Shown here: in pieces, positions 1 through 64,000 of the stretch
Position numbering within the stretch: position 1 is the first letter of the stretch
Layout of the letters: each line of letters begins with the position of its first letter
NCBI GenBank assembly: GCA_943371235.1
Contig: CALRTZ010000003.1
Location: forward strand, 32,138-96,137
Origin: Sphingobacterium thalpophilum
GTDB lineage: Bacteria; Bacteroidota; Bacteroidia; Sphingobacteriales; Sphingobacteriaceae
DNA: 64,000 nt
Direction of reading: 5' to 3'
Notes under the pieces: model-generated
Told to the model about the DNA's origin: nothing
Seen by the model: only the letters and a program-made list of their open reading frames with translations
Databases searched by the model: none
Program-made: the position numbers and the translations under genes

Positions 1-100
1 CTACGCCAAAATGTATCTCCAACAAACGACGGTGACCTTCTATGAATTTCATACAGGCCTCCTTATCGTCAACTGCTCTAAATGCTCTGATTTTTACCAT
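1..100 (-). CDS. hypothetical protein, N-terminal 33 codons only (gene runs off the left edge)
   Basis: ATG at 98-100 (minus), 12 nt downstream of the ThiF-like stop. The frame MVKIRAFRAVDDKEACMKFIEGHRRLLEIHFGV stays open to position 1. Hand-translated; absent from the ORF track because it is truncated. Confidence 0.3.
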   Translation of the reverse strand, partial: MVKIRAFRAVDDKEACMKFIEGHRRLLEIHFGV

Positions 101-112
101 GAGTTTTAGAGC

Positions 113-1207
113 TTACTTAATGAGTTCATTAAAATCAACATAATATCTACCCGAGAGTGTAGTTTGTTTTAATAATATTCTTCGACAAACATCAGTAACC
201 ATTGCACCACCTAATACAACAGAGGATGCAAGCTGAGGCCAAGTAGAAATTGTTTTACCCATTTCTGCTAATGAGAGGCGCATGCGATCTGAGATGTTTT
301 CGATTCCTACCATCGCACCTAACAATGGAACTTTTTCTTGATTACTTAAATTTCTTAGCGCATTTAAGTCGCCCATGTTTTCTGGTATTAGTCCATGTAA
401 CATCGGTCGATTTGGCTCTAAATCATATCGCTCAATATCAATCATCCCTCTGTCGTTGGTTTCCATTACCACAGGTATTCCCAATGATCTAGCTTTAATT
501 CTACTTAAAATTTTTACATCTAATCCATCACATTCTTCTACTAATACATCAATTTTACCATCTTCGGTCAAAAATGCATCAATATTTTGCTCTGTAATTC
601 CTTCTTTATAAATTTTAACTTTTACGTACGGGTCCATTTCGGCAATTTCTCTTGCTGCAATAACAGCCTTAGAGATGCCTATGTTTGTAACAGATGTCCG
701 TATTCTGTTCATATTGCTTAATTCTATAAGATCAAAATCGGCCAATCGAATTTCGCCACAAGTGCGCTCCATAACCAAGGTAAGTGCAATCATTTGACCA
801 ACGGATAGGCCAATAACTGCAATCTTTTTTTTCAATAAAATACTACGTTCTTCTGGGGTAATTTTATATAGATTCCTACTAGTTCTCAATTCAATAAACT
901 CATCTTTTCCTAAAAGATGAACCAACTTCTTGTTCCAAGGGTAATACACCCAACATCCATAATAATGCGCTTGCTTTCCAGCTAAAAGCACCTGTATTTG
1001 CTCTTCGTACTCGTGTTCCGATAAAGCTGCCTTCGGGTTACGAATTTTAACCAATTCACGTAATTGACTATATAATTCGTCGATTACAATAGTATCTTGA
1101 TGTTCATCGATTAGTTGCTGAACTTCAAGCTTTTCATTATGGTTGTTGATGTTAAAAACTCTTGGCAAGAAGGCATCATTCAATATACTTTCTTTATATT
1201 TTAACAT
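113..1207 (-). CDS. ThiF/MoeB/HesA-family E1-like adenylyltransferase domain protein
   Basis: 364 aa. Rossmann-type nucleotide loop KIAVIGLSVGQ followed by RLADFDLIELSNMNR, typical of the ThiF superfamily. No catalytic-Cys or rhodanese extension recognised. Confidence 0.7.
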   Translation of the reverse strand: MLKYKESILNDAFLPRVFNINNHNEKLEVQQLIDEHQDTIVIDELYSQLRELVKIRNPKAALSEHEYEEQIQVLLAGKQAHYYGCWVYYPWNKKLVHLLGKDEFIELRTSRNLYKITPEERSILLKKKIAVIGLSVGQMIALTLVMERTCGEIRLADFDLIELSNMNRIRTSVTNIGISKAVIAAREIAEMDPYVKVKIYKEGITEQNIDAFLTEDGKIDVLVEECDGLDVKILSRIKARSLGIPVVMETNDRGMIDIERYDLEPNRPMLHGLIPENMGDLNALRNLSNQEKVPLLGAMVGIENISDRMRLSLAEMGKTISTWPQLASSVVLGGAMVTDVCRRILLKQTTLSGRYYVDFNELIK

Positions 1208-1339
1208 TTGTTGTTGTTCTCTGGCTCTAAAATCATTAAAATTAGTATTAAATATCCAAATAAAATCCGATATTTATAGAAATAATCGTTTATTTTATCA
1301 ATTTATAGAAAAATTAAACACCCCAAGCCCCAATTTTAG

Positions 1340-1804
1340 ATGACTGATTCTCGTATAAAAATACTTTATGTAGATGATGAGGAAAATAACCTAAACTCCT
1401 TCAAAGCCGCATTCAGAAGAGAATATGACGTAAGTGTTGCAATCTCTGCTACTGAAGCAAAAGAAATTCTGAAAGAGAAAAAATTTGAAATCATTATCAC
1501 CGATCAACGCATGCCTGGTGTAACAGGTGTTGATTTTTTGGCAAGCATTATCAATGAATATCCCGAAGCTATCAGAATGTTATTAACTGGTTATGCAGAT
1601 ATTCAAGCTGTAATTGATGCGATAAACAAAGGTCAGATTTATCAATACATTACTAAGCCATGGGACGAACAGCAGATGCGAGTGATTATTAACAATGCAT
1701 ATGAAATATTTTCATTGCGTCAGGAAAACAAAGAATTACTGAAGAGTTTAATTCGTGCAAATGAGCAGCTAGAATTTTTACTTCGCCAAAAGCTTCTCTC
1801 TTAA
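1340..1804 (+). CDS. response regulator, receiver domain only (CheY-like)
   Basis: ILYVDDEENN ... IIITDQRMPGVTG ... TKPW receiver signature. No output domain; no kinase gene adjacent. Confidence 0.85.
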   Translation: MTDSRIKILYVDDEENNLNSFKAAFRREYDVSVAISATEAKEILKEKKFEIIITDQRMPGVTGVDFLASIINEYPEAIRMLLTGYADIQAVIDAINKGQIYQYITKPWDEQQMRVIINNAYEIFSLRQENKELLKSLIRANEQLEFLLRQKLLS

Positions 1805-1805
1805 T

Positions 1806-2165
1806 TTATTTACGTTTTTGTTTGCGCGGACTTTTAGCACTTTTTAAGGCTTCTAATTCTGCCGCCATTTTCATCATTTGAATTTTCAAGTCGTCAATTG
1901 AATTCTCTATTTGAACAGCACTTTTATACCCTTTTTGATCCGACTCTGCAATCACATTCGTAGTTTCCATTTCTAAAATATCACTTGCTTTAATTCCCAA
2001 TATTTTAGCAATTTTTAGTAACCTAGAAACCGTAAGGTCCGTTACATCTCTCTCAATATTAGAATAAGAGGCTACAGAAATATCAAGTTCATTTGCCATG
2101 TTTTCTTGGCTTAAACTTTTAATTGCTCGCAATATTCTAATTCTTTCTCCGATAGTCGATTTCAT
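1806..2165 (-). CDS. XRE-family helix-turn-helix transcriptional regulator
   Basis: N-terminal IGERIRILRAIKSLSQENMANELDISVASYSNIE matches the Cro/C1 HTH pattern. Coiled-coil, basic C-terminus. Confidence 0.8.
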   Translation of the reverse strand: MKSTIGERIRILRAIKSLSQENMANELDISVASYSNIERDVTDLTVSRLLKIAKILGIKASDILEMETTNVIAESDQKGYKSAVQIENSIDDLKIQMMKMAAELEALKSAKSPRKQKRK

Positions 2166-2328
2166 AATTCTAAAATTAATTCTAGAATTTGATACGTCTT
2201 TACAATAATTATAGATTAGTTTTAGTTAAAATTGAATAATTCTATTAATTCTGATATTATTCTATACAAATAATATTGTTTTTGAAAAAAATAATAAATT
2301 CTGTATTTTGTTTGTAAAATAAGAGAAC

Positions 2329-2787
2329 ATGGCATTACCGAATATTTATACAGAAAAAGGAACGGATGAATTCATTGCACGCATCAATCAATTAAGTCCG
2401 ATTAGCCAACGCAGGTGGGGTAAAATGAATGTATCGCAAATGTTGGCACATTGCTGTGTACCTTATGAACAGCTATTAGGTGAAAGAAGTGATGGTCCAA
2501 ATGCGGTGATGAAATTAATAATGAAATTATTTTTTAAAGGAACCATGACAAATGAAATTCCTTATAAACCTAATTTGCCTACAGCTCCCTCTTTTATTAT
2601 TGTAGATCAACGCGATTTTGAAAAAGAGAAGCAACGATTGATTCAGTATGTAAGAAAACCATTGGAATTAGGTGAAGCACATTTCGAAAACAAGTATCAA
2701 ATTAGCTTAGGCAAATTAACTGCAAAAGAATGGAACAACTTACTTTGGAAACACTTAGATCATCATTTGAGGCAATTTGGAGTGTAG
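2329..2787 (+). CDS. DUF1569 (DinB-like fold) family protein
   Basis: 152 aa. The RRWGKMNVSQMLAHC motif resembles DUF1569 proteins common in Bacteroidota. Confidence 0.55.
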   Translation: MALPNIYTEKGTDEFIARINQLSPISQRRWGKMNVSQMLAHCCVPYEQLLGERSDGPNAVMKLIMKLFFKGTMTNEIPYKPNLPTAPSFIIVDQRDFEKEKQRLIQYVRKPLELGEAHFENKYQISLGKLTAKEWNNLLWKHLDHHLRQFGV

Positions 2788-2789
2788 CT

Positions 2790-2866
2790 TTTTAGAATTT
2801 AGATATTAGATTTTAGTATTTAGATATTAGATTTTAGTATTTAGACATTTGAAATTAGAATCTGAA
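2790..2866. repeat. 7-bp-period tandem array (TTTAGAW units), including an exact 21-bp duplication
   Basis: agatattagattttagtattt occurs at 2801-2821 and again at 2822-2842. The array sits between convergent genes and overlaps the stop of the 2855..3796 gene. Confidence 0.85.
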
Positions 2867-3796
2867 TGCTACGCTTGATATAAGTGAGCGAGTTAATCCG
2901 TCGGCACGTACTTTACGTACTATTAAAGGAAATGCCAAGCTTACATCAATAGCCTTATTATTTTTTAGTTGATGTGAAGAATTCCCAATTACATTTAAGG
3001 TTAATCCGTTTGAGTTTGGTAGGTCTTTTTCAATACTTGTAATTGGATCTTGCACTCGATCATTCTGAACTCTATAAATTGCCAATACACTTGGAGTTAC
3101 CATCCATTTTTTAGTTACATTGATATTTCTTTCTGCTTTCAAAATCGCATCATCTCCTCTAAAAAATTTATACGAGCCAAAATAATTGGCAGCATCTGCA
3201 TTATTAACCCAATCTGCTGAGCTAGCCAAAAAAGAATTTTCGTTTGAAGAGATTAATACTTTTTGATAGGCGGTTGTAAAATTCCATTGTTTGTATTGAT
3301 AAACAAACCCAAGTATTCCATCAAAAGTTCCTAAGCTTGTTTGGTAAGGCATTGGCAATGCTTTACCCTTGTCACTTAAGTTTGAATTATTGACAGGAAT
3401 TTTGAACCCAATTATAGTACTGATGGATGAACGCTCATTTATTTCTTTATAAATGGTAGAACTTAGAGATAAATCGCCAATGCCATTGGTATTTGCAAGA
3501 TTGCCTATGTTAACTAAATATGGCAATTTTAATTGCAAGTAAATTGCTGGATTTATTTTCCAGTTTAATTCGGCAACACCTACAAAATGTAAGGTATTTT
3601 GCTCGCCAAGACCGATACTTTGTGTTACTTTATAATTGATGGAAGATATTTTTTCGTTGCTTGTATTTACACTATCACCTGTGTACAAATGAGGAGCACC
3701 CATGGTACAAACTCCGGCATCACTACAACCTTGAGCGATTGTTTGAGCCGAATATAGAAATAAGAAAATAGAAAATAGTAAGAAGCGAATATGCAT
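2855..3796 (-). CDS. putative outer-membrane beta-barrel protein
   Basis: Signal peptide, alternating beta-strand-like sequence and a C-terminal aromatic residue (..VAFRF). No specific family recognised with confidence. Confidence 0.5.
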   Translation of the reverse strand: MHIRFLLFSIFLFLYSAQTIAQGCSDAGVCTMGAPHLYTGDSVNTSNEKISSINYKVTQSIGLGEQNTLHFVGVAELNWKINPAIYLQLKLPYLVNIGNLANTNGIGDLSLSSTIYKEINERSSISTIIGFKIPVNNSNLSDKGKALPMPYQTSLGTFDGILGFVYQYKQWNFTTAYQKVLISSNENSFLASSADWVNNADAANYFGSYKFFRGDDAILKAERNINVTKKWMVTPSVLAIYRVQNDRVQDPITSIEKDLPNSNGLTLNVIGNSSHQLKNNKAIDVSLAFPLIVRKVRADGLTRSLISSVAFRF

Positions 3797-3867
3797 ATGA
3801 TATCTGTTTTAATCAAATATCAACTTTTAAAATCATAAAAATGTAAGCTAGCCGAGAAATAAGCGAT

Positions 3868-3905
3868 AAAAAAAGCCTCACTAAAATTAAATTAGAGAGG
3901 CTTTA
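3868..3905 (-). terminator. rho-independent terminator downstream of the 3922..4350 gene
   Basis: The minus strand reads aaagcctctc-loop-gagaggcttttttt: a GC-containing stem followed by a T-tract. Confidence 0.6.
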
Positions 3906-3921
3906 TTAAGTGTATAATCTT

Positions 3922-4350
3922 TTATTTTACATCAATATTGGTAAAAGTTCCAGATAGAGTACCCGTTGTACTTGCGCTAGAAAAAATACCTGTAGTTTTT
4001 GTACTTGTAATTGCACTAATGGTAACGGCCCCTGCATTTGCTACATATAAGGAAGTACCGTTTAAATAAGAAACAGCGTTTAATCCACCTATTGTATACA
4101 AACCCACCGTATCAGCAGCTAAATTAATTTCAACCAACATTGCTGAACCACCTTTAAATGCTTTAATGGTATTGTATCGCGAATCGAAATAAGCAGAATC
4201 GGCAGTAACAGAGGTAGTGTTGTTATCTGTTGTAAATACAAAAGAACCAGCATTGGCAGTATTTAATGTATCCTCTGCATCATCTTTAGAACAAGCCGAG
4301 AAAATTGAGACAGTAGCTAATAGAATAGCTGAGTAAATTAATTTTTTCAT
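3922..4350 (-). CDS. hypothetical lipoprotein
   Basis: Signal peptide with lipobox (..SIFSAC). Ser/Thr-rich 142-aa protein. Confidence 0.6.
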   Translation of the reverse strand: MKKLIYSAILLATVSIFSACSKDDAEDTLNTANAGSFVFTTDNNTTSVTADSAYFDSRYNTIKAFKGGSAMLVEINLAADTVGLYTIGGLNAVSYLNGTSLYVANAGAVTISAITSTKTTGIFSSASTTGTLSGTFTNIDVK

Positions 4351-4438
4351 TTATTATTTAGTTTATGCTACAAAGCTATGTGCTAAACCAGTTTTGTATA
4401 TACCCATTGGTGGGTATATATGCGTACGTAATAATAAC

Positions 4439-4464
4439 AAAGCCCCACATTTCTGTGAGGCTTT
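4439..4464 (-). terminator. stem-loop terminator (copy 2, after the degenerate tRNA-like copy)
   Basis: aaagcctcaca-gaaa-tgtggggcttt on the minus strand followed by gttatt. Part of a 39-bp exact duplicate of 4571-4609. Confidence 0.5.
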
Positions 4465-4465
4465 G

Positions 4466-4560
4466 CGGAATAGCTTGTGCCGATTTTATCGGTAGACGGG
4501 AACTAACCCGCGACCTTCCCGACGCGTCGGGACAAGCATTCTAATCAGCTGAACTTTGTA
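4466..4560 (-). pseudogene. degenerate tRNA-like copy (non-functional by inspection)
   Basis: It retains the D-arm (gttcagctgattagaat), the T-arm start (ggtcgcgggtt) and the 3' acceptor strand attccgc. However, the anticodon loop has only 6 nt (tcccg-acgcgt-cggga), the 5' acceptor strand is destroyed, and about 23 nt are inserted before the 3' acceptor strand. Confidence 0.5.
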
Positions 4561-4576
4561 TATAGTATAAAATAAC

Positions 4577-4602
4577 AAAGCCCCACATTTCTGTGAGGCT
4601 TT
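4577..4602 (-). terminator. rho-independent terminator after tRNA-Asp
   Basis: 11-bp stem aaagcctcaca/tgtggggcttt with a GAAA loop, followed by gttatttt on the minus strand. Confidence 0.65.
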
Positions 4603-4603
4603 G

Positions 4604-4677
4604 CGGAATGGACGGGATTCGAACCCGCGACCTCCTGCGTGACAGGCAGGCATTCTAACCAGCTGAACTACCACTCC
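4604..4677 (-). tRNA. tRNA-Asp (anticodon GTC)
   Basis: The minus strand reads GGAGTGGTAGTTCAGCTGGTTAGAATGCCTGCCTGTCACGCAGGAGGTCGCGGGTTCGAATCCCGTCCATTCCG. The cloverleaf folds by hand (7-bp acceptor, GTC in a 7-nt loop, GGTTCGAATCC T-loop) and resembles E. coli tRNA-Asp. CCA is not encoded. Confidence 0.9.
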
Positions 4678-4700
4678 GTTTTATTTTCTTTTAATAATTT

Positions 4701-4757
4701 AGCTAGCGTCCTTCCCGATACAATCGGGACATTATAACCAGCTGAACTACCACTCCG
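4701..4757 (-). pseudogene. truncated tRNA 5' fragment (acceptor 5' strand, D-arm, anticodon arm)
   Basis: The minus strand reads GGAGTGGTAGTTCAGCTGGTTATAATG-TCCCG-ATTGTAT-CGGGA-AGGACGC, then AT-rich non-tRNA sequence. There is no T-arm and no 3' acceptor strand. Confidence 0.55.
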
Positions 4758-4780
4758 TTTTGTAATTCTTTAAAATATTT

Positions 4781-4835
4781 ACTTAGCGTCCTTCCCGATA
4801 CAATCGGGACATTCTAACCAATTAAATATTTTCCG
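4781..4835 (-). pseudogene. second, more decayed copy of the truncated tRNA 5' fragment
   Basis: Same gtcccgattgtatcgggaaggacgcta core as 4701-4757, but the acceptor/D region has diverged (cggaaaatatttaattggttagaat). Confidence 0.45.
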
Positions 4836-4911
4836 TTTTTTACTGGACTGCAAATATACAGTCTTATGTCGTTTTATCAATAAAAAAGTGAAAAAATATA
4901 CTAATGTACTA

Positions 4912-5991
4912 TTATACAGTCCCTTCTTTCATTCTTTCCGCATTCTCAGCGAACTGTAATCCATCAATTATGTCTTGTATATCGCCGTTCATTACTCCCG
5001 GCAAGTTATACGAGGTCATTCCAATGCGGTGCTCTGTAAGCCTGCTTTGTGGGAAATTGTAGGTTCTAATCTTCGCAGACCTGTCGCCTGTAGCAACCAT
5101 CGTTTTACGCTTTTTAGACACTTCCTCTAAATGCTTCGCATACTCCATCTCATAAATCCTCGATCTTAATACTCCTAATGCTTTCTCGTAGTTCTTCATC
5201 TGCGATTTCTCGTCTTGGCACTGCGCCACAATACCCGTTGGTATATGCGTTAAACGCACCGCAGAGTAGGTAGTGTTTACCGACTGCCCTCCAGGACCCG
5301 ATGAACAGAATAAGTCTTTACGGATATCGTTCGTTTTTAAATCGATGTCGAATTCATCTGCTTCTGGTAATACTACTACCGATGCCGCCGAAGTATGTAT
5401 TCTTCCTTGTGTTTCGGTTGCGGGTACTCGTTGCACTCTGTGTACTCCAGATTCGTATTTTAATGTGCCATATACATCTTCACCCGAAACGTTCAATACA
5501 ATCTCCTTATATCCTCCTGCGGTTCCTGGTGTGTAATCTACTAAATCAACTTTCCAACCTTTAGTTTCCGAATAGCGTTGGTACATTCTAAATAAATCGC
5601 CAGCAAAAATACTTGCCTCATCTCCTCCTGTACCTGCTCTTATCTCTACAATGGCATTCTTAGCATCCTCAGGGTCGGTTGGGATCAACATCAAGCGGAT
5701 GTCGTCTTCCATTGTATCTCTCTGCTGTATTAAATCATCTAACTCCGACTTGGCCATCTCTCTAAACTCTTCATCTTTCTCTGTAGCCAATATCTCTTTG
5801 TTGGATTCAATGTTGCTCATCACATTACTATAAATATTGTATTGAGCCACTATCTTCGATAAGTCTTTATATTCTTTGTTGAGTTGAGCGAAACGCTTCA
5901 TGTCGCTCATCGCTTCTGGGCTAGAAAGTTCTTTTTCTACGTCCTCGAAGCGGTTTTTTATAGCCAAAAGCTTTTCTAACATGTCGTTCAT
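4912..5991 (-). CDS. prfA: peptide chain release factor 1
   Basis: GGQ motif ([11 protein letters not shown]) and an RF1-type PAT tripeptide ([14 protein letters not shown]). Start moved to ATG 5991 (MNDMLEKLL...); the 19-codon extension in the ORF track looks spurious. Confidence 0.95.
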
Positions 5992-6145
5992 ATCCTGTAT
6001 TTCTCCTTTAAAAGAATGCAAAATTAAGCAAAAAACGCTTAAATACACGTATATAGAACCTAAATTTTAATGGAAGGTTTTAGAATGCACACTTTATGAT
6101 ACTAGCTCAATACATCAAATTATCTCCAAAAATAGAAATGTGTGA

Positions 6146-6177
6146 AAACAAAAAAGCCGATTGTTAAATCGGCTTTG
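6146..6177 (-). terminator. rho-independent terminator downstream of the 6183..6560 gene
   Basis: The minus strand reads aaagccgatttaacaatcggcttttttgtttt. Confidence 0.6.
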
Positions 6178-6182
6178 GGTAA

Positions 6183-6560
6183 TTACGCATGACGAATGCC
6201 TTGCAGTAACATATTTAATTTGAATTCTTGCTCCTTAATTGATTTGATAATCTCACCAACCATGGGTGCATTTTTTTCTATGAACTGATCACGTGTAGTG
6301 GTGGCAGACTTAATATGTATTAAAGCCTGTATTCTGTTTGTTATAATTTGATCAACTTCAACATCAAATAAAACAGCAAGCTTATTATAGTTCTCCATGT
6401 TTGTTTGACTATCGAAATTTTCGATTTTAGAATACGCAGATTGTGTTAAACCAATTTTTGTTGCCACTTCTTTCTGAGTATAGTTGCGCAATTCTCTTAA
6501 CTGCTTTAATGTGATGAATGTATACATAAAATTAAATATTTGGGGTTTTATAATACTCAT
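6183..6560 (-). CDS. XRE-family HTH transcriptional regulator
   Basis: LKQLRELRNYTQKEVATKIGLTQSAYSKIE HTH pattern. The true start may be the internal ATG at 6527 (MYTFITLKQLR). Confidence 0.75.
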   Translation of the reverse strand: MSIIKPQIFNFMYTFITLKQLRELRNYTQKEVATKIGLTQSAYSKIENFDSQTNMENYNKLAVLFDVEVDQIITNRIQALIHIKSATTTRDQFIEKNAPMVGEIIKSIKEQEFKLNMLLQGIRHA

Positions 6561-6742
6561 TTTACAATATACATGCCGTTAAATTTCAGGAATGGACCAT
6601 GATTCAGAAAGTGCCAAAAAACATCTTAAAACAGCGTTTTACTCTTATTTGTGCATTGTCATTAATAAAATATTATCCAAACAATAAACTATTATTCCCA
6701 AAATAGAACATGAGTATTACAGAATTACATTTCTATATACTA

Positions 6743-7525
6743 TTATTCTTTAGTTTGAAGTATGAGCTGTTTATTTTTCAGGAAAAAATAAATTTGATTT
6801 GAAAAAAGATAGGGTTTCTCGAGCTCTTTTAAGTTGGTAGATAAGGTATCTGTTTTTAATGATTGATAAAGTAACCAATTATTATTTTTTTGATAAAAAA
6901 TTCTGTTCGTTTCAACTTGTAAAATATCATCCACTAAAATTGGAATTGTTTTTTTATATCCTCCAAATAAATCAAAAACAAAAATTCCATTTTTTTTATC
7001 AACTAAAAAAAGTTCATCTCCATATTCTACAATTGCATGTGGCATTATTTTTTTCGATAACACTAAATATAAATCACCGCTTTGAAATATTACATTTAAT
7101 TGATCGTCGAGTTTTAATAATCGTCTGTTTAAATTATCGTACATCCACAAACCGTTGTTGTTTGAAGAGGCAATAGCTGATACCCAACCATCAGGATATG
7201 TATTTCTAATTTGCAGTGAATTTATTTCGGTTAAGTTCACATCCAAAAATTTCACAATGGCTTGGTCCGCGTAAAACACTACCACTCTCAATGGGTTGCT
7301 TACATCAATAGAACTTATTTTGCCACTTTTTAAATCTGCAAATTTAGTATAGCGTTGTATATTGGTTTCATATTTAGTAAGTATATTTTTTGCATCGTAA
7401 AAATATACGTTCCCAATTCTGTCTACTTTATAATCGATTACGTCATCAGCAATTTTTAATTCTGTTTGTGCAAATACAAAAACAGAACTGGTAATGATTA
7501 AAAAAAGTAGAAGTATTTTTTTCAT
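6743..7525 (-). CDS. hypothetical secreted protein
   Basis: Cleavable signal peptide (..VFVFAQ). 260 aa, no recognisable motifs. Nearly abuts the lpxH stop (2-nt gap). Confidence 0.6.
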   Translation of the reverse strand: MKKILLLFLIITSSVFVFAQTELKIADDVIDYKVDRIGNVYFYDAKNILTKYETNIQRYTKFADLKSGKISSIDVSNPLRVVVFYADQAIVKFLDVNLTEINSLQIRNTYPDGWVSAIASSNNNGLWMYDNLNRRLLKLDDQLNVIFQSGDLYLVLSKKIMPHAIVEYGDELFLVDKKNGIFVFDLFGGYKKTIPILVDDILQVETNRIFYQKNNNWLLYQSLKTDTLSTNLKELEKPYLFSNQIYFFLKNKQLILQTKE

Positions 7526-7527
7526 GT

Positions 7528-8277
7528 TTAAGATTCAAACTTTAGGAGTTCTATTCCATGCTCGTTCCATTTTGCATAGGTTTTATGATGTACCCATTCT
7601 CCTAAATTTATATAAGAACTTTTTTCGTTGAGTTGTATATTCAAAGGTAAATGCCTGTGGCCAAAAATAAAATAATCAAAATGTTCTTTTGCTAACACTT
7701 CTTTGCTATAAATGGCTAACCATTCATTTTCTTCACCTAAAAATTGCTCTTTACTATCGTTGGCAATTCTACTACTGCGCGACCATTTGTCGGCTATCCA
7801 TATCCCTAAATTTGGGTGAATCCTGGCGAACAACCATTGGCAAAGTTTACTTGCAAAAACTTTTTTCAAGAATTTATAAGTATAATCACCAGGGCCTAAA
7901 CCATCGCCGTGGCCAATTAATACTTTGTGTCCGTAGTTTTCTCGGATAATATTATCTCTATAAATTTTAACACCTAATTCTTTTTCAAAATAATCGAACA
8001 TCCACATATCATGGTTGCCAGTAAAAAAATAAACAGGAATACCGCTGTCAACAATTTCTGCAATTTTGCCTTGCAAACGAGCAAAGCCTTTTGGAATTAC
8101 TTTGTTATACTCAAACCAAAAATCAAAAATATCACCTACTAGATAAATCTCTTTTGCATCTGCCTTTACGAAATCTAGCCAACGTACTACGGCATTCTCT
8201 CTTGCTCTAGAGCTTTGTGCATCTGGCACTCCTAAATGAAAGTCGGAAGCAAAATAAATAGATTTATGTTCGTTCAT
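7528..8277 (-). CDS. lpxH: UDP-2,3-diacylglucosamine diphosphatase (calcineurin-like metallophosphoesterase)
   Basis: ASDFHLG, VGDIFDFWFEY, GNHDMW and GHRH metallophosphoesterase motifs in the LpxH arrangement. Confidence 0.8.
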   Translation of the reverse strand: MNEHKSIYFASDFHLGVPDAQSSRARENAVVRWLDFVKADAKEIYLVGDIFDFWFEYNKVIPKGFARLQGKIAEIVDSGIPVYFFTGNHDMWMFDYFEKELGVKIYRDNIIRENYGHKVLIGHGDGLGPGDYTYKFLKKVFASKLCQWLFARIHPNLGIWIADKWSRSSRIANDSKEQFLGEENEWLAIYSKEVLAKEHFDYFIFGHRHLPLNIQLNEKSSYINLGEWVHHKTYAKWNEHGIELLKFES

Positions 8278-8279
8278 TT

Positions 8280-8921
8280 TTATTGTTGATCATCAATTAA
8301 TATTACAAAAATTTCTCGTGGTCCGTGTGCTCCTAGTACCAATGTTTTTTCAATATCAGCAGTTCTGCTTGGGCCGGTAGTAGTACTAATCATTGTTGGC
8401 AGTTTATCACTGTATCTGTTTTGCACAATAGTTAGCGCATCACCAATATCTGCACAAAGCTGAGAGGTGTACGCAACTACAACATGTATATGTGGGTAGA
8501 TTGATAATCGTCTGCCTGCCTCAGATGCATTTGTAATAATAATACTGCCCGTTCTGGCAACTAATGCATCGCAGGTGGTAATACCAACGTTGGCTTGTTC
8601 AAAATTTACATCAGTATGTTGTATGTCTTTTATATTTTCTTTCAACCAAGCTAATGAATTTTCCCAACAAAAAAGTTCGGTCCATTTTCGTTCTGCAATT
8701 AATTGCTGTAAATCTAAAATGCATTGTTCTTTATTTTCACAAAATAAAAACTGCCCGTTAATTTTAGAAAATTCTTGAGCGAACTGAATCTCTAATAATT
8801 CATCTGATTGTTTATAAATAGGCCCTGATTCTTCTAGGCGTGGATATGGATTGTCTGTTTTCTCAATCAGTGCTTTTCTGATTTGTTTCAACATTCTTTC
8901 TTTAGGGGTGGCTTCGCGCAT
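8280..8921 (-). CDS. LUD-domain (LutC/YkgG-like) protein
   Basis: C-terminal TGPSRTADIEKTLVLGAHGPRE motif typical of the LutC/YkgG family. Confidence 0.75.
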   Translation of the reverse strand: MREATPKERMLKQIRKALIEKTDNPYPRLEESGPIYKQSDELLEIQFAQEFSKINGQFLFCENKEQCILDLQQLIAERKWTELFCWENSLAWLKENIKDIQHTDVNFEQANVGITTCDALVARTGSIIITNASEAGRRLSIYPHIHVVVAYTSQLCADIGDALTIVQNRYSDKLPTMISTTTGPSRTADIEKTLVLGAHGPREIFVILIDDQQ

Positions 8922-8945
8922 AGCACAAATTTAGTAAATAAATAG

Positions 8946-8970
8946 AAAAGGACGCTTAACGCGTCCTTTT
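8946..8970 (-). terminator. stem-loop terminator after ftsH
   Basis: aaaaggacgc-ttaac-gcgtcctttt, a perfect stem flanked by A/T tracts. Confidence 0.6.
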
Positions 8971-8980
8971 CATTGGTATT

Positions 8981-11092
8981 TTAGATATTCTTATCTGTAT
9001 CTTCATTCAGGATGTCGGGTATTGGTTCTATCGCAATACTTGCCGTTTCTTCTGCAACTACTTCTTCCGTTTTTACCTCTTCAGCTTTAGCCTCTTCAAT
9101 TATAGCACCGTTTACAAATTCATCATAAGTAGTTCTAGTATCAAAGGGACGTTTACCCAATAACTCCTCTAAATCCGATTGGAATATAATTTCTCTTTGT
9201 AGTAAGGCTTGTGCAATTTTTTCTAAGCCTTCTCTGTGTTCTGTAAGCAATTCTTTGGTTTGCTCATACACCTCGTTAATTAATGCACGCACTTCAATAT
9301 CAATCATCTCGGCGGTTTTATCAGAATAAGGTTTACCAAAACCGTATTCACCTTGAGGATCATTGAAAGATACATTCCCTACATTTTTATTCATGCCATA
9401 CATGGTTACCATTGCATAGGCAAGTTTTGTAATTCTTTCTAAGTCGTTTTGTGCACCCGTAGATATTTTACCGAACACAATTTCTTCAGCGGCACGTCCG
9501 CCTAACGTCATTTTTATACTATCTAACAATTGTTCTGTAGTATATAAATATTGTTCTTTCGGTAAATACTGAGCATAGCCTAAAGCTGCAATACCACGTG
9601 GCACGATAGAAACTTTTACCAATGGATCTGCATGTTCTAAGAACCAACCTGCAATAGCATGGCCAGATTCATGATAAGCTACTATTCTTTTTTCTTCTGG
9701 TGATATAATTTTATTTCTCTTTTCTAAGCCGCCAATTACTCTATCAATTGCATCTTGAAAATCTTGCATGTCAATCGCTTTTTTGTCTCTACGAGCTGCT
9801 ATTAATGCTGCTTCGTTACAAACGTTCGCAATTTCTGCACCTGCAAAACCAGGAGTTTGAGCAGCTAATTTTTTCGTATCTACTTCTGGAGCCAATGTTA
9901 ATGGCTTCATGTGTACTTTAAATATTTGCTCTCTACCAATTAAATCTGGTCTGTCAATTGCAATTTGTCTATCAAATCTTCCTGGACGTAACAAAGCTGG
10001 GTCTAATACATCTGGTCTGTTTGTTGCAGCCATAATAATTACACCTGAGTCTGTTCCAAAACCATCCATCTCTACTAACAATTGATTTAAGGTATTTTCA
10101 CGCTCATCATTTCCACCCATAATTTGGTTTTTACCACGAGCACGGCCTACAGCATCAATCTCATCAATAAAAATAATACAAGGAGCTTTTTCTTTTGCTT
10201 GCTTAAATAAATCTCTTACACGTGATGCACCAACACCTACAAACATCTCTACGAAATCTGAACCAGATAATGAGAAGAAAGGAACTTGTGCTTCGCCGGC
10301 AACTGCTTTTGCAAGCAATGTTTTACCTGTACCAGGCGAACCCACTAATAAAACACCTTTCGGTATTTTACCACCAAGTGCTGTGTATTTCTTTGGATTC
10401 TTAAGGAAGTCTACTACTTCCATTACTTCCGTTTTCGCTTCTTCTAATCCTGCAACATCATTAAACGTAATGCTTACTTGCGATTCTTTGTCGAACAAAG
10501 TTGCTTTTGATTTACCGATATTAAATATTTGACCACCTGGACCAGATCCACCGCCAGACATTCTGCGCATAATGAAAATCCAAATAGCAGCCATTATTGC
10601 TAATGGTAAAATCCATGTCAATAAAAAATCTCTTCCCCAATTTGAGCGTTCTATAAACTGAATGTTTATTTGTTCGCTTGGAGTAAAGCCTTTCTGCAAT
10701 TCGCGTAGTTGTTCTTTCAGATCACTTACAGAACTAGTTGCTTCTGTGAAATAATAATGAGGTCCTGCACCAGACAGAAACTTACTGGTATTAATGTCTT
10801 TGTATTTTTCGTTTTGTAATTTATCTTTTTGCAAATAAATTTCTATGATGTATATATTACCTTGTTGAAAGGCAATTAGTTTTTCTACATCATGACTTAA
10901 TAACATTTCATTAGTAAAACGTTGGTAAGAAATTTCTTTCGCAGAATTACCTGAGTACATTATATTGAAGGCTAAAAAACCTACTAATATGATCCCGTAT
11001 ATCCAATAAAAATTAAATTTAGGGGGTTTAGGCAAAGTTCTTTTGGGTTTTCCATTAGAATTACCCGGATTTATTTTTTTATTATCTTCCAT
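8981..11092 (-). CDS. ftsH: ATP-dependent zinc metalloprotease FtsH
   Basis: Two N-terminal TM segments, AAA+ Walker A GSPGTGKT, Walker B IIFIDEID, second region of homology, and zinc site HESGHA. Confidence 0.97.
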
Positions 11093-11118
11093 TTGTTTAA
11101 AATTCCTTTTTAAATAAT

Positions 11119-11514
11119 TTAAGCTGATTGATAGGTTGCTACTTCGGCATCACCCCATAAATCTTCAAAACCATAATGTTCTCTTTTTTCTGTTCTAAAA
11201 ATATGAACTACTACACTTACAAAATCTAACAGTATCCACTCCGAATTCTGAAACCCTTCTTTATGCCAAGGCTCTTCTCCGAATGCTTTGTACATCTCAT
11301 CTTCTACAGAATCGGCAATTGCTTTTACTTGTGTAGATGAATCGGCGTGACAAACCACAAAAAAATCACTGACAGAACTGCTGATGTTTCGTAAATCGAG
11401 GCTCACAATATCTTTTGCCTTTTTCTCTTGCATACCAAGTACAATAACTTCGGTGATGCGTTTAGATTCTTCTAAATTGTTGCTTGTTTCTTTAAGCTGT
11501 TTGTTTCTAAGCAT
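11119..11514 (-). CDS. rsfS: ribosome silencing factor RsfS
   Basis: 131 aa. DFFVVCHADSSTQVKAI ... WILLDFVSVVVHIF matches the RsfS/IojAP family. Confidence 0.9.
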   Translation of the reverse strand: MLRNKQLKETSNNLEESKRITEVIVLGMQEKKAKDIVSLDLRNISSSVSDFFVVCHADSSTQVKAIADSVEDEMYKAFGEEPWHKEGFQNSEWILLDFVSVVVHIFRTEKREHYGFEDLWGDAEVATYQSA

Positions 11515-11566
11515 TAAAAGCGATTAATTTACACAAAAATAAAAATTATACGTTTACATCTATACT

Positions 11567-12328
11567 ATGTCGGCAATATTCACAGGTAAAAATATAATAT
11601 ACTTTAACCGTGTTACCTCCACTAACAACGTTCTATCCGAAATGTTGTCAAATTCCAAGCCATTAGCTGAGGGCTCGGTAATAATGGCAGAAGAACAAAG
11701 CCATGGAAGAGGTCAGCACGGCACATTTTGGGAGTCCAGCCCCGGGAAAAACATCACCATCAGTATACTTTATAAACCAGAATTCTTAACGATTGAAAAG
11801 CAATTTTATTTGTCGATGGCTATAAGTATTGGCATTTGTAACTTTTTAGAAGATGTTTTAAATACGAAGGTTAAAATAAAATGGCCGAACGATATTTATG
11901 TGGGAAATACTAAAATTGCAGGGATACTAATAGAAAACAGCCTGATAGGTAGCTATTTAAAATCTAGTATCATCGGAATTGGCTTAAATGTAAATCAAGT
12001 ACAGTTCAACAGCGAAGCCCCCAACCCTTGCTCAATGAAAATACTTACCGGCAAGGAATTTAACATAAATGAGCTATTGCCTCGTTTATTTGAAGAGATT
12101 GAAATTCAATATTTAAATTTAAAAGCCAAGAAATTATCCTATTTAAAAGAAAAATACCTCAGTAAATTGTACAGATTTGGGGAAGAAGCCCTGTACAAAG
12201 TAAAAGGCAAAACAATTAAATGTAATATAAGTGACATTGAAGAAAGCGGAAAGTTAGTATTATTGACGGAAGAAGGGCTTCGTAGCTACGATACTAAAGA
12301 AATTGAGTTCATCTTTAAAATAAATTGA
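11567..12328 (+). CDS. birA: biotin--[acetyl-CoA-carboxylase] ligase (group I, no HTH)
   Basis: GRGQHGTFWES (GRGRxGRxW-like motif) and KWPNDIY motif. Confidence 0.85.
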   Translation: MSAIFTGKNIIYFNRVTSTNNVLSEMLSNSKPLAEGSVIMAEEQSHGRGQHGTFWESSPGKNITISILYKPEFLTIEKQFYLSMAISIGICNFLEDVLNTKVKIKWPNDIYVGNTKIAGILIENSLIGSYLKSSIIGIGLNVNQVQFNSEAPNPCSMKILTGKEFNINELLPRLFEEIEIQYLNLKAKKLSYLKEKYLSKLYRFGEEALYKVKGKTIKCNISDIEESGKLVLLTEEGLRSYDTKEIEFIFKIN

Positions 12329-12358
12329 TATTTTTGAACATTAACCCATTTATTACAA

Positions 12359-14404
12359 ATGAAAAAAATAATTGTTCTGTTTTTATTGAGTGCCATCAGT
12401 GTACTTGGATATTCACAAATATTAAATCCAGTAAAATGGACATACTCTGTTGAAAACAATGGAAGCGAAAAAGCAACCTTGGTAATAAATGCAAAAATTG
12501 ATAAAGGTTGGCATTTGTATTCTCAGTTTGTAGGCGAAGGAGGCCCAGTACCTACCAGTTTTAGATTTGAAAAGTCGGATGCATTTACTCTTTCTGGAAA
12601 TGTAAAAGAAGTACCAAAAGCTAAACCATTCTTCGATGACATATTCGGCATGCAAGTAGCATGGTTCGAAAAGTCGGCTACGTTTAAGCAAGAAATAAAA
12701 GTAAGTAGCAAAACAGATTTTAAAGTTAAAGGCACTTTAGAATTTATGGTTTGTGATGATAAACAATGTTTACCTCCAGAAGAAGTTGAATTTACATTTG
12801 ATGTAAAAGGTGTAGCTACTAGTGTAAGCACTACTAAAACAGAAGAACCTAAAACAACTGTTGAAGATACCGCTGTAAGCAAAGTAAATACAGTTGTTAC
12901 AGCAACTGTTGATACTTCTAAAAAAGACAGTGTATCTAACATTGCGGATACGGTATTGAGCAGTAAAGATGAAGAGAAGAGTTCGATGTGGGGTATATTT
13001 TTTCAAGGATTTTTATTTGGATTTGTAGCCTTGTTAATGCCATGTATCTTCCCGATGATTCCGTTAACGGTAAGTTTTTTTACTAAACAAAGTAAATCTC
13101 GTGCAGTTGGAATTCGTAATGCATTAATATACGGATTATCGATTGTAGTAATATATGTAGGCTTAGGTTTAGGCATCACTATTTTATTAGGAGCAAGCGC
13201 GCTTAACGAGCTCTCCAGCGATGCAATATTCAACTTGATATTTTTCTTAGTACTGGTAATTTTTGCCACCTCCTTTTTTGGTGCATTCGAAATTACTTTA
13301 CCAAGTTCTTGGTCTACCAAAGCAGATGAAAAAGCAGATAAAGGCGGATTGATAGGAATCTTTTTTATGGCTGTTGTATTAGCCATTGCTTCATTCTCAT
13401 GTACAGGTCCGTTAATTGGAACTTTGCTTGTAGACGCTGCAAACAAAGGGCAGTACATGGGTCCGTTCTTAGGGATGTTAGGATTCTCGATTTCGTTAGC
13501 CTTGCCCTTTACCTTATTCGCCATATTCCCTTCGTGGTTAAACTCAATGCCAAAATCTGGCGGATGGTTAAACTCCGTAAAAGTTACCTTAGGTTTTATT
13601 GAATTAGCATTCGCATTAAAATTCTTGTCGAATGTTGACATGGCTTATCATTGGGGAATTTTAGACAGAGAAGTATTTATTGTTTTATGGGTAATTATTT
13701 TTGCGATGTTGGGTATGTACTTATTAGGTAAGTTAAGATTCTCGCATGATAGTGAAGTGAAACACGTATCGGTAACTCGATTATTTTTATCCATCATCAC
13801 CTTAAGTTTTGCTTTGTATTTAGTACCTGGTTTATGGGGAGCACCGTTAAAAGCAGTAAGCGGATTTTTACCACACCAAGGAACTCAAGATTTCGATTTG
13901 TACTCGAGTAAGTTTGCTGCAGCATCAGGAGAAAGCACGCACAGTACTGGAGTAAAAAAATACGGAGATAAATTACATGCACCCTTGGGCATAGATGCTT
14001 TCTTTGATTACGATGAAGGATTAGCGTATGCAAAAAAAGTGGGCAAGCCTGTATTCCTTGATTTTACTGGACACAGCTGTACCAACTGCAGAAAAATGGA
14101 AAATGCTGTGTGGCCAGATCCAGAAGTTTTGCGCAGATTAAAAAATGATTTTGTTGTAATTTCTTTATATGTGGATGATCGCACGGAACTTGCCGAATCA
14201 GAAAAATACGTATCCACCTATACTGGCAAAAAAGTAAAAACCATTGGCAATAGAAATGTTGATTTACAAGTTTCAAAATTCAATAGCAACGCACAACCCT
14301 TGTATGTAATTGTAGATGCAGATGGCAAAGCGTTAACCGGAACATTTGGCTATAAAGAAGATGTACCAGGATATATAGAGTTTTTGGATAGTTGGAAAAA
14401 ATGA
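12359..14404 (+). CDS. DsbD-like thiol:disulfide interchange protein (N-terminal periplasmic domain, DsbD membrane core, thioredoxin-fold domain)
   Basis: Signal peptide, multi-TM core with conserved Cys/Pro (LLMPCIFPMIPL, SFSCTGP), and a C-terminal thioredoxin-like CTNC motif. Confidence 0.8.
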   Translation: MKKIIVLFLLSAISVLGYSQILNPVKWTYSVENNGSEKATLVINAKIDKGWHLYSQFVGEGGPVPTSFRFEKSDAFTLSGNVKEVPKAKPFFDDIFGMQVAWFEKSATFKQEIKVSSKTDFKVKGTLEFMVCDDKQCLPPEEVEFTFDVKGVATSVSTTKTEEPKTTVEDTAVSKVNTVVTATVDTSKKDSVSNIADTVLSSKDEEKSSMWGIFFQGFLFGFVALLMPCIFPMIPLTVSFFTKQSKSRAVGIRNALIYGLSIVVIYVGLGLGITILLGASALNELSSDAIFNLIFFLVLVIFATSFFGAFEITLPSSWSTKADEKADKGGLIGIFFMAVVLAIASFSCTGPLIGTLLVDAANKGQYMGPFLGMLGFSISLALPFTLFAIFPSWLNSMPKSGGWLNSVKVTLGFIELAFALKFLSNVDMAYHWGILDREVFIVLWVIIFAMLGMYLLGKLRFSHDSEVKHVSVTRLFLSIITLSFALYLVPGLWGAPLKAVSGFLPHQGTQDFDLYSSKFAAASGESTHSTGVKKYGDKLHAPLGIDAFFDYDEGLAYAKKVGKPVFLDFTGHSCTNCRKMENAVWPDPEVLRRLKNDFVVISLYVDDRTELAESEKYVSTYTGKKVKTIGNRNVDLQVSKFNSNAQPLYVIVDADGKALTGTFGYKEDVPGYIEFLDSWKK

Positions 14405-14565
14405 AAGGCCGAAAATCCGATAGACCGATAAGCCGTTAATTAGAAAAACCGAAAGGCAGAAATTCCGAAATTTAAATTATCGGTTTTTCTGCCTTTCAGA
14501 TTTTCGGTCTATCGGTCTTTCGGTTTATCGGATTCTCGGCCTTTCGGCCTATCGGATTTTCGGTT
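14405..14565. repeat. about 160-bp imperfect palindrome built from 8-bp-period CCGAWA/TWTCGG units
   Basis: It fills the whole spacer between the convergent dsbD-like and lipid-kinase genes. The left arm has ggccgaaa/atccgata/gaccgata units and the right arm has ttttcggt/ctatcggt/ctttcggt units. Central perfect 12-bp stem: gaaaggcagaaa (14451-14462) with tttctgcctttc (14486-14497). Confidence 0.85.
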
Positions 14566-15447
14566 CTACGCAATAACAATCAGCTTCTCTGGCAATACCG
14601 TAACTTTAAACGGAACACTGCCTTTAATCTCCCCATCTATGGTGAGGGCTTGGTGGTATTCGGATTCAATTTGAATAGTTTTTACTTGCCTATATTCTAA
14701 ATATTTTGAGTTGATGTGTTTACCCGAATAAATTTTGGGGAACAATTTCAGCAAATTACTGAGTGCCGTTTTACGTACTAATAATACATCCAACAAACCA
14801 TCTTGCAAATCTGCCATTGGAGCCATTTTCATTCCTTTACCTGTATGTTTAGTATTCAGAATTAAAATAAAAGAAAACTCTTCATTGTATTTTACATCAT
14901 CAAGTTCCACTTTTAATCGAGCGGATGGGTTACTAAGCATTTGAATAAATGAAGATACAGTATACCTCGGCGGACCAAGCCAGCGAAGCTCTTCTGCTAA
15001 TCTGCTAATGTCATTTATTAATCCCCAACCAATCATGTTAAATGAAATATACGAGTGATTGTCCATTTCTATTTTCATCAAATCGATGGGCATGGTTCTG
15101 AACTGACGTAATCTGTCGCTTGCTTTTTGGTAGGTAAGCGAATCGAAATCGTGGTTAAATGCATTGCCGCTACCTGCCGGGAATAGCAAAATCGGTAAGT
15201 CTAAACGGTTGTTAATGTATAGTGCATTTACCACATCGTGCATGGTACCATCGCCACCAAGCACTAATACAGCATCTATTCCAGTTAATATGGTTTGATC
15301 TATAAAGCGAGAAAAGTAACCTGCACTTTTGCTTTCTAACACAATAAACACATCGTCTTTAAAGTCTTTACGCAACATTGAAAGCATTTTTAGTGCTTTA
15401 TGCGTGCCTGCCAAAGGGTTTAAAGTGCATAAATATTTTTTACTCAT
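14566..15447 (-). CDS. diacylglycerol/lipid kinase family protein (YegS/BmrU-like)
   Basis: LVLGGDGTMHDVVNAL catalytic-domain motif. 293 aa. Confidence 0.8.
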   Translation of the reverse strand: MSKKYLCTLNPLAGTHKALKMLSMLRKDFKDDVFIVLESKSAGYFSRFIDQTILTGIDAVLVLGGDGTMHDVVNALYINNRLDLPILLFPAGSGNAFNHDFDSLTYQKASDRLRQFRTMPIDLMKIEMDNHSYISFNMIGWGLINDISRLAEELRWLGPPRYTVSSFIQMLSNPSARLKVELDDVKYNEEFSFILILNTKHTGKGMKMAPMADLQDGLLDVLLVRKTALSNLLKLFPKIYSGKHINSKYLEYRQVKTIQIESEYHQALTIDGEIKGSVPFKVTVLPEKLIVIA

Positions 15448-15517
15448 TCATAAGGGATTTAATACAATATAGTAAAAAGGATTCTTAAATTTGACAAACG
15501 CAACCGAATAATTACAG

Positions 15518-16087
15518 ATGAATTCCATTAAGAAGCAATTTGAAGAGGCGCAAGTATTGCTCGATGCCTTTATAAAAAACGAAGAAAATTTTAAAAAGAT
15601 TGAGCAAGCGGGGGAACTAATGTGCAGTGCAATAAAAGCAGGCAACAAAATAATATCATGTGGCAACGGAGGTTCTATGAGCGATGCGATGCATTTTGCG
15701 GAGGAGTTGAGCGGAAGGTATAGAGATGATAGAAAATCTATCGCTGCCATTTCTATAAGTGACCCTACTCACATAACTTGTGTTGGCAACGACTATGGTT
15801 TCGATTTTATTTTTTCGCGCTTTGTTGAAGGATTAGGAAATGCAGGAGATGTATTGCTTGCTATAAGTACCTCTGGTAATTCTAAAAATGTATTAGAGGC
15901 TGCAAAAGCAGCAAAAGCAAAAGGCCTGAAAGTAGTAGCGCTTACAGGTAAAGATGGAGGAGCCTTGGCTCATCATTGCGATGTAGAAATTAGAGCACCA
16001 CATGCTAACTTTGCAGATCGCGCACAAGAAATACACATCAAAATAATACATACCTTAATTGGATACATAGAAGAAAAATGTATTTAA
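15518..16087 (+). CDS. gmhA: SIS-domain D-sedoheptulose-7-phosphate isomerase
   Basis: CGNGGSMSDAMHFAEEL ... ISTSGNSKNV ... LTGKDGG pattern of GmhA/DiaA. Confidence 0.8.
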   Translation: MNSIKKQFEEAQVLLDAFIKNEENFKKIEQAGELMCSAIKAGNKIISCGNGGSMSDAMHFAEELSGRYRDDRKSIAAISISDPTHITCVGNDYGFDFIFSRFVEGLGNAGDVLLAISTSGNSKNVLEAAKAAKAKGLKVVALTGKDGGALAHHCDVEIRAPHANFADRAQEIHIKIIHTLIGYIEEKCI

Positions 16088-16108
16088 TTTTTTTACTGAT
16101 AAATAAAC

Positions 16109-16474
16109 ATGCTTAGTTTTTTCTTAAAACCCAACAGAATTTTAGCCGGCGCATTGCTCTTAATCGTTTGTTCATTATTCATCATTCCTATACACGCAAT
16201 CGACAAACACATCATCTCAATTTTATTTACTATTTATTGTTTCATTGCTTATTTCAGAGTGAAAAAAAATGGAGTGGAATTTTATTCGGAGCGAGTAATG
16301 CAAAACAAAGGATTGCTATTTGTGAGTTTACTATGGATTTTAAGTTTGTTGATGATCGAAACAAATGTTAAAATAGATTGGTATGAAAACAGTGCAATTA
16401 CCAGAAATATATTAAGCGGAATTGGTATTATATATGCAAGTTTATTTTTTTACAGAGTTTTTTGGAAGAAATAA
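16109..16474 (+). CDS. hypothetical membrane protein
   Basis: Four predicted hydrophobic helices. No family recognised. Confidence 0.5.
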   Translation: MLSFFLKPNRILAGALLLIVCSLFIIPIHAIDKHIISILFTIYCFIAYFRVKKNGVEFYSERVMQNKGLLFVSLLWILSLLMIETNVKIDWYENSAITRNILSGIGIIYASLFFYRVFWKK

Positions 16475-16510
16475 TTACTAAATTTCTTCTTTCGGAAAAT
16501 GTACCTCCTA

Positions 16511-16547
16511 TTAGCACACTAGCACATTATCTCACTAGCACACTAAC
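16511..16547. repeat. 8-bp-period array, ctagcaca family
   Basis: ttagcacactagcacattatctcactagcacactaac, overlapping the stop of the comM-like gene. Related arrays lie at 35468, 56771 and 57053. Confidence 0.8.
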
Positions 16548-18084
16548 TTACCTGCCAGGTATCCCTGTCTAAACTCCTGTAATTAATAGCTTCCGCAAGG
16601 TGCTCCAGTTCTATGTTTGTTGATTTTTCTAAATCGGCAATGGTGCGTGCTACTTTTAAAATGCGATCGTACGCACGAGCAGATAGGCCAAGTTTTTCCA
16701 TTGCATTTTTTAACATTGCATTTCCATCTTCGTTAATGATGCAAATACTTCGAACTTTTTTAGGACTCATTTGCGCATTGCAATGCACTAATTTATTTTC
16801 CTTAAATCGCTCCGATTGTATCTTTCGTGCTTCTATTACTCGAGCACGTATATCAGCACTTTTTTCTGAAACTTTTTTAGTTGATAATTCATTAAAACCA
16901 ACGGGAGTAACTTCAATGTGTATGTCTATACGATCTAACAATGGCCCCGATACTTTATTCAAATATTTTTGCACATTGCCGGGTCCGCAACTGCAGTCTT
17001 TAGTTGGATGATTAAAGTACCCACATGGGCATGGGTTCATTGATGCAACCAACATAAAACTGGCAGGATATTCTATAGAAAAGCGCGCCCTCGAAATGGT
17101 TACTCTGCGCTCTTCTAATGGTTGGCGCATTACCTCCAATACTTGGCGTTTAAATTCTGGGAGTTCATCTAAAAATAATACACCGTGGTGCGCTAAAGAA
17201 ATTTCTCCAGGTTGCGGAAATCCTCCGCCGCCCACTAATGCTACATCGGATATGGTATGGTGCGGAGATCTAAATGGCCTTGTAGAAATTAAGGCATCAC
17301 TGCTTTTTAATTTCCCTGCTACCGAATGTATTTTGGTAGTTTCTAATGCTTCTGATAAACTTAATGGAGGCAGTATGGTGGCTAAGCGTTTTGCAAGCAT
17401 GGTTTTACCTGCGCCGGGTGGACCAATAAGTATCAGATTGTGTCCGCCTGCGGCTGCAATTTCCATTGCTCGCTTAATGTTCTCCTGCCCTTTTACATCA
17501 GAAAAATCGGTGTCGAAATTTTCTGCTCTCGCAAAAAACTCGTCGCGTGTATCTAATTTATAAGGCTCAAACTCTTTCGCACCAGTTAAAAAGGCTACGA
17601 CCTCTGAAATGTTTTCCATTCCAAAAACTTTCAATCCTCCAACAATTGCAGCTTCTCTTACATTTTTTTGAGGAAGTATAAATCCCTCAAACCCTCTCTT
17701 CTTCGCTTCAATTGCTATTGGCAAGGCTCCTTTAATGGCTTTCAAACTTCCATCTAAAGAAAGTTCTCCCATCATTAAATATGTATCTAGTTTTTCTGTT
17801 GGAATTTGTTCACTAGCGGCGAGTATGCCCACTGCAATGGTTAAGTCGTATGCCGATCCTTCCTTTCTAATGTCTGCCGGCGCCATGTTTACCACAATCT
17901 TCATCCTTGGCATCACCAATCCTACATGTTTTAAAGCCGACTCTATTCTGAGATTGCTCTCCTTCACCGCACTGTCTGGCAACCCTACTAAATGGTAATC
18001 TACGCCCGTTACAATGTTTACCTCTACCGTAATGAGAATTGCGTTCACCCCGTGTACTGCACTTCCATAAGTTTTCACTAACAT
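16543..18084 (-). CDS. YifB/ComM-family Mg-chelatase-like AAA+ ATPase
   Basis: Lon-protease-like N-domain, Walker A GPPGAGKT, Walker [10 protein letters not shown], and C-terminal Mg-chelatase subunit ChlI-like region. Confidence 0.9.
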
Positions 18085-18146
18085 GCTGTAAAACTAAGTG
18101 GCAGTGTTCATTTACTCAACTGCATATATGCAGGTTTTTTTATGCA

Positions 18147-18203
18147 GGATGATAGATAGTGGATGATAAATAGTGGATGATATATGCAGGATGATATATG
18201 CAG
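18147..18203. repeat. 14-bp tandem repeat, four units (ggatgataKatWgY)
   Basis: ggatgatagatagt / ggatgataaatagt / ggatgatatatgca / ggatgatatatgca. Lies between the comM-like start and the transglycosylase stop. Confidence 0.85.
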
Positions 18204-18206
18204 TTT

Positions 18207-20168
18207 TTACTCCGTTTCTAACAAGGTTTTCAACTCTTCCATTTCTTCTTCCGACTCTGGAATAATTTGCAAAGAATCTACTACTACATAATTTCTGGCA
18301 ATGCCTCGCAATACAACCGAATTGAAAATACCAACAGTGTCTGAAGCTGGAACTTTGCCGCGCCTTACCATCAAACCTCCAATAAAACGGAAGTAATTAT
18401 GCATGTAGGGTTTCAACGTACCATCTGCTAAAAATGAATATTTAAATTTCTTAGGCTTCGGAACGATACTTGCTAAAAAAATACTCTCCCCTAAATTTAA
18501 TTGCGATGGTTTTTTGTTGAAATAAAAATGTGCTGCCTCTGTAATTCCGTAAACATTAGGTGCCCACTCAATAATATTTAAATACACTTCGTACATTCTT
18601 TGTTTAGAAGTAAGTCTATTGTTTTCGATCAACCAAACAATAATCATTTCCTCTAGTTTACGCGCCACCGTTTTGTTTCTGCTCAAGAAAACATTTTTTA
18701 CCAATTGCATAGAAATCGTACTCCCTCCGCGCTTAAATCTTTTTGCTACAAAGTTGGTCGCAATCGATTGGCGAAAGGCTTCTTCGTAAAATCCTCTATG
18801 GCTAAAAAACAAAGGGTCTTCTGTGGTGAGTAATGCATTTTTTATATTATCGGATATTTGCTCGTATGGTGTGTAGTTAGGATTTGAAGGCCCTACATAA
18901 ATGGAACGTGCAGCATAACCCACTTCATACGGTACATGTACAAAATCCGAATTCATTTTTTGCAAATTCGTTTCTCCAAATTTTACAATTGTGAAGCTAT
19001 TTTTTGTTAAGCCCGAATTAAATTTACACTTCCAAGGTGATAACTCATCTAAATAAAAGTTTAAATGATAACCAAGTTTTCCTTGCACTTGCAAGCCTTC
19101 TAGCGTAGCGAATAATCCTTGAGGAAATGAATTGAAAAAATCTTGTGCAGGCATCTCCTCAATATCAAACTTCAACTCGTATATTTTTGATGGCGAAATG
19201 GTGTACTTAATATACGGCCTCGCTTTTATCATGCCTAAATACGCCACAGAAGAACTATCAATAGAAATAGATTTCTCTCCGATAAACATATTGCAATCGA
19301 TAGAAGCTATATCTACGACAACATCTTTTTGTGCTATTCTCGGATGGTTTACGGTTAAATTTTTTAATGCCCAATTACCAAAAATACGAAGTTCACCAGA
19401 GGCATATTCAATATTATCCATGCGTGTAGAAACCGTATCAAAACTTAATTTCAATCCGAATTTTTGTTCTAAATAAGGCAGCTCTACTTTTTTGTTATCA
19501 GCAAAAAAACGAACGTTTAATTTTTTATCTGATGGATACAACTGCCCTTCCATGTGCCATACCGATTCGTTGTTATTTAAAATTAAGGTTGAATTTAATT
19601 GATGATCATTTATCGAAATAGAATTTGCATTAATGGTAAATGCATGTTCCTCATCCACCACATTTAAACGATAATTGGTAATCGACATGTTGTTGGGAAC
19701 TTTGTATAAAAGTTCGTTAATCAAATTATCGGCAAGGTTTGCTAAATCAACACCCGATTGATCTTTTTTAACTGTGTCTTTGGGTGTTTTATTTTTCAAT
19801 AAAAAATCGAAATTACGCTTCCCATTTTTATTGATAATGTTTAATACGGCATTGGATGAAATTAATTCGTCGATTTTTACATTGCCAATAAATAATGGAA
19901 AAATTGCAACACTAACTTTAAACTGATTAATTCGGATAAGTGTATCGGCACTATCGGGAACTACACTTATATTTTTAAATTCAACAGTACTTAGTCCTAC
20001 AAATCCTGCTTTTTCTATTTTTATAGTTAGTTGATGTTTGCGTTTTTCAGAAGCGATTACCCTATCAATTACTTTTTCCAAAATACTTTGGCGAAATGCA
20101 ATCATCAATATAAAAGACAAGAGCAGAACCCCCAAAAACACATAAATTGCAATTCGTAATTTTTTCAT
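18207..20168 (-). CDS. membrane-anchored protein with C-terminal GT51 peptidoglycan transglycosylase domain
   Basis: TEDPLFFSHRGF and RGGSTISMQLVKN glycosyltransferase-51 motifs. Long N-terminal region of unknown function after one TM helix. Confidence 0.8.
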   Translation of the reverse strand: MKKLRIAIYVFLGVLLLSFILMIAFRQSILEKVIDRVIASEKRKHQLTIKIEKAGFVGLSTVEFKNISVVPDSADTLIRINQFKVSVAIFPLFIGNVKIDELISSNAVLNIINKNGKRNFDFLLKNKTPKDTVKKDQSGVDLANLADNLINELLYKVPNNMSITNYRLNVVDEEHAFTINANSISINDHQLNSTLILNNNESVWHMEGQLYPSDKKLNVRFFADNKKVELPYLEQKFGLKLSFDTVSTRMDNIEYASGELRIFGNWALKNLTVNHPRIAQKDVVVDIASIDCNMFIGEKSISIDSSSVAYLGMIKARPYIKYTISPSKIYELKFDIEEMPAQDFFNSFPQGLFATLEGLQVQGKLGYHLNFYLDELSPWKCKFNSGLTKNSFTIVKFGETNLQKMNSDFVHVPYEVGYAARSIYVGPSNPNYTPYEQISDNIKNALLTTEDPLFFSHRGFYEEAFRQSIATNFVAKRFKRGGSTISMQLVKNVFLSRNKTVARKLEEMIIVWLIENNRLTSKQRMYEVYLNIIEWAPNVYGITEAAHFYFNKKPSQLNLGESIFLASIVPKPKKFKYSFLADGTLKPYMHNYFRFIGGLMVRRGKVPASDTVGIFNSVVLRGIARNYVVVDSLQIIPESEEEMEELKTLLETE

Positions 20169-20257
20169 AATAGCAAACCAATAGGTGAAATTACTCGTTA
20201 TTGATTAATAACAAAGAAAAAATTACACATTGGCACGAACTTAGCTATTGAATAAGT

Positions 20258-20656
20258 ATGAAATATTTAAAAATTAGTCTATTATTAATTACACTGATAG
20301 CTGTATTTATAAGCGCATGCAAGGATGATCCTATTGAACCACAAGACAAAGAATTGCCTGTAATCACAAAAATATACCCAAGTATTACACATCAATCGTA
20401 TGATTTTGGCGACACCGCCTTTTTTAGCATAAAATTTAAAGATAACCAGCAATTAGCAAGCGTTTCGCTGCGCTTGTATTTAGAAACAGAGGAGGAAATC
20501 TTATTTACGGCAAAAAGTCCTGCTGCTGATTCGGCAAGAATCGACACCTTTGTTATAATGAATGATTTACGTTTTAGCGACCTCGATTTTACGATAAAAG
20601 CTGTAGACGCGGCGGGCAATGTAGCCTTACAAAGTAGCCATATTCATTTAAGATAA
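20258..20656 (+). CDS. hypothetical lipoprotein
   Basis: Lipobox (..FISAC). 132-aa, beta-rich. Confidence 0.55.
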   Translation: MKYLKISLLLITLIAVFISACKDDPIEPQDKELPVITKIYPSITHQSYDFGDTAFFSIKFKDNQQLASVSLRLYLETEEEILFTAKSPAADSARIDTFVIMNDLRFSDLDFTIKAVDAAGNVALQSSHIHLR

Positions 20657-20725
20657 GCCACAAATTTTGAAACAATTGCCTCAGCCTTTGGGTTCTTTTG
20701 GTACATTTGCAGCACAAATTTTGTT

Positions 20726-21805
20726 ATGTACACTAAAGAAGAAGTATTAAAGGCATTGAGCCACGTTGAAGAGCCAGATTTGGGTAAAGATTTGGTAACG
20801 TTAAATATGATTGAAGATGTAAAAATTAACGATCAAGAAATATCATTTACCGTAATTTTAACCACCCCGGCTTGCCCATTAAAAGAACTCATACACAATG
20901 CATGTGTAAATGCTATCCATCATTTCATTAGCAAAGAGGCTGTTGTTAAAATAAACATGACCTCTAGAGTTACGCAGAAAGAGGGTTCTAAAAATTTCCC
21001 AAACATTAAGAACATTATATTAGTTGCCTCGGGAAAAGGAGGAGTTGGAAAATCAACTGTAGCCGTAAATTTAGCCATTGGCTTAAGTAAACAAGGCGCT
21101 AAAGTAGGTTTAATTGATGCCGATATTTATGGACCTTCTATACCAATGATGTTCCATTTAGAAGGTGCAAGACCTGCGGCAGAAAAAGTAGGAGAGAAAG
21201 TAAGTTTAATGCCGATTGAAAAATACGGTGTAAAATTATTGTCGATTGGATTTTTTACAGACCCAAACCAAGCCATTCCTTGGAGAGGACCCATGGTGAC
21301 AACCGCTTTGCGCCAGTTGTTCCAAGATGCTAATTGGGGTGAATTAGATTATTTAATTGTAGATACGCCTCCAGGTACCGGTGATGTACACATTACTTTA
21401 GCACAAAATTTCCCGATAACTGGTGCTGTTATTGTAACTACACCGCAAAATGTAGCTTTGGCAGATACACGTAAAGGCATTTCGATGTTTAAAATGCAAG
21501 GCATTAATGTGCCTATTTTAGGGATTGTAGAAAACATGGCTTACTTCATTCCAGAAGAATTGCCAGATAATAAGTACTATTTATTTGGTAAAGAAGGAGG
21601 CAGAAAATTAGCACAGCAAATAGATGTAGCCTTTTTAGGTGAAATTCCGTTGGTGCAAGCAGTTGGCCAAGCGGGTGAAATTGGGGAGCCTATTATTTTA
21701 AATGACGAGCACCCGACTGCGAAAGCTTTTGAGACTATCTCTTCGAAAGTAGCGCAACAAGTGGCTATATTAAATGCAGGAATGGCTGAAACAGTTCTTA
21801 ATTAG
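20726..21805 (+). CDS. Mrp/NBP35-family iron-sulfur cluster carrier ATPase
   Basis: N-terminal DUF59-like domain, deviant Walker A SGKGGVGKST, CxxC-like region. Confidence 0.9.
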   Translation: MYTKEEVLKALSHVEEPDLGKDLVTLNMIEDVKINDQEISFTVILTTPACPLKELIHNACVNAIHHFISKEAVVKINMTSRVTQKEGSKNFPNIKNIILVASGKGGVGKSTVAVNLAIGLSKQGAKVGLIDADIYGPSIPMMFHLEGARPAAEKVGEKVSLMPIEKYGVKLLSIGFFTDPNQAIPWRGPMVTTALRQLFQDANWGELDYLIVDTPPGTGDVHITLAQNFPITGAVIVTTPQNVALADTRKGISMFKMQGINVPILGIVENMAYFIPEELPDNKYYLFGKEGGRKLAQQIDVAFLGEIPLVQAVGQAGEIGEPIILNDEHPTAKAFETISSKVAQQVAILNAGMAETVLN

Positions 21806-21846
21806 AATTGTTATAAATAATATTAACTTTGTAAAAAACAATTCAA

Positions 21847-22143
21847 ATGAGCCAAGTAAACACAGAATTAATCGAGCGCATAGAAGCAGCGTTAGACCAA
21901 ATAAGACCATACTTAGAAGCAGATGGTGGTAACGTTGCGTTACAAGAAGTAACTGAAGACATGGTAGTAAAGTTAAAGCTATTAGGCGCTTGCGGTACTT
22001 GCCCAATGAGCATCATGACCTTAAAGGCGGGTGTTGAGCAAGCATTGAAACGTTCTATTCCAGAAATTAATTCGGTTGAAGCCATCAATATTACAGATAT
22101 GGACGATCCGAATGCAGTTTTACCTGAAAGACTAAGAAGCTAA
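21847..22143 (+). CDS. NifU C-terminal-domain (Nfu-type) Fe-S scaffold protein
   Basis: GGNVALQEV ... GACGTCPMS motif. Confidence 0.85.
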
Positions 22144-22179
22144 AAACAACGTTTCTGCTTTATTCAATAATTAAGTATT

Positions 22180-22830
22180 ATGATTAAAAAGCTTTTTTTC
22201 TTGCTGATAATTTTATCGGCAATGTGTATTGCCAATGCAAATGCGCAAGAAAAGAAGCTTATACAATTCTCTGGTATAGTAATACACGCGGACAGTTTAG
22301 AGCCGCTCCCATTTGTAAACATCATTAATATTTCTAGAAATTATAAAGGCACGTATACAGATATGCGTGGCTTTTTTTCATTGGTAGTAAGTGTAGGCGA
22401 TACCATACAAATTTCATCCTTAGGATATAAAAAGCAAGAGTTAATAATTCCGAAAGATTTAGTGAATAATACCTTGAGTGCTATTTTTAAATTAAAGATG
22501 GATGCGATTGATTTGCCAATGATTTATATTTTCCCGTATGCAACTATTGAACAGTTTAAGCAAGCATTTATAAAACTACGTTTGCCCGATGATGATTTAA
22601 TGATTGCACAGAAAAACTTAGATGCTAGTTTAATGATGGCAATGAGTTCAGCAATGGCATGGGATGGCACACAAAATACACGCTATTATTTCCAGCAACA
22701 GTCTGAAAAGCTATACTGGCGAGGCCAAGAGCGATACAACCCCCTATTAGATGTAGTAAAAATAAATCAGTTTATTCGTTTACTCGGCGAAGGGAAAATT
22801 AGTTTGAAGAACGAGAAAAAAGATGAGTAA
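22180..22830 (+). CDS. carboxypeptidase-regulatory-like domain protein (secreted)
   Basis: Signal peptide. FSGIVIHADSLEPLPFVNI ... DTIQISSLGYKKQELII resembles the CarboxypepD_reg fold pattern. Confidence 0.6.
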   Translation: MIKKLFFLLIILSAMCIANANAQEKKLIQFSGIVIHADSLEPLPFVNIINISRNYKGTYTDMRGFFSLVVSVGDTIQISSLGYKKQELIIPKDLVNNTLSAIFKLKMDAIDLPMIYIFPYATIEQFKQAFIKLRLPDDDLMIAQKNLDASLMMAMSSAMAWDGTQNTRYYFQQQSEKLYWRGQERYNPLLDVVKINQFIRLLGEGKISLKNEKKDE

Positions 22831-22863
22831 ATGTGCAAATGCGATAATGTGCATATTTACGCA

Positions 22864-23442
22864 TTATCTACGTTTTTTTGCAGCAGGATACTTCATTTTA
22901 TAATCTGGTTTTACCAAACCCTTCGTAATAGCATCTAATTTTTTAGCGATTAATCTTTTCTTGATAGGTGAAATTTTATCGATAAATAATTTCCCTTCAA
23001 TGTGATCGTATTCATGTTGAATAATACGCGCCAAAATTCCGTTATAATCTTCTTCGTGTGCTACGAAGTTTTCATCCACATATTTTATTTTAATATTTGA
23101 CAAACGATTTACGTCTTCTCTAATTTCAGGGATGCTTAAACAGCCTTCATTGAAAGGCCATTCTTTACCACTCTCATCAATGATATAAGCATTGATAAAA
23201 ATCTTTTTAAAACTCTTTAGTTCCGGTTTATCCTCATCGTCATCGTCAAAAGGAGAAGCATCAACAATAAACAAACGAATATCTAGGCCAACTTGAGGAG
23301 CAGCCAAGCCAACACCACGAGCGTGGTACATGGTTTCGAACATGTCGGCAATTAATTGTTTTAAATTCGGATACTCTTTATCGATATCAACACTAACTTT
23401 TCTGAGTACGGGATCGCCGTATGCGATAATAGGTAAAATCAT
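22864..23442 (-). CDS. def: peptide deformylase
   Basis: GVGLAAPQVG, EGCLSIP and HEYDHIEG motifs. Confidence 0.95.
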   Translation of the reverse strand: MILPIIAYGDPVLRKVSVDIDKEYPNLKQLIADMFETMYHARGVGLAAPQVGLDIRLFIVDASPFDDDDEDKPELKSFKKIFINAYIIDESGKEWPFNEGCLSIPEIREDVNRLSNIKIKYVDENFVAHEEDYNGILARIIQHEYDHIEGKLFIDKISPIKKRLIAKKLDAITKGLVKPDYKMKYPAAKKRR

Positions 23443-23448
23443 ATTTCT

Positions 23449-23862
23449 TTATTGGTTCATCGACATGTAAGATTGCAAGATAATGGTTGCGCTTACGGTA
23501 TCAATTAGTTCTTTACTTTGACGGTTTTTTTTATTCATTCCACTTTGAGCGATTACTTGCGAGGCCATTTTCGAAGTAAATCGTTCATCTATTCTTTTAA
23601 TATTGATATTGGGAAACGCGACTTTTATTTTATCTATTTCCTTATTTATCAGAGCTGCCGATTGCGAGGGAGTGTTATCCATTTGCTTTGGTTCTCCGAC
23701 AATTAGCAATTCTACTTCTTCTTTTTGGAAGTAATCTTTTAAAAAAGAGACTAATTCCTGCGTTGGGATTGTATTTAATGCCGTAGCGATAATTCGCATT
23801 GGATCGGTAACTGCAATACCTGTTCTTTTGGCACCTACATCGAGTGCTAACCATCTTCCCAT
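23449..23862 (-). CDS. ruvX: YqgF/RuvX putative pre-16S rRNA nuclease / Holliday junction resolvase
   Basis: LALDVGAKRTGIAV ... ERFTS pattern. 137 aa. Confidence 0.9.
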   Translation of the reverse strand: MGRWLALDVGAKRTGIAVTDPMRIIATALNTIPTQELVSFLKDYFQKEEVELLIVGEPKQMDNTPSQSAALINKEIDKIKVAFPNINIKRIDERFTSKMASQVIAQSGMNKKNRQSKELIDTVSATIILQSYMSMNQ

Positions 23863-23912
23863 AATGCAAAGATAAGGGATGAAAACGAATTTTAAATTTT
23901 ATAAATTGCGGC

Positions 23913-25028
23913 ATGTTATTTAAAGAGATTCCCGGACATACGGAAGTAAAGGAAAGGTTGATTCGGTCTATAAATGAAGAGCGCGTTAGTCATGCGCAAT
24001 TATTTCTAGGACAGAGTGGTAGCGGATCTTTAGCTATGGCTGTAGCATACGCTCAATATTTAAACTGCACGAATAGAGTAGAGAACGATTCATGCGGAGA
24101 GTGCTCCTCATGCAGGAAATATCAGAAATTAATACACCCCGATTTGCATTTTAGTTATCCATTTATAGCTAAGAAGCCGGAAGATGTGAGCACTGTTTAC
24201 ATCAAAGAGTGGAGAGAAGCATTAACGAAGCATCCTTATATGGATTTGCAAGAGTGGATGGATGCTTTAGAAGCAGAAAACAAACAACCGAACATAAACA
24301 TTGCCGAGTGCCACGATATTATTAAGAGGCTTACGTATAAAGCGTACGAGGCAGAATACAAAGTATTAATCATGTGGTTGCCAGAATATTTAGGAGTAAC
24401 CGGTAATACCTTGTTGAAATTAATTGAAGAACCCCCAGAGAAAACCTTGTTTATATTGGTAGCGGAGCAATACGACCAGATATTAAATACCATACTTTCA
24501 AGAACACAACTTATTAAAATTAATAGGTTTAGTGATGAGGAGATAAAAGAGCATTTATTGAGCCTAGGTTGCGAAGAGCAAGCGGCGGCGAGGTATGCAT
24601 ATTTAGCAGATGGTAGTATGCAAGCAGGAATTAATTTAATGAGCCAAGAAGAAAATAATTTGGAAGAATTGTTTGTGCAATGGTTTAGGTTATGTTATGG
24701 AAAAAGGGGAATTGAAATACAGGGTTTAATTGAACAAATAGCCCCGGCTTCTTTTGGAAGAGAGAATCAAAAAAATATGTTGCGTTTTGGTTTACAAGTA
24801 ATTAGAGATTGTTTAACGCACAATGCATCGGCATCGGAAATTATACGATTTGAGAGTAAACATTTTGAGATAGCAAAAATGGCATCCATTTTAAACATGG
24901 AAAATGCCAGTTATATCATAGATGATATTGAGAAGGCTATATACCATATTGAGCGTAATGCGAACGCTAAAATTGTATTTTTAGACCTTTCCGTACAAGT
25001 TATGAGGGATTTGCAAAGAAAAATGTAA
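23913..25028 (+). CDS. holB: DNA polymerase III subunit delta'
   Basis: HAQLFLGQSGSG P-loop-like region, Zn module CGECSSC, and EEPPEKT box. Confidence 0.85.
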   Translation: MLFKEIPGHTEVKERLIRSINEERVSHAQLFLGQSGSGSLAMAVAYAQYLNCTNRVENDSCGECSSCRKYQKLIHPDLHFSYPFIAKKPEDVSTVYIKEWREALTKHPYMDLQEWMDALEAENKQPNINIAECHDIIKRLTYKAYEAEYKVLIMWLPEYLGVTGNTLLKLIEEPPEKTLFILVAEQYDQILNTILSRTQLIKINRFSDEEIKEHLLSLGCEEQAAARYAYLADGSMQAGINLMSQEENNLEELFVQWFRLCYGKRGIEIQGLIEQIAPASFGRENQKNMLRFGLQVIRDCLTHNASASEIIRFESKHFEIAKMASILNMENASYIIDDIEKAIYHIERNANAKIVFLDLSVQVMRDLQRKM

Positions 25029-25054
25029 ATTCGCATTAATTAAATTTTATAAAT

Positions 25055-26269
25055 ATGGGATGTGGATCATGTTCAAGTGGTGGGTGTGTGCCGGCAGGAT
25101 GTAACAGCAATGGTTCTTGTATGACGGGAGGAGGATGTAGTAAGTTAGATGTATACGATTGGTTTTCAAACGTAGACATGCCTTCGAACTACAAAGCATT
25201 TAATATACTTGAAGTGAGGTTTAAAGGCTCACGAAAAGATTTTTATCGAAACACCGACAATATATATGTAGAAGCAGGCGAGCTTGTTTGTGTAGAATCG
25301 GGTACTGGTGGCTATGATGTTGGCCACGTAACGATGACAGGCGAATTGGTTCGAATGCAGATGAAAAAAAGAGGTGTTGCGGTAGATGCTCCCGAAATCA
25401 AGAAATTGTATCGTAAGTCTAGCGCACTAGATGTAGAGAAATGGAAACTAGCGAAAGGCTTGGAGTACGAAACTATGCATCGTGCCCGCAAAATTATTAT
25501 TGAGTTAAAACTCGATATGAAATTAAGCGATGTAGATTACCAAGGTGATAAAACCAAGGCTACATTTTATTACACAGCAGAAGACCGTGTAGATTTTAGG
25601 GAGTTGATTAAAAAACTTGCCGAAGAATTTAAGGTACGTATAGAGATGCGACAAATTGGGATGCGACAAGAAGCTAGCCGCCTTGGTGGTATTGGTTCTT
25701 GTGGCCGAGAATTATGTTGCTCTACTTGGCTTACTGATTTTAAAACAGTAAGTACTTCTGCAGCTCGTTATCAAAACTTATCCTTAAACACGTTAAAACT
25801 TGCCGGACAATGTGGTAAGTTAAAATGTTGCTTAAACTATGAGTTGGATACGTACATGGATGCCTTGAAAGATTTCCCTGATGATATTAAGGAAATTAAA
25901 ACCAGAAGAGGTTCTGCTTATTTACAAAAAACCGACATCTTTAAAAAGACCATGTGGTTTAGTTATAGACACGATGAACCTTGGGTGCCATTGCATGTGA
26001 GCAGAGTAAATTCAATTATTGCGATGAACAAAAACAATGAATATCCGGAAGATTTATCGGACATTATAATTGTTCCAAAGTTGATAGAAAAAGTATTGGA
26101 TTACGATAATGTTGTTGGGCAAGATTCGCTTACTCGTATGGATGAGCGCAATCGTAAAAAGAAAAACAACAACCGTAAAAAAAGCAATAATCGCAAACCA
26201 AATAGTACACCAAATGCAGGAGGTGCTGCACCAAATAGCAGGCCACCACAAAACCGTCCGAAAAAATAA
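25055..26269 (+). CDS. PSP1-domain protein (YaaT/RicT-like)
   Basis: Cys-rich N-terminus, PSP1 C-terminal-type core (ATFYYTAEDRVDFRELIKKLA, GSCGRELCC, CGKLKCCLNYE), basic tail. Confidence 0.85.
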   Translation: MGCGSCSSGGCVPAGCNSNGSCMTGGGCSKLDVYDWFSNVDMPSNYKAFNILEVRFKGSRKDFYRNTDNIYVEAGELVCVESGTGGYDVGHVTMTGELVRMQMKKRGVAVDAPEIKKLYRKSSALDVEKWKLAKGLEYETMHRARKIIIELKLDMKLSDVDYQGDKTKATFYYTAEDRVDFRELIKKLAEEFKVRIEMRQIGMRQEASRLGGIGSCGRELCCSTWLTDFKTVSTSAARYQNLSLNTLKLAGQCGKLKCCLNYELDTYMDALKDFPDDIKEIKTRRGSAYLQKTDIFKKTMWFSYRHDEPWVPLHVSRVNSIIAMNKNNEYPEDLSDIIIVPKLIEKVLDYDNVVGQDSLTRMDERNRKKKNNNRKKSNNRKPNSTPNAGGAAPNSRPPQNRPKK

Positions 26270-26736
26270 TGAAAGCAAGAGTATCTTTTTTCATTTTACT
26301 AACGATGGTATTGTTTAATGCTTGTGATGATGCTCGAGTGTTTGAAGATTACCAAACTATAAAAGACGACAATTGGTACATTAACCAAAAACCGACTTTT
26401 TATTTAGAGGTAAGTGATACGCTTAGTGAACATGACATTTATTTTAATGTGAGGCATACAGGAACGTATAAGTATTCAAATCTATTTGTGTTGTTTACGA
26501 TACAGGGCCCTAAAGCAAAACCAGAAACACAGCGCTTAGAATTTAAGTTAGCAGAGTTAGATGGTAAATGGTTGGGCTCTGGCTTAGGTGATATGTACGC
26601 TAACCAAATTAAAATAATGGATAAAGTAAAATTTCCACGCAAGGGAGTTTACTCATTCAGCATCGAACAAAATATGCGCGATAATCCTTTGGCAGGTATA
26701 GAAGATATTGGTGTAAGAATAGAAAAAAGTCGCTAG
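26269..26736 (+). CDS. gldH: gliding-motility lipoprotein GldH-like
   Basis: About 155-aa lipoprotein (..LFNAC) directly after the holB and PSP1 genes, the gene order I recall for gldH in Bacteroidota. 1-nt TAATG overlap with the PSP1 gene. Confidence 0.65.
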   Translation: MKARVSFFILLTMVLFNACDDARVFEDYQTIKDDNWYINQKPTFYLEVSDTLSEHDIYFNVRHTGTYKYSNLFVLFTIQGPKAKPETQRLEFKLAELDGKWLGSGLGDMYANQIKIMDKVKFPRKGVYSFSIEQNMRDNPLAGIEDIGVRIEKSR

Positions 26737-26740
26737 TTAC

Positions 26741-26779
26741 TAGTCGTTAGTCTTTAGACAGTCTAAAGACTAACGACTA
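26741..26779. terminator. perfect 19-bp/19-bp palindrome built from 7-bp tandem units (bidirectional terminator candidate)
   Basis: tagtcgttagtctttagac-a-gtctaaagactaacgacta, lying between convergent genes. The 19-mer tagtcgttagtctttagac recurs exactly at 33253-33271. Confidence 0.75.
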
Positions 26780-26796
26780 AGGACTAATATCTAAAA

Positions 26797-27384
26797 TCAC
26801 CAATACTTAATATCAAACCATCCATCGGTAATACTTACTGTATCCGACTCGTCGCCTACCATAAACATTTTTGCTTTGAAGTTAAAGGTGCCAGCAATTA
26901 TTTTGTTTACAGTATCTAGTTTTTTAATGTGTATGTAACCTAAATGTTCGTTGGTAGTTACATATGCTAAATTAAATAAATGATTTTCACCTACTGAGTA
27001 TTGTAATTGATTTCTTGCACCCTCAACAGATTCGCGAGCAATGTAAATACCGGTATCAACCAAATTTTCAATATTTAAAATTACTTCTTGGTAACCTCGT
27101 TTACGTTTTGAAGTAGCTTCAATATAAAATATTGAATTATCGGAAAAGAGATCTTTAAAGTACATTCTAATAATTCCCGGCAAGGTATCGAACTCGCTAC
27201 CACTCACTACTACTTTGTTATTTACACGGTAAGCAAATATATCTTTGCCTTCTTCAGAATAAGCGGGCATGGTATCAATTTCTTCTTTCAACATTGCACT
27301 GTTTAGTGTAGCAACATCATACTGCTCACATGCATTAAACATTAGCAAAACCGATATACTCAATGCAAAAAATATTTGTTTCAT
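26797..27384 (-). CDS. hypothetical lipoprotein, translationally coupled to the upstream giant T9SS protein gene
   Basis: Lipobox (..MFNAC). Its ATG overlaps the upstream stop (ATGA at 27381-27384). The C-terminal motif KLDTVNKIIAGTF...ITDGWFDIK is shared with the 39274..39807 protein. Confidence 0.6.
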   Translation of the reverse strand: MKQIFFALSISVLLMFNACEQYDVATLNSAMLKEEIDTMPAYSEEGKDIFAYRVNNKVVVSGSEFDTLPGIIRMYFKDLFSDNSIFYIEATSKRKRGYQEVILNIENLVDTGIYIARESVEGARNQLQYSVGENHLFNLAYVTTNEHLGYIHIKKLDTVNKIIAGTFNFKAKMFMVGDESDTVSITDGWFDIKYW

Positions 27385-30300
27385 TTTTCAGCTGTTAGTA
27401 CAATTTTTTTAATTAATTCACTTTTTGAAGTTTTCACATGTACTAAATACATTCCAGGTGAATATCCTTTCAGGCTTAATTTAACAAGAGAAGGTGATTG
27501 TGAAATGGCAACTTCCTTAAGTAATTTACCTTGTAAACTAAATATACTTACTGAGTATATTTTAGAATTCTCATCGTTTAAAAGCACTTCGAACAAACCA
27601 TTTGTAGGGTTTGGCATTAATGTAACTTCCTCCTTCTTCATGTTATTTTGTTGATTTATATTATTAAGTAGATCTGGTTCGATTTTGTATTTATTTATTT
27701 CAGGACATTCAGTAAGTATCGAATCTATTTGCTGAATCGAATAGGAATTCCTACTGATTTTTATTTTTGCTTCCGTTATACACGTCCAGTAGTTTAAATG
27801 ATTTTCGGTGCTTGGATTGTCAACATACATCAGCGCATTTCTATATTCTTGAAGTGCTTGTTCGAACAATCCCGTATTACATTTTAATTGAGCTTGTTCA
27901 ACTAAGCGATTATATTTTTCTTGATTCTCGATATATAAATTAATGCTCTTATTGTTGTGATTCTCATATGCCTCTTGATCTTTAGTAGAATCGATAATTG
28001 GGAGGCCAGTGCCTTGTCCTGCCAAGGCGCAACCATTAGTACTAGCAAAAGCCATAACAGGTGCTACTAAAAAATTTTGAATACGGGCTGAAGAGGGCGC
28101 TGCATTTAAGGAGACAAAATAGAACTTTTGTGATGGCGGATTTAAAAATGTATTAGAATTGATTCGAGTATACCAATTGTTGCCTTTAAAATTTATAGCA
28201 TTTGGAATATTTGTCATGGTGCCAGCAACAAAAAAGTTATTCTGATCTGCATCAATTTTAAATCGATTAAAGCCATTTGCTATATTTATGTTGGAAGCAT
28301 TATCTAAACAAATAGTTCTATTGTTTAATCGAGCTTTAACCGACAATGTATTGGAACCAGCATTTGCAACAGGGCTCATATTTAACACTGCATTATTTGC
28401 AACCCATACGCTGTAATAATTTGCATCTAAAATCTCAGAACAATTTAAGTTTAAAATACCTTGACTGGCATACACTCCTACATTGTAATTATTTATGTAA
28501 GTATTAAAAATAGTTAAAGAGGTATTTGAATTAGATACAAATTGTACTGCCGCATTATTAAAAGGAAAAGTAGTTTGTAAATTAGAACCAGTAAAAGTGC
28601 AATTAGTAATATAACTTGTTATATTCATTGCATCGGCGGTAATTACTTTTTTGCAATTGTTACTCATCACATTTCTCAAATCAAAGCCTTTTCCAAAAAC
28701 TCGAATTGCGATTTCGTTATTATTAAATTCACAGGATTCAACTACTAGCGGATTACCTACTATATTGTAAGATTCGATATTCGTTAAGTACCCAGTGATT
28801 CCATGTCTATTATTGTTGAACGTGCAACTTTGAATTTGAACATCAGCTTGTCCATTTAAAAATATACCATTCCCACCATTAATTGTACAATTGATTAAAG
28901 AGGTAGCGATGGCAGAATTAATATAACTTGCTGTACCTAACAAATCAATTCGTGCATTTTTTACTTCAAATAAGTTATTGCTATTTAATGTGAATGGAAA
29001 ACCAATATTCTTACCATCTTCGATGCTTAACACCACATCATTTTTACCTGATCCTAGGAGTTTTATTTTAGAATTTTTACCAAGAATTATATCTGTTGTT
29101 TTTATGTGTAATTGCCCAGCACCTGTAAAACTTAAAATAGCATCGTCTTCAATTTCTAATGCTCCTTCTATGATGATAATTGAATTATTATCGAATAAAT
29201 TAATATCAACATTTTTACCAATAACTAACTTGCTCCCTTTCTCAATCACCAATTTAGAAGTATTAAATACCTCGAGTTTTGCAAGATCATCTAAATGTAA
29301 AATTGAGTTTTCTGATATCCTCAATTCACCATTGGAATAACCCCAGTGACCAATTTTTATTATACCTCTGTTCGAAACTTTTATGGTAATAGGATTGCAT
29401 TTTACGTTATATCCATCCACTACAAAATTAGAATTCCTTGCGGGGCGAGCTTCATTATTGTATCCAGTAGGTTCATGAATATTTATTCCTAAAATTCCGT
29501 CGTCTTTTACCTCAAAAGATTCGATGTAGAAATCTTGTGTGTTTACACCGTAATTAAAATTTTTACCAGCACGTATAACTTTTGTATCAGAACTTGCATG
29601 TACGGTTCTAGTTCCATTTCTTAATTCGCGTTTTAACCAAGCTGAATTATTTTGTGTAATTAACACGTGAGCTTCATTTTGCTCGGGTGCGTAATACGAA
29701 ACAAAAGGAGTAAGATTATTGCACAGTATTTTTGCATCTTTTATCCCAAACATATAATTTGTATGCCCATCAGCATATTTAATGTCTAATGCGCTTACAC
29801 TCGGTATAAAATTATGATGTGCATGATATAGTGTAAATCCGCTTCTTAATACTCCATTACTATGTGTTAATTGGTATTGAGTATCGTACCTTCCACCAGG
29901 GGCATTATCTAAACTTGTTGGATATGGATTGTTTAATATTACAGATGCTTGCCTAACATAAGTTTCTAGTTGATAAAAATTGTTTGGATTAATTGCTCTT
30001 AAATCGGCGACAACCGCGGTGCCACTATTTGGTGATGCATACACATTTCCTCTTGCTGCATTTAATGCGTTTCCAAAAATTCCAATATTTAACGAAAACA
30101 ATAAACCAGAAATTCCTTGTGTTTGCTTAGTTTCACTTCCATTAATTAAGGCTACGTTTCTGGTTTTTGTGGGATATCCATTACTTCCAGGTAGAGAATT
30201 TGTGCTGCAATTTATTAAATACCTGCTTCGGAAATTATGTGATTGAGGATTGACACTAAAAGGGAAATAATAATGTATTAACATTTCTCTAGCTGCTGGA

Positions 30301-31652
30301 GATTTAATTTTATTCAAGCCTTCCAATGCACCTGCTTCACCTATTATTTCTCCAAAAAAGTGTAAAAAATATTGTGCACCAATAGGAACGTTTGCTCCTT
30401 GGTGTGGGGCATCAAATGAAAGATAGGTGCCAACATTGTGTGGTATATTATCTTTCTCCATTTTAGCCAATGCATACTTTGCAATAAGTCCACCCATACT
30501 CGGACCCACAATCATTACTTTATCCGTTGTTCTTGCATTTATGTATTCTAATAATTGAATAACCCCTAAGGCATTTCGTTCAATATAATCTGCACCGTCT
30601 GGGAAATTGCACACAATTAAATCATGCCCTTCGGCCCTTAAATAATCTGCTAATTTCACAGGCTGTTCATTCATCAAATCATAAATGTTCCCTACTTTTC
30701 TTACTTCTCCCGGATCAAATCCATCTAATACCAAAATAGGTTTCGTTAATTTCTCCGACACTGTATTGGTACATTTGCTGTAGTACAAACCGAATTCATA
30801 CGTGCAGCCTGCCACAAAAGAAGAGAAATCATTAAAAGTTGCGGTGGTAATGCCTTGCTTAAAATCGCAAGGTGCGGTTCCACTACTTAGCACGGCAAAA
30901 CTAGATTCGGAGGTGTATGTTTCAGAACTAGAATATACAATGGTATACCTAAATGTATTTTTACCGATGGTATTGAAATTACATGATAAACTATCACCAT
31001 ACTTTAATACATATTCCGGTTGATCGTCGTTCTCAAAATCTATTTTTATAAATTCTATTTTCTCTTTAGTGTTAGAAAATACATAAGACTTATCAAATAC
31101 GAATGTTTGTTTGCCCGAAAAAATATGATTGCTGAGAATTGACAAATTGGTTACTTGGTCTAACAAATAAGGCGATTGTGGATTTGTTTTTGTTCTAATT
31201 AATTGCTTGTCTAGTTCCTTAATTCGTCCGTCTTTATAAGCATTTGAATCAATGTACTCAAAATTGAAATGTATAATGCCGATGGGTGTTTTACTATTTC
31301 GGATAACGTACTTTTTTACTTTTGAAGTATACGCATCAAAGTTAAGTTTATGATCCTTATCGTAATCGGCATTATACATTTCTAAATAAATTTGTTTCCA
31401 ATAATGGTAATCTCTTTGAATAGAATCTCGCTCCTCTTGTTTAAATAATTGTTTGTTTAGTTTTGCAAATGGAAATACCCTGTTGTATAAAATGCTTGTC
31501 TGCATTTCTGTTCGATCTAACTTTTCTGCCATTAAATCAAACCTTTCTACCAGTGTTGTATCTCCGGCTTTTGTAGTTTTACTCATTAACGCACTTACCA
31601 AAATGAACAAACTTGTCATGATGGTTTTTTTCACTCTTCCCATACTCTTCAA
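27381..31652 (-). CDS. giant secreted protein: alpha/beta-hydrolase (lipase-like) domain, right-handed beta-helix repeats and T9SS C-terminal sorting domain
   Basis: Signal peptide; GxSxG nucleophile elbow (MIVGPSMGGLIAKYA). Long N/G/I-rich pectate-lyase-like repeats (NNNRHGITG, NNNEIAI...). C-terminal LMPNPTNGLFEV...GMYLVHVKT matches a type-A T9SS CTD. Confidence 0.8.
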   Translation of the reverse strand: MKSMGRVKKTIMTSLFILVSALMSKTTKAGDTTLVERFDLMAEKLDRTEMQTSILYNRVFPFAKLNKQLFKQEERDSIQRDYHYWKQIYLEMYNADYDKDHKLNFDAYTSKVKKYVIRNSKTPIGIIHFNFEYIDSNAYKDGRIKELDKQLIRTKTNPQSPYLLDQVTNLSILSNHIFSGKQTFVFDKSYVFSNTKEKIEFIKIDFENDDQPEYVLKYGDSLSCNFNTIGKNTFRYTIVYSSSETYTSESSFAVLSSGTAPCDFKQGITTATFNDFSSFVAGCTYEFGLYYSKCTNTVSEKLTKPILVLDGFDPGEVRKVGNIYDLMNEQPVKLADYLRAEGHDLIVCNFPDGADYIERNALGVIQLLEYINARTTDKVMIVGPSMGGLIAKYALAKMEKDNIPHNVGTYLSFDAPHQGANVPIGAQYFLHFFGEIIGEAGALEGLNKIKSPAAREMLIHYYFPFSVNPQSHNFRSRYLINCSTNSLPGSNGYPTKTRNVALINGSETKQTQGISGLLFSLNIGIFGNALNAARGNVYASPNSGTAVVADLRAINPNNFYQLETYVRQASVILNNPYPTSLDNAPGGRYDTQYQLTHSNGVLRSGFTLYHAHHNFIPSVSALDIKYADGHTNYMFGIKDAKILCNNLTPFVSYYAPEQNEAHVLITQNNSAWLKRELRNGTRTVHASSDTKVIRAGKNFNYGVNTQDFYIESFEVKDDGILGINIHEPTGYNNEARPARNSNFVVDGYNVKCNPITIKVSNRGIIKIGHWGYSNGELRISENSILHLDDLAKLEVFNTSKLVIEKGSKLVIGKNVDINLFDNNSIIIIEGALEIEDDAILSFTGAGQLHIKTTDIILGKNSKIKLLGSGKNDVVLSIEDGKNIGFPFTLNSNNLFEVKNARIDLLGTASYINSAIATSLINCTINGGNGIFLNGQADVQIQSCTFNNNRHGITGYLTNIESYNIVGNPLVVESCEFNNNEIAIRVFGKGFDLRNVMSNNCKKVITADAMNITSYITNCTFTGSNLQTTFPFNNAAVQFVSNSNTSLTIFNTYINNYNVGVYASQGILNLNCSEILDANYYSVWVANNAVLNMSPVANAGSNTLSVKARLNNRTICLDNASNINIANGFNRFKIDADQNNFFVAGTMTNIPNAINFKGNNWYTRINSNTFLNPPSQKFYFVSLNAAPSSARIQNFLVAPVMAFASTNGCALAGQGTGLPIIDSTKDQEAYENHNNKSINLYIENQEKYNRLVEQAQLKCNTGLFEQALQEYRNALMYVDNPSTENHLNYWTCITEAKIKISRNSYSIQQIDSILTECPEINKYKIEPDLLNNINQQNNMKKEEVTLMPNPTNGLFEVLLNDENSKIYSVSIFSLQGKLLKEVAISQSPSLVKLSLKGYSPGMYLVHVKTSKSELIKKIVLTAEK

Positions 31653-31857
31653 TTTTTAATGTTCAACCATATGTTATTTTACTTTAAACATGTGGATGCA
31701 TTATCAAGAAGAAATTATTTTTACTTAGCTATTATTAAATTGTTGTTGAAAAAACCATAATCCCATTCGATAATTATCCTACACGCGCTAAAAATAAATA
31801 GCATAGCTTTCATATCCTATTCATGGTTGGAATAGATTATGAAAATCGGTGAAATAA

Positions 31858-31916
31858 TTGTACAATGTATGTTGTACGCTGTACATTGTACATTGTACAA
31901 AATACATTGTACAATT
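31858..31916. repeat. 7-bp-period array, tgtacat family
   Basis: ttgtacaatgtatgttgtacgctgtacattgtacattgtacaaaatacattgtacaatt. It shares tgtacattgtacattgtaca and ttgtacgctgta with the array at 37729. Confidence 0.85.
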
Positions 31917-31956
31917 AATTAGAGTAGTATGAATTTAGATATTATTACTAAGGGTC

Positions 31957-33252
31957 CTAGTTACACAAGGAGTCAGCGAGGCTTTCCAGTTTCATGCCGC
32001 GTGAGCCTTTTACGAGGATATGCGTATGAGAAGGTTTTATTTCTTGCAAATATTTTTTTGCTTCTTCTGTGGTTTCAAAATAGTGGAACTCGTATTTTTT
32101 GCATGCGTAAAAATCTTTTCCTACAAAAATTACGTGTTCAAATTTTAGGTGATGAATTAATTCTATCATGGCCAAATGCTCTCTCATACTTTCCTCTCCC
32201 ATCTCAAACATGTCTCCTAAAATCAACATTTTTTTATCGGCATGTATTTTAGAAAAGTTTTGTACTGCAGCGGCCATGCTACTTGGGTTTGCATTGTAGG
32301 CATCCATAATTACGTGGTTGCTGCCCATGGTTACTGCTTGTGACCTGTTGTTGCTAGGCTCGTAGCCTTCAATGCCCGCAATCATTTCGGGCAAGCTCAC
32401 TTCAAAATAATTGCCAATGCATATAGAGGCTAAAATATTATTTAAATTATAGTCGCCTACTAATTTAGTTTGTATCTGCGTAAATTCTGTTTCGTTATTT
32501 AATTTTATATCAACTGATAAAAATGGATCGAAGTTTACAATTCTGCCGCAAACTCTGGCCTTTGCATGCGAACCGAAAAATTCTTTTTTCTCAATGCCTT
32601 CACTCATCTCCATCAAATTAATATCATCTGCATTTATAAAAGCGGTAGCATTATTTATTCTGATGTGATCGTATAATTCTTTCTTTGTTTTCTTCACTCC
32701 TTCAAAACCTCCCATGCCTTCTAAATGTGCTTTGCCCACATTACAAATCAATCCGTATGTAGGGTTTGCAATGTCTGCTAAAAATGCAATTTCTCTTTGA
32801 TGGTTCGCGCCCATTTCTATTATGGCAATTTCAATATCAGCAGTAATGCTCAATAAAGTTAAGGGCACTCCAATATGATTATTCAAATTTCCTTTTGTGG
32901 CAAGAGTCTTGTATTTCTTACTCAATACAGCATTTAATAATTCTTTAGAAGTTGTTTTACCATTAGAACCCGTAATGCCAATAATAGGGATGTTTAATGT
33001 TGATCGATGTTCTTTTGCTAAGTCTTGCAAAGCAGTTAATACATCTTTTACTAAAATGCATTTATCGTTTAACTGAAACTCTTTTTCATCAACCACTACA
33101 TACGCCGCTCCTAATTTTAATGCTTGTTCTGCAAAAGTATTCCCATTAAAGTTCGCACCTTTTAAAGCAAAGAAAATAGAATCTTTTGCAATGTTTCTAG
33201 TGTCGGTAGAAATTGTTGGGTGTTGTAAGTAGAGAGAATAGAGATTAGTCAT
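31957..33252 (-). CDS. murF: UDP-N-acetylmuramoyl-tripeptide--D-alanyl-D-alanine ligase
   Basis: GITGSNGKTTSKE P-loop. Mur ligase middle and C-terminal domain patterns (DAYNANP, GDMFEMG). Confidence 0.92.
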   Translation of the reverse strand: MTNLYSLYLQHPTISTDTRNIAKDSIFFALKGANFNGNTFAEQALKLGAAYVVVDEKEFQLNDKCILVKDVLTALQDLAKEHRSTLNIPIIGITGSNGKTTSKELLNAVLSKKYKTLATKGNLNNHIGVPLTLLSITADIEIAIIEMGANHQREIAFLADIANPTYGLICNVGKAHLEGMGGFEGVKKTKKELYDHIRINNATAFINADDINLMEMSEGIEKKEFFGSHAKARVCGRIVNFDPFLSVDIKLNNETEFTQIQTKLVGDYNLNNILASICIGNYFEVSLPEMIAGIEGYEPSNNRSQAVTMGSNHVIMDAYNANPSSMAAAVQNFSKIHADKKMLILGDMFEMGEESMREHLAMIELIHHLKFEHVIFVGKDFYACKKYEFHYFETTEEAKKYLQEIKPSHTHILVKGSRGMKLESLADSLCN

Positions 33253-33271
33253 TAGTCGTTAGTCTTTAGAC
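33244..33271. repeat. 7-bp-period array, ttagtc family, overlapping the murF start codon
   Basis: attagtc/attagtc/gttagtc/tttagac. Contains the same 19-mer as the 26741 palindrome arm, and is inverted relative to the array at 33604-33635. Confidence 0.8.
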
Positions 33272-33478
33272 GATTCACTTTGTTAATTTATTTTGAAATT
33301 AGTCTGTAAATTTTATTTGCTTTTTGGATGTATAATTTTTGCTGATTTTAGCATTCTATCAATTCGAATTAATTTCATAAGTACGTAAAAACGTTGCTCA
33401 TAAATATTAAGAACTTTTTGATTGCTTGTATTATTATTTTTTGATGTTTCCACATTATAAAGATAATAGGAAAAATTT

Positions 33479-33507
33479 AAATTGTGAATTGTGAATTGTG
33501 AATTGTG
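33479..33507. repeat. 7-bp-period array, gaattgt family
   Basis: aattgtgaattgtgaattgtgaattgtgg. Confidence 0.85.
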
Positions 33508-33554
33508 GGGAAGCAGACCTGAAATTTGAAAATAAGAGATATGAGAAAAAGCTT

Positions 33555-33601
33555 TTAAAAAACAAAAGGCTACGGTGGATCATGTTGATCTGCCGTAGCC
33601 C
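33555..33601 (-). terminator. rho-independent terminator of typA
   Basis: The minus strand reads ggctacgg-17 nt-ccgtagcc followed by ttttgtttttt. Confidence 0.6.
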
Positions 33602-33603
33602 TT

Positions 33604-33635
33604 CTAAAGACTAATGACTAAAGACTAGCGTCTAG
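33604..33635. repeat. 7-bp-period array, ttagtc family in inverted orientation
   Basis: ctaaagactaatgactaaagactagcgtctag, immediately downstream of the typA stop. Confidence 0.8.
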
Positions 33636-33637
33636 CC

Positions 33638-35446
33638 CTACTGTCCTACTTGTTTCTTCTTCTGATTTCTTTCAATCTCAGTTAAGTAAATTTTACGCAA
33701 GCGCATCGATTGTGGAGTTACCTCTACGTACTCGTCTGCTTGTATGTATTCCATTGCTTCTTCTAAAGAGAATTTAATCGCTGGAGCAATACGAGTTGCA
33801 TCGTCTTTACTTGTAGTACGGAAGTTGGTTAATTGTTTACCTTCTGTAATGTTCACGGTCATGTCGGTTTCTCTACTGTTTTCGCCGATAATCATTCCTT
33901 GGTACACTTCTTCACCTGGGTTCACAAAAAATCTTCCTCTGTCTTGTAATTTATCTATACGGTACGCAGTTGCACTACCTTTGTCCATCGAAATTAATAC
34001 ACCACTCATACGTTGTGGGATATCACCTTTCCAAGGCTCGTATGCTTTAAATCTGTGTGCCATAATCGCTTCGCCGGCAGTAGCGGTTAATACGTTGTTA
34101 CGTAAACCAATAATACCACGAGCTGGAATTTCGAATTCTAAATGTTGTAAATCACCTTTTGGTTCCATTACTAATAAATCACCTTTACGTTGAGTTACGA
34201 GTTCAATTACTTTACCCGAAACTTCTGCAGGCACGTCAACAATTAGGGTTTCTACCGGTTCGCATTTTACACCATCAATAACTTTGATGATTACTTGCGG
34301 TTGTCCTACTTGCATTTCGTAGCCTTCTCTACGCATGGTTTCAATTAATACTGATAAATGGAGAATACCACGACCGTATACTAAGTATGCATCTGGTGAA
34401 CCCGCTTCTTCTACACGAAGTGCCAAGTTCTTTTCCATCTCTTTCATTAAACGTTCGCGCAAATGGCGTGATGTTACGAATTTACCTTCTTTACCAAAGA
34501 ATGGGGAGTTATTAATGGTGAACAACATGTTCATGGTTGGTTCATCAATTTTAATAACTGCTAATTGCTCTGGATTTTCAAAATCTGCAATAGTATCGCC
34601 AATTTCAAATCCTTCAATACCTACTACTGCACAAATATCACCGTTATGTACTTCTTCCACTCTAATTTTACCTAGACCTTCAAACGTATATAATTCTTTA
34701 ATTCTTGACTTTACTATTTTACCATCTTTCTTCATTAAAGAAACTGGCATGTTCTCTTTTATCGTACCACGTGCAACTCTACCAATGGCAATACGACCTA
34801 CGAAAGATGAATAATCTAACGAGGTAATCTGCATTTGCAAAGTTCCAGGGTTTTCTACTGGCTCTGGTATGAATTCTAATACAGCATCTAACAATGGAGT
34901 AATGTCTTCTGTTATTTGCGTATAATCTGTACTCATCCATCCTTGTTTAGATGAACCGTAAATAGAAGGGAAGTCTAATTGATCTTCTGTAGCTTCTAAG
35001 TTGAAGAACAATTCGAAAATAGATTCCTGAACTTCCTCCGGGCGACAGTTTTCTTTATCAACCTTATTAATAACTACAATTGGCTTTAAGCCTAATGAAA
35101 GTGCTTTTTGAGTTACGAAACGAGTTTGAGGCATTGCACCTTCAAATGCATCTACTAACAACAAAACGCCATCGGCCATTTTCAATACACGTTCTACTTC
35201 ACCGCCAAAGTCGGCGTGACCAGGAGTATCGATGATGTTGATTTTATAGTCTTTATATTTTACTGAAACGTTTTTAGAAACGATGGTAATACCACGTTCA
35301 CGTTCTAGGTCATTATTATCTAAAATTAAGTCTCCAGTCTCCTCGTTATCTCTAAAAAGGTTGGTTTGGTGTAAAATTTTGTCAACTAACGTTGTTTTTC
35401 CATGATCGACATGGGCAATAATTGCTATATTTCTTACTTTTTGCAT
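33638..35446 (-). CDS. typA: translational GTPase TypA/BipA
   Basis: AHVDHGKTT, DTPGHADF and NKVD G-motifs. EF-G-like domain order with the BipA-specific C-terminus. Confidence 0.97.
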   Translation of the reverse strand: MQKVRNIAIIAHVDHGKTTLVDKILHQTNLFRDNEETGDLILDNNDLERERGITIVSKNVSVKYKDYKINIIDTPGHADFGGEVERVLKMADGVLLLVDAFEGAMPQTRFVTQKALSLGLKPIVVINKVDKENCRPEEVQESIFELFFNLEATEDQLDFPSIYGSSKQGWMSTDYTQITEDITPLLDAVLEFIPEPVENPGTLQMQITSLDYSSFVGRIAIGRVARGTIKENMPVSLMKKDGKIVKSRIKELYTFEGLGKIRVEEVHNGDICAVVGIEGFEIGDTIADFENPEQLAVIKIDEPTMNMLFTINNSPFFGKEGKFVTSRHLRERLMKEMEKNLALRVEEAGSPDAYLVYGRGILHLSVLIETMRREGYEMQVGQPQVIIKVIDGVKCEPVETLIVDVPAEVSGKVIELVTQRKGDLLVMEPKGDLQHLEFEIPARGIIGLRNNVLTATAGEAIMAHRFKAYEPWKGDIPQRMSGVLISMDKGSATAYRIDKLQDRGRFFVNPGEEVYQGMIIGENSRETDMTVNITEGKQLTNFRTTSKDDATRIAPAIKFSLEEAMEYIQADEYVEVTPQSMRLRKIYLTEIERNQKKKQVGQ

Positions 35447-35467
35447 GATGCCGCAAAGGTAGTAAAT

Positions 35468-35503
35468 AATGTGCTAGTTTGCTAATGTGCTAGTGTGCTA
35501 GTG
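35468..35503. repeat. 8-bp-period array, ctagcaca family in inverted orientation
   Basis: aatgtgctagtttgctaatgtgctagtgtgctagtg, just upstream of the typA start. Confidence 0.8.
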
Positions 35504-35539
35504 GAGGGCAAGCACAGTGCATATACAATAAATTTGTGC

Positions 35540-36220
35540 TTAAATGGCTAATGAGGAGCCTATATCCAATAAATGTAGGGTTTTGTTTCTTAATTTAAAT
35601 TTGTGGATGGCTTCTTCATGGTTAATTTTGATGTAGCCAAAGGTATCAAAGTGCATTCCTACAATCTCTTTGCACTGAATAAAGTCGGATGCGAGGATGG
35701 CATCGTCAACATCCATGGTAAAATTATCGCCAATGGGTAAAATGGCAAGATCGGGGCGCCAGTACTCGCCAATAAGCTTCATGTCTTGGTTGAGGGCAGT
35801 ATCTCCAGCGTAATAGATACGCTTCCCATCCACTTCTAAGAGGTATCCTGCCGCTACTCCACCATAGCTACCATCGGGCAGCGAATTAGAATGCGCAGCG
35901 AATACCATTTTCAACTTGCCGAAGGTAAAATTCCAAGAACCACCAATGTTCATAGGGTGTACTTTTTCTATGCCTTGCTTTTTTGCCCACTCGGTTAGTT
36001 CCCAAGAACTAATAAGCACCGCATTCGTTCTTTTGGCTATCGATAATAAATCGGCAATATGATCTAAATGTCCGTGCGATTGAACGATGTAGTCGGCATC
36101 GATTTTAGTGATGTCAATGTGTTTCGCGAGTTCGTTTCCAGAAATAAATGGATCGAACAGTATTTTCGAGTTTGATGTTTCTAAGAGGAAGCAGGAATGG
36201 CCGAGGAAGGTTAGGTTCAT
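35540..36220 (-). CDS. metallo-beta-lactamase-fold metal-dependent hydrolase (UPF0173-like)
   Basis: HxHxDH motif (SHGHLDH). 226 aa. Confidence 0.8.
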   Translation of the reverse strand: MNLTFLGHSCFLLETSNSKILFDPFISGNELAKHIDITKIDADYIVQSHGHLDHIADLLSIAKRTNAVLISSWELTEWAKKQGIEKVHPMNIGGSWNFTFGKLKMVFAAHSNSLPDGSYGGVAAGYLLEVDGKRIYYAGDTALNQDMKLIGEYWRPDLAILPIGDNFTMDVDDAILASDFIQCKEIVGMHFDTFGYIKINHEEAIHKFKLRNKTLHLLDIGSSLAI

Positions 36221-36233
36221 GGTTGGGGGTTTA

Positions 36234-37059
36234 TTTCACGCAAAGGGGCAAAGGAGCAAAGTTTATTAGTTTAAATATAGCAAGAATTTTCATTGTTGCA
36301 CATGCCCGAAGGGCTTAACTAGCTAACTATGGGCGCTGCGCAGCAAGCCCATAGTTACAAAAAGCTGACGCCGACAGAGAGCCCGTAGGGCTCAACAATC
36401 GCCACTTGACAAAAAACGTATACACTTGATATTTGCAAAAAAAGAATATTGTTATGGGGAGTTATTGTTATTTGTACTACCACATTGTTATGGTAGTTGA
36501 TAAAAGGGAAAATGTAATTACTGAAGAGAACGAGCAGAGTTTATACAATTATATTGGAGCATTTTTCAGAAATAAGAAATCACATTTGGAATGTATCAAT
36601 GGAACTGAAAATCATTTGCATTTGCTGGTTCGCATTCATCAATCGTTTTCAATTGCTGACTTAATGCGCGATTTAAAAGTTGCGACCAATAAATTTATCA
36701 AGGAAAACAAACTCTTTCCAAAATTCAAAAAATGGCAAAATGGTTATGCAGCATTTTCGGTTACGTCTTATATGGCCGATAGATTAAAAAAATATATACA
36801 GGATCAAAAAATACATCATAAAAAAACAAAATTCACAAATGAATTTATCGGAATATTAAACAAACATGAAATCGAATTTAATCCGAATGAATTATTCGAT
36901 AATTAATTTCGATATTTTATATTAATATTTCCGATATATCATTTCCATTAAACGATATATCATTTCCATTATCCGATAGCTGGCGCTATCGGCTAGGGAG
37001 TTCAGTCCTTCGGACTGGGGGGGCTTTGCTCCTTTGCTACTTTGCCTCTTTGCGTGAAA
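36234..37059 (+). mobile_element. IS200-like/RAYT-type Y1 transposase cassette bounded by inverted 8-bp-repeat arrays
   Basis: The left end tttcacgcaaaggggcaaaggagcaaag (36234-36261) is the inverted complement of the right end ctttgctcctttgctactttgcctctttgcgtgaaa (37024-37059). GC-rich subterminal hairpins lie at 36325-36356, 36379-36393, 36973-36992 and 37003-37017. The cassette sits between the start of the hydrolase gene and the stop of the DUF2461 gene. Confidence 0.7.
36454..36906 (+). CDS. IS200/IS605-family (REP-associated-like) tyrosine transposase, HUH Y1 type
   Basis: HUH motif in NHLHLLVRI. C-terminal WQNGYAAFSV...LKKYIQDQKIHHKK region typical of TnpA(IS200)/RayT-like proteins. 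ATG at 36454 preferred over the TTG at 36433 used by the ORF track. Confidence 0.8.
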   Translation: MGSYCYLYYHIVMVVDKRENVITEENEQSLYNYIGAFFRNKKSHLECINGTENHLHLLVRIHQSFSIADLMRDLKVATNKFIKENKLFPKFKKWQNGYAAFSVTSYMADRLKKYIQDQKIHHKKTKFTNEFIGILNKHEIEFNPNELFDN

Positions 37060-37063
37060 CAAT

Positions 37064-37726
37064 CTATTTCTCTGTGGCAGCTTCCAAAAACGAAATCAAT
37101 GGTTGCATGGCTACAATGGCATCGGCGATTTTTTTGGCGATGGTTTTTTCTTGCAACTCTGCATCGCTGATGGAATGGAATGCAGTGAAACTTTTCAGTT
37201 TTAGCAATTCGATATCTGGATGATCTTTGGGATAATCTTTGGGTGATGTTTTTAATTTATCTTCTTCACTTAATCCTTCGTAATATTTTTTGAATGTTTT
37301 CGAGTTTAATATTTTCTTTAACTCTGCTCCGTTGTAATCAATTTCTTGACGAATCATTTTTAAGGTTTCAGCAGGTGGCATCCAAAAACCTCCGCCAATA
37401 AAACTTGCATTAGGTTGTATGTGTAAATAAAAACCGGGTCCTTCTACTCCTTTTACTTTGGTTGAAATAGGAATTCCGAAATTTAATTTATAAGGATCTT
37501 TATTTTTAGAAAAACGAACATCTCTGTAAATTCTCATCACCGATTTTGCAGCGTTCACCTCTTTGTACCCAGCATCAAACTTACTTAAGTGTTTCAACAC
37601 TTCTTCTACTAATGAAACTACATTTTCCTTCGCCACATCGTATTCATGCTTGTGCTCTGCGAACCATTCGCGGTTGTTGTTTTTCTTTAAGTTGATGAGG
37701 AAGGCAAGGGTGGGTTTGTGTATCAT
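37064..37726 (-). CDS. DUF2461 family protein
   Basis: FLINLKKNNNREWFAEHKHEY ... RIYRDVRFSKNKDPYK pattern. Start moved to ATG 37726 (MIHKPTL), because the upstream extension reads into a repeat array. Confidence 0.8.
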   Translation of the reverse strand: MIHKPTLAFLINLKKNNNREWFAEHKHEYDVAKENVVSLVEEVLKHLSKFDAGYKEVNAAKSVMRIYRDVRFSKNKDPYKLNFGIPISTKVKGVEGPGFYLHIQPNASFIGGGFWMPPAETLKMIRQEIDYNGAELKKILNSKTFKKYYEGLSEEDKLKTSPKDYPKDHPDIELLKLKSFTAFHSISDAELQEKTIAKKIADAIVAMQPLISFLEAATEK

Positions 37727-37728
37727 AA

Positions 37729-37860
37729 TTGTACGCTGTATGTTGTACATTGTACATTGTACAGCGTACAGTAAATGAGTTATTGAGTTATTGAGTTATT
37801 ATGTTATTGGGCGACATAGTGCAAGTACTATTCACTAGTCACCAGTCACTATTCACTATA
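37729..37860. repeat. three different tandem arrays back to back (tgtacat 7-mer, gagttatt 8-mer, cactagt 7-mer)
   Basis: ttgtacgctgtatgttgtacattgtacattgtacagcgtacag, then gagttattgagttattgagttatt, then ctattcactagtcaccagtcactattcactata. The last array overlaps the 3' end of the DUF983 gene. Confidence 0.85.
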
Positions 37861-38205
37861 CTTAGGTGCAAACAGGTAAAGCAAAATCATTCTTCCGTAT
37901 CTAAAATTGAAACGCGAAGTGGCAAGTACTCCCGTAACAATTACCGTAATGTACACCCAGGTATCTGGATTGTGTGCAAGTATGTAAGTGGAAACACCAA
38001 GAATCACGCTAATTGCAACACTCAGTGCATAGCCAATATACATTGCTCCCCAAAAGAAACCGATCTCTAACTCGTAACGCAAATTGCATTTTGGGCAATA
38101 CGTATACATCGCTTTAAAATCTTTGCTAAATGCGCCGTGTTTGTACACTTCGCCTTCTTGGCAACGTGGGCATTTGCATGCGATTAATGATCCGAGTTTA
38201 CTCAT
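37849..38205 (-). CDS. DUF983 family membrane protein (zinc-ribbon N-terminus)
   Basis: CPRCQEG...CPKC zinc ribbon followed by two TM helices. Start moved to ATG 38205 (MSKLGS); the ORF-track extension translates the gaattgt array (QFTIHNSQFTIH). Confidence 0.75.
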   Translation of the reverse strand: MSKLGSLIACKCPRCQEGEVYKHGAFSKDFKAMYTYCPKCNLRYELEIGFFWGAMYIGYALSVAISVILGVSTYILAHNPDTWVYITVIVTGVLATSRFNFRYGRMILLYLFAPKYSE

Positions 38206-38206
38206 G

Positions 38207-38241
38207 TGAATTGTGAATTGTGAGTTGTGAATTGTGAATTG
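38207..38241. repeat. gaattgt-family array, 35-bp copy identical to 56676-56710
   Basis: tgaattgtgaattgtgagttgtgaattgtgaattg, including the same central variant unit gagttgt. It begins 2 nt upstream of the DUF983 start codon. Confidence 0.9.
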
Positions 38242-38276
38242 AAGCAAGGCTTTTGCGAACTTCAAACATATACTAA

Positions 38277-38552
38277 TTAGTTGAGTATAATTTTTTCGTC
38301 TTTTACGTCGACTTTGGTTTTTACGCGGTATTTTTTGTACCACAATACTCCGAGTACTGCTACTAATAAATAAGGTGCAGCAAGTAAATATAAAATACCA
38401 TCGTTTAATCCTTTACCCGCATTACTTTGTCCGCCTTTAATAGACGACTCTACGGCAGCTTTACACATGGGGCATTGCGCTGCGGCATTAAAACTAATGC
38501 TCGTAAACAATACAATGCTCAATACAAAAATAATTTTTTTCAATGTTTTCAT
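38277..38552 (-). CDS. small membrane protein (signal peptide, CPMC motif, one C-terminal TM helix)
   Basis: 91 aa, inside the respiratory operon. No family recognised. Confidence 0.55.
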   Translation of the reverse strand: MKTLKKIIFVLSIVLFTSISFNAAAQCPMCKAAVESSIKGGQSNAGKGLNDGILYLLAAPYLLVAVLGVLWYKKYRVKTKVDVKDEKIILN

Positions 38553-38568
38553 CTTTATAAAATTTAGA

Positions 38569-39099
38569 TTAAAACGTATAGTATGGCGATATCATTAAAT
38601 ACACAATAACACCTGTAACAGTTACATACAACCAAATAGGGAATGCAAATTTTACCAACTTTCTGTGTTTCTCTACTTGCATTTGCAAGCCTCTATGGAA
38701 ACTCAATAATATTAATGGCAACACGCCTGCTGCTAAAATAATATGTGATATTAAAATGGTATAATACACATACCTCATTGCACCTGTGCCTCCGTAAGTA
38801 GTTTCTTTTACAAAATAATGAAACAAGATGTACGACACTAAAAACACCGACGATAATATAAACGTAAGGATGTTTAATTTTTTATGTGCCGAAATGTTTT
38901 TCTTTCTAATTTGATTTAGAGAAAGCAATAACAACAAACTGCATAAACCATTTATAAGTGCGTTTAATTTCGGCAAGAAAAAAACGAAACTTGGCGTTTC
39001 AATAGTTACAGGAATAATTTTGCGGTTTAAAATAACCACCACTAAAAAAACAAAAATGGATATTCCTGTTACGAATCTAAATATAAATCTGTCGGTCAT
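38569..39099 (-). CDS. DUF420 family membrane protein (cytochrome-oxidase-cluster associated)
   Basis: Five TM helices. The HRKLVKFAFPIWLYVTVTGVIVY motif is typical of DUF420. Confidence 0.75.
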   Translation of the reverse strand: MTDRFIFRFVTGISIFVFLVVVILNRKIIPVTIETPSFVFFLPKLNALINGLCSLLLLLSLNQIRKKNISAHKKLNILTFILSSVFLVSYILFHYFVKETTYGGTGAMRYVYYTILISHIILAAGVLPLILLSFHRGLQMQVEKHRKLVKFAFPIWLYVTVTGVIVYLMISPYYTF

Positions 39100-39103
39100 G
39101 TTA

Positions 39104-39190
39104 TAGTATTGAGTATCGAGTAGTGAGTATCGGGTAGTGAGATAGGTTGCCTAATCTCGATACTCGATACCATTTACTCGCTACTTGCGT
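39104..39190. repeat. 7-bp-period arrays in inverted orientation (gagtatc/gagtagt units) forming an imperfect hairpin
   Basis: The left arm gagtatcgagtagtgagtatcgggtagtgag faces ctcgatactcgatacc...tactcgctact. gagtatcgag pairs perfectly with ctcgatactc. Confidence 0.75.
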
Positions 39191-39273
39191 TTTTTATTTT
39201 CTCCTGATATTTCTACTTACTAATAAGTTAATTTATCAATAATATGTTTTAATTTCTCTTGCTTAATTTATCG

Positions 39274-39807
39274 TCAAATTTTTAAGTCGAAGCGGCCTTG
39301 CGTTATTACAACTTTTGAAGGATTAATACTAGTATTAATTGGTGAAACCTCAAACGTTCCAGATATAATACCATTAATCGTGTCTAATTTCAAAATTTCA
39401 ATAAAACCAACTGCATATGAATCTGGAGTTTCGTACATAGCTTCAGTCGTTAAATATATTGCCTTAATATTTTTGTTGAAATAATATTTACCTGGTTGAA
39501 AAATTTGACCATCTTTTGATTGTAAAAAAATAGAGCCCCAATAATTATTCCCCCCTCCCCTTTCGCATTCAATTGAAATTCCCCCATTCTTATAATTAGC
39601 TGAGTGACTCACCTTTGGAGTTGGATACCAAAACGCCCCATTCATTTTACACCCAAAAGTTCTCGCTCCTATGGAAGTAATAGCTGGTAACAAGGTGTCA
39701 GATTTATACTTAGGCTCAGGTAGTTTATAATTGCATGAATCTAAAGTGAAATTTAAGCACATTGCTACTACTATAATTGTTAATATGAATATACTTGCTT
39801 TGTTCAT
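39274..39807 (-). CDS. hypothetical lipoprotein, paralogous by C-terminal motif to 26797..27384
   Basis: Signal/lipobox-like N-terminus (..LDSC). C-terminal KLDTINGIISGTF...ITQGRFDLKI. Confidence 0.55.
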   Translation of the reverse strand: MNKASIFILTIIVVAMCLNFTLDSCNYKLPEPKYKSDTLLPAITSIGARTFGCKMNGAFWYPTPKVSHSANYKNGGISIECERGGGNNYWGSIFLQSKDGQIFQPGKYYFNKNIKAIYLTTEAMYETPDSYAVGFIEILKLDTINGIISGTFEVSPINTSINPSKVVITQGRFDLKI

Positions 39808-39860
39808 TTACGCATTTGCATAACTTGTCCCGATTTTTCGGGATTTACTCATTGGCACAT

Positions 39861-40532
39861 TTATTTTCTTTTTTTCTTTTCTCCTGCGATTTCTTCTTTC
39901 AACAACACTTTCAATTCGTCGATGAGTGTATCTACTGCACCTGCAGAGGTGCCATCATAAAAACCACGAATTCTGTTTTGTTGATCTACCAAAACAAAAA
40001 GTTCTGTATGTATAAAATCATCCGGACCACCGTCGCCTTGTAATGCGCTTACGAGGTAACCTTCTCTCGCGATTCTATACAGTTCTTTTTTATCACCGGT
40101 TAACAAATGCCATTTGTTTTTAATGGCACCGTATTCTTCTGCATATCTAAATAAAACAGGCACCGAATCTGCTTCGGGGTTTACGGTATGCGAAAGAATT
40201 ACAACGTTTTTTACGGTTTTAATTTTCTCTTGAACTCGCTTTAATTGGGAACTCATTTTAGGGCAAATTGTTTCGCAATCCACAAAAAAGAAGTCTACAA
40301 TTTTGATGTTTCCTTTTAATGTTTCTGAGCTAACAGTTTCGCCGTATTGGTTCGTAAATGAGAAATTGCCAGTGTTGTGGTACACGGTGTCTCCTGCTTC
40401 TTCATAGCGTTCACCATAAATTGGTAGTGGCTTAAAATGATTTGTTCCGGATCTGAGTAGAAAAAACCCAACAACCGGAACAATCAGTATGCAGAAGAGG
40501 ATAATTAATGTTTTTAGTCCTCTAGTATTCAT
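39861..40532 (-). CDS. SCO1/SenC copper chaperone
   Basis: Thioredoxin fold with a CxxxC copper site (DCETICP) plus a conserved His. One N-terminal TM anchor. Confidence 0.85.
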   Translation of the reverse strand: MNTRGLKTLIILFCILIVPVVGFFLLRSGTNHFKPLPIYGERYEEAGDTVYHNTGNFSFTNQYGETVSSETLKGNIKIVDFFFVDCETICPKMSSQLKRVQEKIKTVKNVVILSHTVNPEADSVPVLFRYAEEYGAIKNKWHLLTGDKKELYRIAREGYLVSALQGDGGPDDFIHTELFVLVDQQNRIRGFYDGTSAGAVDTLIDELKVLLKEEIAGEKKKRK

Positions 40533-40541
40533 AATATTTAT

Positions 40542-40883
40542 TTATAGACGAATATTCATCCAATAGTTTCCTTCGTACAACATCCAAATCACAAAAAAGA
40601 TGATAAAAGTAGTAGGTACAAGAATTGAGTATATTAATCCTACTTTTTCAAATTTCAAGTGCATGAAATATGCTACAATGTAAAATGCTTTTAATAATGT
40701 TAAGGCGATGTATAAAACATTACCTAAACCCTGACCCATTATTCCTTTTGGTATAAATACCAAGGCAATAATAAATTCGATGGTAGTAATGCCTAGTAAA
40801 ATCCAGAACACCGACCAGATTTTTTTCTTCGTCATGCTTGCGTGCTCTTCGTGATGTGCTGCTGCGCTATGGTTGTCTGACAT
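40542..40883 (-). CDS. cytochrome c oxidase subunit IV-like small membrane protein
   Basis: 113 aa, three TM helices, positioned after the subunit III genes. Confidence 0.7.
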   Translation of the reverse strand: MSDNHSAAAHHEEHASMTKKKIWSVFWILLGITTIEFIIALVFIPKGIMGQGLGNVLYIALTLLKAFYIVAYFMHLKFEKVGLIYSILVPTTFIIFFVIWMLYEGNYWMNIRL

Positions 40884-40888
40884 AATTT

Positions 40889-40915
40889 TAAATTGTGAAT
40901 TGTGAATTGTAAATG
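40889..40915. repeat. gaattgt-family array in the subunit III / subunit IV intercistronic spacer
   Basis: aaattgtgaattgtgaattgtaaatgg, 5 nt upstream of the subunit IV start. Confidence 0.85.
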
Positions 40916-40920
40916 GTTAA

Positions 40921-41604
40921 TTAAACTAGGTAGAAGAAGGTAAATACGAATACCCAAACTAAATCTACAAAGTGCCAGTATAAACCAACTTTCTCGATCA
41001 TATCATAATGTCCGCGGCGCTCGTAAGTACCACCTAATACATTTATTAATATGATGATGTTGATGACCACACCAGAGAACACGTGAAAACCGTGGAAACC
41101 AGTAATGGTAAAGAACAAGTTAGTAAAGTTAGTAGAGGCTACTGTACCATCTGCGTTTAAGAACGGATTTCTACCCCACCAAGCACCTTCGTGGTGTAAG
41201 TGAGTCCATTCCCAAGCTTGGCAACCTAAGAACAATAAACCACCAATTACGGTCCATACCATCCATTTTGCTACTTCCGCTTTTGCTTTACGATGGCCAG
41301 CTTCTACAGCTAATACCATGGTTACAGAGCTCATGATCAAAATGAAGGTCATGATACCTACGAACACCAAGGGTGCACCGTGTGCAATACCTGGAGCCGA
41401 TTGAAATACTACGTCTGGATCTGGCCAAGAAGTGCTACTGAAGCGTAATGCTCCGTAAGCAATTAGCAAGGCAGAAAATGTGAATGCATCCGAAAGGAGG
41501 AAGAACCACATCATCATTTTTCCATACTCTACATTGAAAGGTGATCTACCACCATTCCAAGGGGTCGATTTGATCTCGTCTAATTGAGAAGTGTTCGTCG
41601 TCAT
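40921..41604 (-). CDS. cytochrome c oxidase subunit III
   Basis: Heme-copper oxidase subunit III pattern (FFTITGFHGFHVFSGV, WHFVDLVWVF). Confidence 0.9.
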   Translation of the reverse strand: MTTNTSQLDEIKSTPWNGGRSPFNVEYGKMMMWFFLLSDAFTFSALLIAYGALRFSSTSWPDPDVVFQSAPGIAHGAPLVFVGIMTFILIMSSVTMVLAVEAGHRKAKAEVAKWMVWTVIGGLLFLGCQAWEWTHLHHEGAWWGRNPFLNADGTVASTNFTNLFFTITGFHGFHVFSGVVINIIILINVLGGTYERRGHYDMIEKVGLYWHFVDLVWVFVFTFFYLV

Positions 41605-41616
41605 GTTGTATATAGA

Positions 41617-42189
41617 CTATCTATTAATTAATAAAAACACAAACAAATATATCCACAAAATATCAATAAAATGCCAAAAAATAGAAGTTAATTCCATTCG
41701 GAATATGTTCTTTACTTGGTTAATTTTACGATAGGCGCCAATAATAGCAGCTAGCATAATGCATAAACCTGCCACAATGTGTGCACCGTGTAGACCTGAT
41801 ATTACATACACAAAAGATTCGGCTGGGTTGCCCACGAAAAACACTTTATCAGCTACCATTTCTTGCCAGCCAAAATACTGACTCACTAAAAATAGTCCTC
41901 CTAATAAAAATGTAATCCATAAGCCCAACTTCTGTTTTGCGATGTTGAATTTTTTAGCTTGAATGTATGAGTAGTGCATGGTTGCGCTACTTAATAAAAT
42001 TAGCACTGTACTGATGTAAAAGATAGCAGGCAAATCAAAAATCTTCCAATTACCTTCTGCCTGACGAACAATGTATGCACTTGTTAATCCGGCGAACATC
42101 ATTATAGAGCTCAGTACAAATAACCAAAGCACGAACTTTACAGGGCGTGGGTTAAATTTATCTTGTTCTATACTCATTGAATTGAACAT
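41617..42189 (-). CDS. cytochrome c oxidase subunit III family protein (second, shorter paralogue)
   Basis: ISGLHGAHIVAG and FWHFIDILWIYLF motifs. Confidence 0.8.
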   Translation of the reverse strand: MFNSMSIEQDKFNPRPVKFVLWLFVLSSIMMFAGLTSAYIVRQAEGNWKIFDLPAIFYISTVLILLSSATMHYSYIQAKKFNIAKQKLGLWITFLLGGLFLVSQYFGWQEMVADKVFFVGNPAESFVYVISGLHGAHIVAGLCIMLAAIIGAYRKINQVKNIFRMELTSIFWHFIDILWIYLFVFLLINR

Positions 42190-42193
42190 GTTA

Positions 42194-43084
42194 TTATAAT
42201 TTATCTATTAATAATGTTATTTGAACGATTGGTAAGTATAAGAACGAACCAAACATTAATTCTTTGGCAGCTTTTACGCTGCATTGTCGGTATAATTTTA
42301 CCGATTGCATAAAGAAAACGAAACCAGCTATTAATGATACGATGGCTAAGGTATTTCCGGCCATGCCAAATTTTAATGGCAACAAGCTTACCGGAATTAA
42401 GATTAGTGTATATAACATTATTTGAAAAGCGCTGCTTTTCGATCTTCCTTCTGAAGATGGCATTAAATACATTCCTGCTCTTTTATAATCTTCATCTAAC
42501 ACCCAAGCTACTGCCCAGAAATGTGGGAACTGCCAAATAAACTGAATGGCAAACATAATACCCGGTTCGAATCCGAATGAATTTGAATACGCAACGTACC
42601 CTAACAAAGGTGGCATTGCACCGGCTATGGCTCCAACAAATACTGCAATAGAGCTACGAGTTTTTAAAGGTGTATAAATAAATGCGTAGCAAATGATTGA
42701 AAACAATGCTAACACACCTGTAATAATGTTGAATGAAAATGTTAAAATTGAAATACCTGCAAGCCCCATTACTAGGGATGCGATGATGCCTTCTGTTGCG
42801 CTCATGCGCATAGTAGGCATTGGCCTATTTTGCGTGCGCTTCATTAATTTATCGGTTTCTTTTTCTATTACTTGGTTAAACCCATTTGCAGAAGCGGTGG
42901 TTAAAAATCCTCCTAATATCATCAACCATAATTCGCTCCACACTAAGTTTCCTTTGGCTGCGTAAGCGAAAGTAATAGCCGCAGAAAATACCACCAACAT
43001 GGTTAGGCGCAATTTTAGCAATTGCACATAATCCTGAATTTTCAGTGTTAGTGTTGATTTCGTATGTAAGTTTTCTGCAATCAC
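42194..43084 (-). CDS. cyoE: protoheme IX farnesyltransferase (heme O synthase)
   Basis: UbiA-family motifs (NQVIEKETDKLMKRTQNRP) and nine TM helices. Confidence 0.92.
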   Translation of the reverse strand: MIAENLHTKSTLTLKIQDYVQLLKLRLTMLVVFSAAITFAYAAKGNLVWSELWLMILGGFLTTASANGFNQVIEKETDKLMKRTQNRPMPTMRMSATEGIIASLVMGLAGISILTFSFNIITGVLALFSIICYAFIYTPLKTRSSIAVFVGAIAGAMPPLLGYVAYSNSFGFEPGIMFAIQFIWQFPHFWAVAWVLDEDYKRAGMYLMPSSEGRSKSSAFQIMLYTLILIPVSLLPLKFGMAGNTLAIVSLIAGFVFFMQSVKLYRQCSVKAAKELMFGSFLYLPIVQITLLIDKL

Positions 43085-43086
43085 AA

Positions 43087-44187
43087 TTAACTAATTAAAT
43101 CGAGTGCTATGTTTCTTTTGTAAATATTGATCATAATGATTTGCATCACCAGTGCTCCAACTAATAAAGTAGAAAGCAGTAAGTGTACAGGTTGTAAAGC
43201 CTGTGGCAAAGCAAAATTTGCTAATATAATTCCTGTTGCTATTTGTGTAATTAAAATTAAAATAGCGGCCGATGAAAATCTACGTAATCTTTTAATGGCT
43301 CCAAAGTATATGCGTATGTACCAAGTAGAGTAAACAGCTAATAATACTAAGAGTATAGAAAAACTTCTGTGTAGTTTGTAAATAAAACCAGTTAGTTCTA
43401 CCCATGCTCCTCTGTTGGTTCCTTTCCAAAAATCGGCATAAACATCTATGCTTTCTCTTAAGTCGGTTCCCAAAACAATTTGTAATACAGTAAGCGCAAT
43501 GCTTATCCATGTTACCATGGAGGCTACTCTTAAATTAGGGATGGATACTTTTACAGGTTCTAGGTATTTGTATTTTACGATACTATAAGTAAATATTACC
43601 AATCCTAAAATCACAATTGCCAACACCATGTGTACGGTAATGGTCCATGCTAATAAATTTGTAGTTACTACTATACTTCCAAACCAAGCTTGAAAAAGGG
43701 TGAGTACCAAAATCACGATACAGAGTAAAAATACGCGGAGGTGTTGTTTCATCAATGGTATTGAAAAAAGCAACATCAACAACATAAAGAAACCGGTTAT
43801 GGCTCCAATTAATCTGTTTATGTATTCTGTGTAGGTATTCGCCACATTAAACTCTTCGGTTGCCTTAATGCTAGCATCGTTTCGAAGTGCATTAGCGGTT
43901 TCCGTATCGCCTAATTTTTCTAACAAGTTTGCGAAGCGCTCATTTTTATGTAGTCTCTTCTCGAGGTATTGTTCGCGATAATTTTCTGGGAGCTGAGAAA
44001 CCTCAGTTGGTGGCACCCATTGATCGAAACACTTCGGCCAATCTGGGCAACCCATCCCCGAACCAGTACTGCGAACAATACCGCCGGCAAGAATTAAAAG
44101 AAACAAAGAACAAATTGTTATAAAACTGATTCTTATGAATCGTTTTTCATTTTTATTATACTCCGATCGATATGAACTAATATTCAT
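43087..44187 (-). CDS. ctaA: COX15/CtaA-family heme A synthase
   Basis: Eight TM helices with conserved His pairs (HMVLA, HLLLS) and an N-terminal periplasmic GCPDWPKC motif. Confidence 0.85.
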   Translation of the reverse strand: MNISSYRSEYNKNEKRFIRISFITICSLFLLILAGGIVRSTGSGMGCPDWPKCFDQWVPPTEVSQLPENYREQYLEKRLHKNERFANLLEKLGDTETANALRNDASIKATEEFNVANTYTEYINRLIGAITGFFMLLMLLFSIPLMKQHLRVFLLCIVILVLTLFQAWFGSIVVTTNLLAWTITVHMVLAIVILGLVIFTYSIVKYKYLEPVKVSIPNLRVASMVTWISIALTVLQIVLGTDLRESIDVYADFWKGTNRGAWVELTGFIYKLHRSFSILLVLLAVYSTWYIRIYFGAIKRLRRFSSAAILILITQIATGIILANFALPQALQPVHLLLSTLLVGALVMQIIMINIYKRNIALDLIS

Positions 44188-44197
44188 CGATCGAAAA

Positions 44198-46060
44198 TTA
44201 ATTTACTTTTTCTTCAGCTGCTTTTTTCGCATCCGAGTCATCATGAATACCAAAATCCATTGGTAAGTTTGATGAGATGGTTTGCGAGTAAGGAGTTGTT
44301 TGAGGGATAAAATCCTCTTCTGCTCCTGGCTTACTGTAATCATACGGCCATCTGTATACTGATGGAATTTCTCCTGGCCAGTTTCCGTGTAAATGTTCTA
44401 CTGGAGCTGTCCACTCTAATGTATTCGATCTCCAAGGATTTTGCGGCGATTTTTCTCCTTTGAAAATACTTCTGAAGAAGTTGTACAAGAAGATAAACTG
44501 AGCAATAGATCCTAAGATTGCTGAGATACTGATGAATTTGTTTACTGCTAACCACTCGTTCATAAACTCGAAGCTTGTAAATGCATAGTATCTACGTGGT
44601 ACACCATCTAAACCGATGAAGTGCATTGGGAAGAATACGCAATAAACTGCGATGAATGTTAACCAGAAGTGGAAATACCCTAAACGTGCATCCATCATAC
44701 GTCCGAACATTTTTGGATACCAGTGGTAAATACCGGCAAACATTCCGAACATCGCCGAACTTCCCATTACAATATGGAAATGGGCAACTACGAAATACGT
44801 ATCGTGTAAGTTAATATCTAACGATGCATTACCTAAGAAGATACCTGTTAAACCACCTGTGATGAACAATGATACTAGACCAATTGAGAACATCATGGCT
44901 GGAGTAAACTGGATATTACCTTTCCAAAGTGTTGCTAAATAATTAAATGTTTTTACTGCTGATGGTACCGCGATGATAAGAGTGGTAAACATAAACACCG
45001 AACCTAAGAATGGATTCATACCGGTTACAAACATATGGTGACCCCATACGATGAACGATAAGAATGCGATACCAATTAAAGAGATGATCATGGCACGGTA
45101 ACCGAAAATTGGTTTACGTGCATTTGTTGCGATGATCTCTGAAGTGATACCCAATGCTGGCATGATGATGATGTATACCTCTGGGTGACCTAAGAACCAG
45201 AATAAATGCTGGAACAATACAGGCGAACCTCCGTGGTTTGGCAAGGCTTCTCCTCCAATATAAATATCAGATAAGTAGAAACTGGTACCGAAACTTCTAT
45301 CAAAAATTAATAATAATACACCTGCTAATAATACTGGGAATGATAATACACCCAATACTGCGGTTAAGAAAAATGCCCAAATGGTTAATGGCATTTTAGT
45401 CATCGACATGCCTTTCGTACGCATGTTTAATACCGTACTGATGTAGTTGATACCACCCATTAAAGAGGAGGCAACGAATAAACTCATGGATACTAACCAG
45501 AGCGTCATACCAAGGCCTGAGCCTGGCATCGCTTTCGGTATTGCCGATAGTGGAGGATAGATTGTCCAACCACCAGATGCAGGACCCGTTTCAACCATTA
45601 ATGAAATTGTCATTACCACACTAGCCATAAAGAAGAACCAGTATGATAACATGTTTAAGAATGGCGAAGCCATGTCTCTTGCACCTACTTGCAATGGAAT
45701 TAAGAGGTTACTAAACGTACCGCTTAAGCCGGCAGTTAATACAAAGAATACCATAATGGTACCGTGTATGGTAACCATCGACATATAGAACGAAGGGTCT
45801 ATACGTCCGTCTTTCGCCCATTTACCTAAAATTCTTTCTAAGAATGGAAACGATTCATCGGGCCATCCTAATTGAATACGAAACAATACAGATAGTACCA
45901 TTCCAATAATTGCCATGATAATACCTGTAATCAGGAATTGCTTAGCAATCATCTTGTGGTCCATACTGAAAACGTACTTCGACCAGAACGTCTCAGGATG
46001 ATGTTCGTGGTGATCTGCATGTGCATGCACGTCAGTGTGGTCTAAAGCTTGAGTTGACAT
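44198..46060 (-). CDS. ctaD: cytochrome c oxidase subunit I
   Basis: GHPEVYIIIMP, WGHHMF and HFHIVMG heme/CuB ligand motifs. 620 aa. Confidence 0.97.
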   Translation of the reverse strand: MSTQALDHTDVHAHADHHEHHPETFWSKYVFSMDHKMIAKQFLITGIIMAIIGMVLSVLFRIQLGWPDESFPFLERILGKWAKDGRIDPSFYMSMVTIHGTIMVFFVLTAGLSGTFSNLLIPLQVGARDMASPFLNMLSYWFFFMASVVMTISLMVETGPASGGWTIYPPLSAIPKAMPGSGLGMTLWLVSMSLFVASSLMGGINYISTVLNMRTKGMSMTKMPLTIWAFFLTAVLGVLSFPVLLAGVLLLIFDRSFGTSFYLSDIYIGGEALPNHGGSPVLFQHLFWFLGHPEVYIIIMPALGITSEIIATNARKPIFGYRAMIISLIGIAFLSFIVWGHHMFVTGMNPFLGSVFMFTTLIIAVPSAVKTFNYLATLWKGNIQFTPAMMFSIGLVSLFITGGLTGIFLGNASLDINLHDTYFVVAHFHIVMGSSAMFGMFAGIYHWYPKMFGRMMDARLGYFHFWLTFIAVYCVFFPMHFIGLDGVPRRYYAFTSFEFMNEWLAVNKFISISAILGSIAQFIFLYNFFRSIFKGEKSPQNPWRSNTLEWTAPVEHLHGNWPGEIPSVYRWPYDYSKPGAEEDFIPQTTPYSQTISSNLPMDFGIHDDSDAKKAAEEKVN

Positions 46061-46084
46061 ATATTTCTAAACTTTTTTTTCTAA

Positions 46085-47248
46085 TTAATTCAATGCTAAT
46101 TTTCTTGCTTCTTCGGCTTTCATTCTAGCCACTTCAGCTTCTGTAATTTGCTTAGCAATGTCTTCCGTGTAATATGGCTTTTGTGTTGCTAACCATTCTT
46201 TGTATTCTTTTTCTTCTACTACTACAATTTTCATTTGCATGTTGTAGTGTGCAGATCCACAAATTTTAGCACATAATAAAATGTAATCAAATTTAGGATC
46301 GCTAATTTTCTCACGCATTTGAGCTGTAGTTAAACGTGGAGTAAACCAAAAGAATGTTGGCATACCTGGTACGCAGTTCATTTGTGCGCGGAAGTGTGGC
46401 ATGTATGCAGAGTGTATAACATCTCTTGCACCAAAAATAAAGGATACAGGTTTGTTAACTGGCAAGTAAATTTCGCGAGTAAAGTAATCGTCTTTTGCAG
46501 ATGCATCGTTAAAGTTTACACCTGTTTCGTTTACATCGTTTACTAATTTAAATGCTTTTGTACCTAACTTTTTATCTTCACCTGGGTAACGAACAATCCA
46601 ACCGAATTGTTTAGCAGTAACGTCTAATGTTAAGGCTTCAACCGGTGCTGGTTTTGTAATGTTTGTCCATGTTTTCCAACCTCCAATAACTAATACTGCT
46701 AATACTATTGCCGGAATTAAGGTCCAGTATAATTCTAACTTATCATTATGTGGGTAGAAAAATGCTTTACGCTCTCCAGTACTTTTGTATTTGTAAGAGA
46801 AGTAGAACAATAAAATATGCGTAATCACAAACACAATACCTGTAACAATAAGAGTAATGTTAAACAAGTTATCGGTTAACACACCGTGCTCAGATGCTGC
46901 TTCTGGCAAAAGCTGACGACCGTGTGTATTGAACTCCCAAAAAATAGCAGCGAAGAATGCGATACCGAATAATAAAAAAACGTATCCGTTTACTTTATTC
47001 CATTTGGTTCTTACTTCTTTACCATTTAATGTTTGCGTTAATTCTAATGCTTTTATTGTTTTGTTGATTACACTGAATACAAGTATACCAGCAACTAACA
47101 ACAATGAATAAAACCAAAAATCAATGCTCAGTTCTTTCGGACCTTCAGAATCTTGAGCAAAGGCAGTGCTTGTACTAAGCGTAATAACTGCGAATGCTAA
47201 AAGTGCTTTAAGGTTCGATTTCATTTTTGATATTATAGAGTATTTCAT
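46085..47248 (-). CDS. ctaC: cytochrome c oxidase subunit II (no fused cytochrome c domain)
   Basis: CuA site H...CAKICGSAHYNM. Signal peptide plus two TM helices. No CxxCH motif. Confidence 0.9.
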   Translation of the reverse strand: MKYSIISKMKSNLKALLAFAVITLSTSTAFAQDSEGPKELSIDFWFYSLLLVAGILVFSVINKTIKALELTQTLNGKEVRTKWNKVNGYVFLLFGIAFFAAIFWEFNTHGRQLLPEAASEHGVLTDNLFNITLIVTGIVFVITHILLFYFSYKYKSTGERKAFFYPHNDKLELYWTLIPAIVLAVLVIGGWKTWTNITKPAPVEALTLDVTAKQFGWIVRYPGEDKKLGTKAFKLVNDVNETGVNFNDASAKDDYFTREIYLPVNKPVSFIFGARDVIHSAYMPHFRAQMNCVPGMPTFFWFTPRLTTAQMREKISDPKFDYILLCAKICGSAHYNMQMKIVVVEEKEYKEWLATQKPYYTEDIAKQITEAEVARMKAEEARKLALN

Positions 47249-47260
47249 AAAATAATTTTC

Positions 47261-48469
47261 TTATATCTCGTGATGTAAACTTTCTTCTAAGTAAGGGTGG
47301 TTCTTAGGAACTAATGCTGCCTTGCTAAGTGCAGATAACATAATCCACATAAATAAACCTATAAATCCTGCAGTAGTACCGAACTCAATAATTCCGAAAC
47401 CGAAGTGTTCACCCACTGTACCTGGCATAATCATCATGTAATAATCTAACCAATGGCCCGCAAGAATTACGATGGTAACAATTTTCATTGTTTTGAAATT
47501 ACGTTTTGCATCACGTGTCATTAATATTAACACCGGTGCTACGAAATTGATGATGATGTTTAACCAGAAGAAAAACAAATAACCATTATCCCATCTTTTT
47601 CTGAAGTAGACTGTTTCTTCTGGTAAGTTAGCGTAGTAAATCAATAAGAATTGAGAGAACCAAACGTATGTCCAGAAGATAGAGAATGCAAATATAAATT
47701 TACCTAAATCGTGTAAGTGCGAATCGTTCACCCATTGGAAGTATCCTTTTTCGCGAAGTAAAATTAAGGTTAAAGTAATTGCTGATAATCCGCTTACCCA
47801 AAGTGCTGCAAAGTTATACCAAGCAAACATGGTAGAGAACCAATGTGCTTCTAAACTCATAATTACTTCGAATGCAAATACTGCAGAACTAAATCCGAAT
47901 ATTACTAAGAAAATTGCTGAGAATTTAATGCTCTTATCGTGCATTTTTATTCCAGAAATTTGATCTTCTTTTAAAGAGTAACTACGTAACATTCTTTGGA
48001 AGATAGTCCATATTACTAAAAAGCCGATGATGCTACCTACAAAGGTAGGGATGTTTAACAAAGCACTTTTTCCTGCAATTAGTTTATCGTATTTTGGTGA
48101 GTCTGGATTTACTAAATCTGGATCTGCCCAATGGTGGTATAAGTTATGGGTATATAAACCTGCAACTATTACAACTACTAAAATTCCGCCTGCCCAAGGT
48201 AATACTGCTGAGAAAGCAGAAGGGATGCGAATTAAGGAAGTAGACCAACCTGCGTTTGCTACGTATTGAATTGCTACGAAGAACAATCCTGCTACACACA
48301 AACCTGTGATGTAGTAACTGTTTAGTAACAAATTCGCAAATGTGCGTTCTGCGTGTCCTGAGAGAAATCCATATCCTACAGACAATATTCCTATTGCCAA
48401 TAGAATCATCGCCCAGCGTTTAGCGCCGGCTGATATTTCATATTTCTGATTTAAATCGAAGTTTGCCAT
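47261..48469 (-). CDS. actF: Alternative Complex III subunit ActF (NrfD-like membrane subunit 2)
   Basis: Polytopic membrane protein following actE, matching the position and size of ActF in actABCDEF clusters. Confidence 0.8.
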   Translation of the reverse strand: MANFDLNQKYEISAGAKRWAMILLAIGILSVGYGFLSGHAERTFANLLLNSYYITGLCVAGLFFVAIQYVANAGWSTSLIRIPSAFSAVLPWAGGILVVVIVAGLYTHNLYHHWADPDLVNPDSPKYDKLIAGKSALLNIPTFVGSIIGFLVIWTIFQRMLRSYSLKEDQISGIKMHDKSIKFSAIFLVIFGFSSAVFAFEVIMSLEAHWFSTMFAWYNFAALWVSGLSAITLTLILLREKGYFQWVNDSHLHDLGKFIFAFSIFWTYVWFSQFLLIYYANLPEETVYFRKRWDNGYLFFFWLNIIINFVAPVLILMTRDAKRNFKTMKIVTIVILAGHWLDYYMMIMPGTVGEHFGFGIIEFGTTAGFIGLFMWIMLSALSKAALVPKNHPYLEESLHHEI

Positions 48470-48487
48470 TATGATCTGCTTTCTTGA

Positions 48488-49078
48488 TTATTGTACATTC
48501 TGTAATTGGTGAACATAAAGAACAATTTTCCAACGTTCTTCAGGAGTAATTTGCGAAGCGTGTGGGCCCATTAAGTTTACTCCGTAGGTAATAGTGTGGT
48601 AAATTTTACCATCTGTTAAATCTTTCATCGCTCCGCCTCTAGACGATGTTCCGGTTGAGTATGATGGTGGCGGCGGGAATTTTCCTGCTGCAACTATAGA
48701 ACCATCGCCTTTACCTTGTGCACCGTGGCAGTGTGAGCAAAAGTTAGTATATAATTTTTGGCCTTCGGCAAGTAAAGTTGTATCGTTAGCAAAAGGATTT
48801 ACTAACTCTGCACTTGCTTTTGTGTAACCATCAATATTATTATCATACGCAAATTTAGTGAAGCCAACTGGTACAGTACCTGCAACAGGTGTTTGTGCCG
48901 TTTGACCGTTTTTAAATTGCTCATTTTTTTGATCAGGGTTGTATGCAATTGGATGATACATATTTGGTGCATACTCGTATCCTGGATTCTCTTTGCTATG
49001 GTAGCATGACGATAGTGAGCCAACTACTAAAGCAGCCACTAGAGCGAATGAAAGGATCTTGATATTATTCTTCATCAT
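48488..49078 (-). CDS. actE: Alternative Complex III monoheme cytochrome c subunit ActE
   Basis: Lipoprotein-type signal (..LSSC) and a single CSHCH heme motif. Confidence 0.85.
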   Translation of the reverse strand: MMKNNIKILSFALVAALVVGSLSSCYHSKENPGYEYAPNMYHPIAYNPDQKNEQFKNGQTAQTPVAGTVPVGFTKFAYDNNIDGYTKASAELVNPFANDTTLLAEGQKLYTNFCSHCHGAQGKGDGSIVAAGKFPPPPSYSTGTSSRGGAMKDLTDGKIYHTITYGVNLMGPHASQITPEERWKIVLYVHQLQNVQ

Positions 49079-49604
49079 AGCTAATGTATTTTCTTTCGTT
49101 ATGTTTTATTTCAACAGCACCTGCTTCTTTTAACAAAGCATCTACCGAATTAATATCATTTGTTTTAGCATCAATAGCTACCACGAATCTATCGTCTGTT
49201 GCGCGTAAATCCATTACTCTAGGAGCTCTTCCTGGGAATAAGTGGTTTGCATAAAAGAAGGTAAATACCATGCCGTATGCACAAAACAATACCGTTAACT
49301 CAAACATTACCGGAATAAAATCTGGGAATGCAAATGCTGGTTTACCACCAATATTCATTGGCCAATCTACCACCAACATGTAATACACCATGGTGAAAGC
49401 TGTAATGGTACCTGTAATACCAAACAAGAATGCAGCAATTGGTAAACGTGAACGTTTGATGCCTAATTTATTTTCGATTCCGTGGATCGGGAATGGGGTG
49501 AACACATCATGTATTTTGATGTTGCTCGCTTGCAATTTATCGATCCCGTTCATTAAAACTTCCGGATCGTCAAAATGTCCTAAAATATATTTAATGTTAC
49601 TCAT
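49065..49604 (-). CDS. actD: Alternative Complex III membrane subunit ActD (DUF3341)
   Basis: Start set at ATG 49604 ([13 protein letters not shown]), giving an ATGAGTAA overlap with the actC stop. Two TM helices. Confidence 0.8.
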
Positions 49605-51066
49605 CTTTCTTTTCGTTCTTGATGGTTGCTGTTGTTGCAATAACTATACTATTTTCAAAACCTGCAGGTACATGTGCATGTCCTTCTTTTATCATCTTAC
49701 GTTTAGATTGCTCAGAAGATCCTTTCAACAATAATTTCACCTCTGCCATTGCAATTGCTGGTAATACTCGTAAGAACAATAAGAATAAAGTAAAGAATAA
49801 ACCTAATGAACCTATGAAGATTGCCACGTCTACCCATGTAGGATAGAACATTGCCCAACTTGATGGTAAGTAATCTCTGTGTAATGAAGTAACAATAATT
49901 ACGAAACGCTCGAACCACATACCGATGTTAACGAAGATTGATAAAACCCAAGATGCAACGATGCTTGTTCTGATTTTTTTGAACCAGAAAAGTTGTGGTG
50001 AAATTACGTTACACGTAATCATCGACCAGTATGCCCACCAGTATGGACCAGTAGCACGGTTAATAAATGCGTATTGCTCGTATTCAACACCTGAGTACCA
50101 AGCGATGAAAAATTCTGTTCCGTATGCAACACCTACGATAGATCCGGTAAGGATGATGATTTTATTCATCGACTCGATGTGAGCCATCGTAATGTAGTTT
50201 TCGAAGTTTAATACTTTACGTGCAATTAATAATAATGTTTGTACCATCGCAAAACCCGAGAAGATCGCTCCTGCCACAAAGTATGGAGGGAAGATGGTAG
50301 TGTGCCATCCTGGTATTACTGAAGTAGCAAAGTCAAAAGATACGATTGTGTGTACCGAAAGTACCAGTGGTGTAGATACACCTGCCAATATCAACGATAC
50401 GGTTTCAAAACGTTGCCATGATTTTACTGATCCGTTCCATCCGAAAGATAAAACTGAATATATTCTTCTGCGTAAGCCTTGTGCTCTATCGCGAATAGTT
50501 GCAATGTCTGGTAATAAACCCGTGTACCAAAATACTAAGGATACAGAGAAGTATGTTGAGATCGCAAATACGTCCCATACCAACGGTGAGTTAAAGTTCA
50601 CCCATAAAGAACCGAATTGGTTCGGTAATGGTAATGGCCAGTATGCTACCCATGGGCGACCCATGTGAGCCACAATAAACGATGCCGCACAAATAACGGC
50701 GAAGATCGTCATTGCTTCTGCAGATCTGTTAATGGAGTTTCTCCAGTTCTGACGGAACAAAAGTAAGATTGCTGAGATTAAGGTACCCGCGTGACCGATA
50801 CCTACCCACCAAACGAAGTTGGTGATGTCCCATGCCCAACCTACAGTTTTGTTCAATCCCCAGGCTCCAATACCTGTCCAGAAAGTGTAACCTACTGCAA
50901 CTAACCATAAGGTTAATCCTAGTACTGCTACCGTGAACCCCATCCACCAAGCTCTGCTTGGCATTCTTTCTACTGGTGCACAAACATCTTCCGTAATTTT
51001 ATTATAGGTGATGTCTGTTCCCGTAATTAACGGTTCTCTTATTATTGATTCGTGATGTGATGACAT
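49597..51066 (-). CDS. actC: Alternative Complex III quinol-interacting membrane subunit ActC (NrfD/PsrC family)
   Basis: Ten-helix NrfD-like protein located between actB and actD. Confidence 0.9.
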
Positions 51067-51090
51067 ACGATTTGGTTTTATTCTTAATTA

Positions 51091-54000
51091 TTATGCTTCA
51101 ATTGTGTTTCTTACTTTGGTCATGTAACCAACTCCTGGTAGAACGTTGATTTCTTCTAACACGTAGTAAGTTCTATCACTCTTAATTAATTTTGCAACTT
51201 CAGATGCTGGGTCGTTCATATCACCAAATACAATTGCATTTGCTGGGCAACCTTGCTGACAAGCTGATTGAACATCGCCATCTTTCAATGGGCGTTTTTC
51301 AATTTTAGCTTCTAACTTACCTGCCTGAATTCTTTGTGCACAGAATGAACATTTTTCCATTACCCCACGTGAACGTGTAGTAACATCTGGGTTCAAGGCT
51401 AAGTATGCTGCTTCATCATGTAAGTAGTTTACAAAACGATCATCGTTCCAGTAGTTAAACCAGTTGAAACGACGTACTTTGTACGGACAGTTGTTTGCGC
51501 AATAACGAGTTCCTACACAACGGTTGTAAGCCATTTGGTTTAAGCCTTCTGATGAGTGCATCGTTGCTAATACCGGACAAACTGTTTCACATGGTGCATG
51601 GTCGCAATGTTGGCACATCATTGGTTGATGTACAACTGTTACGTTCTCATAATTTGCAACATTCGAATATTCTTTTTCTTTGTTGATTATTTTACCCTCT
51701 GCAGATTCGTATGAATAATAACGATCAATACGTATCCAGTGCATTTCTCTTCTACGTCTTACTTCATCTCTACCTACAACTGGTACGTTGTTCTCTGCAC
51801 TACATGCTACCACACATGCTCCACAACCTGTACACGAGTTTAAGTCTACTGCCATTGCCCAGTGGTGACCGTTGTATTTATAGTCTGGCCATAATTCTGG
51901 TTTAACATGTCCTTCTCCGTGTGCACCGTGCTCATCATGCGCTTCATGCGACGTGTATTCTTTCAACGATTTCTCGCGGATAATATCACGACCTTCAATA
52001 GTATGGTGAGTTTGTGTTTGAGCTAATTCGTATGCTTCTGATGTTGCGTTTACCGTAACATTAGAATTGTAGTATTGGAAAGTTCCGTTGATGATAGAAA
52101 CCATTGGGTATGCATTTACACCCACGTTGTTTCCTGCTTTACCAGCTGCTGTACGTCCGTAACCAATTGCAATACCAATGGTACCGCTTGCTTGGCCTGG
52201 TTGCATTAACACTGGCAATAACACTTTCGTATTTCCTACAGCTACTTCTACTTTTGTATTTTCTTTGATGCCTAATTCCGCAGCGTACTGTGGGTTAATG
52301 GCAGCATAGTTGTCCCAAGTTACTTTAGAAACTGGATCTGGTAATTCTAATAACCAAGGGTTGTTTGCATGGTGACCGTCTCTCAACTGAACAGATTCGT
52401 ATAAGAACAATTCTGTTTTACCTGCATTTTTAGAAGCGTTTTTAATAGTTTCTGCAACTGCCGATAAGTTGTTGTTGAAAGAGTAAGCTTGTGGAGTAGC
52501 CATTGCGGTTACTACCACTCCTTTTTGTAATGTTGCATCCCAGAATGCTGAGAAACCTGCAAAACCACCTGCTTGTGGGTAAATGTTTTTCTCCCAGTAA
52601 TTTCTTACGTAAGTAAAATAATCTGCGTTCGCATCTGCCCAAGTTAATAAAGATGCTTGTGCTTGGCGAGTATTGTATACTGGTGATATAGTTGGTTGTA
52701 CTACAGAGTACACACCACGTTTTGCAGAAACATCACTCCAAGATTCTAGGTAGTGGTTGTTTGGTGCAATTACATCACATAACATTGCAGTTTCGTCTGC
52801 ACGATCTGCGAATGAAATTTTAGTTTTTACTTTCTTCAATGCTTCGGTAAACTCAGCATTGTTTGCATACCCGTAAACTGGGTTAGCTCCGTAGAATATA
52901 ATTGCATCTACTCGGCCTGCATTCATCTCTTTTACAAGGTCGATCATTTCTGCATCGTTTCCTTGTTTTTGGTTCGATGCATTATCTAAATCGATAGTAG
53001 CACCGTAGTTTCCTAATAAAGAGTTTATAGCGTTTACAGTAACTTGTACCGAAACATCGTTAGAACCACATACTACTAATGATTTGCCTTTGGCATTCCA
53101 TAATTCAGCTGCGGTTTCGTTTATAATTTTTTCAAATCTTACTGCTGCGCCCGAAACCGTTGCTGCGCCAGCCTTTGCAGCTACTGCATTGTATAATGCT
53201 AATATTGCTAAACCTTGCTCAGATGGTTTGTGTGCATAACGTGCATCGGCGTTTGTACCGGTTGTACTCAATATCGTTTCGAACTGAATGTGACGCGACA
53301 TTTTTTTCGACTCTAAACTCTTATTGTTTCTGTTAGAAACATATTGTTTAGTAAACTCAACTGGAGAAATCCAAGTACCTAAGAAATCTGCACCAAAACT
53401 TACAATTACGTCTGCCTTATCAAAATTATAAGAAGGAACTACTGCTTTACCAAAGCTGTTGTTGTTAGCGTTGATCATACCAGAGTATGATGATGCATCA
53501 AACGTGATGTGTTTTGTTGAAGGATATTTTGTTGCAAAATCAGCGATTACCGATTTTGTTGATGGACTCATAATAGTGTTAGAAACAATACGAACATTTG
53601 TTGCGGTTGCTAAGGCTGCTTTCACATATTTATCAACTGCATCCCAAGTAGATTCTGCATTGTTTAACATTGGATTTTTTAAACGAGATGAATCGTATAA
53701 ATCTAATACCGATGCTTGCGCAACTGCGTCTGTTCCACCTTTAGAAATAGGATCGTTCGGGTTACCTTCAATTTTAATTGGGCGACCTTCGCGAGTTTTT
53801 ACCAATACCCCTAAACCATTATAGTTTGATGTATAATAGTTAGCAATACCTGGTGTAATTTCTTCTGGCTTTATTAAGTAAGGAATTGCTTTTTTCACCG
53901 GTGCTTCGTTACAAGCTGCCAATGCTACTGCACTCATTCCAAATCCTAATGCCTTTAAGAAATCTCTACGAGGTGTAGGGTTATTTACTTTCGACTCGGA

Positions 54001-54117
54001 TAATAATTCGTCAATTGGAAGTTCTTCGGCAAACTCGTTTTTGCTAAGCTTCACGAATTCGGGAGATTGATTCAACTCCTCTAAACCTTTCCAATATTTT
54101 TTAGTGTTATTTTCCAT
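51091..54117 (-). CDS. actB: Alternative Complex III subunit ActB (fused molybdopterin-oxidoreductase-like and 4Fe-4S ferredoxin domains)
   Basis: Twin-arginine signal RRDFLKALG. Cys clusters CTGCGACVVAC, CQHCDHAPCETVCP and CVGTRYCANNCP. Confidence 0.9.
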   Translation of the reverse strand: MENNTKKYWKGLEELNQSPEFVKLSKNEFAEELPIDELLSESKVNNPTPRRDFLKALGFGMSAVALAACNEAPVKKAIPYLIKPEEITPGIANYYTSNYNGLGVLVKTREGRPIKIEGNPNDPISKGGTDAVAQASVLDLYDSSRLKNPMLNNAESTWDAVDKYVKAALATATNVRIVSNTIMSPSTKSVIADFATKYPSTKHITFDASSYSGMINANNNSFGKAVVPSYNFDKADVIVSFGADFLGTWISPVEFTKQYVSNRNNKSLESKKMSRHIQFETILSTTGTNADARYAHKPSEQGLAILALYNAVAAKAGAATVSGAAVRFEKIINETAAELWNAKGKSLVVCGSNDVSVQVTVNAINSLLGNYGATIDLDNASNQKQGNDAEMIDLVKEMNAGRVDAIIFYGANPVYGYANNAEFTEALKKVKTKISFADRADETAMLCDVIAPNNHYLESWSDVSAKRGVYSVVQPTISPVYNTRQAQASLLTWADANADYFTYVRNYWEKNIYPQAGGFAGFSAFWDATLQKGVVVTAMATPQAYSFNNNLSAVAETIKNASKNAGKTELFLYESVQLRDGHHANNPWLLELPDPVSKVTWDNYAAINPQYAAELGIKENTKVEVAVGNTKVLLPVLMQPGQASGTIGIAIGYGRTAAGKAGNNVGVNAYPMVSIINGTFQYYNSNVTVNATSEAYELAQTQTHHTIEGRDIIREKSLKEYTSHEAHDEHGAHGEGHVKPELWPDYKYNGHHWAMAVDLNSCTGCGACVVACSAENNVPVVGRDEVRRRREMHWIRIDRYYSYESAEGKIINKEKEYSNVANYENVTVVHQPMMCQHCDHAPCETVCPVLATMHSSEGLNQMAYNRCVGTRYCANNCPYKVRRFNWFNYWNDDRFVNYLHDEAAYLALNPDVTTRSRGVMEKCSFCAQRIQAGKLEAKIEKRPLKDGDVQSACQQGCPANAIVFGDMNDPASEVAKLIKSDRTYYVLEEINVLPGVGYMTKVRNTIEA

Positions 54118-54153
54118 CTTATATATATGGTATCGAATAAATCTACAATAATA

Positions 54154-55434
54154 TTAATAGTGACATTTAACGCATTCCAAACCACCTAAAGCAGCAGCGG
54201 TAACTTTTTTACCGTTCTTAATGTCTTCGTGCGCTGCTAATACTTTATCGTAATAAGCATTGCCTTTAGAATTAACTTCTGTTTGGCGGTGACAATCAAT
54301 ACACCATCCCATGGTTAGTGGAGAGTATTGGTAAACTTCGGCCATTTTCTCAATTGGTCCGTGGCATTTCTGACACTCTACTCCTGCAACAGTTGTATGT
54401 TGTGAGTGGTTGAAATAAGCGAAGTCTGGTAAGTTGTGGATACGTACCCACTCTACTGGTTTAGGATTGTTTCCGTACACACGAGTGTCTGGGTTGTAAT
54501 CTAAAGCAGTGTATATTTTTTGAATTTCTGGAGAAATGTTTCCATCGTATTTTTCGGTTGCTTGAACGTAGTTGTGACAGTTCATACAAACGTTTAACGA
54601 AGGAATACTTGCATTCTTAGATTTGAACGCACCCGAGTGGCAATACTGGCAATTTACTTGGTTAATGCCTGCGTGTAACTCGTGCGAGAATTTAATTGGT
54701 TGTACTGGTTGGTAACCTGTGTTTACATTGATGTTCCACATTTGGTTCCAGCCCCAAGCACTAAACACACCCATAAATATGACGATGAACCAGAATACTT
54801 TTTTCTTGTTCAACAACATCCATTTAAAGTTGCTTACTTTTTCTTTTACTGCGGCAACAATGGTTTCAATTACTTCACCGTTCTTTACACGTATTAATCT
54901 TTCTAATGAACCGATTACTCTGTTCAATACAAGAATTACTACAATTAACACAACGATTAATAAAATGATACCACCAATGGTATAGTTGTTAAACTTAGCA
55001 CCGTCGGTACTTGTTCCAGCAGCAGCAGCTCCAGGAGCAGCAGCCGTTGCAGCAGGCGCATCGCCCTCTGCTTTAATGTACGCTAATAAGCCGTCTAACT
55101 CAGCATCTGTTAAGTTTTGGTTAGGCATTACGGTTTGGTTGTACTCTTGGTACAATGCAGCCGCATACTTGTCGCCACCTTTAATTACTGATTGCGAGTT
55201 CAAGATGAACTTCTTCAATAATGCTTTGTCTGGCCATCTGTCTGCAACGCCTTTTAACGCCGGACCAATAACCTTACGCCCTACGGCATGGCAAGAAGTA
55301 CAATTCGCTTTGAAAATACTTTCACCCACTTTCACATCTTGCGCGTTAACATTGGTTAAGCTCAAAACGAAACTCATTAAAATGAAAATGGTACGAATGG
55401 ATAACTTTTTAGTAATGGAGAGATGAAAACCCAT
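54154..55434 (-). CDS. actA: Alternative Complex III multiheme cytochrome c subunit ActA (with N-terminal monoheme cytochrome c domain)
   Basis: Six CxxCH motifs (CTSCH, CQYCH, CMNCH, CQKCH, CIDCH, CVKCH) and one TM segment. Confidence 0.9.
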   Translation of the reverse strand: MGFHLSITKKLSIRTIFILMSFVLSLTNVNAQDVKVGESIFKANCTSCHAVGRKVIGPALKGVADRWPDKALLKKFILNSQSVIKGGDKYAAALYQEYNQTVMPNQNLTDAELDGLLAYIKAEGDAPAATAAAPGAAAAGTSTDGAKFNNYTIGGIILLIVVLIVVILVLNRVIGSLERLIRVKNGEVIETIVAAVKEKVSNFKWMLLNKKKVFWFIVIFMGVFSAWGWNQMWNINVNTGYQPVQPIKFSHELHAGINQVNCQYCHSGAFKSKNASIPSLNVCMNCHNYVQATEKYDGNISPEIQKIYTALDYNPDTRVYGNNPKPVEWVRIHNLPDFAYFNHSQHTTVAGVECQKCHGPIEKMAEVYQYSPLTMGWCIDCHRQTEVNSKGNAYYDKVLAAHEDIKNGKKVTAAALGGLECVKCHY

Positions 55435-55526
55435 ATCTGTTGATAATTAATATCTTAAATTAATAATTCTAATAATTGTACTAAAAAAAACTTTCTAAAC
55501 GGGCTTTAAATACACGTTTAGAGTGG

Positions 55527-55534
55527 CAAAAATA
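55527..55534 (-). promoter_or_regulatory. candidate Bacteroidota -7 promoter element (TAnnTTTG) for the act-cox operon
   Basis: The minus strand reads TATTTTTG about 90 nt upstream of the actA ATG. Motif match only. Confidence 0.25.
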
Positions 55535-55666
55535 GGATTTTATTTGATTCTGTTGACAATTTTCTGACATTTAAACTTATTTTGAATGAGTCTAAATAGC
55601 AATGTATTTATCAAGTATTAGAACAAATTTTTTAAACCAAAAAAAATCTCCAAAAATAAGAACTAA

Positions 55667-56644
55667 TTACTGCCCAAGTATCCACGCAAAAATAAGAGGA
55701 GCTACAATGGTAGCATCAGACTCTACAATAAATTTTGGTGTATTAATATCTAATTTTCCCCAAGTTATTTTTTCGTTAGGTACTGCGCCAGAGTAACTTC
55801 CGTAAGAAGTAGTAGAATCTGAAATTTGGCAGAAGTAACTCCAGAACGGAACATCGTGCCATTCTAAATCTTGGTACATCATAGGTACTACACAAATTGG
55901 GAAATCGCCGGCAATACCGCCACCAATTTGAAAGAAGCCTACGCCTTTACCTCCAGAGTTTGCTCTGTACCATTCGCTTAACCAAATCATGTATTCAATT
56001 CCGCTCTTCATGGTGCTTGTTTTAAGCTCGCCTTTAATGCAGTACGAGGCAAAAATATTTCCCATGGTAGAGTCTTCCCATCCAGGTACAATAATTGGAA
56101 TGTTGCGTTCGGCAGCAGCAATCATCCAAGAGTTTTTAGGATCAATTTCATAGTATTGTTCCATCTCACCAGATAAAAGCATTTTGTACATGTACTCATG
56201 CGGAAGGTAGCGTTCCCCAGCCTCTTCGGCCATTTTCCATTGTTTAAATATGTGTTTTTGAATGCGGCGGAATGCCTCTTCTTCGGGTATACAAGTATCG
56301 GTTACACGGTTAAATCCATGCTCTAACAAATCCCACTCCTCTTGCGGACTTAAATCGCGGTAATTAGGCACACGCTTGTAGTGCGAGTGTGCTACGAGGT
56401 TCATAATGTCTTCTTCGAGATTGGCACCGGTACAAGAGATGATGTCTACTTTCCCTTGGCGAATCATTTCTGCAAATGAAATTCCGAGTTCGGCAGTACT
56501 CATAGCACCGGCAAGGGTAACCATCATTTTACCACCTTCTAATAAGTGTGTTTCGTACCCTTTGGCAGCATCTAAAAGCGCCGCCGCGTTAAAGTGTAAA
56601 TAATTTTTCTCGATGAATTGAGAGATAGGACCTTTTGTTGACAT
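55667..56644 (-). CDS. deoxyhypusine synthase family protein
   Basis: NAAALLDAAKGY ... ISCTGANLEEDI ... VPGWEDSTMGN pattern of DHS-like NAD-binding enzymes. Start moved to ATG 56644 (MSTKGP), because the ORF-track extension translates a gaattgt array. Confidence 0.85.
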   Translation of the reverse strand: MSTKGPISQFIEKNYLHFNAAALLDAAKGYETHLLEGGKMMVTLAGAMSTAELGISFAEMIRQGKVDIISCTGANLEEDIMNLVAHSHYKRVPNYRDLSPQEEWDLLEHGFNRVTDTCIPEEEAFRRIQKHIFKQWKMAEEAGERYLPHEYMYKMLLSGEMEQYYEIDPKNSWMIAAAERNIPIIVPGWEDSTMGNIFASYCIKGELKTSTMKSGIEYMIWLSEWYRANSGGKGVGFFQIGGGIAGDFPICVVPMMYQDLEWHDVPFWSYFCQISDSTTSYGSYSGAVPNEKITWGKLDINTPKFIVESDATIVAPLIFAWILGQ

Positions 56645-56675
56645 AGTTTTGTGTTGATGGGGCAAATGTAGTAAA

Positions 56676-56714
56676 TGAATTGTGAATTGTGAGTTGTGAA
56701 TTGTGAATTGTGGG
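56676..56714. repeat. gaattgt-family array; first 35 bp identical to 38207-38241
   Basis: tgaattgtgaattgtgagttgtgaattgtgaattgtggg, 31 nt upstream of the DHS-like start. Confidence 0.9.
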
Positions 56715-56770
56715 TGCAGGAATTCAGGGACCGACATGTGTGGTTGAGATGATAAAAGGGAATACCATCA

Positions 56771-56810
56771 AGCTAGCACCCATTAGCACACTAGCATACT
56801 AGCACACTAA
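56771..56810. repeat. ctagcaca-family array, direct-repeat copy A
   Basis: agctagcacccattagcacactagcatactagcacactaa. Its first 38 nt are identical to 57053-57090. Confidence 0.9.
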
Positions 56811-56975
56811 CTACGCTTTATTGCGGGCATAATCCACATACGTGCGGTACACCAATGTGTACACGGTAATGGCAAAAATAAATGCCCAGCCTTGTAGCAC
56901 GCCGATGATGAGTGCGTACATTACTAAAACAAGCGGTAAAATTATGGCGGTGTAATAGATGAATGGATTTTTCAT
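56811..56975 (-). CDS. possible small membrane protein (54 aa), not in the ORF track
   Basis: Hand translation: MKNPFIYYTAIILPLVLVMYALIIGVLQGWAFIFAITVYTLVYRTYVDYARNKA*. Two hydrophobic helices. Flanked by repeat arrays. Confidence 0.35.
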   Translation of the reverse strand: MKNPFIYYTAIILPLVLVMYALIIGVLQGWAFIFAITVYTLVYRTYVDYARNKA

Positions 56976-57018
56976 ACTTAATACGGGTTAGGGTAAAACG
57001 AATATAGGAATAAATTAT

Positions 57019-57037
57019 GAATTGTGAATTGTGAATT
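57019..57037. repeat. gaattgt-family array (short)
   Basis: gaattgtgaattgtgaatt. Confidence 0.8.
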
Positions 57038-57052
57038 TGGCAGCGAAGTACG

Positions 57053-57100
57053 AGCTAGCACCCATTAGCACACTAGCATACTAGCACACTAGCACACTAA
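57053..57100. repeat. ctagcaca-family array, direct-repeat copy B (one extra 8-bp unit)
   Basis: agctagcacccattagcacactagcatactagcacactagcacactaa. Confidence 0.9.
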
Positions 57101-57166
57101 AAATACCATCTAGTGGGTATACTCATTAATTATCATATAAATATTTTTGTAGAAAAAATAACAACT

Positions 57167-58819
57167 ATGTATTTCAAGAAAATTATTTCGCTCTCTTTAT
57201 TTTCGGTTTTAACGGTTAATGCTTTTGCGCAAGTACCGGTTTTGGTAAAAGACATTAATACTGCGGGCAACGGAAATCCGCAGAAGATTACGAATGTAAA
57301 CGGCACTTTATTTTTTGTGGGCAATACGGCGGCCAATGGAAACGAGCTATGGAAAAGTGATGGAACCGAACTGGGCACTACAATGGTAAAAGATATTAAT
57401 CCGGGAACTGCGAATCCTTCTATTGGAAAAATTACGAGTTATAATGGCCAGGTTTATTTCAGAGCATTTAACCCAACAGATGGCTACGAATTATGGAAGA
57501 GCGATGGTACCGAAGCGGGCACCGTAATACTTAAAGAATTTGCAGCAGGCAATGGAAACATAGATCCATCAAACATCATAGAATTTAACGGAAGCTTATA
57601 TTTCACAGAACGTAGCAGTACTGCAGGCGTTAATTTATGGAAGAGTGATGGTACCGAAGCAGGCACGGTATTGCTCCAAAATTTATACACCAGTGGCAAT
57701 GCAAGTAATGCTACGTACTTCGCCGTGATGAACAATACTTTGTATTTTATAGCGAGCGAAAATGCATTGTTCAGTTCCGACATTTGGAAAACAGATGGCA
57801 CTGCAAACGGTACGAGTTTATTACTTACTATGAGCGGACAAACTGGTGAATTAATTGTGGTGGGTACTAAATTATTTTTTGGCTATGCAGGCGAAGGCGG
57901 TGCGGGTACAGGTAAAGGTTTATATGTAAGTGATGGCTTGGTAAACGGTACCTATCGTATAAAAGAATTGGATTTAACGAACATGATAAACTTCCCAACG
58001 AATGGAACGGCGATATCTTTTAAAAACGAATTAATATTTACGGCAAAAGATGCTATCAATGGTGAAGAACTTTGGAAGAGTGATGGAACAGAATCAGGCA
58101 CTGTATTAGTTAAAGATGTAAGAGCAGGAATGGAAAACGGACTTGATGCCTTGCCGTTTTTAACCAAAGGAACTGCGAACGAATTTTATTTTATATCTGC
58201 AGATGAAAATGGAAACAGAGAATTGTGGGTAAGCGATGGAAGTACTGCAGGCACTACTTTGCTCGACACTCCAAATGCAGGTTCAATTAGTCCGGCGAAT
58301 TTATATGCTTACAACGGATATTTATTTTACAGAGCACGCTCTAGTGTATTTGCTACTGGCGACGAATTATGGAGAACAGATGGAACGAGAGCGGGTACCA
58401 AAATGTTGGTCGATTTTTGGCAAGGAATAAATTCATCATCGCCAAGTAATTTCTGCGGAGCAAACAATACTTTATACTTTAATGCAAACAACGGAACGGC
58501 AGGTGCAGAATTATACGCATTGGCTGTAACACCTGTGGGCACGGGGGTTTCTGAGGAGCACCTTAGTGAATTGAGGGTGTATCCGAATCCGGCGAAGCAC
58601 GTGGTGTGGATAGCGAAGAGCGGGGAACAGGGAGAGAGGAGCTTGGAGCATGGGGCGGGGAGCAGAGCTGTGCAATTTGAGATGTTTGATGTGAATGGGA
58701 GAATGGTGTTGAGAGGAGAGTTGGTGAAGGGTAGTGTGGATGTAAGCGGCTTGGAAGCGGGGGTGTATTTGATAAGGCTTGGAGATGGGAGTTATGCAAG
58801 GGTGGTGAAATCGAATTAG
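57167..58819 (+). CDS. secreted ELWxxDGT-repeat protein with T9SS C-terminal sorting domain
   Basis: Signal peptide MYFKKIISLSLFSVLTVNAFAQ (ATG 57167 preferred over GTG 57113). At least seven ELW(K/R/V)(S/T)DGTxxGT repeats. C-terminal RVYPNPAKHVV...GVYLIRL CTD. Confidence 0.8.
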   Translation: MYFKKIISLSLFSVLTVNAFAQVPVLVKDINTAGNGNPQKITNVNGTLFFVGNTAANGNELWKSDGTELGTTMVKDINPGTANPSIGKITSYNGQVYFRAFNPTDGYELWKSDGTEAGTVILKEFAAGNGNIDPSNIIEFNGSLYFTERSSTAGVNLWKSDGTEAGTVLLQNLYTSGNASNATYFAVMNNTLYFIASENALFSSDIWKTDGTANGTSLLLTMSGQTGELIVVGTKLFFGYAGEGGAGTGKGLYVSDGLVNGTYRIKELDLTNMINFPTNGTAISFKNELIFTAKDAINGEELWKSDGTESGTVLVKDVRAGMENGLDALPFLTKGTANEFYFISADENGNRELWVSDGSTAGTTLLDTPNAGSISPANLYAYNGYLFYRARSSVFATGDELWRTDGTRAGTKMLVDFWQGINSSSPSNFCGANNTLYFNANNGTAGAELYALAVTPVGTGVSEEHLSELRVYPNPAKHVVWIAKSGEQGERSLEHGAGSRAVQFEMFDVNGRMVLRGELVKGSVDVSGLEAGVYLIRLGDGSYARVVKSN

Positions 58820-58843
58820 CGAACGGGCGAATTAGCGAACTGG
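58812..58843. repeat. 16-bp tandem duplication spanning the stop codon
   Basis: cgaattagcgaacggg / cgaattagcgaactgg. Confidence 0.85.
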
Positions 58844-59053
58844 CGAGGGGTGCTTTTCGCATAAATGTTGCGTGTGAATAAGTTAATAAATAGTTAATTC
58901 GTTAGGTATTGGCACAGTAAAGTTAGTATATGGTTTAAGAATTATATAAAACTTGAATACTTATTAAAGATATTAATTGAAAGAAATATTGATGCTTTTT
59001 GGATGATTTGCTAGAATAAAATATTCTAAGTAATTTGGTAAACATCCAAAATT

Positions 59054-59737
59054 ATGAGAAACCCTAAATGGCACCGCGACGAAATTATTCTTGCTCTTGA
59101 TTTATATTTCGATAAAGATAGAGGAACAATAAGTAACACTAACGCCAAAATCATAGAGTTGTCGAAAATATTAAACTTACTACCAATATTCGAAGATAAA
59201 CCTGATGAGGTAAAATTTAGGAATGAAAATGGAGTTTGCCTAAAACTATCTAATTTTCTAGCCATTGACCCTAATTATGCTGGTAAGGGAATGACAGGTG
59301 GTTCCAAATTAGACGAAGAATTATTCTTTGAATATAAAGACAAGCTACATGAACTTAATAATATCGCAACCGAAATAAAAAAAATTACTACAGATTCTAA
59401 TTTAATAAATGACATTAAGAAAATAGAAGACGATGAATTAACGGAAACAGACAACGTTAAAGAAGGCCAAGTCATTTATAAATTACACAAGGTTAGAGAA
59501 CGTGATAAAAAAATCATAAAAGCCAAAAAAGATAAATTCAAGAAATTATACGGTAGAGTATATTGTGAAAAATGTGGCTTCGATTTCGAAAAAGTATATG
59601 GAGAAATTGGAAAAGATTTTATAGAATGTCACCATATAATTCCTTTACACAAGTCTGATTATACTAAAACTACTAGATTAGAGGATTTGATACTATTGTG
59701 TTCAAATTGCCATAGAATGGAGCATAGGAGATTGTAA
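59054..59737 (+). CDS. HNH-family endonuclease (stand-alone restriction-like nuclease)
   Basis: C-terminal CEKCGFDF...ECHHIIPL...LLCSNCHRMEH is a CxxC/HNH/CxxC zinc-finger nuclease core. The N-terminal RNPKWHRDEIILALDLYF...KFRNENGVCLKLSNFLAIDP region resembles the one I recall from predicted HNH restriction endonucleases. Confidence 0.85.
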   Translation: MRNPKWHRDEIILALDLYFDKDRGTISNTNAKIIELSKILNLLPIFEDKPDEVKFRNENGVCLKLSNFLAIDPNYAGKGMTGGSKLDEELFFEYKDKLHELNNIATEIKKITTDSNLINDIKKIEDDELTETDNVKEGQVIYKLHKVRERDKKIIKAKKDKFKKLYGRVYCEKCGFDFEKVYGEIGKDFIECHHIIPLHKSDYTKTTRLEDLILLCSNCHRMEHRRL

Positions 59738-59766
59738 ATAGTTAGTTTTAATTTGTGCAATGTATA

Positions 59767-60741
59767 TTATATAGATAATTCAATTTTATATTTTTCTATT
59801 TGTTTATACCATGTTAAATCATCTAACAAGATTGATTCATATGGATTCTGTATAATGAATGGTGTGTAATGAGGTTTATTTATTTCAAGTCTATTTATTA
59901 GATACAACCAATATTCTTCTTTTTTTCGCTTTGCCACAGAATATTCATTTCTTGACCAAAAAAAATAGGGAGTGTTTCCTTCATAAGATTTTACTTCAAT
60001 GTATCGATTTGGATACTTATCATCCTCATTATTATATGATGCAATATCATAGCCTTCATTTACAATATATTCTGCAACCCAGTCGATTATTTTTTGTTGA
60101 TTTAACCTTTTAAATTCAAATTCGAGAACATATTTTTCAGCTTCTTCTCCATAAATCTGCTGTTGCTCCATTGATTTACGAAACTCTTCAATTCCTATCT
60201 TACGATGTTTAATTTCTGGCAAAACAGTTTTATCGAACAATTTTTTATACCGCATATTGATTATGAAGTTATTTAGTGCTGTTGTTGGATGCGTTTTTAT
60301 TGCACCAAAATCAATTAATAATTGTTTGAAATTAGAGTTTTTTAACCCAAAGGCCTTATTGTTAATCTGAAGTGATTTGTAAATAATGTCATGTGATAGA
60401 TACTCAGAACAAAAAATTTTGTGAAATTCGTCATCATCTTTTAGTGTCTTAAAAAGAAATTCTACAAATTTATCTGTCATTTGATTTATACTATTCAAAG
60501 ATTCAATTATTTCGTTATTCAGAATAACAAATTTATTGTCTGTAATCAGTACTCCTGTATTAATTGCCAACTCAAGACAACCATCAAAAATACTTCTACC
60601 ATCTATCACACGATTATAGAACATTTCATCAATGTCAGTTTTTGTGTAATAGTCTCCTTTGTTATCTTTTAATGTGTTAAGCAATTCAAAGTAGTAGTTT
60701 GGAGAACCCAAATTTCCATATCTTCTAAGTTCTTTTAGCAT
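59767..60741 (-). CDS. DUF3883-like (PD-(D/E)xK restriction-endonuclease-fold) C-terminal domain protein with unassigned N-terminal half
   Basis: YGEEAEKYVLEFEFKRL...GYDIASY...RYIEVKSY...WSRNEYSVAKRKKEEYWLYLI gives a D...E-x-K arrangement. The start overlaps the SNF2 gene stop by 17 nt. Confidence 0.7.
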   Translation of the reverse strand: MLKELRRYGNLGSPNYYFELLNTLKDNKGDYYTKTDIDEMFYNRVIDGRSIFDGCLELAINTGVLITDNKFVILNNEIIESLNSINQMTDKFVEFLFKTLKDDDEFHKIFCSEYLSHDIIYKSLQINNKAFGLKNSNFKQLLIDFGAIKTHPTTALNNFIINMRYKKLFDKTVLPEIKHRKIGIEEFRKSMEQQQIYGEEAEKYVLEFEFKRLNQQKIIDWVAEYIVNEGYDIASYNNEDDKYPNRYIEVKSYEGNTPYFFWSRNEYSVAKRKKEEYWLYLINRLEINKPHYTPFIIQNPYESILLDDLTWYKQIEKYKIELSI

Positions 60742-62704
60742 AATTTGATATTAAATCACTTATAATGTCTGTTTCATCATTATTGTCGATTCTTCGAAAG
60801 AGTGGAATATCATCATTTATTATTTGTTCCATACGCTCTACTTTCATTTTAAGCCTATCATTTATTACTTCATCAACTGAATCTTTTGAAATAAAATAGA
60901 AATATTTAGTCAATTGATTTTCTTCTAGTCCAACTCGATGAATTCGATCTTTTGATTGTATAAAATTTGAGCAGTTATAGTCCCTTTCTAAATAAATTGC
61001 ATTGTGGCAACCTTTATGTAGAGAGATTGACTCAGCAACTGAAAATGGATTTGCAATTATGACATTAAAATCTTGATTTGAAGGGTCATTAAATGCTTTT
61101 ATTGTTTCTTCTCGTTCGAATTGAGGTATCTCTCCAATTAAAAGTTTTGATTTTATATTATTTTGGATTAAATAATTTGACAAATCTTTTGCATTCTGTA
61201 TAAAAATTGTCCAAATAATTACCTTTTCATTACCTCGAAGTAATTCATCTAAAAGCAAAGTTAATATGCCCTTAAATTTGGCGGGGATTTCGACATTTTG
61301 ATAATTAATAATTTTATTAAAGAACTCAGAATCATTAACAAATTCTTCAGTGTCTATTGTAAAAATTGCATTCGGGTCAAATTCACCAGTTAACTCATTA
61401 TTTTCCAAAGAGTCTTTTAATGTTTTTGATAACAGAGTTGGGTTCGTTGATGCTTGCCTTAATCGTATAAGTTTTGCTCTATTTAAAACATCTTTTACTG
61501 TTGCAGAATTATTATCCTTGAAGTGTGTTAGATATTGAGATTCAATAAAATCATATATTTCTCTTTGATGTAAATCCATTTCTATTGAAATGTACTTCTC
61601 TTCCACGGGCGGAAGGTTTAAATCGTTTTTTTTAATTCTAATAAAATATGGTGCAATATTCTCCTTTAACTCTTGTACTCGATGAGATTCTGGAGAGCTA
61701 TTGTATGTCATATCTTCCAAATTATGGTAATGAAACTTTAAAATATCTTTGAATTTGAAAGGATAGATGAATTTATATAAATTAAAAATGTCTTGGTAAC
61801 CATTGGGGACTGGCGTACCTGTTAAAATTACTCTTGATACAGCTTCTTTTGATATTTCAGTAACACTCTTTCCCCAAATACCTTCTGGGTTCTTAATCCT
61901 ATGAGCTTCATCAACTATAACCATCGTTTTATTTCGTTTCAAAAAATCAATGATGTCATTTTGATAACGATCTACACCTCCGTGAAATATTAAAGTTAAC
62001 TCATTTGAATTAGGTGAATAAAGATGCTCTAATTTTTGTTTAACTGAAATTTCATTATCTCCAGACATTCTAAATGAATTTGGGAGATGCCCAAAACATT
62101 CTAAATATTCATTTTCCCAAGGAGCAAATGAAGATAATGGACCAATAACAATAAGTTTATTTACATGACGAGGGTTGTTTTTCGATAAACTTTTCAAATA
62201 TGCATATGCACCATAGACAATAGAGGTTTTACCAGCACCTGGAACTGCAAAATTACATGAGTTTTGTGCAAATGCCATATGAAAAGATGACAGCAATTGT
62301 AATGGATAAAGTGGTCTCTTTAATGTGTTTTTTAAGATTCTCTGAAACTCATCAAATTGATCTATTAAAGATTGGTTTTCATTAAATTCGTTATTACGAA
62401 TGGCTCTGGCATTTTCACTAAATATTTCAAAGCTCTCTTCTTCTTTAATAAATGCATTTAATTCTTTTTGTGTGTTATCTGCAATTTGATAAGTGTGCCC
62501 AAATTTATTTAGTAAACTTTGTATTTCTTGAAGTATTTTAATTTTTTTCTCTTCTCGAAAAGTGATAATTAAATCAGAGTTATTAGTTGAATAACTCAAT
62601 CTTTTAAGTGACACTAAAAGTCTATTGTTTTGCAGTAATTCATTTATATCTCCCGATATTACAAATAATTTATTTTCAATATTAGTATCAATAGAGTAGT
62701 TCAT
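60725..62704 (-). CDS. SNF2-family DEAD/DEAH-box ATPase/translocase
   Basis: Motif I VPGAGKTS, motif II IVDEAHRIKN, motif III ILTGTPVPN, motif VI QSKDRIHRVG. About 135 aa of N-terminal extension of unknown function. The ATG overlaps the upstream stop (TAATG). Confidence 0.9.
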   Translation of the reverse strand: MNYSIDTNIENKLFVISGDINELLQNNRLLVSLKRLSYSTNNSDLIITFREEKKIKILQEIQSLLNKFGHTYQIADNTQKELNAFIKEEESFEIFSENARAIRNNEFNENQSLIDQFDEFQRILKNTLKRPLYPLQLLSSFHMAFAQNSCNFAVPGAGKTSIVYGAYAYLKSLSKNNPRHVNKLIVIGPLSSFAPWENEYLECFGHLPNSFRMSGDNEISVKQKLEHLYSPNSNELTLIFHGGVDRYQNDIIDFLKRNKTMVIVDEAHRIKNPEGIWGKSVTEISKEAVSRVILTGTPVPNGYQDIFNLYKFIYPFKFKDILKFHYHNLEDMTYNSSPESHRVQELKENIAPYFIRIKKNDLNLPPVEEKYISIEMDLHQREIYDFIESQYLTHFKDNNSATVKDVLNRAKLIRLRQASTNPTLLSKTLKDSLENNELTGEFDPNAIFTIDTEEFVNDSEFFNKIINYQNVEIPAKFKGILTLLLDELLRGNEKVIIWTIFIQNAKDLSNYLIQNNIKSKLLIGEIPQFEREETIKAFNDPSNQDFNVIIANPFSVAESISLHKGCHNAIYLERDYNCSNFIQSKDRIHRVGLEENQLTKYFYFISKDSVDEVINDRLKMKVERMEQIINDDIPLFRRIDNNDETDIISDLISNYAKRT

Positions 62705-63993
62705 TATAATTTTTTGCTGATTTGATAGCCAATTTGTTGAATTCGTTTAGTCTTTTCTTGGACTTCTTCAACTTCACCTGTTGGTATTTTATTCACTTCA
62801 ATGCTTTCCAATAATTCAATAATATGTGTTAGAAGTCTTGACGGGGATTTCTTTTGAAGAGAATTAAAAATTTTATCCCCTAACTCTTGTACCATTTTTT
62901 GTACTTCGGGTTTAGCAAATGCTTTATGTCCTGTCTTTATTGCTTCAAAAGTTTGAGATGCTCTTTTTATTAATTTTTCAGGTTCATCAGCAGCTCTATT
63001 ATATCCAACTAAATATTTGTGTTCACTAAGGTTCTCCAAAAAAGAACTTGTATCTTTTTCAAATTTTGAACTTTCAAAAAACAATTCATCCCTATTATTA
63101 AGATGAGCTTCAAGATTATTGGAATTAAAATCTATTTCTGGTTCTTTTGGAAGATTTTTTATTATTTCATTGTGTTTACTGGAAAAACTATTCCAAATAT
63201 CTTTATCCCCAAAAAAATGTTTTTCACTATTGCCTTCCGCCAAATTCCTGAATTCTTTACCATCATATTCATTCCTTATCCTTAAATAATCAAAAGCTAT
63301 TATTTTCAAGTCATCAACATCACTATCTGTGTAACCATCAAATGCTTTTTTACTTGATTCACCATAAAATGCATTTAACCATTTACTTAATGACAAAAAC
63401 TGATCTTCCCTGCTATCTAATTGAGTATAAATACCATCATATTCAAGATATTCAAGATAATCATCCATGACCGCCATAGTATCAAGATATTTTTGAATTT
63501 CGCCTTCAGTCTCACCCATCCAATCTGAAATGCTTTTTATAGCCTCAGCATTAGAAATTTTTGGAGTAAGTTTGTCGAATATTTGTTTTGCCTTCAAATA
63601 CTTTTCAATTGGATTATAACCTAACTTTTCATCTTCACCCATTTGATAGGTGGTTTCTAATCTTTCTATTTCTATAGGGTTTTCCTCCAGTGTGACAGGC
63701 AAAACAATGGCTTTAAAATAGCCTGTTCTATCTATAGTATTTAGTAGCATGGCTCTTCTGTTTCCATCAATTATTACCCCGTCTTTAGTAATAATTCCAA
63801 CTTTTTGCTGACCAAAATCTTTAATACTTTGTAAAGTTTTTTTATTACGATCAATTTTTGAGTCCATAAGGAGTTTCTCAATTAAGTTTCGTCCACTTTC
63901 TGTCTCTACATCTATTGCTTGATTTTGCTTTTCTAACGATTTTGTTCTACTAAGTATTCTTCCATTATACTTATTGTAAATTAGATAAGACAA
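62704..63993 (-). CDS. ParB/Srx-like N-terminal domain protein (possibly 5'-truncated by the window edge)
   Basis: LQSIKDFGQQKVGIITKDGVIIDGNRRAMLL fits the ParB N-terminal domain GxxR region, and the rest is acidic and helical. The ORF-track start at 63993 is a TTG, and the frame stays open to position 64000, so the gene may begin outside the window. Confidence 0.65.
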   Translation of the reverse strand: MSYLIYNKYNGRILSRTKSLEKQNQAIDVETESGRNLIEKLLMDSKIDRNKKTLQSIKDFGQQKVGIITKDGVIIDGNRRAMLLNTIDRTGYFKAIVLPVTLEENPIEIERLETTYQMGEDEKLGYNPIEKYLKAKQIFDKLTPKISNAEAIKSISDWMGETEGEIQKYLDTMAVMDDYLEYLEYDGIYTQLDSREDQFLSLSKWLNAFYGESSKKAFDGYTDSDVDDLKIIAFDYLRIRNEYDGKEFRNLAEGNSEKHFFGDKDIWNSFSSKHNEIIKNLPKEPEIDFNSNNLEAHLNNRDELFFESSKFEKDTSSFLENLSEHKYLVGYNRAADEPEKLIKRASQTFEAIKTGHKAFAKPEVQKMVQELGDKIFNSLQKKSPSRLLTHIIELLESIEVNKIPTGEVEEVQEKTKRIQQIGYQISKKL

Positions 63994-64000
63994 AGGAATA

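Follow-up and report, generated by a model that had tools for sequence, protein, structure and literature searches.

A coupled ParB-like, SNF2 and NOV_C gene trio of Sphingobacterium thalpophilum is the tail of a conserved cassette that opens with a DNA cytosine methyltransferase

Introduction

AbiR is a lactococcal system of phage resistance that is poorly understood. It is encoded by pKR223 of Lactococcus lactis and consists of the σ70-like AbiRa, the ParB-like AbiRb and AbiRc, an SNF2 protein with an endonuclease-like N-domain (PMC13064643). It protects against phages, disturbs phage DNA replication and is classed as abortive infection; it depends on the LlaKR2I m5C methylase, and is toxic when the cognate methylase is missing (PMC13064643). 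Two further systems share parts of this design. In Hma ('Type-1 BREX-related') the fused SNF2-NOV_C protein HmaA, which defends against T4 via nickase activity (PMC11232893), is accompanied by HmaB, a DUF1156 N6-methyltransferase (MTase), and HmaC, a DUF499 ATPase. Menshen comprises NsnA (ParB-DUF262 plus a DNA-binding domain), the ABC ATPase NsnB and the nuclease NsnC, and couples a ParB-fold DNA sensor through an ATPase transducer to a nuclease effector (PMC12065111).

Here, we analyzed a 64,000-nucleotide stretch of S. thalpophilum DNA (the window), one end of which carries ParB-like, SNF2 and nuclease genes. The initial annotation had read them as a candidate undescribed, MTase-free defense operon next to an HNH nuclease gene. 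The defense role and the domain calls stood; the absence of an MTase, the membership of the HNH gene and the wholly undescribed nature did not.

Results

Direct reading of the sequence confirmed that the three minus-strand genes, taken from the ORF list of the window, are packed with overlapping stop and start codons (Table 1). They are translationally coupled, and code for a ParB/Srx-fold protein (gene 1), a complete SNF2 ATPase (gene 2) and a NOV_C (DUF3883) PD-(D/E)xK nuclease (gene 3). They lie in an AT-rich block, as had been noted, since the GC content drops from ~0.38-0.42 to ~0.28 from roughly position 59000 onward. The left boundary of this block is the 3' end of a T9SS-tail protein gene, and homology to a 97.3%-identical relative stops at ~58771. 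Because this relative lacks the cassette and carries Z1-DUF4420-AIPR at the same site, the site is a strain-variable hotspot. Other cassettes are homologous at the nucleotide level only as far as the gene 3 stop codon, ~59776.

Gene 1 continues past the window end, and its frame upstream of the TTG at 63993 is free of stop codons. An identical contig (L001) carries the complete gene at 777-2195; the true start is 122 nt beyond position 64000, and the full length is 472 aa. The next gene upstream on this contig, which shares an ATGA overlap with gene 1, is a C5 cytosine MTase. The claim that no MTase was in view thus holds literally within the window, but is a window-edge artefact, because gene 1 runs off the window and the C5-MTase overlaps it upstream. 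The trio makes up the last three genes of a conserved four-gene cassette, which opens with a DNA cytosine MTase just beyond the edge, and, since it is the tail of an MTase-led cassette, would belong to a restriction-modification (R-M)-like defense system. The C5-MTase bears a unique, family-specific C-terminal extension of ~200 aa. Its full-length relatives (568-588 aa) match Pfam DNA_methylase at 1e-38 to 1e-41, and the catalytic motifs are at least 90% conserved across the family. One in-frame MTase-ParB fusion is known (P0124), which could be a sequencing artefact.

Table 1. Features of the cassette tail and its surroundings (window coordinates).
Feature	Position	Strand	Evidence
Strain-variable low-GC block (HNH gene and cassette)	58772..64000	.	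GC profile; comparison with relative
Gene 3, 324 aa	59767..60741	-	ORF; Pfam NOV_C/DUF3883 5.1e-18, residues 201-285
17-nt overlap, gene 2 stop/gene 3 start	60725..60741	-	Read directly in sequence
Gene 2, SNF2-family ATPase, 659 aa	60725..62704	-	Pfam SNF2-rel_dom 3.8e-27, Helicase_C 7.7e-10
TAATG stop/start overlap, gene 1/gene 2	62702..62706	-	Read directly in sequence
Gene 1, ParB/Srx-fold protein, cut by window end	62704..64000	-	ORF (62704..>64000); identical contig
Gene 1, ~residues 166-472: HTH-like region, then confident all-helical C-terminal region	62707..63627	-	Model
Gene 1, ParB/Srx NTP-binding-type N-domain, residues ~42-165, begins outside window	63628..64000	-	Conservation; fold matches
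Gene 1, G-N-R-R codons, residues 120-123, counterpart of ParB box II 'GxRR' arginine motif	63754..63765	-	Sequence read

A Pfam search with gene 1 alone gave no match, and none to any family in the region after the N-domain. The AlphaFold2 model (mean pLDDT 92.8) bore out the ParB/Srx assignment made from the letters: the top eight PDB matches in Foldseek were all ParB/Srx proteins (probability 0.96-1.0), and the matches include Noc, pNOB8 ParB, KorB, Caulobacter ParB-CTPgS and sulfiredoxin. Alignments to the N+HTH structures of ParB, Noc and KorB span 219-325 columns. The gene 1 family amounts to 943 clusters at 50% identity. Among 47 diverse members, N50, N53, R55, Q105, T112, N121, R122, R123, E156 and Q160 of the N-domain are invariant, and weak matches were found to Pfam ddrB-ParB in 12 members and to HTH_ParB in two. 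Within GNRR, the last three residues belong to this invariant set and G120 is at least 90% conserved. Proteins of this fold can bind CTP, ATP or GTP, and they can also act with no turnover of nucleotide (PMC12704722, PMC13229309); the gene 1 product is probably a nucleotide-gated DNA clamp or sensor.

Gene 2 was correctly called a complete SNF2 protein. It consists of an unassigned N-terminal domain of ~140 aa and a two-lobe SNF2 motor with the motifs PGAGKT (residues 155-160), DEAH (265-268), LTGTP (294-298) and QSKDRIHRxG (583-592), all at least 90% conserved in 76 family members. Its best sequence matches in the PDB are SMARCA5, Chd1, ISWI and HELLS/DDM1. In gene 3, whose DUF3883-like call was likewise right, an unassigned N-terminal part of ~200 aa precedes the C-terminal nuclease domain (59887-60141), in which the family shows no variation at D232, E249 and K251. 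The structure model of gene 3 is of low confidence (pLDDT 63) and gave weak matches to Hjc, SPARDA-nuclease and EcoRV.

The synteny survey covered 80 genome loci in more than ten phyla, among them Bacteroidota, Patescibacteria, Campylobacterota, Proteobacteria, Firmicutes, Chloroflexi, Acidobacteriota and Verrucomicrobia. The ParB-like gene has the SNF2 gene directly behind it in 79/79 loci, and the NOV_C gene comes next in 73/76. A C5-MTase lies immediately upstream of the ParB-like gene in 69/78 loci, 66 of them with the C-terminal extension, and seven of the nine loci that lack it there have a C5-MTase within 9 kb. Vsr, a 5mC-deamination repair nuclease, adjoins the cassette in 22 loci. Relatives were confirmed in 211 of 185,579 species genomes, and the distribution is patchy down to close relatives. 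Between cassettes, protein identity is 80-91% versus a nucleotide identity of 74-79%, which is consistent with purifying selection. The immediate flanking genes are housekeeping rather than defense genes in most genomes, and the cassette, found in many genomic contexts, behaves like a mobile unit of compact size.

In Firmicutes we found trios of σ70-like, ParB-like and SNF2 genes beside a Sau3AI-type C5 R-M system (C5-MTase plus MutH/Sau3AI-type REase), the setting known from AbiR/LlaKR2I; these trios match published AbiR by architecture, annotation and context, not by alignment to the pKR223 sequences. The ParB-like protein of the cassette is related to the AbiR-type one (hhalign probability 99.9%, E=4e-31), and gene 2 aligns end-to-end with an AbiR-type SNF2 protein (30% identity over 637 aa, E=1e-77). 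In both systems a ParB-like gene precedes an SNF2 gene that is translationally coupled to it and encodes an ATPase of ~620-660 aa, N-terminal domain included; the best structural match is PDB 5K5D in both, and association with a C5 methylase is obligate. The cassette differs in that it lacks the σ70-like component, has its own in-operon C5-MTase, which bears the C-terminal extension and is related to Sau3AI-type methylases at the level of motifs only, and encodes the NOV_C nuclease separately. Relatedness to the σ70-like component was undetectable for the MTase extension and for the gene 3 N-domain. The cassette occurs mainly in Bacteroidota and candidate-phyla bacteria, whereas the AbiR type is found on Firmicutes plasmids.

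The view that the trio falls outside known systems, with Azaca to be compared, agrees with PADLOC 2.0, in which no model covered the ParB-like protein and neither Azaca (Zac) nor any other system model was matched. Gene 2 gave only weak partial matches to ZorD (54.8 bits, cut-off 1500), DrmD (54.1, cut-off 610) and DpdE, and gene 3 gave partial matches to TmtA, PD-T4-1, PDC-S36 and the HmaA C-terminus. However, the ParB-like plus SNF2 core is homologous to the AbiR-matching trios, so that the system is not wholly undescribed. With Hma the cassette shares SNF2, NOV_C/DUF3883 and an MTase, but SNF2 and NOV_C are on separate genes, a C5 enzyme takes the place of the DUF1156 MTase and a ParB-like protein that of the DUF499 ATPase; the HmaA model matches the gene 3 C-terminus only (1.3e-3), not gene 2. 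Menshen is alike in its sensor-transducer-effector logic, but all three protein families differ, no PADLOC Nsn match was obtained, most Menshen effectors are RNases and a dedicated MTase is lacking there. An SNF2-type ATPase is also found in the defense operons of DISARM and ARMADA, each with a methyltransferase, and of Zorya (ZorD), but DrmA/DrmB (DUF1998), ArmC/ArmD and ZorAB are absent here. ATP-dependent Type I/III R-M systems likewise join a self mark set by an MTase to a motor or switch driven by NTP and to a PD-(D/E)xK nuclease. Their motor is an HsdR/Res helicase where that of the cassette is SNF2, the cassette MTase is a C5 enzyme, and they have nothing that corresponds to the ParB-fold subunit. 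The single-gene NOV_C defense proteins PD-T4-1 (1.1e-11) and PDC-S36 (1.1e-10) are similar in size to gene 3, but the matches span its nuclease domain only, and gene 3 is embedded in a four-gene cassette (73/76 loci).

Discussion

Overall, we read the cassette as a variant of the AbiR type that is R-M-like, widespread and uncharacterized. A role in defense is well supported, because the catalytic motifs are conserved, synteny extends across phyla, the distribution is patchy and strain-variable, the GC content is low and another restriction-type cassette replaces it in the relative. We consider it likely that the four genes form a methylation-based self/non-self restriction system. The C5-MTase would place 5mC as a mark on its target motif in host DNA, and unmarked DNA would be bound by the ParB-like protein, possibly docked to the MTase via the C-extension. 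The ParB-like protein would then license the SNF2 motor to translocate on dsDNA and deliver the NOV_C nuclease, so that the invader is nicked or cut. Phage protection, replication interference and toxicity come from the AbiR literature; the order of events and the clamp/sensor and adaptor roles are what we infer.

DNA-modifying enzymes have ParB-like partners in DndB and DpdB. The ParB-like protein could similarly belong to the modification arm, activating the C5-MTase or loading it on dsDNA, with SNF2 and NOV_C alone as the restriction arm; the ATGA overlap, the single fusion and an MTase extension that could bind the ParB-like protein agree with this, and a DNA dioxygenase depends on a phage ParB homologue for its activation on dsDNA (PMC13229309). 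We regard it as an improbable but serious alternative, since the ParB-like gene stays with SNF2 even where the MTase is relocated, extension-less or non-orthologous. In AbiR-type loci the ParB-SNF2 pair is kept even though the methylase is part of a Type II system of its own, and one Lactococcus plasmid carries the pair coupled physically to the Res gene of a Type III Mod-Res operon.

Rather doubtful is an abortive-infection or addiction module, in which SNF2 and the nuclease would act like a toxin once infection or methylation loss sets them off, killing or arresting the host without selective destruction of invader DNA, while the MTase would be an antidote that stabilizes the cassette. The classification of AbiR and its toxicity without methylase (PMC13064643) point that way, as does the mobile character of the cassette. 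However, any R-M system should show such toxicity just as well, a sequence-specific MTase with Vsr fits self-marking, and no dedicated phage-sensing domain was found.

Very little speaks for a methylation-independent three-gene system working with the HNH nuclease: the window displays no other cassette genes and the HNH gene, convergent with gene 3, ends 29 bp from its stop codon, but synteny contradicts this candidate, given the coupled C5-MTase, HNH homologues within 9 kb in only 3/80 other loci, and cassette homology that ends before the HNH gene, which is therefore outside the module. Equally remote is a housekeeping or epigenetic role, be it SNF2-assisted maintenance methylation (cf. eukaryotic DNMT5/HELLS-DDM1), which the chromatin remodellers among the gene 2 matches recall, or DNA segregation, which the ParB fold recalls; the rarity of the cassette, its absence from the close relative, its low GC and its invariant nuclease argue against both, and gene 1 is flanked by the MTase and SNF2 genes, with no ParA-type protein among the 25 most frequent immediate flanking families.

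Gene organization of the cassette

The three minus-strand ORFs first described at the end of the window code for a ParB-like protein (gene 1), a SNF2 ATPase (gene 2) and a NOV_C/DUF3883 nuclease (gene 3). All three were recovered, and direct reading of the sequence bore out both overlaps claimed for them, the TAATG junction of genes 1 and 2 and the 17-nt overlap of genes 2 and 3. The block is also more AT-rich, as had been noted, with the GC content falling from ~0.38-0.42 to ~0.28 from ~59000 to the window end. Since no in-frame stop codon precedes the TTG listed as its start, gene 1 is truncated at the window edge. By exact-protein lookup a 5.9-kb contig was found that is 100% identical to the window over 5,011 nt, which gives gene 1 a full length of 472 aa. 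The ATG of gene 1 and the stop codon of the next upstream gene overlap (ATGA), and the C-terminus of that gene carries motifs IX and X of a C5-methyltransferase (C5-MTase); this fragment matches Pfam DNA_methylase (1.1e-7) and the PADLOC MTase_II, DrmMII and DruM models. The initial annotation had reported no methyltransferase with the triplet. This was an edge artefact, because the identical contig places a C5-MTase gene just beyond the window end, overlapping gene 1. In a promoter/terminator scan, sites were not above chance expectation.

Features of the cassette end of the window (window coordinates)
Feature	Position	Strand	Remark
Gene 1 ORF	62704..>64000	-	ORF call
Gene 2 ORF	60725..62704	-	ORF call
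Gene 3 ORF	59767..60741	-	ORF call
HNH endonuclease gene	59054-59737	+	convergent with gene 3; 29 bp between the two stop codons
T9SS-sorted protein gene	57311-58404		stretch with five internal repeats
Composite repeat, first copy	56674-56810
Composite repeat, second copy	57009-57100		~330 nt from the first copy

Synteny and distribution

The gene 1 family gave 1,627 matches among the 90% clusters and forms 943 clusters when the limit is 50% identity, and at least 211 relatives were confirmed in a scan of 185,579 species genomes. Synteny was counted over 80 loci retrieved from the genome scan, which span Bacteroidota, Patescibacteria, Campylobacterota, Beta- and Gammaproteobacteria, Firmicutes, Chloroflexi, Acidobacteriota, Verrucomicrobia, Melainabacteria and Leptospiraceae. 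The three families co-occur in a conserved order, a SNF2 gene directly following gene 1 in 79 of 79 assessable loci and a NOV_C gene following SNF2 in 73 of 76. A C5-MTase gene lies directly upstream of gene 1 in 69 of 78 loci (66 of them with a C-terminal extension), seven of the nine loci without one in that place still have a C5-MTase within 9 kb, and this genomic association within 9 kb extends to 76 of the 78 assessable loci. A cognate MTase and a nuclease are therefore held in one conserved unit of fixed synteny, as in restriction-modification (R-M) systems. A complete example with all four genes is that of Algibacter luteus (FQYK01000002, 417.0-423.2 kb). Between cassettes, the proteins are 80-91% identical and the nucleotide sequences only 74-79%, and nucleotide homology stops exactly at the gene 3 stop codon.

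In three loci (L067, L068 and L069) gene 1 and/or the SNF2 gene is broken into several ORFs by apparent frameshifts or duplication, which suggests that the cassette is decaying in some genomes. Many metagenomic contigs that carry the cassette are only ~6.0-6.6 kb, roughly cassette length, which would follow from breaks in the assemblies where the flanks vary between strains. Two loci contain a second, divergent gene 1 paralogue of 422 aa with 38% identity to the family profile (L065 4956-7617 and L025 6322-7590, both minus strand). It is encoded on the opposite strand, directly upstream of Vsr and the cassette, with ORFs of 272 and 182 aa and no SNF2 gene after it, and may represent another ParB-based module.

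The ParB-like protein, the motor and the nuclease

The ParB/Srx-type domain proposed for gene 1 was borne out by its AlphaFold2 model (pLDDT 92.8, pTM 0.86), for which the top eight PDB matches in Foldseek were all ParB/Srx proteins (probabilities 0.96-1.0). The structural matches include Noc, pNOB8 ParB, KorB, Caulobacter ParB-CTPγS and sulfiredoxin, and most of the alignments are long enough to take in the HTH domain. Neither the single protein nor the family profile had a match in PDB sequence searches, and a member-wise Pfam scan of 47 diverse relatives returned ddrB-ParB in 12 and HTH_ParB in 2, all weak or sub-threshold. Since sequence searches were nearly blank, the assignment of gene 1 as a ParB-fold protein rests on predicted structure. 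Residues N50, N53, R55, Q105, T112, N121, R122, R123, E156 and Q160 are invariant in the family alignment, and the family pattern, IPLxxLxYNxxNGRI...GQxxxGIITxDGIIIDGNRR...LETxYQMGED, is one that we take to parallel ParB boxes I to III. Towards the C-terminus, ~240 residues are modelled with confidence as helices but belong to no assigned family; the C-terminal half has no Pfam match, and PADLOC 2.0 gave zero matches to gene 1 even at E<=1.

Gene 2 proved to code for a complete SNF2 ATPase, as proposed (Pfam SNF2-rel_dom 3.8e-27, Helicase_C 7.7e-10), and the DUF3883-like module at the C-terminus of gene 3 was likewise recovered (NOV_C/DUF3883 5.1e-18). The SNF2 signatures PGAGKT, DEAH, LTGTP and QSKDRIHRxG and the nuclease signature D232...E249-V-K251 are at least 90% conserved in the family, the PD-(D/E)xK residues D...E-x-K being invariant. 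No Pfam match was obtained for the N-terminal 150 aa of gene 2 or the N-terminal 200 aa of gene 3. The structure model of gene 3 is of low confidence (pLDDT 63), and its fold matches are indicative only.

The C5-MTase and its extension

Full-length relatives of the MTase (568-588 aa) consist of a complete C5-MTase (Pfam 1e-38 to 1e-41) and a C-terminal extension of ~200 aa that has no match in Pfam or PDB. Motifs I, IV (SPPC), VI, VIII and X are intact, and the signatures FxGxGG, SPPC, ENV, RxR and GNAV are at least 90% conserved. Vsr, a T:G mismatch nuclease, is the classic companion of active 5mC methylases. It adjoins the cassette in 22 loci, which argues for a cassette MTase that is active in vivo. 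We rejected its assignment as an enzyme of the Sau3AI/LlaKR2I type, with which only the universal motifs align.

In one metagenomic representative (P0124, 749 aa), the C-terminal part of the MTase (motifs IX/X and the extension) is fused in frame to the ParB-like protein. This is either a natural fusion or the result of a lost stop codon, and as a single case it weakly supports a physical coupling of the two proteins.

Comparison with known defence systems

The initial annotation had not recognised the triplet as any of a series of named defence systems, and had asked for a comparison with Azaca. No signature protein of Azaca, BREX, Dnd/Ssp, Dpd, Druantia, Hachiman, Gabija or Septu was matched with the PADLOC 2.0 models; the Menshen signature proteins gave no match in the cassette either. 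With gene 2 there were only partial, generic SNF2 overlaps (ZorD, DrmD, DpdE and BrxH), and with gene 3 only NOV_C-domain overlaps (TmtA, PD-T4-1, PDC-S36 and the C-terminus of HmaA). The NCBIfam scores of gene 2 were far under the cut-offs (DrmD, 54 bits vs 610; ZorD, 54.8 bits vs 1500). Hma/Type-1 BR consists of a SNF2-NOV_C fusion, a DUF1156 MTase and a DUF499 ATPase (PMC11232893, PMC12839542, PMC3710099). HmaA joins SNF2, Helicase_C and NOV_C in one polypeptide, whereas the cassette has two genes, of which the PADLOC HmaA model matches gene 3 only (1.3e-3); the partners also differ, being a C5 DNA_methylase and a ParB-fold protein in the cassette. The DISARM core of DrmA helicase and DrmB (DUF1998) is missing from the cassette, as are the ZorA and ZorB genes of Zorya, the ZorD model overlapping only the shared SNF2 core. 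Membership in ARMADA (PMC13463889), Hma/BR, Menshen (PMC12065111) or DISARM was rejected, these being analogues with different components.

A closer likeness was found in AbiR, the phage-resistance system of Lactococcus lactis pKR223. According to a 2026 review of lactococcal Abi systems, AbiR has three components: a σ70-like protein, a ParB-like one whose best match is PDB 5K5D, and a SNF2 ATPase with an endonuclease-like N-domain. The system interferes with phage DNA replication, needs the LlaKR2I methylase and is toxic without it (PMC13064643). The link drawn here relies on this published description and on trios of like architecture, and not on the pKR223 AbiRa/b/c sequences; no protein matched in the homologue search was named AbiR, and no PADLOC 2.0 model matches the ParB-like or σ70-like proteins. 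The top Foldseek matches of gene 1 include PDB 5K5D, the entry cited for AbiRii, and its profile aligns with the ParB-like protein of a σ70-like/ParB/SNF2 trio with an hhalign probability of 99.9% (E=3.9e-31). As in AbiR, a SNF2 ATPase with an extra N-terminal domain is coupled downstream of the ParB-like gene in the cassette (adjacent in 79/79 loci). Gene 2 is 30% identical over 637 aa to the SNF2 protein of a Brochothrix trio (E=1e-77), and its HMM matches an Enterococcus plasmid homologue at E=1e-104 with the N-domain covered. The σ70-like AbiRa, however, has no counterpart here, the upstream gene being the C5-MTase; neither the MTase extension nor the gene 3 N-domain is its homologue (hhalign probability <=0.1% vs three σ70-like proteins).

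AbiR-like trios occur on 51 Enterococcus plasmids (864-aa σ-factor-like, 405-aa ParB-like and 620-aa SNF2 proteins). They are also present in the chromosomes of Clostridium and Brochothrix, where they adjoin a C5-MTase and an endonuclease of the MutH/Sau3AI family; in the Clostridium trio a PLD nuclease is fused to SNF2. On the Lactococcus lactis conjugative plasmid pIBB109_AgSa_3 (L097 4002-12016), ParB-like and SNF2-like genes that overlap come after Type III Mod and Res genes, and the pair is translationally coupled to this Mod-Res operon, and in variant genome loci the pair adjoins MutH-like or BglII-like Type II systems. Because it is found beside C5-MTase, Type III or Type II modules, the ParB-like/SNF2 pair looks like a conserved core that associates with various methyltransferase/recognition modules. 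The Enterococcus trio (e.g. L086 4321-9996, E. faecalis plasmid pQZ076-2, and 50 others) is common among mobilizable and conjugative plasmids of that genus, where its annotation does not go beyond hypothetical/DEAD-box helicase; a NOV_C gene was not found with it.

We conclude that the cassette is genuine and widespread, a four-gene variant, uncharacterised by experiment, of the methylase-dependent ParB-SNF2 defence that AbiR exemplifies. It is neither the methylase-free system that was first proposed nor, in view of AbiR, a wholly undescribed one.

Proposed mechanism and significance

The best-supported reading is that of an R-M-like defence system. The C5-MTase would mark self DNA, and DNA without that mark would be attacked by the other three proteins: a ParB-like NTP switch/HTH protein, SNF2 translocase and NOV_C nuclease. 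Sequence recognition would plausibly come from whichever gene immediately precedes that of the ParB-like protein, be it the extended MTase, the σ70-like protein or the Type III Res. The main rival, that the ParB-like protein serves the MTase, has an analogy in a phage ParB that activates a DNA dioxygenase (PMC13229309), but we disfavour it, since it is SNF2 and not the MTase with which the ParB-like gene co-varies. A ParABS partition system was rejected: the flanking genes are always MTase and SNF2, no ParA-type family is among the 25 commonest families in the immediate flanking genes, and the cassette is missing from a 97%-identical relative.

A further reading, which we regard as possible but doubtful, is that the ParB-like/SNF2 pair represents a previously unrecognised, portable restriction 'engine', in which a nucleotide-gated ParB clamp would read the methylation/recognition status of the upstream module and then license the SNF2 translocase-nuclease. 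The specificity module would be the C5-MTase with its adaptor tail here, the σ70-like protein in AbiR and Type III Mod-Res on the Lactococcus plasmid. If true, this would add to ATP/CTP-dependent restriction a new mechanistic class that spans more than 10 phyla, and would explain AbiR, the mechanism of which has been open since 2000.

If the R-M-like reading is correct, R-M-like defence around a ParB-fold switch and a SNF2 motor forms a widespread family, with at least 211 species-level genomes and ~940 protein clusters (50% identity), that current PADLOC models miss. It would tie many uncharacterised cassettes of Bacteroidota and candidate phyla to AbiR, their sole experimentally studied relative, and predict the reason for the methylase need of AbiR. 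The four-gene version, compact and self-contained with its own methylase and a separate nuclease, would lend itself to dissection far more readily than the split locus of Lactococcus. The cassette is of solid interest because it generalises AbiR, long unexplained, and makes it tractable. Defence would also be added to the roles of the ParB-CTPase fold outside segregation, which are growing in number; a 2025 survey of this fold leaves SNF2 and DUF3883 unmentioned (PMC12704722).

Genomic context of the cassette

The HNH gene, which had been noted beside the triplet, matches the PADLOC models 'HNH' (5.5e-9) and Type IV methyl-directed REase (3.7e-8). Since cassette homology ends at the gene 3 stop codon and HNH homologues lie within 9 kb of only 3 of the 80 other loci (L009, L022 and L067), it is a neighbour and not a component. 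It is probably an independent restriction gene that shares the island, and is possibly modification-dependent.

The flanks of the cassettes are mostly unrelated housekeeping genes, with defence-type genes scattered among them. The cassette is missing from a close relative, GCA_943372925.1 (L087 1-5852), with which the window shares 11 kb of flank at 97.3% nucleotide identity. Homology breaks at window ~58771, and Z1 (961 aa), DUF4420 (334 aa) and AIPR (790 aa) genes lie by the T9SS-tail protein gene in place of the HNH gene and the cassette. This alternative set in so close a relative marks the site as a strain-variable defence hotspot that holds alternative restriction-type cassettes.

A phage origin was rejected, with a relative on 8 of 2.9 million viral contigs and no PHROG match for gene 1 or gene 3. 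The viral-contig copies and Streptococcus prophage Javan191, where the relative sits at the end of the record, have a second arrangement, in which a non-orthologous C5-MTase gene is convergent with the ParB-like, SNF2 and NOV_C genes; a Type II REase-like gene is located upstream in Javan191.

A small minus-strand ORF is flanked by two copies of a composite repeat in which (GAATTGT)n precedes TAGCACAC-type units. The relative carries an inserted HigB toxin/antitoxin pair within the first copy, at window 56712/56723. The T9SS-sorted protein gene contains five diverged internal repeats, some 144 nt apart, that encode an 'ELWKSDGT' motif, which is ordinary repeat-domain architecture.
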